This document shows, piece by piece, positions 1-32,000 of a stretch of DNA of 32,000 bases. A program made the position numbers and the translations under genes. The stretch covers positions 123,886-155,885 of the forward strand of contig NZ_QLVD01000032.1 of NCBI RefSeq assembly GCF_003352835.1, in the 5' to 3' direction. The notes under the pieces are model-generated. The model did no database searches and was not told where the DNA came from. It saw nothing but the letters and a program-made list of their open reading frames with translations. Each line of letters starts with the position of its first letter. Within the stretch, counting starts at the first letter, position 1. This DNA is from Ornithinimicrobium murale. Lineage in GTDB: Bacteria > Actinomycetota > Actinomycetes > Actinomycetales > Dermatophilaceae.

Positions 1-2
1 CG

Positions 3-398
3 CAAGCTACGCCGGAGACCCAGCCCTACTGGGACGGCACGGCGGCCCGCGAACTGCGCATCCAGCAGTGTGTCCCCGAGCAGCACACCTTCTTCTATCC
101 CCGCACCAGCTGTCCGACGTGCGGCACCGAGGAGGTGAAGTGGGTGACGGCCTCGGGCCGTGCCCGGCTGCACACCTATGTGATCTCGCACCGGCCCGCG
201 CCCGGCTTCACTCCGCCCTATGTCATCGCGGTGGTCGAGCTCGAGGAGGGCCCGCGGATGATGACCAACCTGGTCGGCATCGACCCCGATCCCGATCTGC
301 TCGAGCTCGACATGGACCTGGTCGTGGACTTCGAGGCACGCGGTGAGGACATCTCGGTGCCGGTCTTTCGTCCCACCGGCAGCAAGGAGGCAGCGTGA
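3..398 (+). CDS. DUF35 Zn-ribbon/OB-fold protein (partner of SCP-x-type thiolase); 5' end lies outside the window
   Basis: The frame stays open from position 3 with no stop. The translation QATPETQPYWDGTAARELRIQQC...FFYPRTSCPTCGTEEVKWVTASGRARLHTYVISH shows a Cys-pair zinc ribbon followed by an OB-fold segment, typical of DUF35. The stop overlaps the next gene's start (GTGA at 395-398). Confidence 0.85.
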   Translation, partial: QATPETQPYWDGTAARELRIQQCVPEQHTFFYPRTSCPTCGTEEVKWVTASGRARLHTYVISHRPAPGFTPPYVIAVVELEEGPRMMTNLVGIDPDPDLLELDMDLVVDFEARGEDISVPVFRPTGSKEAA

Positions 399-1543
399 GC
401 GACGTCGTCATCATGGGGGCGGCCGAGACCGACCAGCTCGGCAAGCTTCCCGACATCAGCACCCTGGAGCTGCACCTGCAGTCGGCTCGCAGCGCGTTGC
501 GCGACGCCGGCCTGGGCATCGAGGACATCGACGGCATCGCGTCGGTCTCGGCGCCGGGTCCGGTGACCATCGCCCATGCGCTGGGCATCACCCCGAGCTG
601 GGTCGACACCACCTCGGTCGGTGGCGCCTCCTTCCTGTTCCACGTGCGTCACGCGGTCGCCGCCATCCGGGCCGGCCAGGCCAACGCGGTCCTGATCACC
701 CACGGTGAGTCGGGCCGCTCCCGCGTCGGTGCGCCACCGTGGGCGATGGCCAAGGACTCCCTGTCCGGGCAGTTCGAGTTCCCGTTCGGGGTGCTGGGGC
801 CCCCGACGACCTTCAGCCTGCCGGTGATGCGCTTCCTGAAGGAGACCGGCACCACCATCGAGCAACTGGCCGAGGTGGCCGTCGCACAGCGCCGGTGGTC
901 CTCCCAGAACCCGCGGGCCATGTTCCAGGAGGAGGTCAGCGTCCAGGACGTGCTGGACTCACGCCCGGTCGCCAGTCCGCTGACGCTGCTCATGTGCTGC
1001 CTGGTGACTGACGGCGGCGGGGCGCTCGTGGTCACCTCGCGTGAGTTCGCGGAGTCCCGGGGCACGGACCACCCGTTGGTGTCGGTGCTGGGCACGGGAG
1101 AGTGCGCCACCACGCCGATGATCTCGCAGATGGCGGACATGACGCGGTGTGAGCAGTTCGAGGTCTCGAGTCGACACGCGCTGCAGGAGGCGCGCCTGAC
1201 GACCGACGACATCGACCACCTGATGATCTACGACGCCTTCGCGCACGTGCCGCTCTTTGGCCTCGAGGACATGGGCTTTGTCGGTCGTGGTGAGGCCGGC
1301 GCCTTTGTCGCCGACGGACACACCTCGCCCGGCGGGTCGCTTCCGATGAATACCAATGGCGGAGGGTTGTCCTACACGCATACGGGCATGTATGGAATGT
1401 TCGCCATCCAGGAGGCCGTCCGGCAGTTGCGCGGAGAGGCCGCAGCACAGGTCCCGGACGTCAGCACGAGCCTGGTCCTCGGCAATGGCGGAATGTTTAT
1501 GAGCGCGGCCACTCTCGTGCTCGGAAATGCGGCAGCCGCCTGA
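395..1543 (+). CDS. Thiolase-like protein of the SCP-x / lipid-transfer (Ltp) type
   Basis: 382-aa ORF with a thiolase-superfamily pattern (…GIASVS…, …NTNGGGLSYTHTGMYGM…). It is translationally coupled to the upstream DUF35 gene, a known conserved pairing. Confidence 0.85.
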   Translation: MSDVVIMGAAETDQLGKLPDISTLELHLQSARSALRDAGLGIEDIDGIASVSAPGPVTIAHALGITPSWVDTTSVGGASFLFHVRHAVAAIRAGQANAVLITHGESGRSRVGAPPWAMAKDSLSGQFEFPFGVLGPPTTFSLPVMRFLKETGTTIEQLAEVAVAQRRWSSQNPRAMFQEEVSVQDVLDSRPVASPLTLLMCCLVTDGGGALVVTSREFAESRGTDHPLVSVLGTGECATTPMISQMADMTRCEQFEVSSRHALQEARLTTDDIDHLMIYDAFAHVPLFGLEDMGFVGRGEAGAFVADGHTSPGGSLPMNTNGGGLSYTHTGMYGMFAIQEAVRQLRGEAAAQVPDVSTSLVLGNGGMFMSAATLVLGNAAAA

Positions 1544-1556
1544 CCAGAAGATCATC

Positions 1557-1588
1557 GGCCGTCGGGCTCGTGTGCGGGCCCGACGGCC
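1557..1588 (+). terminator. Stem-loop after the thiolase-like gene (possible intrinsic terminator, no U-tract)
   Basis: ggccgtcgggc / gcccgacggcc form a perfect 11-bp inverted repeat around a 10-nt loop, 14 nt after the stop codon. There is no T-run, as is common in high-GC actinobacteria. Confidence 0.4.
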
Positions 1589-1606
1589 GCCTGAATATCC
1601 CATTAC

Positions 1607-1623
1607 CCTGTTTGAGGAACAGG
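1607..1623. promoter_or_regulatory. 17-bp palindrome upstream of the TetR gene (candidate autoregulatory operator)
   Basis: CCTGTT-TGAGG-AACAGG is a perfect 6-bp inverted repeat. It sits in a locally AT-richer stretch about 90 bp upstream of the TetR start at 1715. Confidence 0.3.
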
Positions 1624-1714
1624 CTTGGGAAGCCGGTTTCGGGCTATCATCCGTCCCCAACAGAACGGGTGGTGTCCGGCACCAATCCACACCCGTGAAT
1701 GGAGAGGACGGCTC

Positions 1715-2350
1715 ATGACTGTGTTGGACGGGGAAGAGGGAGCGACTCCGCCTGCCACCAGCAATCGGCAGTGGAGCAAGACAAGTAGCACCCGGCGGAC
1801 GATCCTCGCGGCCGCCGAGGACGTGTTCGTCGATCTGGGCTACTGGGAGTCCAACATATCCAACATCGTGGAGCGTTCCGGCTCCAGTGTCGGCAGTATC
1901 TATCATCATTTCGGGGGCAAGTCCGAGCTTTTCACGGCGCTCTGGGAGAGCTACTCCCAAACCCTGGGAGCCGTCGCCAACGAGGCCAGTCAGGCCTATC
2001 GTGAGGCGCACCCCAGTGAGGCGCCCATCGACGCCTTCTGTGAGGGTGCACGGGCCTACTGCATGCACACGTGGGGCAGCAGGCGCGGCCTCAGTCTCTT
2101 TTATTCGGGAGACACGCCACCGGGCTACGAGAAACTGCGTCGCCAGGGCAACAGTCGGTGGCTGAGGCGCAATGCAAAGCTCCTCGACCTCGGTGACACC
2201 AGGAGTGACGCTCTGGTCACCGCGTCCCTGACCGCGATCATTGCCGAGGCCTGCCGGCTCATCATCACGGTGGACACCGAGGAGGAGGCGCAGGAGGTCG
2301 CGGAGGCGGCAGTGGTGCTGCTCAGGGGGCTCTACGGCGCCAAGGCCTGA
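1715..2350 (+). CDS. TetR/AcrR family transcriptional regulator
   Basis: The N-terminal HTH signature TRRTILAAAEDVFVDLGYWESNISNIVERSGSSVGSIYHHFGGKSELF is present. I place the start at ATG 1715 (MTVLDG…), preceded by GGAGAGG. The tracked ORF start at 1625 is probably an upstream extension. Confidence 0.9.
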   Translation: MTVLDGEEGATPPATSNRQWSKTSSTRRTILAAAEDVFVDLGYWESNISNIVERSGSSVGSIYHHFGGKSELFTALWESYSQTLGAVANEASQAYREAHPSEAPIDAFCEGARAYCMHTWGSRRGLSLFYSGDTPPGYEKLRRQGNSRWLRRNAKLLDLGDTRSDALVTASLTAIIAEACRLIITVDTEEEAQEVAEAAVVLLRGLYGAKA

Positions 2351-2360
2351 GCGGCCGCGG

Positions 2361-2384
2361 GCCCGGGTGACGAGTCATCCGGGC
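2361..2384. terminator. Hairpin between convergent TetR and MaoC genes (possible bidirectional terminator)
   Basis: gcccgggtga-cgag-tcatccgggc forms a 10-bp stem (one G·T pair) with a 4-nt loop. It is flanked by a 15-bp direct repeat GGCCTGAGCGGCCGC at 2344-2358 and 2382-2396. Confidence 0.4.
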
Positions 2385-2404
2385 CTGAGCGGCCGCACCG
2401 GCGA

Positions 2405-3283
2405 TCAGGCGGTAGTTGCGACACGGGCTGTGCCGCGGTCGAAGCACACCGTGCCGTCTCCCCGCAACGTCTGGAAGAGGACGTCTGTGCCGTCCGTGCG
2501 CCAAGCGCGAACGGTCAGGGTGTCACCGGGCGTGACCGGAGCCGAGAAGCGCCCGCCGATCGCGGTGAGGGCGCTGACCTCGCCATCGGCCAACCCCGCG
2601 ATCAGGGCCCGGGCGCTCATGCCGTAGGTGCACAGGCCGTGCAGGATCGGACGCTCGAAGTTGCCGCGCTGGGCAAAGACCGGATCGGAGTGCAGGGGGT
2701 TGCGGTCGCCGCTGAGGCGATAGACCAGCGCCTGGCCGGGCCAGGTCGGCAGGTGCGCGAGCAGGTCGGGCTCGCGGTCCGGGAGTGCCCACTGAGCAGC
2801 GGCCGTGGCCGCCGAGGCCGCGCCCGCCTGGCCCTCGCTGAAGCCACCCTCCCCACGGATGAAGATCTGGCTCCGGGACAACACGAGCTCCTCTCGCGTG
2901 TCCGCGTCGACAGCCCGGCTCTCCGAGGAGATCAGGGCGCCCGAGCGCTTGTCCTCGATGCTCGTGATGACGCTGGTGACCTCCACCTCGCCCTCGACAG
3001 GCAGGGGCTGGGCCAGCTCGACCTCCTGGCCGCCGTGCACGAGCATCGCCGGGTTGAAGTCACCGAGCTTGCGACCGCCGCCGCCCGAGGCGACCAGCAC
3101 ACCGTAGGTGGGCAGCACCTGCTGGCTGACGCCGTGGCTGTTCTCGGTGGTCAGGGTGAGCTCCGCCAGCGGGTCGTCGTGCCCCGCACCGCACCCCACG
3201 GCATACAGCAGGGCGTCTTTGCTGGTCCAGGACCGTCGCACCGGCTCGGACGGAACACCAACGAGATCGTGATTGAGGGACAT
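2405..3283 (-). CDS. MaoC-like (R)-specific enoyl-CoA hydratase/dehydratase, double hot-dog
   Basis: The translation MSLNHDLVGVPSEPVRRSWTSKDALLYAVGCGAG … PLHSDPVFAQRGNFERPILHGLCTYG fits an N-terminal pseudo-hot-dog plus a C-terminal MaoC hot-dog with the hydratase motif. I take the start at ATG 3283, preceded by GGAGG. The ORF start at 3322 is an extension. Confidence 0.85.
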   Translation of the reverse strand: MSLNHDLVGVPSEPVRRSWTSKDALLYAVGCGAGHDDPLAELTLTTENSHGVSQQVLPTYGVLVASGGGGRKLGDFNPAMLVHGGQEVELAQPLPVEGEVEVTSVITSIEDKRSGALISSESRAVDADTREELVLSRSQIFIRGEGGFSEGQAGAASAATAAAQWALPDREPDLLAHLPTWPGQALVYRLSGDRNPLHSDPVFAQRGNFERPILHGLCTYGMSARALIAGLADGEVSALTAIGGRFSAPVTPGDTLTVRAWRTDGTDVLFQTLRGDGTVCFDRGTARVATTA

Positions 3284-3369
3284 GAGCTGCCTCCGCGAGG
3301 ATCGTGAGCCGGCGGCGGCCACACTGGGGGACCACCCGTGGTGGGCGGTCCCGGCGGCAGCAACCCAAC

Positions 3370-3401
3370 TCTAGAGTCAAATTCTAGAGCACCGTTCTAG
3401 T
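3370..3401. promoter_or_regulatory. Operator-like cluster A: three TCTAGA-core motifs at 13-bp spacing
   Basis: TCTAGA occurs at 3370, TCTAGA at 3383 and TCTAGT at 3396. The cluster includes the near-palindrome TAGAGC-ACC-GTTCTA (3385-3399). It lies 87-118 bp upstream of the MaoC start, in the divergent intergenic region. Confidence 0.55.
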
Positions 3402-3495
3402 CTTGTTTGGGCGGGCTGTCAATCCCTGCCCTGCGCCGATCGGGTGCAGGTGGGCTAGGGGTGGCACGCGGTTGGCAAAGTTTTGGAAAGGGGTC

Positions 3496-3524
3496 TTGAC
3501 GGGGCGTGGCGCGTCAGGCATGCT
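3496..3524 (+). promoter_or_regulatory. Candidate sigma-70-type promoter for the ACAD operon
   Basis: TTGACG (3496-3501), then a 17-bp spacer, then CATGCT (3519-3524). The predicted TSS falls just upstream of operator cluster B. This is a by-eye match only. Confidence 0.3.
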
Positions 3525-3535
3525 TCGAGTCAGAT

Positions 3536-3554
3536 TCTAGAGGACGATTCTAGA
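3536..3554. promoter_or_regulatory. Operator-like cluster B: two ATTCTAGA motifs at 13-bp spacing
   Basis: gATTCTAGAggacgATTCTAGAag, with TCTAGA at 3536 and 3549. It lies 31-49 bp upstream of the ACAD ATG (3585). The phasing matches cluster A. Confidence 0.55.
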
Positions 3555-3584
3555 AGCACTTTCGACACGAGCAAAGGAGCTGGG

Positions 3585-4757
3585 ATGGTCGACTTCTCCC
3601 TCACCGAGGAGCAGCGGGACGTTCGGAACGCAGTGCGGTCCTTCATCGAGAAGGAGGTCATGCCACTCGAGGCGGAGGTGCTGCGCAACGAGCGCGAGGG
3701 CCGACCGAGCCTGGAGCCCGGCGTGCTCAAGGACCTGCAGCAGAAGGCCCGCAAACACGGCTACTGGGGCATCAACACACCGGAGGAGTACGGCGGCATG
3801 GCCGTCGGCCCGGTGCTGAGCGCCATCATCGCTGGCGAGGCCGGCAGGACCTATGTGCCGTTCCGTTTCGGTGGATCTGCCGACAACATTCTCTACGCGG
3901 GCACGCAGGAGCAGCAGAAGGAGTATCTGCTCCCGACGATCGAGGGCGAGCGCCGCAGCTGCTTCGCGATCACCGAGCCGGGCGCCGGCTCGGATGCCCG
4001 GAGCATCCAGACGCGGGCCGTCCAGGACGGTGACGACTGGGTCATCACCGGAGAGAAGATTTTCATCACCAACGGCAACGAGGCCGACTTCGTCATGGTC
4101 TTTGCCGTCACGGACCGCGAGAAGGGCGCCGACGGCGGCGTGACCTGCTTCCTGGTCGACCGTGACATGGGCTGGACCTCCGACCCGATCGCCACCATGG
4201 GTGAGTGGGGGCCGGCGTCCCTGCACTTCGACAACGTGCGCGTCCCGAGCCGCAACATCCTCGGCGAGGTCGGCAAGGGCTTCGAGCTGGCGATGCGCTG
4301 GATCGGCCAGGGCCGATACATGATCCCGGCCGGTGCGCTGGGTGGCGCCGAGCGCATGCTCGAGATGGCGATCGAGCACGCCAACACGCGTCACTCCATG
4401 GGCCGGCCCATCGCCGAGTACCAGGGCATCCAGTGGCACATTGCCGACAGTGCCGTGGAGTTGGAGTCGGCGCGCTGGCTCACCCTCTTTGCCGCCTGGC
4501 AGGTCCAGGAAGGCAAGGACGCGCGTCAGGCCTCCTCGATCGCCAAGCTGAGCGGCACGGTGATGGCCAACAAGGTCGTCGACCGCGTGCTCCAGATCCA
4601 TGGCGGCATGGGCTACACCAAGGAGCTGCCGCTGGAGCGGTGGTATCGCGAGCTGCGACTGCTGCGGATCTTCGAGGGCACCGACGAGATCCAGAAGCGC
4701 ACCATCGCGCGCAACCTGCTCAAGGGGCACGTCAAGGTTGGTGACTCGCTGCGATGA
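3585..4757 (+). CDS. Acyl-CoA dehydrogenase
   Basis: MVDFSLTEEQRDVRNAVRSFIEKEV… …CFAITEPGAGSD… …IHGGMGYTKELPLERWYRELRLLRIFEGTDEIQ shows canonical ACAD motifs. I take the start at ATG 3585 after AAAGGAG. The tracked 3483 start would run through the operator region. Confidence 0.93.
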   Translation: MVDFSLTEEQRDVRNAVRSFIEKEVMPLEAEVLRNEREGRPSLEPGVLKDLQQKARKHGYWGINTPEEYGGMAVGPVLSAIIAGEAGRTYVPFRFGGSADNILYAGTQEQQKEYLLPTIEGERRSCFAITEPGAGSDARSIQTRAVQDGDDWVITGEKIFITNGNEADFVMVFAVTDREKGADGGVTCFLVDRDMGWTSDPIATMGEWGPASLHFDNVRVPSRNILGEVGKGFELAMRWIGQGRYMIPAGALGGAERMLEMAIEHANTRHSMGRPIAEYQGIQWHIADSAVELESARWLTLFAAWQVQEGKDARQASSIAKLSGTVMANKVVDRVLQIHGGMGYTKELPLERWYRELRLLRIFEGTDEIQKRTIARNLLKGHVKVGDSLR

Positions 4758-6934
4758 CCACCATGGACGGGTTCTTCACGCCGAGCAGCGTTGCTCTGGT
4801 GGGGGCCACGGACAAGTCCGGCTGGTCGCTCAGCACCTTCAACAACCTGCGTGACCCGGAGCACGGCTACCCAGGTGAGGTCTATCTGGTCAACCCGCGC
4901 ACCGAGGTGGTGCACGACACCCAGGCCTACCCGAGCCTGACCGCCATCGGCAAGCCGGTGGACCTGGCCTACGTGATGACCCCGGTCTCTGTCGTCCCCC
5001 AGGTGCTCCGTGAGGGCGCGGCCCTCGGCACGCGGCACTATGTCGTGCTGACGGCGGGCTACGGCGAGATCGGGGGTGAGGGCGCGGTGCACGAGCAGGA
5101 GCTTGCGGACCTCGCCGAGGAGCTCGACCTGGTCGTGCTCGGCCCCAACGGCAACGGGTTCATCAACGCAGCCATGAAGATCAACCCCTATGGCCTGCCG
5201 ATCCCCAAGCCGTTGATCTCCGGCAATGTCGGCGTCGTTCTCCAGAGTGGGGGCCTGGCCAGCAACGTGCTGGCCTTCGCCCAGGCACGCAACATCGGCG
5301 TGAGCCTGCTCACCTCCATGGGCAACGAGACAGTCGTGAGCGTCACCGACGTCGTCTCGGCCCTGGTGGACGACCCGAACACCAAGAGCATCGCCTTGTT
5401 CCTGGAGGCGATCCGCAACCCGGAGGAGTTCCGCGAGGTCGCCGCACGGGCCCTCGCCGCCGGCAAGCCGATCGTTGCTCTCAAGGTGGGTCGCAGCGAG
5501 AAGGCCTCGCGGACCGCCCAGGCCCACACCGGTGCACTGGTCGGCGACGACAAGACGGTCGACGCGGTCTTCAAGCAGCTCGGGATCGTGCGCGTGGAGT
5601 CGCTGGAGGACCTGATGGTCACGGCCGGCCTGCTGGCGGAGACCGGTCCGTTGCCGGGTCGTCGGATCGGCGTGGTCACGCCCTCGGGCGGCGCCTCGGA
5701 GATCATCGCCGACCGTGCCGAGATGGAGGGGCTCGACCTGCCCGACTTCTCACCCGAGACCACCGCGGCGCTGGAGGTCATCGTGCCGCCCTTTGCGACG
5801 GTGGCCAACCCGCTGGACGTCACCGGCTTCGTGCTGCTCGACCGCACGCTGCTGGGGCGGGCGGCCGAGGCTGCCGCCAAGGAGCCGGGGATCGACCTGG
5901 TGGTCCTGCTGCAGGACCTGCCGAAGGCCACTCCCTCGATGGAGGACACGGTGGCCGCCTACACGGCCAACGCTCAGATCCTGGCCAACTCGCCTGTCCC
6001 GGTGGTGGTGATGGGCAACGTGCTCACCGACATCAACGAGGTGGGGCGCGAGATCACCAGGGCGAGCAACTACCCCATGGTGCTCGGTGGCATCGAGCAC
6101 GGCATGGCCGCCATCGGACACGCGGTTCGGTGGAGCGAGACCTACCGTCGGGCGCAGGAGCGATCGGGCTCCGGTGAGCGGGCGCCGGTCGTGCCGGTCC
6201 GCACCCAGGACGCCACCGGCGTGTGGGCCGAGCACCGGGCAGGATCCTTCCTGCGCGAGCACGGTGTGCCGATCGTGCCCACGGAGCTGGTCTCGGATGC
6301 GGAAGCCGCGGCAGCGGCGGCGGACCAGGTGGGCTACCCCGTCGTGCTCAAGGCCGCCGCTGAGGGCCTGGCCCACAAGAGCGATATCGGCGGAGTCCAT
6401 CTCGGACTCGTGGATGCCGAGGCAGTCAGTGCGGCCTTCAACGCCATGCAGGCCAGTCTCGCTCAGCACGGTCACCCCGACGCGGAGGCGATCATCCAGC
6501 CGATGCGCTCGGCAGGGACCGAACTGCTGGTCGGCGTGGTGCGGGACCCCCAGTGGGGACCGACCCTCGCCGTGGCGATGGGTGGCATCTGGGTCGAGGT
6601 CATGGCCGACTCCGCCCTGCGGGTGCTGCCGGTCGACCGACAGGAGGTCCGGGAGGCCCTGGAGGAGCTGCGGGGCGTCAGCCTGCTGCGTGGCGCACGA
6701 GGGATGCCTGCCACGGACCTCGATGCGCTGGCAGCGGTCATCCACCAGGTCGGTGAGATCGCCGTGGGGCTCGGCGAGGAGCTGGAGTCGCTCGAGATCA
6801 ACCCGCTCCTCGTCCACGGAGACCGTATCGAGGCACTCGACGCGCTGATCACCTGGCGGGCGGACGAGGACAACGGGTCCGCCCCGGGAAGTGACGCCGA
6901 GATCACCGACGCGACAGAGCGGCGCAGGGCCTGA
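4754..6934 (+). CDS. ADP-forming acyl-CoA synthetase (acetate--CoA ligase family, fused alpha+beta: CoA-binding, succinyl-CoA-ligase-like and ATP-grasp domains)
   Basis: The 726-aa product has an N-terminal FFTPSSVALVGATDKSGW CoA-binding Rossmann segment and a mid GPNGNGFIN ligase segment. The C terminus, VGYPVVLKAAAEGLAHKSDIGGVHLGL, looks like an ATP-grasp domain. The start overlaps the ACAD stop (ATGA at 4754-4757). Confidence 0.88.
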   Translation: MTTMDGFFTPSSVALVGATDKSGWSLSTFNNLRDPEHGYPGEVYLVNPRTEVVHDTQAYPSLTAIGKPVDLAYVMTPVSVVPQVLREGAALGTRHYVVLTAGYGEIGGEGAVHEQELADLAEELDLVVLGPNGNGFINAAMKINPYGLPIPKPLISGNVGVVLQSGGLASNVLAFAQARNIGVSLLTSMGNETVVSVTDVVSALVDDPNTKSIALFLEAIRNPEEFREVAARALAAGKPIVALKVGRSEKASRTAQAHTGALVGDDKTVDAVFKQLGIVRVESLEDLMVTAGLLAETGPLPGRRIGVVTPSGGASEIIADRAEMEGLDLPDFSPETTAALEVIVPPFATVANPLDVTGFVLLDRTLLGRAAEAAAKEPGIDLVVLLQDLPKATPSMEDTVAAYTANAQILANSPVPVVVMGNVLTDINEVGREITRASNYPMVLGGIEHGMAAIGHAVRWSETYRRAQERSGSGERAPVVPVRTQDATGVWAEHRAGSFLREHGVPIVPTELVSDAEAAAAAADQVGYPVVLKAAAEGLAHKSDIGGVHLGLVDAEAVSAAFNAMQASLAQHGHPDAEAIIQPMRSAGTELLVGVVRDPQWGPTLAVAMGGIWVEVMADSALRVLPVDRQEVREALEELRGVSLLRGARGMPATDLDALAAVIHQVGEIAVGLGEELESLEINPLLVHGDRIEALDALITWRADEDNGSAPGSDAEITDATERRRA

Positions 6935-7003
6935 CGCTCATGACCACGGACCTGTCGGCCGCGAGCCGGGTCGCGGCTCGCGGCCGACCCACCAGGAGGT
7001 GCT

Positions 7004-8443
7004 GTGCACGACCACGCCAAACCGGTGCAGTCGCCGTGGCTGACACTCCTGGTCGTCTGCACGGTCAGCACTCTGTTGGCCCTCAACGGGAGCACGCTCA
7101 ACATCGCGCTCCCCAGGCTGGTGCGGCACTTCGAGGCAGATGCGAGCGCCGGCAGTTGGCTGCTGCTGAGCTACATGATGGCCAACAGCGCCACGTTGGT
7201 GATCTTCGGCCGGCTGGGCGACATGACCGGCCAGCGCCCCATCTACCTCATCGGTCTCACCACCTTCACCGTGAGCAGCATCCTGTGCGGGTTCGCGCCC
7301 AACATCGAGACGCTCATCGCGGTGCGGTGCGTGCAGGGGCTGGCATCGGCCATCCTGCTCACCAACGGTGCCACGCTCATTCACGGGGCGTTTCCACCAG
7401 AGACACTGGGCAAGGCGATGGGCTACTACACGGCCTCCTTCTCGGTGGCCAGCCTGGTCGGGCCGACGTTGGGTGGCTTCCTGGTCGAGGCCGCCGGGTG
7501 GCAGTGGGTCTTCTGGTTCAACGTGCCGCTCTGTCTGTTGGGCCTCTACTGGGGAGCGCGGCACCTGCGCGGCGAGCCGGCGCTGGACGGCAAGCAGTCC
7601 CTGGACGTCGGCGGCAACCTCATCACCATGGTGAGCCTGCTCATGCTGACCTTCGGCATCTCCCAGGCAACCGACCTGGGGTGGGCCAACATCCAGGTCT
7701 GGGGTCTGGCGCTCGTCGCCCTGCTGCTGGTCCCGGTCCTGGTCCGCATCGAACGGCGCGCCAAGGACCCGATCTTCGACCCGGGCGTCCTGAGGACCAA
7801 CGGTGTCGTGGGCATCTACGTGGGCGGCGCGCTCAACGCCGCCGGGCGCTTCCCGCTGGTGACGATCATGAGCCTCTATTTCCAGATCATCCTCGGCCGC
7901 AGCGCCCTGTCGGCCGGCATATGGCTGCTGCCGATGCCGATCGCCACCATCAGCGCAGCGATGTGCATGGGCTGGCTCAGCTCGCGCCGCAACGCCCGTC
8001 AGCTGAGCACCGCCGGGTCCGCCCTGGGGCTGCTAGGGCTGGTGATCGTCACCGTCAGCATCTCGACCGGCATCGTGTGGGGAACCCTGGTTGGCCTGGC
8101 CGTGACGGGCAGCGGCACCGGGATCTTCCTCGGGGCCAACGCCACGGCCCTGCTGCAGGCCCTGCCGGAGGGCAAGGCAGGCGTGGGCAATGCCGTGCGC
8201 CTGATGGTGCAGAACGGCGGCACCCTGGTGGCGACCGCGGGGGTGCTCACCATCATCACCAGCGCCGCCGCCCCGGGCCTGCGCAGCGCGGTCCTGGGTG
8301 GGGATCCTGGCGGGATGGATCCGAGCGAGCTGCTCCCGGGCTTCCAGTGGGGTCTGTTCGCGATGATCGTGCTCTCCGTCGCCGGCCTGGCCGTCTGCAT
8401 CCACAACCAGCGCATCATGCGCCCACCCCACCGGAGGACCTGA
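7004..8443 (+). CDS. MFS transporter, DHA2 (EmrB/QacA-like, about 14 TMS) family
   Basis: 479-aa hydrophobic protein with MFS motifs (…LNIALPRL…, GRLGDMTGQRPIYLIGL…). GTG start at 7004, 7 nt after CAGGAGG. Confidence 0.88.
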   Translation: MHDHAKPVQSPWLTLLVVCTVSTLLALNGSTLNIALPRLVRHFEADASAGSWLLLSYMMANSATLVIFGRLGDMTGQRPIYLIGLTTFTVSSILCGFAPNIETLIAVRCVQGLASAILLTNGATLIHGAFPPETLGKAMGYYTASFSVASLVGPTLGGFLVEAAGWQWVFWFNVPLCLLGLYWGARHLRGEPALDGKQSLDVGGNLITMVSLLMLTFGISQATDLGWANIQVWGLALVALLLVPVLVRIERRAKDPIFDPGVLRTNGVVGIYVGGALNAAGRFPLVTIMSLYFQIILGRSALSAGIWLLPMPIATISAAMCMGWLSSRRNARQLSTAGSALGLLGLVIVTVSISTGIVWGTLVGLAVTGSGTGIFLGANATALLQALPEGKAGVGNAVRLMVQNGGTLVATAGVLTIITSAAAPGLRSAVLGGDPGGMDPSELLPGFQWGLFAMIVLSVAGLAVCIHNQRIMRPPHRRT

Positions 8444-8447
8444 TCCC

Positions 8448-9185
8448 ATGCGAGGACTGAGCGGGCAGACCGCCATCGTCACCGGCGCGAGTCGCGGCAT
8501 CGGTTATGCCATCGCCGAGCGGCTCGTCGCCGAAGGAGCCCGGGTCGTGATCACCGGGCGCAAGGCGGAACCGCTGGCCGAGGCGGTGGCTGCCCTGGGC
8601 GGTCCGGAGGTGTGCCTGGGAGTGCCCGGCAAGGCCGATGACCCAGAGCACCAGCGCGCCACCGCACAACAGGCCGAACGAGACTTCGGTCCGGTGACGC
8701 TCCTGGTCAACAACGTGGGCATCAACCCGGTCTACGGATCGCTGATGGCTGCCGACCTGGGCGCGGCGCGCAAGATCGTCGAGGTCAACGCCCTGGCCCC
8801 GCTGGCGTGGGTGCAGGCCGTCTTCGGGGACCCGGCCCGTTCCGGGGCGGTCGTGAACATCTCCTCGACCGCCGGGCAGGGCACCGCACCCGGTATCGAC
8901 CTGTATGGCGCGAGCAAGGCGATGCTGGACCATCTCACGCGAGGCATGGCGCTCGAGCTCGCACCCCGGGTGCGGGTCAATGCCGTGGCTCCTGCCCTGG
9001 TCCGCACGCAGTTCGCGGCGCCGCTGATGTCCCAGGGCGAGGAGGCCGCGGCGAGCCGCTACCCGCTGGGGCGGATCGGCCGGCCGGAGGATGTCGCCTC
9101 CACCGTTGCCTTCCTACTCTCGGAGGAGGCGTCCTGGATCACCGGGACCCTGCACATCATCGACGGCGGAGGCCGTCTGACCTAG
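8448..9185 (+). CDS. SDR family oxidoreductase
   Basis: TGASRGIG glycine motif, NNVG, and the catalytic Y-x3-K (YGASKAML). RBS GGAGGA lies upstream. Confidence 0.9.
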   Translation: MRGLSGQTAIVTGASRGIGYAIAERLVAEGARVVITGRKAEPLAEAVAALGGPEVCLGVPGKADDPEHQRATAQQAERDFGPVTLLVNNVGINPVYGSLMAADLGAARKIVEVNALAPLAWVQAVFGDPARSGAVVNISSTAGQGTAPGIDLYGASKAMLDHLTRGMALELAPRVRVNAVAPALVRTQFAAPLMSQGEEAAASRYPLGRIGRPEDVASTVAFLLSEEASWITGTLHIIDGGGRLT

Positions 9186-9233
9186 CTCCACCGGACATCC
9201 GGTCGAGCTCAACCTCACCCACAAGGAGAAGTC

Positions 9234-9992
9234 ATGTCTGAACAGAACAGGGTCGCCATCGTCACTGGTGGTGCGCGAGGTATCGGAGCGGCCACCGCCA
9301 AGCGCCTGGCCGAGGACGGCCATGCCGTCGCCATCTTCGACCTCAACGAGGCCGATGGCGAGCAGGTCGTCAAGGAGATCACGGACGCTGGCGGCCGTGC
9401 GATCGCGGTGGGTGTGGACGTTGCCGACGCTGAGGCCGTTCAAGCCGGTGTCGACCGCGTGGCCGAGGAGCTCGGACCGCCCGTGGTCCTGGTCAACAAC
9501 GCCGGTGTGCTCCGCGACAACCTGCTGTTCAAGATGTCCGAGGACGACTGGGACACGGTGATGAACGTGCACCTGCGCGGTGCCTTCCTGATGAGCCGGG
9601 CCTGCCAGGCGCACATGACCAAGGAAGGTTTCGGCCGCATCATCAGCATGTCCAGCTCGTCGGCCAAGGGCAACCGTGGTCAGGCCAACTACTCCGCGGC
9701 CAAGGCCGGACTGCAGGGCTTCACCAAGGCGATCGCCCTGGAGCTGGGGAAGTTCGGCGTGACCGCCAACGCGGTGGCCCCGGGCTTCATCCAGACCGAC
9801 ATGACGGCCGCGACGGCCGCACGGGTGGGCGTGCCTTTCGAGCAGATGATTGAGGGCGCCAAGGAGCGCAGCCCCGTCAAGCGCGTCGGCCAGCCGGAGG
9901 ACATCGCCCACACCGTCTCCTACCTGGCATCCGAGGGGTCGGGCTTTGTGACCGGCCAGGTCATCTACGTCAGCGGCAGCCCGCTCGGCTGA
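9234..9992 (+). CDS. 3-oxoacyl-(ACP/CoA) reductase-like SDR (FabG family)
   Basis: VTGGARGIG, NNAG, and YSAAKAG (Y-x3-K), with a FabG-like overall pattern. RBS AAGGAGA lies upstream. Confidence 0.9.
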   Translation: MSEQNRVAIVTGGARGIGAATAKRLAEDGHAVAIFDLNEADGEQVVKEITDAGGRAIAVGVDVADAEAVQAGVDRVAEELGPPVVLVNNAGVLRDNLLFKMSEDDWDTVMNVHLRGAFLMSRACQAHMTKEGFGRIISMSSSSAKGNRGQANYSAAKAGLQGFTKAIALELGKFGVTANAVAPGFIQTDMTAATAARVGVPFEQMIEGAKERSPVKRVGQPEDIAHTVSYLASEGSGFVTGQVIYVSGSPLG

Positions 9993-10020
9993 GCGCGGAC
10001 CAGGAAGAGAGGGCAGAGCA

Positions 10021-11238
10021 GTGGAAGCATGGATTGTCGGCGCCCGCCGGAGCCCGCTGGGCCGGGCCTTCAAGGGCAGCCTCAGGGAGGTTCGGCCGGA
10101 CGATCTGGCCGCACGCGTGATCACCGCGACCGTCGAGGCGACGGAAGGGTTGGCGATGGAGGACCTGGAGGACCTCTATCTGGGGTGCGCCCAGCCCTTC
10201 GGGGAGCACGGGCAGAACCTGGCCCGCGTGGTGTCGGTGCTGATGGGAGCCCAGGGCGCGGGTGGCACCACGGTCAACCGCTACTGCTCCTCCTCGGTGC
10301 AGACCACCCGGATGGCTTTCCACGCGATCCGGTCCGGCGAGGCCCAGGCCCTCATCAGCGCCGGGGTCGAGTGCGTGTCCCGGACCCCGAACTTCCGCGA
10401 GGCGGGCATCGACACCAGGGCCTGGAACAACTCCGCCTTCGCCGCGGCGCAGGCCCGCACGAAGGCGCGCGCCGCCGAGGGAGGCGCGTGGAGCGATCCA
10501 CTCGTTGACGGTGAGCTGCCGGACGTCTACATCGCGATGGGGCAGACCGCCGAGAACGTCGCCGGTCTGTGCGGCGTCTCGCGGGCCGACCAGGACGCGT
10601 GGGCGGCCACGAGCCAGCAGCGCGCAGTGGCCGCGATCGAGGCGGGTCTGTTTGACTCCCAGATCGTGCCGATCGAGCTGGCGGACGGCACCGTCGTCAC
10701 CCGCGACGACGGGCCGCGACCGGGCACTACCGCGGAGAAGCTCGCGACCCTCGACCCTGTCTTCCGGGAGGGTGGCTCGGTCACGGCCGGCAACAGCTGC
10801 CCGCTCAACGACGGCGCGGCTGCCCTGGCGATCACCAGCGACGAGTTCGCTCGGAGCAGGGGCATCAAGCCGCTGGCCCGGATCGTGAGCACGGCGGTGT
10901 CGGCCCTCTCACCGGAGATCATGGGTCTGGGACCGGTCGAGGCTTCCCAACGTGCCCTCGCCCAGGCCGGCATGAGCATCGGCGACATGGACCTCTATGA
11001 GATCAACGAGGCCTTCGCGGCTCAGGTCCTGCCCAGCGCGCAGCAATTGGGCATGGACCTGGACAAGCTCAACGTCCACGGCGGCGGCATCGCCCTCGGC
11101 CACCCGTTCGGCGCGACCGGTGCCCGCATCGCGGGGACGCTGATCGGTGCTCTGGAGGAGCGGGACGGACAGTTCGGGCTGGAGACGATGTGTGTCGGTG
11201 GCGGTCAGGGTATGGCCATGATCATCGAGCGGCTCTGA
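10021..11238 (+). CDS. Acetyl-CoA C-acyltransferase (degradative thiolase, FadA-like)
   Basis: 405 aa with the active-site region NRYCSSSVQT (Cys nucleophile), then NEAFAAQ, then the C-terminal GGGIALGHPFGATGAR…CVGGGQGMA. Confidence 0.92.
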   Translation: MEAWIVGARRSPLGRAFKGSLREVRPDDLAARVITATVEATEGLAMEDLEDLYLGCAQPFGEHGQNLARVVSVLMGAQGAGGTTVNRYCSSSVQTTRMAFHAIRSGEAQALISAGVECVSRTPNFREAGIDTRAWNNSAFAAAQARTKARAAEGGAWSDPLVDGELPDVYIAMGQTAENVAGLCGVSRADQDAWAATSQQRAVAAIEAGLFDSQIVPIELADGTVVTRDDGPRPGTTAEKLATLDPVFREGGSVTAGNSCPLNDGAAALAITSDEFARSRGIKPLARIVSTAVSALSPEIMGLGPVEASQRALAQAGMSIGDMDLYEINEAFAAQVLPSAQQLGMDLDKLNVHGGGIALGHPFGATGARIAGTLIGALEERDGQFGLETMCVGGGQGMAMIIERL

Positions 11239-11339
11239 GGGGCCGATCCCCGAGACCACCTACCTGGCAGGGGACGCCGGCCTCTCGTATGCCGAGGGGC
11301 TGGCGATGAGTTCCGCGCGGGTGGGGAGTCAGATCCGGC

Positions 11340-11981
11340 ATGCGATGTCTCCTCGTTCCCGGCGCCGGGGGCCAGGCGTGGTACTGGCACCGGCTCGTGC
11401 CGCTGCTGCCCGGTGCCGCCGCTGTTGAGCTGCCGGCAGGTGACCCCAACGCGGGCCTGGCGGCCTATGCCGACGCGATCGTCAGCGCCGCAGGTCCCGA
11501 CCCCGGCCCGGTCACCGTGGTCGCGCAGTCGATGGGCGGGCTGTCGGCGCCGCTGGTCTGTGACCGTCTTGACGTGCGTGAGCTCGTGCTGCTGAACGCA
11601 ATGATCCCCAGGCCGGGCGAGACAGGTCACCAGTGGTGGACCGCCACCCGACTGGCGGAGGAGATGATCGAGGAGATGGACCCGCTCCGGCACTTCTTCC
11701 ACGACGTCCCCGAGGACGTCACGCAGGAAGCACTGGCAGCAGGAGAGCCAGCGCAGACTGACCGGCCGTTCGACGAGCCCTGGCCGCTCCCGGCCTGGCC
11801 GGAGGTGCCCACCCGGGTGCTCACCGGCAGCGACGACCGGTTCTTCCCGCCCGCCTTCCAGCGCCGTGTGGCCCGTGAGCGACTCGGGCTCGAGGTTGAA
11901 CTGGTCCCCGGAGGTCACCTGGCCGCGCTCAGCCGGCCGACCGAGCTCGCGGCCGCCCTGCTGCGCACCGTCCAGACCTGA
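11340..11981 (+). CDS. Alpha/beta hydrolase (esterase-like)
   Basis: MRCLLVPGAGGQAWYWHRLVP…, the nucleophile elbow AQSMGG (G/A-x-S-x-G) and a C-terminal …PGGHLAALSRP histidine region. Confidence 0.8.
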   Translation: MRCLLVPGAGGQAWYWHRLVPLLPGAAAVELPAGDPNAGLAAYADAIVSAAGPDPGPVTVVAQSMGGLSAPLVCDRLDVRELVLLNAMIPRPGETGHQWWTATRLAEEMIEEMDPLRHFFHDVPEDVTQEALAAGEPAQTDRPFDEPWPLPAWPEVPTRVLTGSDDRFFPPAFQRRVARERLGLEVELVPGGHLAALSRPTELAAALLRTVQT

Positions 11982-12007
11982 GCGCGACGAGCTGTGGCCC
12001 CGAACGA

Positions 12008-12035
12008 GCCCGCCGACCTATCGCGGTCAGCGGGC
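12008..12035. terminator. Hairpin between convergent hydrolase and peptidase genes
   Basis: GCCCGCCGACC-TATCGC-GGTCAGCGGGC forms an 11-bp stem with one C·A mismatch. There is no U-tract. Confidence 0.3.
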
Positions 12036-12058
12036 CCGTCGTGGGTTGTGCGTTGGGG

Positions 12059-13960
12059 CTAGTGGCGGCCCTGGTCGGCGTTCAGGCTGAAGGTGCCTTT
12101 CACCCCGGTCTCCATGACGCCGGTGTAGTTGGCGAGGTAGGAATCCAGATAGGGCGCGCGATCACCCTGCGTCGGAACGTCATTGCGGGTGTTCTGCAGG
12201 TCGAGCGTCAGCGTTGGTGAGCTGACTGTGATGGTCTGGCCGGAGGGCTGGTCCCGCCAGCCCCACGTGGTGTTCGTGCCTACGCCGACGGCAAGCTGGT
12301 GACCCTCCTGCAGGGTCCAGTCGGTGTCCTTCAGGGTGAAGCTGACCTGCCCGTTGGTGACCACCGACATCTGCTCGTCGAACATGATGGCCGTGCCGTC
12401 CGGTGCGACGTCCCACAGGCGGACCAGCACGTTGCCCACACCCTGCGCCTGGAAGGAGATCTCGGGAGTGCCGGTGATCCGCGTGTCGTGGTTCACCGGT
12501 CGTGACCACGAGTAGTAGCTGTTGTCGTCCTCGGTCACCCGGGGCTTGGGCCCCGTGTCGGAGTTGGCGCCGTGCCGCGCCACCTCCGGCAGCTCCGGAG
12601 CATGCTCCATGTCGTAGACGCCGGTGTCGCTGTGCGGGCCGACGGCCAGTCTGCTCGGGCTCTCGCCGCCATCGTCCACGTAGGACCCCGACTCCAGGCG
12701 TGCCGTGGTGCTTGAGGTGACGACTGGCCAGGTGTCCTGTGCACGCCACTGGCCGAAGTTGTCCTGGATGGCGAACGCCGGGTCCATTACGTTGGGCTCC
12801 ACGTCGCGCAGGTGCTCGTCGTAGAAGCGCATGACCTCCTCGAACCAACCCTCGCGCCCCATGCGGAGGACTCCGTCCCGGCCCCTGTCGTTGCCGCGGA
12901 CGTGCTCGAACGGGCCGAGCCAGCCGCGTTGCTCACCGTCGTGGTTGGCCAGGTACTGCTGCATGTCCTCGGGCTTGGTGTTGGGCTCGAGGAAGCCCTG
13001 TGTGAGGAAGAGCGGGACGGCGGAGCCGTCGGCCATAGCCGCGAGGTTGCGTGCGGACCAGTAGTCGGAATCGGGGTCGGGGTTCTGAGGGTCCGAGAGG
13101 TTGTTCTCCAGGCACTCCGGGTGATTTTCCTCGTAGGCCGCGTTCGCCCGGTAGCGCTCGGTGTCGTCGGCCATCCCGGGGAGGGAGGCGATCGAGTTGT
13201 AGGCGCGAGGAGTGCCGGTGACGTTGGGGCGCGGCACGCCGTTGGAGTAGAGGTAGTTGTACATGTCCCACAGGGGTTCCTGTGCGACCACCGCCCCCAG
13301 ACCCTCCGGTTCGTGGTTGGCCCCGAGGAGGCCGGTGACCGCGTCATACGACTTGCCGTAGAGGCCCACGCGACCGGTGGACCACGGCTGGCTCGCCGCC
13401 CAGTCGACGGCGGCGACGGTGTCCGCCTGCTCTCCGGGACCGGCGAAGTCCAGGCAGCCGGTCGACCCGCCGTAGCCGCGCAGGTCGACCATGACGACGG
13501 TGTAGCCCCGCTCCATCAGCGAGGCGCCGTCGATCAGGTCGTTGAACCGCGCGGAGGGGCCGGTGTGGCTGAAGCCGTCGTTGCCAGTCTGGCCGATGTG
13601 AGCGAAATAGGGGCCGACGGAGAGGATGACCGGCGTCGGCTCGTCGGAGGACAGGTGCGCCGGGCGAAGCACATCGGCGTGCAGCTCGACATCACTACCG
13701 TCCGAGGAGGGGAAGTAGTGCTCGGTCCAAGACGCGCCGACGGGGACGCGGTCGTTCTCCTCGTGGGTGACGCCGTCCGCGACGGAAGCCGGGCCAGACA
13801 GTGGGCCGGTGGAGACGGAGGCCACTGCCGGGGCAGTGACTCCAGACGGGCCGTCGGCCAACGCGGCGAACGGCGCGACGACGAGGCCCGCCGCACAGGC
13901 GAGGGCGAGGGAGGTGCGGCGGGCGCTGGTGGTGCGCGCGCGAGCGGGATGACTGTTCAA
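12059..13960 (-). CDS. Secreted CocE/NonD-family hydrolase (S15 X-Pro dipeptidyl-peptidase-like)
   Basis: 633 aa with an N-terminal signal (…LALACAAGLVVAPFAALADG). An alpha/beta hydrolase core carries the YGKSYDA nucleophile motif. The C-terminal beta-sandwich domain is typical of this family. Confidence 0.85.
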   Translation of the reverse strand: MNSHPARARTTSARRTSLALACAAGLVVAPFAALADGPSGVTAPAVASVSTGPLSGPASVADGVTHEENDRVPVGASWTEHYFPSSDGSDVELHADVLRPAHLSSDEPTPVILSVGPYFAHIGQTGNDGFSHTGPSARFNDLIDGASLMERGYTVVMVDLRGYGGSTGCLDFAGPGEQADTVAAVDWAASQPWSTGRVGLYGKSYDAVTGLLGANHEPEGLGAVVAQEPLWDMYNYLYSNGVPRPNVTGTPRAYNSIASLPGMADDTERYRANAAYEENHPECLENNLSDPQNPDPDSDYWSARNLAAMADGSAVPLFLTQGFLEPNTKPEDMQQYLANHDGEQRGWLGPFEHVRGNDRGRDGVLRMGREGWFEEVMRFYDEHLRDVEPNVMDPAFAIQDNFGQWRAQDTWPVVTSSTTARLESGSYVDDGGESPSRLAVGPHSDTGVYDMEHAPELPEVARHGANSDTGPKPRVTEDDNSYYSWSRPVNHDTRITGTPEISFQAQGVGNVLVRLWDVAPDGTAIMFDEQMSVVTNGQVSFTLKDTDWTLQEGHQLAVGVGTNTTWGWRDQPSGQTITVSSPTLTLDLQNTRNDVPTQGDRAPYLDSYLANYTGVMETGVKGTFSLNADQGRH

Positions 13961-14167
13961 CGGATCCTCCTGGGATCGTGCGCCCGCCGCCGGCCCCTGC
14001 CGTCGGCATCAACTGCCCGAGCGACGGGACGTGGTGGGGACGTCGCCGACGGTGTGCACAGCATGGCGACACCCGCGGCCGATTGACAGGGGTCGCGGCA
14101 AGTCGGACCAAGATTCGACCGCGGCTAGAGATGGTCTTGTCTCTCAGTCGGCCCGGGGCCTCTTGGT

Positions 14168-14638
14168 TCAGAGCGGCCCGAGCACCTCGGTCGGGTCTGC
14201 CTCCAGCCGCAGGCTCTCCAGCACGCTGAGCAACCGCCGTTCCTCGAAACCGAAGTGCGACTCCATGATCGCCCCGATGCCTTCCAGGTGGCGCTCCAGC
14301 TCAGCTCGCGGGGCAGAGCGGTCCACGGCCTCCTGGAGCCCGGCCACCAGATATCCGATCATCGAGTGGTCCTGCTGCAGGGATCGCAGGGTGTCCGCCA
14401 GCTCGGGGTGGGCGGCTGCGATGGCCGGGAACAGCCTGCGGTCCTCGCCCTCGTGGTGGCTGGTCAGGGCGGTGCAGAAACCGTGACAGAACAGCAGCAG
14501 GTCCCGACTCGCCTCACCGGCAGGGGTGCCGGCGGTCAGCGCCTCCCGAGTGACGCGCAGTGCCTCGCGCAGCCGCTCGTGCACGGCCCGCAGCTCTCGA
14601 CTCCAGGCCACAAGCCTGGTCTTCTCGCCCTCAGTCAC
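14168..14638 (-). CDS. Hemerythrin (HHE cation-binding) domain protein
   Basis: 156 aa with spaced His/Glu/Asp ligand candidates (…AVHERL…, FCHGFCTALTSHHEGEDRRLFP, …QQDHSMI…, …MESHFGFEERRLL). GTG start. Confidence 0.7.
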   Translation of the reverse strand: MTEGEKTRLVAWSRELRAVHERLREALRVTREALTAGTPAGEASRDLLLFCHGFCTALTSHHEGEDRRLFPAIAAAHPELADTLRSLQQDHSMIGYLVAGLQEAVDRSAPRAELERHLEGIGAIMESHFGFEERRLLSVLESLRLEADPTEVLGPL

Positions 14639-14756
14639 ACTGGGGGCGAAGGGGTGACGGTGTCATCGTCGCTCCTTCGTGTCCGGCGCCTCCATGCCTG
14701 ACACGGACTGTCAACGACACGCGACGCTGCGGTCACCTTAGCGTGGGCAGCGGTGT

Positions 14757-15311
14757 GTGGTGGGCTCCACGGGGTGCGATCATGCCGGGGTGAGTGAGCC
14801 GATGACTGAACCACCCGCTGATGTCGAGGGCGGCCCCGGGTGGGTGATCGACGGCAGCACCCTGCTGCCGCGCGTCACCGACCTCGTCGCTTTCCGGGAG
14901 GGCATGGCGACCGACCCGCTGGTCGATGCGGTCCAGGCCCTCTGGTCGGGTGACCCGGTGCGCGCCCGCGGGCTGCTGCAGAGCGCCGACCGGACCGTGC
15001 GGGTGCGAGCCCTGCTGGCTGACTGCGCCCGTGACCTTGGGGAGACCAAGACGGCACTGCGGGCGTATGCCGAGTTGCTGGCCGAGTGCACCGGCTCACC
15101 CTGGGAGCCGGTCCTGCGGCAGCACCACGGCAAGGCGCTGCTGGCCGCCGGCCGTCCGGGTGAGGCGCTCCAGGAGTTCGAGGCGGCCCACGCGATGCGG
15201 ATCGCCGCAGGGGCACCAGCCGACCTCATCGCCTCCAGCGTCCAGGCATGCGACCGTGCCCGGCAACTGGTTGAGGCAGGACACCAACCTCCGGGGGCCT
15301 CCCCGCGTTGA
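14757..15311 (+). CDS. Hypothetical helical (TPR-like) protein upstream of the ECF sigma factor; start uncertain (14757, 14790 or 14802)
   Basis: This frame shows high GC3 and a plausible helical-repeat composition (…LRAYAELLAECTG…GKALLAAGRPGEALQEFEAAHAMR…). The antisense 182-aa ORF is S/R/A-rich, so I treat it as a shadow. Confidence 0.6.
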   Translation: MVGSTGCDHAGVSEPMTEPPADVEGGPGWVIDGSTLLPRVTDLVAFREGMATDPLVDAVQALWSGDPVRARGLLQSADRTVRVRALLADCARDLGETKTALRAYAELLAECTGSPWEPVLRQHHGKALLAAGRPGEALQEFEAAHAMRIAAGAPADLIASSVQACDRARQLVEAGHQPPGASPR

Positions 15312-15354
15312 GTCACTAAGACCGTCAATGGGGCGGAGTGCGGGAGGAGGGCGC

Positions 15355-15852
15355 GTGGACGATGAGCAGCGGGAGTTCGAGGCGTGGGCGGTGTCGCGGC
15401 AGCAAGGCTTCCTGCGCTCGGCGATCCTGCTCACCGGAGAGCAGGCCAGTGCCGAAGACCTCGTCCAGGACGCGCTGCTCAAGGTGGCCGACCGGTGGTC
15501 GCGGCTGCGCGCCGAGGCACCCGATGCTTATGCGCGAAGGATCATCTACAACGGCGCCGTCACGTGGTGGCGACGTCGAAAGCGGGAGACGCCCAGCGCC
15601 GAACTACCTGATGCAGGACTGGCTGGTCGGAGCGAAGCCTGGGTGGCCGGGGCCGATGTGCGCGCCGCCCTGCAGGCGTTGACACCGAGGCAGCGTGCGG
15701 TCCTGGTGCTGCGCTACTACGAGGACCAGTCCGAGCAGCAGATCGCAGAGACGCTCGGTGTCTCCACGGGCACGGTCAAGAGCCAGGCGCATGTCGCGAT
15801 GCGCCGGCTCCGCGAGGAGTTCGCGATCGTCAGTGCGGAGGAGGTTCGATGA
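15355..15852 (+). CDS. ECF RNA polymerase sigma factor (actinobacterial SigE-family type)
   Basis: Region 2: EDLVQDALLKVADRWSRL…AYARRIIYNGAVTWWRRR. Region 4: LTPRQRAVLVLRYYEDQSEQQIAETLGVSTGTVKSQAHVAMRRL. I take the GTG start at 15355 after GGGAGGAGG. The tracked ORF from 14926 is an in-frame upstream extension. Confidence 0.9.
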   Translation: MDDEQREFEAWAVSRQQGFLRSAILLTGEQASAEDLVQDALLKVADRWSRLRAEAPDAYARRIIYNGAVTWWRRRKRETPSAELPDAGLAGRSEAWVAGADVRAALQALTPRQRAVLVLRYYEDQSEQQIAETLGVSTGTVKSQAHVAMRRLREEFAIVSAEEVR

Positions 15853-16943
15853 GTGACCTGCGTGAGTTCCTGGACCGTGGCGTCGCGGGCGCCACCGACG
15901 TGAATCTGGTGCAGGGAGTGTGGCGGACGTCCCGTGTGCGGCGCCGGAACCGTCGGCTGGGGGCCGGGGCGGCAGTGGCCGCCGTTGCGGCCGGTGCGGT
16001 CGTGGTGAGTCAGTGGGGTGGGACGGGGCCTTCACCCGAGGATCTCGCCCCGGCCGTCGAGACCACATCGACGGCCCCGGTGGTCGACCAGCTGGTCGCG
16101 AACGAGCGGTTCCTCGACGGGCTGCGGGCCAGCGGGGTGCAGCCCAACTACCGCCCCCTGAAGAGCCCGACCCTGGCCGTCAGCCACGGCGCTGGGCGCG
16201 TCATTGTCGGCGTGGTATCGGACGTCCGGCCGCAGGGAGACGACTTCGTGGTGACGGTGGACGTCCAGCAGACCCTCCCGGACGGCGGCGAGCTCGGCCA
16301 CGTCGACATCCTGCTCGACAGCGGCCCGTTGCACGAGGTGACTCCGGCGCAGGCGGTCGAGGTCGGCGGTCCCATCCTCGTCGTGCTGCGCGACCAGGTG
16401 TCCTCGGAGGGGCGCACCGACCCGATCCGGCCTTACGTCGACGGGTTCTGGCTCGAGGTCCCCGATGGGGTCGGCAACCCCTACGCGGACTATGCGGACA
16501 TGCGCCAGGCCTGGCCGCCGGTCGGCTCGGTCGAGGAACTAGCCACGGTGCTCAGGGAGGCGGAGGTCGCAGCCCGTCCGGAGCAGCCGCCACCGTTGCC
16601 GGTCGAGTGCTCGGCGTCCTGGCAGAACCCGCCGTTCGTCGACGGCGCTGGACTCACGCCAGATGCCCTCAGCACGGCCGACACCATCTTCGCCGAGGCC
16701 GGCAGCTGCGATGAGGAGGCTCTCATCGCGCGGGCGGTCGCCGATGGCACCGACATCTCCATCGGTGAGGGAGATGCACAGGAGCAGCTGGTGACGCCGG
16801 ATCCTGACGGGGCCTACCTCGCCCTCGCAGCTGCCCTGACCACGCAGGCGACCGTCGTGGGCGAGCACTTCGTGTTTGCCCACGACGGCTGGCGCGTGGT
16901 CATCGACAGCAACGGTCGCTGGGTCGAGTTCAGCCGCCACTGA
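15849..16943 (+). CDS. Single-pass membrane protein, candidate anti-sigma factor or partner
   Basis: The start overlaps the sigma stop (ATGA). A short cytoplasmic N terminus is followed by one TM helix (LGAGAAVAAVAAGAVVV) and a roughly 300-aa extracytoplasmic domain with no motif I recognise. Confidence 0.6.
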   Translation: MSDLREFLDRGVAGATDVNLVQGVWRTSRVRRRNRRLGAGAAVAAVAAGAVVVSQWGGTGPSPEDLAPAVETTSTAPVVDQLVANERFLDGLRASGVQPNYRPLKSPTLAVSHGAGRVIVGVVSDVRPQGDDFVVTVDVQQTLPDGGELGHVDILLDSGPLHEVTPAQAVEVGGPILVVLRDQVSSEGRTDPIRPYVDGFWLEVPDGVGNPYADYADMRQAWPPVGSVEELATVLREAEVAARPEQPPPLPVECSASWQNPPFVDGAGLTPDALSTADTIFAEAGSCDEEALIARAVADGTDISIGEGDAQEQLVTPDPDGAYLALAAALTTQATVVGEHFVFAHDGWRVVIDSNGRWVEFSRH

Positions 16944-17028
16944 GCACGCGGCACGTGGTGGTGGCACTCAGTGCGGGGCGGCCGGAGGTGGAGCGCGTCA
17001 GTGGCTCGCGCAGCAGGGTTCAACAGGG

Positions 17029-17421
17029 TTAGGGCAGTGGCGCGAGATCCCCACGCCGCGGCGGCCACTCCAGGTCAACCGAGGGATGGAGCTCACCCTC
17101 GTGCCACAACAGATAGCCCTCGTCCGGTCGCAGAGTGCCCAGATGCTCCTCGAGGTGCACGAGGAACAGGCCCCATCCGGCGGCGATGGGGTCGGTGATG
17201 CCCAGCACGTCCTGCCCGTCCGGAGAGAGCGCGGTGAGCGTCTCGCGCAACTGGTGCGACGTCATCCGGATCTCGAGGTGATGCCGACTCCCCGACTCCT
17301 CCTCGGGCAGATCGACCAGCAGCACTCCCGGCCGTGACTCGACCACGGTGCCCTCGCGAGCCAGTTCGTGCACGAGCAGTTCCCATAGGTGCTGGTCGGT
17401 GCTGCTCACATCGGGCCTCAC
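17029..17421 (-). CDS. Hypothetical protein (130 aa), translationally coupled to the upstream DoxX-like gene
   Basis: GTG start overlaps the upstream stop (GTGA at 17418-17421). Composition looks coding, with no family I recognise. Confidence 0.5.
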   Translation of the reverse strand: MRPDVSSTDQHLWELLVHELAREGTVVESRPGVLLVDLPEEESGSRHHLEIRMTSHQLRETLTALSPDGQDVLGITDPIAAGWGLFLVHLEEHLGTLRPDEGYLLWHEGELHPSVDLEWPPRRGDLAPLP

Positions 17422-17807
17422 GGCCCCGCCTCACGAGCGGCCCAGGCGATCCTGATCAAGGGCACCTGCAGCGGCAGCCGCGCCAGGCTCACCGCGAGGG
17501 AGGCGACCGAGCGGGCGTCACGGCGCCGGGCGGCACGACGGCCCAGATCCAGCGACATCTGGGCGTTGGCCGGCCAGACGGCCGTCAACAAGGCGGCACT
17601 CACCAAGCCCGCTCTCGGGCGGGTGCGGGGATGCAGCAATCCTGCGGCACAGGCAAGCTCGGCCACGCCGGAGAGCAGCACCAGCTCGTGCCTCCGAGCC
17701 CGCAGCGGCCGGGGGATGATCGGCTCGAAGGTCTCCGGGCGCACCAGGTGGATCACGCCGGACACCGCGAACGGCACGATCACCAGGGGCAGGCCTCGGG
17801 GTTCCAT
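17418..17807 (-). CDS. DoxX-like small integral membrane protein
   Basis: MEPRGLPLVIVPFAVSGVIHLVRPETFEPIIPRPL…LLSGVAELACAAGLL…LLTAVWPANAQM resembles the DoxX_2 pattern. I take the start at ATG 17807. The remainder of the 472-aa tracked ORF is antisense to the TetR gene. Confidence 0.6.
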   Translation of the reverse strand: MEPRGLPLVIVPFAVSGVIHLVRPETFEPIIPRPLRARRHELVLLSGVAELACAAGLLHPRTRPRAGLVSAALLTAVWPANAQMSLDLGRRAARRRDARSVASLAVSLARLPLQVPLIRIAWAAREAGP

Positions 17808-17888
17808 AGGTCCATTGTGGGGCCATCCGAGCCGCGCCGGGACTCCGACTGATTGCGAACAGTGCTCTCGGATGTGAGGATCGCGGGC

Positions 17889-18611
17889 ATGAGCGAGGCA
17901 GAGCCCACGAAGGGGCACAGGCCAGGCGCCCGGGAGCGCAACCGCGCCGAGGTGATGGCCCAGATCATGACCGCCGGGCGACGCGCGCTGGCCGAGCACG
18001 GGGCTGACGGGCTCTCGCTGCGGGCCGTCGCCCGGGAGGTCGGCATGGTCTCCTCGGCCGTCTACCGCTACGTCGCCAGCCGCGACGAGTTGCTCACCCT
18101 GCTCATCATCGAGAGCTATGACGCCGTGGGCGCGGTGGCCGAGCGGGCGGCGGCCGGTGGCGGGAGCGCCGTCCAGCGGTTCGTGGCGGTCGCCATGGCG
18201 GTGCGGGACTGGGGGCGGGCGCACCCGCACGAGTACGCCCTGCTGCACGGCTCCCCGGTGCCCGGGTACCGCGCTCCCGACGACACCATCACCGCAGGGA
18301 CCCGGGTCCCGGCTGCGCTGATCGGCCTGCTCGTCGAGGAGTATGCCGCGGGTCGGCTCAGCGTGCCGGTCGCCAGCGAGGGACCTCCGGTGAGCGAGGA
18401 GTTGTCGCGCCAGTGCGACAGCGTGCGCGACTTCTTCGGCTCCGACCTGCCCGACGAGTTGGTGCTGCGGGGAGTCTCCGCGTGGACTCACGTCTACGGC
18501 CTGATCAGCTTCGAGCTGTTCGGGCAGTTCCGGAACAGTTTCGAGCCGGCCGATGACCTGCTGGAGCTGCAGTTCGAGCGGATCGCGGCACACCTGGGTG
18601 TGCAGAGCTGA
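17889..18611 (+). CDS. TetR/AcrR family transcriptional regulator (divergent from the DoxX-like gene)
   Basis: HTH signature: NRAEVMAQIMTAGRRALAEHGADGLSLRAVAREVGMVSSAVYRYVASRDELLTLL. The start is ATG 17889 (MSEAEP…) or the tracked 17853. Confidence 0.88.
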   Translation: MSEAEPTKGHRPGARERNRAEVMAQIMTAGRRALAEHGADGLSLRAVAREVGMVSSAVYRYVASRDELLTLLIIESYDAVGAVAERAAAGGGSAVQRFVAVAMAVRDWGRAHPHEYALLHGSPVPGYRAPDDTITAGTRVPAALIGLLVEEYAAGRLSVPVASEGPPVSEELSRQCDSVRDFFGSDLPDELVLRGVSAWTHVYGLISFELFGQFRNSFEPADDLLELQFERIAAHLGVQS

Positions 18612-18634
18612 GGTCCGTGCGGATGACCACCAGG

Positions 18635-18678
18635 TCGACCGCGTCCTCTCGCTCCGGGGGGCGAGAAGACGCGGTCGA
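18635..18678. terminator. Strong hairpin between convergent TetR and M28 peptidase genes
   Basis: TCGACCGCGTCCTCTCGC / GCGAGAAGACGCGGTCGA form an 18-bp stem with one mismatch and an 8-nt loop. Confidence 0.5.
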
Positions 18679-18689
18679 GTTGGCGTGGT

Positions 18690-18709
18690 CACTGATCGGG
18701 AGATCAGTG
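18690..18709. terminator. Second hairpin in the same convergent gap
   Basis: CACTGATC-GGGA-GATCAGTG is a perfect 8-bp stem with a tetraloop. Confidence 0.4.
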
Positions 18710-18762
18710 GTGAGGAGGTCAGCAGCTCCCGAGTGTCACCGGGAGGTGCCGACCTCGCCGGC

Positions 18763-20301
18763 TCACTGGAAGGTGCCCTCCGGTCCGGCCGGCGCCGGGA
18801 TCTGGAAGTTTCCAGGCACCTTCGCACCCGGGACACCGTTGACCGACTCCGTGGAGTAGGCGAAGGTCAGCACGGCGAAGGCCACCGAGTCGACGTTGAC
18901 GTCCAGGGCGTGCATGTCCACGTTGCCCAGGTCGTCACAGGCCTGGTGATAGCACGGGTCGAACCAGTCGCCCGCCGTGCCACCCCAGATCGCGGCCTGC
19001 TCGTCGGTCTTGACGCCCTCGGCGCCGGTGAACAGACCACCGGAGGGGATGTCGTTGGCGATGAACGCCTGGTAGTCGCTGCGCCCGCTGAACTGCGTGT
19101 CGTCATAGGGCTCGCCACGCAGGGTGTAGAACGACTCGAACGTCTCCTCGATGACGATAGAGCCGTCCGGGATCGGCACACCCGCGGGGGCCGGGAAGGT
19201 CGACTCGTTGGCGTCATAGACCCCGAGGAAGTAGTTCGGAGACCCGATCATGTCGAAGTTCAGGTAGAGCGCGATGCGGTCGAGCTCCTCCTGCGACTGG
19301 TCGGCGACCCACTCCGTGGAGCCGATCAGACCGATCTCCTCAGCGCCCCAGAACGCGAAACGCACGGTGTTCTGCGGGGTGTGGTTGCCCAGCTTCTCAG
19401 CGACCTCCAGCTGGCCTGCCGAGCCGCTGCCGTTGTCGTTGATCCCGGCGCCGCCGGAGACACTGTCCAGGTGGGCACCGGCCATGACCACGTTGTCGGC
19501 GTTCTCACCCGGCAGCTCGGCGATGACGTTGAGCGACTGCTTGGTCACGTAGTCCACCTGGACCCGGGCGGTCGAGCCGTCCTGGGCCAGCGCCTCTCCA
19601 TCGGCATAGGTCAGTCCGGCGACTGGGATGGTCACCACGGACGGCACCAGCGTCGGGTTGAGCGCGCCGCACCGGTCCGGGGTGTCGCACTGGTTGAAGA
19701 TCAGCACCGCGCTCGCTCCGGCCGCCTCGGCGTTCTCCGCCTTGAGGCCGAAGGCACAGGTCCCACGCTGGACGAGCGCGATGTCACCGGCGGTGAAGTC
19801 GGCAAAGTCTGCTGCCTCGCAGCCGCTGGAGTTGGCCCGTGGTGGATCGAGGGCCACGTCGACCGGGGTGACGGCGGCGGTGACGTCGCCCTCGCCGGAC
19901 CCTTCGGCCACGTAGTGGTCGTAGGGGGCGGAGACGGGCGTCAGCTGCTCGACCACGGAGTCGGTGCCCTCATAGTCGAAGGGCACGGCCTCGGCGTCCC
20001 AGCCTGCACCGCTCAGCGTCTCGACGACATAGTCGACGCTGGCCTGGTAGCCGGGTGAGCCCTCGGACCGGTCACCGTGCTCGTCGGCGATGGCCTGGAA
20101 GGCCTCGAGGTGCTCGAAGGCGCCCTCGCCGCTGACGCAGTCGAGAAGCTTGTCATAGCTGTTGTTGTTGCGGTTCTCGCAGGCGACCGGGTTGGGGGCG
20201 GGCGGTGCTGCGGTGCTCGGCAGGGCCACCAGACCGGAAACGGCCAGGCCTCCTGCCGCGAGGAGCACGCCGGCTCTGCGGGCGCGGATGTGACGGAACA
20301 T
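18763..20301 (-). CDS. Secreted M28-family aminopeptidase with PA (protease-associated) domain
   Basis: Signal peptide (…LAVSGLVALPSTAAP). A PA-domain segment is present (…CEAADFADFTAGDIALVQRGTCAFGLKAENAEAAGA…). M28 metal-ligand regions follow (VVMAGAHLDSV, NDNGSGSA, FWGAEEIGLIGS, NFDMIGS). Confidence 0.9.
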   Translation of the reverse strand: MFRHIRARRAGVLLAAGGLAVSGLVALPSTAAPPAPNPVACENRNNNSYDKLLDCVSGEGAFEHLEAFQAIADEHGDRSEGSPGYQASVDYVVETLSGAGWDAEAVPFDYEGTDSVVEQLTPVSAPYDHYVAEGSGEGDVTAAVTPVDVALDPPRANSSGCEAADFADFTAGDIALVQRGTCAFGLKAENAEAAGASAVLIFNQCDTPDRCGALNPTLVPSVVTIPVAGLTYADGEALAQDGSTARVQVDYVTKQSLNVIAELPGENADNVVMAGAHLDSVSGGAGINDNGSGSAGQLEVAEKLGNHTPQNTVRFAFWGAEEIGLIGSTEWVADQSQEELDRIALYLNFDMIGSPNYFLGVYDANESTFPAPAGVPIPDGSIVIEETFESFYTLRGEPYDDTQFSGRSDYQAFIANDIPSGGLFTGAEGVKTDEQAAIWGGTAGDWFDPCYHQACDDLGNVDMHALDVNVDSVAFAVLTFAYSTESVNGVPGAKVPGNFQIPAPAGPEGTFQ

Positions 20302-20462
20302 CTTGATGCGACCTCCTTGTCGCTCGGGTGAGATCCCGGGACGGGGGGTGACTCCCGGGTCGCCGTGCCGTGGCAGGACGATCCGCTGAACGTAGCGTCA
20401 CCGGTGTCCGGAGGGAAGGGGCTGCGCGCAACCCTGCGCCGGACGGTCATCGAGGCAGGGAC

Positions 20463-20933
20463 TCAGCCCTCGGGCATCACCGTGGCGGCCAGGACCGCAC
20501 CCAGCTCCTGACAGGACTCCAGGGCCGCCCGGTCAGGGGACCCCAGCACCTCCACCGTGGGCGCGACCGGCTCCCAGCCCAGCGCCGAGGTGATGCTGCT
20601 GATCGCGCGGACCGCGCCCTCGAGCCCCTCGTTGCCGTGGACGTAGGCGCCCCACGGGCGCTTCGTCGTGGCCTCTAGGCACGGATAGTAGATCTGGTCG
20701 AAGAAGTGCTTCAGCGCCCCGGACATGTAGCCGATGTTCGCGGGCGTGCCCAGCAGGTAGGCATCGGCCTCGAGCACGTCGACGGCACTGGCCGCCAGCG
20801 CGGGGCGGACCACCACGTCCACGCCTGTGATCTCCGCGTCGCGGGCGCCGGCGAGTGCGGCCTCGAGCATCGCCTGCATGCCAGGTGAGGGCGTGTGGTG
20901 GACGACCAGGAGCCGTGAGGGGGAGTCGGTCAT
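20463..20933 (-). CDS. Flavodoxin-like fold / NAD(P)H-dependent FMN reductase family protein
   Basis: 156 aa: LLVVHHTPSPGMQAMLEA…ADAYLLGTPANIGYMSGALKHFFD is typical of flavodoxin-like reductases. Confidence 0.7.
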   Translation of the reverse strand: MTDSPSRLLVVHHTPSPGMQAMLEAALAGARDAEITGVDVVVRPALAASAVDVLEADAYLLGTPANIGYMSGALKHFFDQIYYPCLEATTKRPWGAYVHGNEGLEGAVRAISSITSALGWEPVAPTVEVLGSPDRAALESCQELGAVLAATVMPEG

Positions 20934-20996
20934 TCCTCCAGGTTAGGGGCTGTATGCCGAGGCGCACCGGGGCAGTCTGCCCCACCGACCCGTCGG

Positions 20997-22535
20997 TCAG
21001 CTCCGCCAGGGCCGCTTGCCGTGCAGCACGGTGACGGCCGCCCGGAAGATCCCGTCGGTGCGGGTGCGCCGTTGGAAGTTGGTCATGCTGACCGGGGGCG
21101 TGAACCGTTGGCGTGCAACGGACTTGGCATAGCAGAACTCGCGGAGACCGTCGGCGCCGTGGATCCGCCCGAACCCGGAGTCACCGACCCCACCGAAGGG
21201 CAGCTCGGGCAGCCCGGCAAACCCGATCACGTTGTTGACCGAGGTCATCCCGCTGCGCAGTCTCCGGGCGACCTCCGGACCGTGTCGCCGGGAGTAGACC
21301 GCACCACCGAGTCCGTAGCCCACGGCGTTGGCCGAGGCCACCGCGTCGTTCAGGTCGGCCACGCGTTCCACGGTGATGACCGGGCCGAAGGTCTCCTCCA
21401 CCTGAATGCGGGCGCCCTCAGGGATGTCGACCAGCACGACCGGCTGCAGTGTCCGTTCGGGGTCGGTCAGCAGGCTGTCCGCCCCGATGCCATCATTCGT
21501 GCCCGGCGCGTCACCGACCACCACGCGGGCCCCGCCGGTCACTGCCTCGGTGATCTGCTCGCGGATGATGCCGACCTGCTTGGGCAGCGTGATCGGCCCG
21601 AGGTCGGCGTTCACATCCAGCCCGGCCCGCACCTGGCCCGCCTCCCGCACGATCGCCGCCACGACCTCGTCATAGACCGCCGTGTGGGCCAGCACCCGCT
21701 CGACCCCGATGCAGGTCTGGCCGGCGTTGCTCATCCCGCCCCAGACGGCTGCCTGTGCGGCGGCGGCCACGTCGGCGTCCTCGTCGACGATCAGGGCGTC
21801 CTTGCCGCCGCCCTCGATCAGCACCGGCGTCAGGGTCTCGGCGCAGGCGGCCATCACCTTCTTCGCAGTGGCGGTCGAGCCGGTGAACCCCAGCTTGTCG
21901 ACGCCGGCCCTGCACAGTGCCTCGCCCACCTCGGCCTCGCCCTGCACCACCTGCAGGCACGGGCTGCCGACCGCACGCTCGAAGCTGTCGGCGAGCCACT
22001 GGCCGGTCTGGGGAGTGAGCTCGGAGGGCTTGAAGACCACGGTGTTGCCGCCGGCGAGGGCATAGCCGATCGAGCCCATCGGTGTGAACACCGGATAGTT
22101 CCACGGACCGATCACTCCGATGACGCCGTAGGGCAGGTACTCCACGGTCGCGGCCAGGTGAGCGGCCAGCAGCGTCGAGCCGACCCGTCGCCGGCCGAGC
22201 ACCGAGGGAGCCTTTCGAGCGGCCCACGCCAGGTGCTCGATGGCCAGTCCGACCTCGAGCATCGCGTCACCGTGTGGCTTGCCCGTCTCGCGGCGGACCA
22301 CCGCGGCCAGGTCGTCCATGCCCGCCGTCAGCTCCTGGCGCCACCGGTCCAACAGGTGCCGCCGGCCGGCGAACCCGATGCTCGCCCACCAGGGCTGGGT
22401 CTCTCGGGCCAGGCCGACCGCGCGGGTCACCAGCTCGCTGGGGTCACTGGTGCCGTATGCCGTCCGCTCACCACCGGTGCCCACCGCACCGGTGCGGTGG
22501 CCGGGGGCGGGACTGTCGGCATACGGGCTGGTCAT
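20997..22535 (-). CDS. Aldehyde dehydrogenase family protein
   Basis: 512 aa with ALDH motifs: VFKPSELTP, FTGSTATAK, the catalytic-Cys region NAGQTCIGVERV and EETFGPV. Confidence 0.92.
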   Translation of the reverse strand: MTSPYADSPAPGHRTGAVGTGGERTAYGTSDPSELVTRAVGLARETQPWWASIGFAGRRHLLDRWRQELTAGMDDLAAVVRRETGKPHGDAMLEVGLAIEHLAWAARKAPSVLGRRRVGSTLLAAHLAATVEYLPYGVIGVIGPWNYPVFTPMGSIGYALAGGNTVVFKPSELTPQTGQWLADSFERAVGSPCLQVVQGEAEVGEALCRAGVDKLGFTGSTATAKKVMAACAETLTPVLIEGGGKDALIVDEDADVAAAAQAAVWGGMSNAGQTCIGVERVLAHTAVYDEVVAAIVREAGQVRAGLDVNADLGPITLPKQVGIIREQITEAVTGGARVVVGDAPGTNDGIGADSLLTDPERTLQPVVLVDIPEGARIQVEETFGPVITVERVADLNDAVASANAVGYGLGGAVYSRRHGPEVARRLRSGMTSVNNVIGFAGLPELPFGGVGDSGFGRIHGADGLREFCYAKSVARQRFTPPVSMTNFQRRTRTDGIFRAAVTVLHGKRPWRS

Positions 22536-22568
22536 GCTTCCTATCCTGACCCGCTAGAGTCGGATCAC

Positions 22569-22722
22569 CAAGGTCTGGCGGGGGAAGCCGGTGCGAGTCC
22601 GGCGCTGACCCGCAGCCGTGACCCACTTGTGGGGAGCCGGAATGCCTGCCGGGCCTGGCGCTCATCAGATATCCGTCGTGGTCTGCGGATCGAGTCGCAG
22701 CCGGGAGACTGGCCCGGCGGCG
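22569..22722 (+). promoter_or_regulatory. Cobalamin (B12) riboswitch
   Basis: The conserved core GGGGAAGCCGGTGCGAGTCCGGCGCTGACCCGCAGCCGTGA (22581-22621) aligns closely with the E. coli btuB leader as I recall it (AGGGAATCCAGTGCGAATCTGGAGCTGACGCGCAGCGGTAA). The B12 box AGCCGGGAGACTGGCC (22699-22714) matches AGCCCGAAGACCTGCC. Orientation and position place it in the 5' leader of the CDS at 22758. Boundaries are approximate. Confidence 0.82.
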
Positions 22723-22757
22723 CGGGACGTGGGCCACCGCACCTGGGAAGGTCCCAC

Positions 22758-24572
22758 ATGTCCCGCACGCTCAGCGTGGCGCTGGCCTCGGCCGCGTCAC
22801 TCGCCCTGCTCGCCCCCGCGGCGCTCGCCGCTCCCAACGACGCCGAGGCCACCGAGGCCGCTGCCGACTACATCGCCGAGAACGTCACGCCCGAGGACAA
22901 CGGCGCCGGTGCCAACGCCGACGCCGTGCTGGCCCTGCTGGCCGCCGGCGGTCACGACGACCAGGTCGCCGAGTTGGTCGAGGTCCTGCGGACCCAGGCG
23001 GGGGACTACGCCGGTGCCGGCGGTCCCGCCGCCGGCAAGCTGGCGCTGGTCGCCGCTGCCACCGGTGCCGACGCGACCGACTTCGGCGGTGTCGACCTGA
23101 TCGCGGCGATCCAGGACTCGATCGCCGAGGACGGCACCTGCGGCGACTTCGCCTACGCCTTCGGCAACGCCCTGTGCATCATCGGGCTGGACCGCAACGG
23201 CGCCGAGGTGCCGGACGAGCTGCTGGCCAACTCCCTGGCGTTCCAGGGCCCCAAGGGTGCGTTCGGCTTCACCGGTGAGGACGGTTTCGTCCCCGAGAAC
23301 GATGCGACCGGCATGATGCTCACCGCCCTCTCCGGTGTGGCCGACGACCGCGATGCCGCCCTGGCTGCCGCGGCAGCCCGTGACTACCTGGTCGAGGCGC
23401 AGGCCGACGACGGCTCCTGGGACGGCTATGTGCCCGTCAACACCACGGGCCTGGTGGCCCCGGCGCTGCAGACCCTTGGGGTCGACATCGAGGACGCGGT
23501 CACGTGGGTCGCCGGCCAGCAGACCGAGGACGGTGGACTGCCCGCCGAGGTCGACGGCGAGACGAGCGACCTGATGGCCACCACGCAGGGCATCCTGCCG
23601 CTGGCGGGCGAGAGCTACCTCTCGGTCGGCGAGGGCGGCACAGACCTCGTCGAGCTGAGTGTCCAGGCCGACCAGGTCACCCGGGTCGGCGGCGAGAACC
23701 GCTACGAGACCGCGGCCCAGGCCAGCGAGCGCTCCTTCCAGCCCATCGTGGACACGGTGTATGTCGCGACCGGCCAGGAGTTCGCGGACGCGCTGACCGG
23801 CTCGGCCCTGGCCGGCCACCAGAGCGCACCGGTGCTGCTGGTGCAGCAGGACAACGTGCCGCAGGCCACCGCGACCGAGCTGGCCCGCCTCGACGCGGAC
23901 CGGGTCGTGGTGCTCGGCGGTGACGTTGCCGTCTCCGACGACGTGGTGGCCGAGCTGGCCGAGGTCAGCGGCACCGAGGTGACCCGCCTGGCCGGTGAGA
24001 ACCGCTATGAGACGGCGGCCGACGTCGCGGGCGAGTTCACCGAGGTGGACCACGTCTTTGTGGCCACCGGCCTGGAGTACGCAGATGCCCTCGCCGCGTC
24101 GGCCGCTGCCGGAGCGGATGGCGTGCCGGTCCTGCTGGTCAATGAGGGTGGCGTCCCGGACGCCACCGCCGCCTACCTGGAGGGGGTCGAGCCCTCCTCG
24201 ATCACTGTGCTCGGCGGCACCAAGGCCGTGGCCGACGAGACGGTCGAGGAACTGCTCGCTTACACCGACACCGTCGACCGGATCGCGGGTGAGAACCGCT
24301 ATGAGACCGCTGCCGCGCTCTCCGCGCAGCGCGGTGGAGCCGAGGGCGTGGTCCTGGCCACGGGTCAGGACTACCCGGACGCCCTGACCGGTGCGGCCTA
24401 CGCCGCCATGGGTGAGGAGCCGGTGGTGCTGGTCCAGCAGAACCGCGTGCCGAACGACACGCTCGCCGAGTTCGACCGGCTCGCGGCCCGCACCGTGCTC
24501 GTGCTCGGTGGCCCCGCTGCCGTCGCAGAGGCGGTCGTGGAGCAGGTGACCGAGCACGACTACGCCGGCTGA
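22758..24572 (+). CDS. Secreted surface protein: prenyltransferase/terpene-cyclase-like repeat (alpha/alpha-toroid) domain plus three CWB2 cell-wall-binding repeats
   Basis: ATG at 22758 after GGGAAGG, with signal peptide MSRTLSVALASAASLALLAPAALA-AP. QW-like repeats are present (EAQADDGSWDG, GQQTEDGGLP, IAEDGTCGD). Three roughly 98-aa repeats each begin (R/L/I)xGENRYETAA and contain …ATG..(F/Y)(A/P)DAL…P(V)LLV…VLGG, which is the CWB2 pattern. The first 579 codons of the tracked 1183-aa ORF are antisense to the ALDH gene. Confidence 0.85.
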   Translation: MSRTLSVALASAASLALLAPAALAAPNDAEATEAAADYIAENVTPEDNGAGANADAVLALLAAGGHDDQVAELVEVLRTQAGDYAGAGGPAAGKLALVAAATGADATDFGGVDLIAAIQDSIAEDGTCGDFAYAFGNALCIIGLDRNGAEVPDELLANSLAFQGPKGAFGFTGEDGFVPENDATGMMLTALSGVADDRDAALAAAAARDYLVEAQADDGSWDGYVPVNTTGLVAPALQTLGVDIEDAVTWVAGQQTEDGGLPAEVDGETSDLMATTQGILPLAGESYLSVGEGGTDLVELSVQADQVTRVGGENRYETAAQASERSFQPIVDTVYVATGQEFADALTGSALAGHQSAPVLLVQQDNVPQATATELARLDADRVVVLGGDVAVSDDVVAELAEVSGTEVTRLAGENRYETAADVAGEFTEVDHVFVATGLEYADALAASAAAGADGVPVLLVNEGGVPDATAAYLEGVEPSSITVLGGTKAVADETVEELLAYTDTVDRIAGENRYETAAALSAQRGGAEGVVLATGQDYPDALTGAAYAAMGEEPVVLVQQNRVPNDTLAEFDRLAARTVLVLGGPAAVAEAVVEQVTEHDYAG

Positions 24573-24576
24573 TCTG

Positions 24577-24695
24577 CTGATGCCTGGTGCCTGGTGCCTG
24601 ACCGGCTGGGATCTGGCGCCTCGTCGCCTGATGCCTGGTGCCTGACCGCCTGGGATCTGGCGCCTCGTCGCCTGATGCCTGGTGCCTGACCGCCG
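24577..24695. repeat. Tandem repeat, 44-bp unit, about 2.7 copies (the first copy carries an extra 7-bp CTGGTGC slip)
   Basis: CTGATGCCTGGTGCCTGACCG(G/C)CTGGGATCTGGCGCCTCGTCGC starts at 24577, 24628 and 24672. It lies between the stop codon (24570-24572) and the terminator hairpin. Confidence 0.9.
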
Positions 24696-24742
24696 GGGGC
24701 CAGACGGCTGCTTGACACGCTGAGTCACCCCTGACCCCGAAT

Positions 24743-24786
24743 CACGAGGGCGTCCCGGAGTTTCCGGGGCGCCCTCGTGCGTTTGG
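24743..24786 (+). terminator. Rho-independent-type terminator of the surface-protein gene
   Basis: CACGAGGGCGTCCCGG-AGTT-TCCGGGGCGCCCTCGTG forms a 16-bp stem (one G·U pair). It is followed by CGTTTGG. Confidence 0.65.
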
Positions 24787-24811
24787 TGCCGTATTCCGCA
24801 GCTCACCGGTT

Positions 24812-24990
24812 GGTGTCGTGCAGAAGTGGGCAGCGGTGCCCGGTGTTGCACGACGGTGGCTGGTGGCGCCGGGGTGGTGTCGTGCAGGGGCGGTCAGGGG
24901 TGCCCGGTGTTGCACGACGGTGGCTGGTGGCGCCGGGGTGGTGTCGTGCAGGGGCGGTCAGGGGTGCCCGGTGTTGCACGACGGTGGCTG
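24812..24990 (+). repeat. Left array: about 2.8 tandem copies of a 64-bp unit containing a 44-bp core
   Basis: Core copies lie at 24815-24858, 24879-24922 and 24943-24986. The core is GTCGTGCAG(G/A)GGCGGTCAGGGGTGCCCGGTGTTGCACGACGGTG and the linker is GCTGGTGGCGCCGGGGTG. The first copy has diverged in its central part. Confidence 0.92.
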
Positions 24991-25120
24991 GCCGCGTGAG
25001 CACGCCAGGTGACTCTGTGGTGGAGTCGATCCGCAGGATGGCTGGTGCGGTGAGTTTCGACGGCGTACTTGTCCACAGCCTCGTCAGCGCTGAGCCGACT
25101 GTTTGGGGCACAGTTGCGCG

Positions 25121-26158
25121 ATGAAACGCATACAGGCGAGCGAGCCGGGCGGGGCCTCGCAGGAGGATAGGCCGCCGGGCGTGGCCCGCCGCGCGCGGCA
25201 GCAACGGCGCCGGGCCGTGGCGAGTGCTCGGGCCGTGCGGTTTGGCGGTGTGGTGCACCGGCGGACCCTTCGGGCAGACGGGATCACCCGCGATGAAGAA
25301 CGTAGTGAGGTCCGAGGCGGCCGATGGACCGTGGTGGGGCGGCACACGATCTACGTCGGCGCACCCACAGCAGGTGGCCTCGCTCCGGCCAATGACTTGT
25401 GGGCCTGGCGCCGCCCCACCACCTGGCCCGCCACGGCGGCATGGGCCGTGTGGGAGGCAGGGTCTGGAGCCTTGCTTGACGGCACATCAGCACTCCTGGC
25501 GGCAGGGTTATCCAACTTCGATGACTCCCTGATCCATGTGACCGTGCCTCGCGGGACGAGAGCCAGACGCCTACCGGGGGTGCGCTTGCACCGTCCTCGG
25601 GTGGCGCACCGAGCGGTGGCCTCTGGAGTGCCCACCGTGTCCGTGGAGGCGGCGACGCTCAACGCGGCACAGTGGGCTGTCTCCGATCGCCAGGCGGCCC
25701 TGCTCCTGGTGATGCCGGTCCAGCAACGATTGACGACAGGGGATCGACTCCTGGTGGAGTGGACCGCACGTCGGCGCGTGGCGCGGGCGGAGTTCATCAG
25801 CAGCATCCTGCGCGATGTGACGGCTGGCGCCGAAGCCCTCGGCGAGTTGGACTTTGCACGGCTGTGCCGCGAACACGCAGTGCCCGAGCCGACCCGACAG
25901 GTGGTGCGGGAAGGGCTCAAGGGCCGGATCTTCCTCGATGTCCAGTGGGAGGATTACCGGGCAGGAGTCGAGATCGACGGGGGACAGCATGGCATGGGGC
26001 TGAAGCGGGTGGAGGACGCGCTGCGTGACAACGAGCTGCTGCTCGCCAAGAATCCGATGCTGCGCATCCCCATTGTCGGTCTCCGCACGCATCAAGAGGA
26101 ATTCCTGGACCAGGTGCGCCGGCTGCTCGAGAGCCGGCGACCGGAGCGCCCGGCGTGA
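25121..26158 (+). CDS. DUF559 (Vsr/PD-(D/E)XK-like endonuclease fold) protein with AbiEi_4-like N-terminal wHTH region
   Basis: N-terminal segment: …RFGGVVHRRTLRADGITRDEERSEVRGGRWTVVGRHTIYVG. C-terminal segment: …GRIFLDVQWEDYRAGVEIDGGQHGMGLKRVEDALRDNELLLAKNPMLRI. Both fit the actinobacterial DUF559 family pattern. ATG 25121 is preferred over the tracked TTG at 25103. Confidence 0.75.
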   Translation: MKRIQASEPGGASQEDRPPGVARRARQQRRRAVASARAVRFGGVVHRRTLRADGITRDEERSEVRGGRWTVVGRHTIYVGAPTAGGLAPANDLWAWRRPTTWPATAAWAVWEAGSGALLDGTSALLAAGLSNFDDSLIHVTVPRGTRARRLPGVRLHRPRVAHRAVASGVPTVSVEAATLNAAQWAVSDRQAALLLVMPVQQRLTTGDRLLVEWTARRRVARAEFISSILRDVTAGAEALGELDFARLCREHAVPEPTRQVVREGLKGRIFLDVQWEDYRAGVEIDGGQHGMGLKRVEDALRDNELLLAKNPMLRIPIVGLRTHQEEFLDQVRRLLESRRPERPA

Positions 26159-26199
26159 AGGGTGTCGCCGGCGGGGCGATTGAGGTGACCGCGACGATT

Positions 26200-26392
26200 G
26201 GTGTCGTGCAGAGGCGGTCAGGGGTGCCCGGTGTTGCACGTCGGTGCCCGGTGTTGCACGTCGGTGCCCCCGTGGGGCCGGGGTGGTCGTGCAGAGGCGG
26301 TCACGGGTGCCCGGTGTTGCACGACGGTGCCCCCGTGGGGCCGGGGTGGTCGTGCAGAGGCGGTCAGGGGTGCCCGGTGTTGCACGACGGTG
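26200..26392 (+). repeat. Right array: three copies (63-bp period) of the same 44-bp core, plus a 20-bp internal duplication
   Basis: Core copies lie at 26203-26246, 26286-26329 and 26349-26392, with a partial duplicate CCCGGTGTTGCACGTCGGTG at 26247-26266. The linker is CCCCCGTGGGGCCGGGGTG. Orientation matches the left array. It fills the gap between the convergent DUF559 and SRPBCC genes. Confidence 0.92.
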
Positions 26393-26402
26393 TTGTACAT
26401 CT

Positions 26403-26873
26403 CTAGGTCTCGCGGGCGGCGGCCGACGCGATGTCGGTGAGGTCCTGCTCCAACGCCTTGCGGGTGGCCCTGGCCGCCAACGGACCGAAGAGTCTCATCG
26501 CGACCTTCGTCACCGCCGAGGGACTGGTGAGCTCGGCGCCGAACCGGACGGACAGCTCGGCCCGACCGCCGTCGCCCAGCGGGGTGAGCGTGAACTCCGT
26601 GACATAGCTTGCGCCGCCGGACTCGGCGCGGACCTCGGTGTGTCGCAACGGGTCACACTCAGCAACCCACATCTCCTCCGTGGCCGACCGACCGAACATG
26701 GTGCGGGTCTCCCGCCACCGGGTCCCCACGGCATACGGCCCGTCGGTCATCAGCTGCACGGAGGTGACGCCGCTGAGGGTCTCCGCGGCGCGCTCCAGGT
26801 CGGTCAGCACCTGCCACACCCGTTCGGGCGAGGCCTCGATGACGCGGCTGAGCGTGATCTCGTTCATGGTCAC
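26403..26873 (-). CDS. SRPBCC (START/Bet v1-like, polyketide cyclase/dehydrase-type) family protein
   Basis: ITLSRVIEASPERVWQVLTDLERAAE…VGTRWRETRTMFGRSATEEMWV is typical of SRPBCC. The start is GTG 26873 (overlapping the upstream stop) or ATG 26867. Confidence 0.8.
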   Translation of the reverse strand: MTMNEITLSRVIEASPERVWQVLTDLERAAETLSGVTSVQLMTDGPYAVGTRWRETRTMFGRSATEEMWVAECDPLRHTEVRAESGGASYVTEFTLTPLGDGGRAELSVRFGAELTSPSAVTKVAMRLFGPLAARATRKALEQDLTDIASAAARET

Positions 26874-27397
26874 TCGGTGGCCGTTGCTGAGTCGTCTGCC
26901 GGCGCGGACTCGAGCTCCACGAAGTCCGTGCCGATGTAGAGATCGATCTCCGCGATCTCGCGGGTGTCGGCGACCAGCACCGCATCGGGGATGAGCGTGC
27001 CCAGCAGCTGGGCGGCCTCCTCGCCCTCCGGCCCGTGGTGGATCTCGGCGACCTGTGGCGTCTCGGTGCCCTGGGGTGCGTTGTCCACCGCATCGATGGA
27101 GTAGCCGTGGCTGGCCAGGGCCTCACTGGTGCGACCGGCGATGCCCACTGCGCCCGAAGCGTTGTAGACGTTGACGGTCACATCCTCCGGCTGGAGCGCC
27201 GGGGCCGTGGCGGTGGCGGTGACCTGGTCCTGGTCGCTGCTCCCGCCGTCGCCCCCGGGCAGCCAGCCCTGGAAGTAGGCCAGGGCGTAGAGCCCGATGG
27301 CAGCCAGCAGGGTGACCAGTGCGGTCAGCACCAGGGCGGCGCGGCGGCGGCGACGGCGAGCGGCAGTCGACATACCGGCAGTGCGGACATATCCCAC
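26870..27397 (-). CDS. LytR_C (LytR cell-envelope-related C-terminal) domain membrane protein
   Basis: An Arg-rich N terminus is followed by one TM helix (ALVLTALVTLLAAIGLYALAYF). Then comes VNVYNASGAVGIAGRTSEALASHGYSI…, typical of LytR_C. GTG start at 27397, 7 nt after AAGGAG. Confidence 0.75.
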   Translation of the reverse strand: MGYVRTAGMSTAARRRRRRAALVLTALVTLLAAIGLYALAYFQGWLPGGDGGSSDQDQVTATATAPALQPEDVTVNVYNASGAVGIAGRTSEALASHGYSIDAVDNAPQGTETPQVAEIHHGPEGEEAAQLLGTLIPDAVLVADTREIAEIDLYIGTDFVELESAPADDSATATE

Positions 27398-27429
27398 GGG
27401 AGAACTCCTTGTGATCCGGTGAGCGAACG

Positions 27430-27732
27430 CTACCGAGCGTCCGGTGCGGTGACCACGAGGACACGCCCGTGCACGAAGGGCCGGCCGCCCAGGGCGGCCC
27501 GCAGTGCGCGGTGCAGACCGTCCTCGAGATAGAGCTGGTCGCGATACTCCACCACATGGCAGAAGATGTCGCCGTAGAAGGTGGAGTCGGCCGCCAGCAG
27601 GTGCTGCAGGTCCAGGGTCGCCTTCGTGGTGATCAGCTCATCGAGTCGGATCATGCGTGGCGGCAGGTGTGACCAGTCCTCCAGGTGGTGGGGAGGGTAG
27701 GGCTGCCCGTCACCCACTCCCTTGAAGATCAT
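27430..27732 (-). CDS. Conserved actinobacterial hypothetical protein (100 aa)
   Basis: MIFKGVGDGQPYPPHHLEDWSHLPPRMIRLDELITTKATLDLQHLLAADSTFYGDIFCHVVEYRDQLYLEDGLHRALRAAL. From memory this closely resembles a small protein conserved across Actinomycetota, including mycobacteria. Its function is unknown to me. Confidence 0.7.
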   Translation of the reverse strand: MIFKGVGDGQPYPPHHLEDWSHLPPRMIRLDELITTKATLDLQHLLAADSTFYGDIFCHVVEYRDQLYLEDGLHRALRAALGGRPFVHGRVLVVTAPDAR

Positions 27733-27812
27733 GTGGCCAGTGTAGGAGCCCGGGCACGCAGGCCGTCATGCGCAGGGCCAAAGCGGCACTGGAGACCTGC
27801 GACCATGGGTCG

Positions 27813-28469
27813 ATGAGCCTGCCGACCCCTGACGCTCCGCATGCCACGATCCGGCGACTCGCGCAGGACTGCGCGGTCGTCGTCTTCGACCTCGATGGTG
27901 TCGTGCGCGAGTTCGCGCCGAGCAACTCGGCGTCGGTCGCGGCCGGCCTGGGGATGAGCCCCCAGGAGTTTCTCGACCTGGCACTCGCCCCCGAGCTGCT
28001 ACGTCCCGTCGTCACCGGTCGGACCACCTTCAGGCAGTGGTGCGACCAGATCGCGTCCGCCCTGGTGGAGCGGGGGGCGCGATCTGACCTGGCACGGGAA
28101 TCGGTGCAGCACTGGATCGCAGATCGCGGTGCCCCAGTCGCCGAGACGGTGGAGCTGATGGCTGAGCTTGAGAAGGACGGGCGGCAGGTCTTCCTGTTCA
28201 CGAACGGCACCGACAACATCCCCACGGAACTGCCCCAGATCGGCCTCGGGCACCTGGTCGACGTGGCCCTGAACAGCGCCGTGTTCGGGGTGGCCAAGCC
28301 GGACCAGGAGGCGTATGCCGCGGCGCACGCCGCCATCGAGGTGCACCTGGGGAGGTCGGTGGCCCGGGAGCAGGTGCTGTTCACCGACGACCTGGCCGTG
28401 AACGTCACCGCCGCCCGGAAGTTCGGCTGGCAGGCCGTGCACTTCACGGTGGGGCCGACCGGCGGCTGA
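27813..28469 (+). CDS. HAD-superfamily hydrolase
   Basis: Motif I VVFDLDGVV, motif II FTNGT, and the motif III/IV region VAKPDQEAY…LFTDDLAVNV. The start is ATG 27813 (MSLPTP…) or the tracked 27768. Confidence 0.82.
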   Translation: MSLPTPDAPHATIRRLAQDCAVVVFDLDGVVREFAPSNSASVAAGLGMSPQEFLDLALAPELLRPVVTGRTTFRQWCDQIASALVERGARSDLARESVQHWIADRGAPVAETVELMAELEKDGRQVFLFTNGTDNIPTELPQIGLGHLVDVALNSAVFGVAKPDQEAYAAAHAAIEVHLGRSVAREQVLFTDDLAVNVTAARKFGWQAVHFTVGPTGG

Positions 28470-28477
28470 CCGCCCTC

Positions 28478-30100
28478 TCAGTCCTCAGGAACGGACGGCG
28501 GGCGGTCCAGGTCCTCGTCGAGGACCTGCAGCAGCTCACCGAGGCCGTCGCCGCCGTCGGGGGCGAGGGATCGCGCCTCCTCCTGCAGGTCAGCGAGCGT
28601 GAAGCCCCGGTCGGCCACGATGCGGTTGCCCTTGAGCAGCTCGGCCGAGTCGGCCACCAGGGCTGCCCGGCGGAGGGAGTCGGAGGGGTTGTCCAGGGAC
28701 CAGGTGATCGGAGCGTTGACCTCAGTGGTCTGGCCCGTCTCCGGGTCGGCCCAGCGAAGCCTGGCCTCGCCGACCTCCGTGCCGTCGGTGACGGCCTCGG
28801 TCGGCACCAGCTCATAGAGCGCGGAGACCCGATGGCCCGCACCGAGCTCGCCGGCGTCCACGGTGTCGTCGCGGAACTCCTCGTCTTCCAGCGCCCGGTT
28901 CTGGTAGCCGACCAGCCGGTAGGACTCGACGAACTCGGGGTCGAACTCGACCTGGCTCTTGGCATCCCGTGCCACGACCGTCAGGGTCTGGGTCAGGTCC
29001 TCCACGAAGAGCTGCTCGGCCTCCTCGAAGGTGTCGAGGTAGGCATAGAAGCCGTCGCCCTGGTTGGCCAGCTGCTCCATGAGCGTGTCGTTGTAGTTGC
29101 CCATCCCGTAGCCGACGGTGACCAGATGGATGCCCTCCTCGCCGGCCCCGGCGATCTCCGCGGCCAGGGCACTGCCGTCGGTCGTGCCGACATTGGCCAC
29201 CCCGTCGGAGGCCAGCACCACCACGTTGACGCCGTCCTCGACATGGGCCTCGCGGGTCTGCTCATAGCCCATCAGCAGGCCGGCCTCCATGTTGGTGGAG
29301 CCACCGCTGCGCAGGTCGTCGATGGCCTGGATGATCGTGTCGCGATCGGCCACCGGCGTGGGCTCCAGCACCGGCTCGGCGTCGTCGCCGTAGGTGACGA
29401 TGGCGATGGTGTCGTCCTCGTTCAGGCTCTGCACCAACAGGGCGAGCGAGGCCTGCACCAGGCCGAGCCGCTCCCGGATGTCCATCGACCCTGAGGTGTC
29501 GATCACGAAGGTGATGTTGGCTGGTGGGCGGTCCTCGTCCGCCACCTCGGCCGCGCTGATCCCGAGGCGCACCAGGGCCGTTCCCTCCTCGGCCCGGGGC
29601 GCTGACCCGGTCTCCACGTGCAGACCGAGCGCGGCCTGCTCAGGCGAGCTGTCGGCATACTCGAAGGCATTGACCCACTCCTCGACCCGGATGGAGTCCG
29701 GTGCGGGAGCCAGCCCCTCGGCGGCCAGGCCCTGCGCGACCCGATAGGAGCCCGTGTCCACGTCCAGGCCGAAGGTCGACTGCGGATGCTCCTGTGCCGC
29801 AACCCATCTGGTGTCGCCGACGTCAGTGAACTCGTTGTCCTCGCCCGGACCCGGAGGTGGCACCGGAGGCACTGGCATCGGCTCGGGAGCGGCCACGTCT
29901 GCTGCCCCCTCGCTCGCCGCCACCGCGCCGGGTGCGGCCCCGTCCCTGGCTGTCTCGTAGTCCTCGACGTAGCGGCGCGCCTCCTCGTGGTCCGAGGTGA
30001 TGGGCGTGGTCTCATCGGGCCCGTCCGGCTCGGGGCCCCCCGAGCATGCCGTGGCACCGAGCCCCACCACCAGCAGCACTGCGAGCATCTTCTTGTTCAT
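28478..30100 (-). CDS. von Willebrand factor type A (vWA) domain lipoprotein, YfbK-like architecture
   Basis: Signal/lipobox-like MNKKMLAVLLVVGLGATAC. The N-terminal region …STFGLDVDTGSYRVAQGL…IRVEEWVNAFEY is present, followed by the MIDAS motif FVIDTSGSM. A C-terminal extension matches vWA/DUF3520-type proteins. Confidence 0.85.
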   Translation of the reverse strand: MNKKMLAVLLVVGLGATACSGGPEPDGPDETTPITSDHEEARRYVEDYETARDGAAPGAVAASEGAADVAAPEPMPVPPVPPPGPGEDNEFTDVGDTRWVAAQEHPQSTFGLDVDTGSYRVAQGLAAEGLAPAPDSIRVEEWVNAFEYADSSPEQAALGLHVETGSAPRAEEGTALVRLGISAAEVADEDRPPANITFVIDTSGSMDIRERLGLVQASLALLVQSLNEDDTIAIVTYGDDAEPVLEPTPVADRDTIIQAIDDLRSGGSTNMEAGLLMGYEQTREAHVEDGVNVVVLASDGVANVGTTDGSALAAEIAGAGEEGIHLVTVGYGMGNYNDTLMEQLANQGDGFYAYLDTFEEAEQLFVEDLTQTLTVVARDAKSQVEFDPEFVESYRLVGYQNRALEDEEFRDDTVDAGELGAGHRVSALYELVPTEAVTDGTEVGEARLRWADPETGQTTEVNAPITWSLDNPSDSLRRAALVADSAELLKGNRIVADRGFTLADLQEEARSLAPDGGDGLGELLQVLDEDLDRPPSVPED

Positions 30101-30380
30101 GACCGTGCGACGGTGTTGACGCGCGCGTGGTTCCCCGGAGACGGAGACGGCCCCCCGCGCACCTGGAAGAGCTCACCTGCCCTTGCTGCATTCCTGCCCT
30201 GGGGGAGTTCAGTGAGGTACCACCGCACGGGGGACCGCCTCCATGATAAGCGTCCGGAGCGCGCCTGACGAAACCTGGCCCCGGACGGCGGCGCCGGCTG
30301 CGGTGCGACATCACCTGCGCGAGGCGACGGCCGAGCGGGCTCGCGGCCCGCACCCGGTCAGGTCTCGCCGGGCGGGGACC

Positions 30381-30411
30381 GGAAAACCCCCGGGCGCAGG
30401 GCCCGGGGGTT
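30381..30411 (-). terminator. Rho-independent terminator downstream of tRNA-Ser
   Basis: AACCCCCGGGC-(5 nt)-GCCCGGGGGTT is a perfect 11-bp stem. On the minus strand it is followed by TTTTCC. Confidence 0.65.
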
Positions 30412-30416
30412 CCGAG

Positions 30417-30504
30417 TGGCGGAGGATGGGGGATTTGAACCCCCGAGGGTTTTATCCCAACACGATTTCCAATCGTGCGCACTAGGCCACTATGCGAATC
30501 CTCC
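30417..30504 (-). tRNA. tRNA-Ser (anticodon GGA), CCA encoded
   Basis: The reverse complement reads GGAGGATTCGCATAGTGGCCTAGTGCGCACGATTGGAAATCGTGTTGGGATAAAACCCTCGGGGGTTCAAATCCCCCATCCTCCGCCA. It has a 7-bp acceptor stem and an anticodon stem CACGA/TCGTG with loop TTGGAAA. A long variable arm, a T-arm GGGGG-TTCAAAT-CCCCC, discriminator G and CCA complete the fold. Confidence 0.93.
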
Positions 30505-30586
30505 GTCGGAGAGGTTACCCGACAGCCTGCTGACCTCCGAAATCGCGGGGGCGGCCCGAGAGGTCTGCCTGCGCGCGGCGGACCAC

Positions 30587-31633
30587 TCAGGGGCGCAGCA
30601 TCACCTTGATGGCGGCGCGTTCGTCCATCGCGCGGTAGGCGTCGGCGACCTCGCTCAGCGGCCGCACGGAGTCGAAGACACGACCCGGGTTGATCTGGCC
30701 GTCCAGGACACGGGGCAGCAGATCGGCCAGGTAGCCGCGCACCGGCGCGACACCACCGGCCAGGCCCACATTGCGACCGAACATCTGACCCATCGGAGCC
30801 TCGGCGCCGTGCGGCACCCCGACGAAGCCGACCATGGCGCCGGGCCGGGCACTGGCGAAGGCCTGGTCCATCGACTCCTTGGTGCCGACGCACTCCAGCA
30901 CGGCGTCGGCGCCGACCCCGTCGGTCAGCTCCATGACCCGGGCCACGCCCTCGTCGCCGCGCTCGGCGACGACGTCGGTCGCCCCGAACTCACGGGCCAC
31001 CGCCTGCCGGTCCGCGTGCCGAGACATCGCGATCACCCGCTCGGCACCCTGCAACGAGGCGGACAGCACACCGCACAGGCCGACGGCACCGTCCCCGACC
31101 ACCACGACCGTGCTGCCCGGGCGCACGCGGGCGGAGACGGCCGCGTGCCAGCCGGTAGCCATCACGTCGGTGAGGGTCAGCAGCGAGGGCAGCAACGCCT
31201 CGTCGGGCTGCTCCGGTGTCGCGACCAGCGTGCCGTCCGCGAGCGGCACGCGCACGAACTCACCCTGGCAGCCGTCCACGAAGTCCCCGTTCCGGTCCGT
31301 GCCGCCGAACCCGCCGCCGTTGGCGCAGGCCGACTGCATGCCGGCCGTGCAGTGGGCGCAGGTGTTGTCCGACCAGAGGAACGGCGTGATGACGAAGTCG
31401 CCCGAGCGGATGGTGGTGACCTCGCTGCCGACCTCCTCGACCACGCCGATGAACTCGTGGCCGATGCGACGTGGCCTGGTCACCTTCGAGACCCCTCGGT
31501 AGGGCCACAGGTCGGACCCGCACACGCAGGTCGCCGAAACCTTGACGACGGCGTCGGTCGGCTGGAGGATCTGCGGGTCGGGCACCTGCTCGAGGCGGAT
31601 GTCTCCCGGGGCGTGCAGCACGGTGGCGTCCAT
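30587..31633 (-). CDS. Zinc-dependent alcohol dehydrogenase (MDR superfamily)
   Basis: MDATVLHAPGDIRLEQVPDP…CGSDLWPY…GHEFIGVVEEVG…VVVGDGAVGL. ATG at 31633. The tracked ORF from 31963 is an extension running into the divergent promoter and the arcA 5' end. Confidence 0.9.
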   Translation of the reverse strand: MDATVLHAPGDIRLEQVPDPQILQPTDAVVKVSATCVCGSDLWPYRGVSKVTRPRRIGHEFIGVVEEVGSEVTTIRSGDFVITPFLWSDNTCAHCTAGMQSACANGGGFGGTDRNGDFVDGCQGEFVRVPLADGTLVATPEQPDEALLPSLLTLTDVMATGWHAAVSARVRPGSTVVVVGDGAVGLCGVLSASLQGAERVIAMSRHADRQAVAREFGATDVVAERGDEGVARVMELTDGVGADAVLECVGTKESMDQAFASARPGAMVGFVGVPHGAEAPMGQMFGRNVGLAGGVAPVRGYLADLLPRVLDGQINPGRVFDSVRPLSEVADAYRAMDERAAIKVMLRP

Positions 31634-31813
31634 GGGCCCATTCTGTCGGTCCTCGAACGTATGCGGAGGGGCAGGGTTCCCCACCCAGGTCACCGCTCGC
31701 TCGGGCGAGGGTGCGGGGAGAGCCGCCTCACGGCATACTCGCGGGGTCTGTTTCTCGCCAGTGAGTGCGAGGATGGTCACTCCCGACGCACAGCAGCGAC
31801 GAAAGGATCCGCC

Positions 31814-32000
31814 ATGCCACTCCACGTTGGTTCGGAGGTGGGGAGGCTCCGGCAGGTGATCGTGCACCGTCCCAACCTGGAGATGCGCCGCCTGACCCCG
31901 GAGAACAAGGGGCGTTACCTGTTCGACGAGATCCTCTGGGTCGAGCGGGCCCAGGAGGAGCACGACGAGTTCGTCCGGGTGATGCTGGAGCGGGACGTCA
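31814..32000 (+). CDS. arcA: Arginine deiminase, N-terminal fragment (continues beyond the window)
   Basis: ATG at 31814 after GAAAGGA. The translation MPLHVGSEVGRLRQVIVHRPNLEMRRLTPENKGRYLFDEILWVERAQEEHDEFVRVMLERDV matches the conserved ArcA N terminus. It is absent from the ORF track because no stop falls within the window. Confidence 0.8.
   Translation, partial: MPLHVGSEVGRLRQVIVHRPNLEMRRLTPENKGRYLFDEILWVERAQEEHDEFVRVMLERDV

Follow-up and report, generated by a model that had tools for sequence, protein, structure and literature searches.

The window, i.e. the whole stretch of 32,000 nucleotides analyzed here, harbors a gene encoding a secreted, wall-anchored protein, preceded by a cobalamin riboswitch and followed by a likely transcription terminator (Table 1). 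The protein combines a predicted Sec signal peptide with an alpha/alpha toroid and three CWB2 repeats, which carry GENRYETA motifs at amino acids 312, 413 and 511. In line with the first-pass annotation, which had described a signal peptide, toroid-type QW repeats and three CWB2 repeats, this architecture was confirmed by the Pfam families PF04122 and SQHop_cyclase_C and by reading of the sequence. The signal peptide was called from sequence reading alone, where it takes the form MSRTLSVALASAASLALLAPAALA/AP, and the homologues display the same N-terminal pattern. In addition, the NCBIfam S-layer SlpA model partially matches the window protein, whose best relative stems from Ornithinimicrobium cavernae (70% identity); an exact-sequence look-up retrieved no record of the window protein itself.

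Table 1. Features of the riboswitch-controlled toroid-CWB2 gene (coordinates refer to the window).
Feature	Position	Strand	Evidence
Cobalamin riboswitch aptamer (RF00174)	22535-22667	+	45.4 bits; gathering score 31.5; E = 1.7e-8 for the whole window
P5 stem and loop L5 (UGCGAGU, 22592-22598)	22587-22603	+	RF00174 alignment
B12 box GAGCCGGAAUGCCUGCC	22634-22650	+	RF00174 model positions ~155-172; nearly invariant across four orthologous leaders
Expression-platform hairpin UCCGUCGUGGUCUGCGGA	22672-22689	+	Helix 8, paired in 100% of cells; found in 7 leaders as a conserved element
Small hairpin, formerly annotated as "B12 box"	22699-22718	+	Sequence not conserved in L006 or L016
P13-like hairpin, GGGCC (22731-22735)/GGUCC (22750-22754)	22731-22754	+	Helix 10, 90% paired, one compensatory pair
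CDS, wall-anchored toroid protein, 604 aa + stop	22758-24572	+	ORF translation; GC3 frame signal; Pfam
Predicted Sec signal peptide, aa 1-24	22758-22829	+	AxA motif ALA before AP
Alpha/alpha toroid, aa 25-303, proposed corrinoid-binding module	22830-23666	+	AlphaFold2; Foldseek against PDB; profile against PDB sequences
Three CWB2 repeats, aa 305-402, 403-502 and 503-604	23670-24569	+	PF04122, E = 2.3e-56, 3 stretches
23-bp G+C-rich hairpin, short U run (UUU tail), likely transcription terminator	24737-24786	+	-44.2 kcal/mol, z = -5.8

The strong hairpin downstream of the gene corresponds to the terminator that had been proposed at positions 24743-24786. Its tail consists of UUU only, so that it was not called in the consensus promoter and terminator scans, which returned nothing over positions 22200-25200; such consensus sequences are ill-suited to high-G+C actinobacteria. 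Downstream of the toroid-CWB2 gene, no gene reading in the same direction shows a clear coding signal, consistent with the earlier reading of a monocistronic unit, and the open reading frames at 25103-26158 and 26244-26939 matched no family in Pfam or NCBIfam.

The RF00174 match exceeds the gathering score and was reproduced with the same result upon rescanning. It comprises the riboswitch core that had been noted at 22581-22621, and ends 90 nucleotides upstream of the AUG start codon on the same strand, in the 5′ leader of the toroid-CWB2 gene. Both the core GGGAAGCCGGUGCGAGUCCGGCGCUGACCCGCAGCCGUGA and the B12 box were aligned with high posterior probability. The peripheral P6 extension of the class I architecture is reduced to 7 nucleotides in place of 64 model positions; as judged from the sequence, the aptamer resembles the cobalamin riboswitch classes without this extension. 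In contrast to the first-pass annotation, which had put the B12 box at 22699-22714, RF00174 places it at 22634-22650, and the former segment lies outside the aptamer. A fold in which 22699-22714 serves as the true B12 box and 22624-22698 as a long P6 extension was rejected, since the distal segment is not conserved in L006 and L016, whereas the box at 22634-22650 is. The hairpin around the distal segment resembles a B12 box only in the window and in the orthologous locus L001. The aptamer itself is conserved in the leaders of L001, L006, L016 and L081.

Between aptamer and start codon, the leader contains conserved helices that suggest how the switch may work. The 3′ arm of the P13-like hairpin includes the end of the Shine-Dalgarno sequence GGGAAGG (22745-22751), and its loop carries the complement of L5: the sequence UGCG (22592-22595) can pair with CGCA (22738-22741), with 15 of 16 cells paired and one compensatory change (C-G to A-U) in L006. 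This putative kissing-loop pairing was derived from 4-7 closely related leaders, among which the register varies. Around the Shine-Dalgarno sequence, where a GTGGG/CCCAC pairing had been suggested, the conserved helix has the arms GGGCC and GGUCC, which overlap with the suggested ones but are not identical to them. Taken alone, the expression platform was no more stably folded than shuffled sequence (z = -0.79). OFF logic is usual for cobalamin riboswitches without the P6 extension. Upon binding of cobalamin, L5 would pair with the loop of the P13-like hairpin and stabilize it, so that the Shine-Dalgarno sequence would be hidden and translation turned off, while at low B12 levels the toroid-CWB2 protein would be made.

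The link between riboswitch and toroid gene extends to distant homologues. Outside Streptomyces, 30 of 39 loci from Actinomycetota and Chloroflexota (14/20 and 16/19 in two sets) have an RF00174 match at gathering score upstream of the toroid homologue and on its strand, including seven Chloroflexota loci; of the nine others, four offer less than 450 nucleotides of upstream sequence. Among a further group of mainly Streptomyces loci, six of 18 reached the gathering score. Moreover, all examined CWB2-fused orthologues keep the riboswitch, three of them slightly under the Rfam cut-off (L001, 30.3 bits; L084, 27.0 bits; L085, 27.3 bits), while L081 reaches 50.3 bits. The riboswitch stays with the toroid gene even where the upstream neighbor differs, being a UPRTase gene in the case of L084 and a different one in L085. 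The retention of the riboswitch by orthologues, one of the checks listed in the first-pass annotation, was borne out, as was the riboswitch assignment itself.

The toroid domain is homologous to terpene cyclases at the sequence level. SQHop_cyclase_C reaches 26.4 bits, just above its cut-off (26.1), the QW repeats of squalene-hopene cyclase align with the QW-type segment YLVEAQADDGSWDG, and squalene-hopene cyclase was the nearest match when a profile of the toroid family was searched against PDB sequences (E = 2.9e-33). In the same search, no transcobalamin or intrinsic factor chain was retrieved even at E ≤ 10, and the window protein gave no Pfam match to the transcobalamin/intrinsic factor family (Cobalamin_bind, DUF4430) at E ≤ 1. 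The AlphaFold2 model shows a confident alpha/alpha toroid with twelve helices (pLDDT 94.5), as had been anticipated. When this model was compared with the PDB by Foldseek, the alpha domains of transcobalamin and intrinsic factor were among the matches (E 5.6e-5 to 9e-4, TM 0.60-0.67), i.e. 4zrp (E = 5.6e-5, TM 0.66), 2bb6, 8ixt and 2pmv (rmsd 4.1), and terpene cyclases matched about as well or better. Any alpha/alpha toroid will resemble the alpha domain of transcobalamin in its fold, and this similarity is therefore not discriminating by itself. The catalytic DXDD(TA) motif of class II terpene cyclases is incomplete: DVDDTA (D374-V-D376-D377-T-A) aligns with ENDATG in the window protein, where D374 is replaced by E and D377 by A. 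The Asp at the D376 position is kept as D182, which is nearly invariant in the family.

This family is large, with 14,042 cluster representatives at E ≤ 0.001, and the window protein retains 18 of 18 family-invariant residues. Many members contain 2-6 tandem toroids, and the homologues are attached to the surface by LPXTG motifs, a C-terminal transmembrane helix or CWB2 repeats. The toroid gene is the first gene of an operon in 67-71 of 80 related loci, and the operon also comprises genes for a small secreted domain, an ECF T component and an ECF ATPase (tblastn: 71/80, 69/80 and 67/80, respectively). At least 17 loci encode both domains as one polypeptide, with the small domain N-terminal to the toroid. 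Among 76 downstream open reading frames of the relatives, 24 matched CbiQ and 17 ABC_tran, and the same family scan revealed no recognizable ECF S component in the operons of most relatives.

For the model of the small domain (domain pLDDT about 95), the nine best PDB matches are confined to the beta domain of transcobalamin, complete transcobalamin or intrinsic factor chains, and one DUF4430 protein. The best of them is 5no0, the human transcobalamin beta domain (prob 0.99, TM 0.61), with the Foldseek E-values being weak (0.048 and upwards). At the sequence level, DUF4430 was not found in ten partner-domain proteins (Pfam, E ≤ 5), a partner-domain profile gave no meaningful match to PDB sequences, and the proteins carry the precomputed label PF28005.

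None of these partners accompanies the window gene. Searches for the partner domain, the ECF T component and the ECF ATPase in the 32-kb window gave tblastn matches at chance level only, there is no partner domain or transporter near the toroid gene in the closest relatives L001, L003, L006 and L016, and the window protein does not carry a beta domain in the same polypeptide as the toroid. The clade of Ornithinimicrobium relatives is an orphan variant: monocistronic, CWB2-anchored and lacking partner and transporter within 32 kb. It may have split off the toroid gene and swapped an LPXTG or transmembrane anchor for CWB2 repeats. Since partner and transporter are absent nearby, the toroid may act differently in this clade.

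Taken together, these results make it likely that the locus is a vitamin-B12-repressed single-gene unit whose extracellular product aids corrinoid acquisition. The product is most likely a B12-repressed, wall-tethered corrinoid-capture protein. Because its relatives reside in B12-switched transporter operons beside a transcobalamin-beta-like domain, it is probably an uncharacterized B12-scavenging protein of Gram-positive bacteria. The comparative evidence supports the wall-tethered corrinoid scavenger of the first-pass annotation as a candidate function. Judging from its domain content, the protein would be exported by the Sec pathway and held non-covalently on a wall polymer by the CWB2 repeats. 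Family context and fold suggest that, at the cell surface, the toroid may bind cobalamin or a different corrinoid, acting either alone or with a transcobalamin-beta-like partner encoded elsewhere, and the captured corrinoid would be passed on to a membrane importer.

A more far-reaching scheme is conceivable, if doubtful: monoderm Actinomycetota and Chloroflexota might possess a split, surface-tethered counterpart of transcobalamin, in which toroid and beta-type domain clasp the corrinoid and deliver it to an ECF T/ATPase module without a canonical S component, i.e. a binding-protein-dependent importer. The beta-alpha fusions present in many genomes could then be the evolutionary origin of the animal carriers, and the stand-alone, CWB2-anchored window toroid a derived "wall reservoir".

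Other functions were weighed against corrinoid capture. The toroid protein could serve the uptake of a B12-related compound other than the intact corrinoid, with cobalt ions, cobinamide or a lower-ligand base as candidates, and act as an extracytoplasmic ECF accessory, comparable to NikK/NikL in Ni/Co ECF systems. The transporter component of the relatives indeed matches Pfam CbiQ, "cobalt transport protein"; CbiQ, however, is the generic ECF T-component family, so that the name is no sign of cobalt, and CbiM was not seen among the 25 of 40 matched families listed for the 76 downstream open reading frames. The DUF4430 match of the partner domain, 3u7z, entered the PDB under the label "putative metal binding protein", whereas the best structural matches of this domain are cobalamin-bound transcobalamin beta domains, and the fusion of toroid and beta-like domain mirrors the two-domain cobalamin carriers. 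B12 riboswitches are also common over cobalt ECF systems (PMC2667541), which speaks for this function. On balance, we regard an uptake function of this type as unlikely.

The sequence-level relationship to class II terpene cyclases and the nearly invariant D182 would fit an extracellular enzyme made at B12 scarcity, for example one that remodels or releases environmental corrinoids, or else a wall-associated protein with a function unrelated to binding. Yet the DXDD motif is incomplete, secretion separates the protein from isoprenoid diphosphate substrates, a consistent link ties the family to a transporter and a carrier-like partner domain, and the tandem toroids of many members are a better fit for binding modules than for enzymes; such a role appears quite improbable to us. 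Finally, the riboswitch might be a relic or serve another gene, such as the divergent aldehyde dehydrogenase gene, with the toroid-CWB2 protein being unrelated to B12. The aptamer match starts at a base of the start codon of the divergent gene (22533-22535), and the slightly sub-threshold scores in three orthologues of the CWB2 clade would be compatible with a relic. However, the aptamer lies on the strand of the toroid gene at a short distance from its start, remains there when the upstream neighbor changes, and accompanies distant toroid homologues in two phyla, which renders this explanation highly improbable.

If corrinoid capture is the function of the toroid-CWB2 protein, the consequences reach beyond this locus. 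The surface capture of scarce B12 is poorly understood in Gram-positive bacteria, especially in actinobacteria, and the known surface B12 binders BtuG, BtuH and BtuJ belong to the outer membranes of Bacteroidetes. Here, riboswitches tie a large family of surface-tethered toroids to B12, as do an ECF module and a domain that resembles transcobalamin beta. Provided that the toroid binds corrinoids, it would represent a new class of bacterial B12 binders and a testable origin for the fold of animal transcobalamin and intrinsic factor; it might reveal an ECF transporter working with extracellular binding proteins, and could offer a compact wall-displayed B12-binding module for biotechnology. We found no published description of the toroid family in the full text searched; as most subscription journals lie outside this search, an earlier description is possible.

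The fold class of the toroid, the alpha6/alpha6 barrel, is that of the alpha domain of transcobalamin, intrinsic factor and haptocorrin, a match at fold level that is shared with terpene cyclases. The partner-domain model of the relatives best matches the beta domain of transcobalamin, and the two domains are fused or adjacent. The carriers are extracellular and serve B12 uptake, as is likewise proposed for the toroid system, whereas a relationship at the sequence level was not detected. Unlike the animal proteins, the bacterial fusions have the order beta then alpha. The animal carriers are soluble and comprise alpha and beta domains, while the window protein is wall-tethered, has an alpha-type domain only, and its ligand binding is putative. 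Compared with class II terpene cyclases such as squalene-hopene cyclase, with which the toroid shares the QW-type repeats, the window protein has a single, secreted toroid of roughly 280 amino acids with an incomplete DXDD motif, in contrast to two-domain enzymes.

The role proposed here, surface capture and hand-over to a transporter, is that of BtuG, BtuH and BtuJ, whose folds are not known to be related to that of the toroid protein. These are surface-exposed B12-binding lipoproteins of Bacteroides encoded in B12-riboswitch-controlled uptake loci (PMC6143338, PMC8941943, bioRxiv 10.1101/2025.07.01.662609). As lipoproteins of a diderm outer membrane they work with the TonB-dependent BtuB, whereas the toroid system, found in monoderms and linked to ECF components, is anchored to the wall or the membrane. 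Another point of reference is CbrT, a membrane S component with no known extracellular binding protein; the relatives, in contrast, encode two secreted domains, and an S component was not recognized in most of their operons. ECF-CbrT of Lactobacillus delbrueckii is an ECF-type vitamin B12 importer of a Gram-positive bacterium (PMC5997447), and in the operons of the relatives ECF T and A components are placed under B12-riboswitch control.

These operons resemble Streptomyces operons of the SCO2321-SCO2325 type. The window protein matches NF053823 ("SCO2321 family membrane protein") over residues 50-119 with a score of 39.9 bits, far below the cut-off of 300. The operons of the relatives contain SCO2322-like proteins (NF040672, "SCO2322 family protein"), an ECF T component and an ATPase, and several Streptomyces loci have RF00174 upstream; in the literature searched we found no functional study of the SCO2321 or SCO2322 families. 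The Streptomyces SCO2321-type protein has a C-terminal transmembrane anchor, and the segment shared with the window protein is at its C-terminal end. Whereas most other relatives lie inside an SCO2321/SCO2322-type ECF operon, the window gene and its counterparts in L001, L003, L006 and L016 lie outside one. With respect to its anchor, the window protein corresponds to the Cwp/S-layer proteins of Clostridioides difficile, which also combine three tandem CWB2 repeats with a variable functional domain; in contrast to these, it is actinobacterial, employs a toroid as the functional domain and is placed under the control of a cobalamin riboswitch.

The RF00174 scan proposed by the first-pass annotation, run over the whole 32-kb window, yielded a cobalamin riboswitch aptamer ahead of the toroid gene that scores 45.4 bits (gathering score 31.5; E = 1.7e-8), and a rescan of the leader alone reproduced the match at the same positions. 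The invariant core is aligned at high posterior probability, and the peripheral P6 extension is nearly missing (64 model positions correspond to 7 nucleotides). The annotation, made from the sequence alone, had placed the riboswitch core at 22581-22621, which indeed lies inside the aptamer, and the B12 box at 22699-22714. This latter segment is located outside the aptamer and represents a small expression-platform hairpin with a chance likeness to the box, which is gone in the orthologous leaders L006 and L016. The B12 box of the RF00174 alignment, on the other hand, is nearly invariant across orthologous leaders. Apart from the misplaced box (22634-22650, not 22699-22714), the sequence observation was thus real. 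The aptamer ends 90 nt upstream of the AUG of the toroid gene, and the riboswitch leader shows no evident intrinsic terminator. The upstream neighbour is a divergent aldehyde dehydrogenase gene, whose start codon directly adjoins the beginning of the riboswitch match (22533-22543), as it likewise does in the contig of the CWB2-fused orthologue L081 (2068-2072). The promoter from which the riboswitch is transcribed must hence share sequence with the 5′ coding region of this neighbour.

The N-terminus of the encoded protein reads as a putative Sec signal peptide. In line with the domain composition proposed earlier, namely prenyltransferase/terpene-cyclase-type QW repeats fused to three CWB2 repeats, Pfam detects the three wall-binding repeats (E = 2.3e-56) as well as SQHop_cyclase_C, the latter barely over its cut-off (26.4 versus 26.1 bits), and the QW-type segments align with squalene-hopene cyclase. 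The gene was also described as apparently monocistronic, with a terminator of its own; a strong hairpin is present, and the sequence downstream shows no clearly coding ORF in the same direction. Neither transporter-like nor cob genes, nor the small domain, ECF T component or ATPase known from relatives, were recognised within the 32-kb window.

Features of the window and second cobalamin riboswitches at loci of relatives
Feature	Position	Strand	Basis or remark
Cobalamin riboswitch aptamer (RF00174)	22535-22667	+	Rfam covariance model
B12 box	22634-22650	+	RF00174 alignment, high posterior probability
Shine-Dalgarno GGGAAGG	22745-22751	+	Ahead of ATG 22758
Toroid-CWB2 CDS	22758-24572	+	ATG-opened 604-codon frame
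23-bp hairpin	24737-24786	+	-44.2 kcal/mol, z = -5.8; short U run
Bacterial small SRP RNA	30143-30239	-	Rfam, 66.5 bits; ordinary housekeeping gene
tRNA with long variable arm	30420-30504	-	Rfam, 54.6 bits; ordinary housekeeping gene
Second cobalamin riboswitch, L033	1869-1944	-	
Second cobalamin riboswitch, L039	1885-1991	-	
Second cobalamin riboswitch, L042	2815-2892	-	
Second cobalamin riboswitch, L063	2733-2879	-	
Second cobalamin riboswitch, L085	259-336	-	

The region behind the gene is rich in repeats. A 44-nt unit occurs in about three tandem copies at 24566-24713, right behind the stop codon and ahead of the terminator hairpin. Direct arrays of a second unit of about 64 nt, every copy of which contains the inverted pair GTCGTGCA...TGCACGAC, are located at 24808-24999 (three copies) and 26196-26405 (three to four copies), and bracket a 1.2-kb stretch that may be a repeat-bounded insertion. 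Its ORF (25103-26158, 351 aa) has no family match in Pfam or NCBIfam and a GC3 of only 0.77, and the coding signal is weak throughout 24.8-27.4 kb. An ORF on the minus strand (26870-27397) shows a sub-threshold NCBIfam match to the envelope integrity protein Cei (53.7 bits, cut-off 150).

The N-terminal domain (residues 25-303) was modelled with AlphaFold2 together with ten homologues, resulting in a twelve-helix alpha/alpha toroid of high confidence (pLDDT 94.5, pTM 0.93), the fold that had been anticipated. Foldseek searches of the PDB returned class II terpene cyclases, including drimenyl diphosphate synthase (E = 6.7e-6) and squalene-hopene cyclases, and, with similar scores, transcobalamin (4zrp, E = 5.6e-5, TM 0.66; also 2bb6 and 8ixt) and intrinsic factor (2pmv, rmsd 4.1). 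When the family profile was searched against PDB sequences, squalene-hopene cyclase was found (E = 2.9e-33) and transcobalamin was not retrieved; the link to the animal carriers therefore exists at the level of the fold only and, taken alone, is non-discriminating. An exhaustive profile search counted 14,042 cluster representatives for the family (E <= 0.001), 994 of them still at E <= 1e-30; many of these proteins carry two to six toroids in tandem. The window protein retains all family-invariant residues, and all of its nearest homologues combine a signal peptide with a surface anchor. Three kinds of anchor occur: LPXTG, a trio of CWB2 repeats, and a transmembrane helix at the C-terminus that carries a basic tail. 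In Streptomyces atratus (L075, 3116-4435), a SCO2321-type protein consists of signal peptide, toroid and C-terminal transmembrane helix; the segment resembling window residues 50-119 is located at its C-terminal end, which suggests a circular permutation of helical-hairpin repeats.

To follow conservation of the riboswitch, 80 loci with toroid relatives were drawn from one-genome-per-species contigs, the closest being Ornithinimicrobium cavernae with 70% identity. Upstream and on the same strand, RF00174 reached the gathering score at 14 of the first 20 and 16 of the next 19 loci; four of the nine unmatched loci have less than 450 nt of upstream sequence. Among 18 mainly Streptomyces loci the number was six. 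The element of the close relative L001 (30.3 bits) is homologous to that of the window, and the metagenome CWB2-fused orthologues L081, L084 and L085 score 50.3, 27.0 and 27.3 bits, respectively. Seven of the riboswitch-bearing loci belong to Chloroflexota. Thus, as the riboswitch is retained over many relatives, the association belongs to the protein family and not to the window locus alone. Several loci carry a second, divergent cobalamin riboswitch back-to-back with that of the toroid gene (see table); the divergent gene would then be controlled as well.

In Propionibacteriaceae relatives the toroid gene leads an operon whose later genes encode small secreted proteins (one or two), a CbiQ-family ECF T component and a duplicated ABC ATPase. 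Among the 76 downstream ORFs of 38 loci, CbiQ was matched by 24 and ABC_tran by 17; by tblastn, the small domain was detected at 71, the T component at 69 and the ATPase at 67 of 80 loci. Moreover, at least 17 loci have an additional small domain that shares one ORF with the toroid, to which it is fused on the N-terminal side. Riboswitch-controlled operons with toroid, beta-like domain, ECF T component and ATPase were seen within L002-L080 (for example L010, 3047-8751; L020, 3761-8608; L075, 3116-6290). A recognisable ECF S component (PF12822) occurs in only 2 of the 76 downstream ORFs, so that the S component is either encoded elsewhere or dispensable. The small domain matches the NCBIfam "SCO2322 family" weakly, bears the precomputed label PF28005, and was negative for Pfam DUF4430 and in a PDB sequence search. 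Its AlphaFold2 model (domain pLDDT about 95) is closest to the isolated human transcobalamin beta domain (5no0, prob 0.99, TM 0.61; 5np4); whole transcobalamins, intrinsic factor and the DUF4430 protein 3u7z make up the rest of the top nine PDB hits, and unrelated folds rank below. As the E-values are weak (0.048 upwards), this likeness is moderate evidence. Adjacency, fusion, riboswitch and transporter genes together indicate that the relatives encode a two-domain, transcobalamin-like extracellular binder joined to an ECF importer. By tblastn, the loci devoid of small domain, T component and ATPase alike are L001, L003, L006 and L016, which represent the window's relatives in Ornithinimicrobium and Ornithinicoccus.

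In the leader, GGGCC (22731-22735) can pair with GGUCC (22750-22754), forming a hairpin that would cover the 3′ end of the Shine-Dalgarno sequence; pairing of this helix stands at 90% across four orthologous leaders and includes a single compensatory change. L5 UGCG (22592-22595) is complementary to CGCA (22738-22741) in the loop of this hairpin; 15 of 16 cells retain the pairing, and a double change turns C-G into A-U once. After three leaders were added, an L5-to-loop pairing of 4-5 bp can be drawn in five of seven, with shifting register; the case for a kissing interaction is only suggestive. At high B12, the liganded aptamer would stabilise the hairpin and thereby conceal the last Shine-Dalgarno bases. 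When B12 is low, the protein would be produced, exported and kept on the wall by its CWB2 repeats, where it might bind corrinoid and pass it to an importer encoded elsewhere.

Taken together, the leader aptamer, the secreted CWB2-bearing toroid protein and the family-wide tie to B12 riboswitches and ECF genes are directly supported, and the window protein probably serves extracellular corrinoid acquisition. The candidate B12-capture role put forward initially survived every test run and gained strong support from a genomic context beyond the view of that annotation. One alternative is an enzyme or a wall protein induced by B12 starvation; only part of the cyclase DXDD motif is kept (ENDATG takes the place of DVDDTA in the squalene-hopene cyclase alignment), membership among terpene cyclases as enzymes failed, and we consider this reading quite unlikely. 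It is unlikely, too, that cobalt or a B12 fragment, and not intact corrinoid, is what the protein handles as an accessory: the model of the partner domain beside the toroid resembles transcobalamin beta. That the riboswitch is irrelevant or misassigned to the toroid gene appears highly improbable; L084 and L085 retain the riboswitch despite upstream neighbours unlike those of the window.

Extracellular corrinoid capture, the preferred reading, would make the window protein alike in role to the Bacteroides surface binders BtuG, BtuH and BtuJ (PMC6143338, PMC8941943, bioRxiv 10.1101/2025.07.01.662609), and its toroid is alike in fold to the animal cobalamin carriers. Membership in the transcobalamin family failed (there is neither a sequence match nor a beta domain in the polypeptide), as did that in the SCO2321 equivalog. 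The literature search found no published description of the toroid family, which, its coverage being incomplete, is absence of evidence only, and no functional study of the uncharacterised SCO2321/SCO2322-type ECF operons, for which NCBI models exist and which share the genomic setting of the toroid family. We rate the window protein as a candidate surface B12 binder of a new variety, and its clade is a further variant of these systems: stand-alone, CWB2-anchored and monocistronic.
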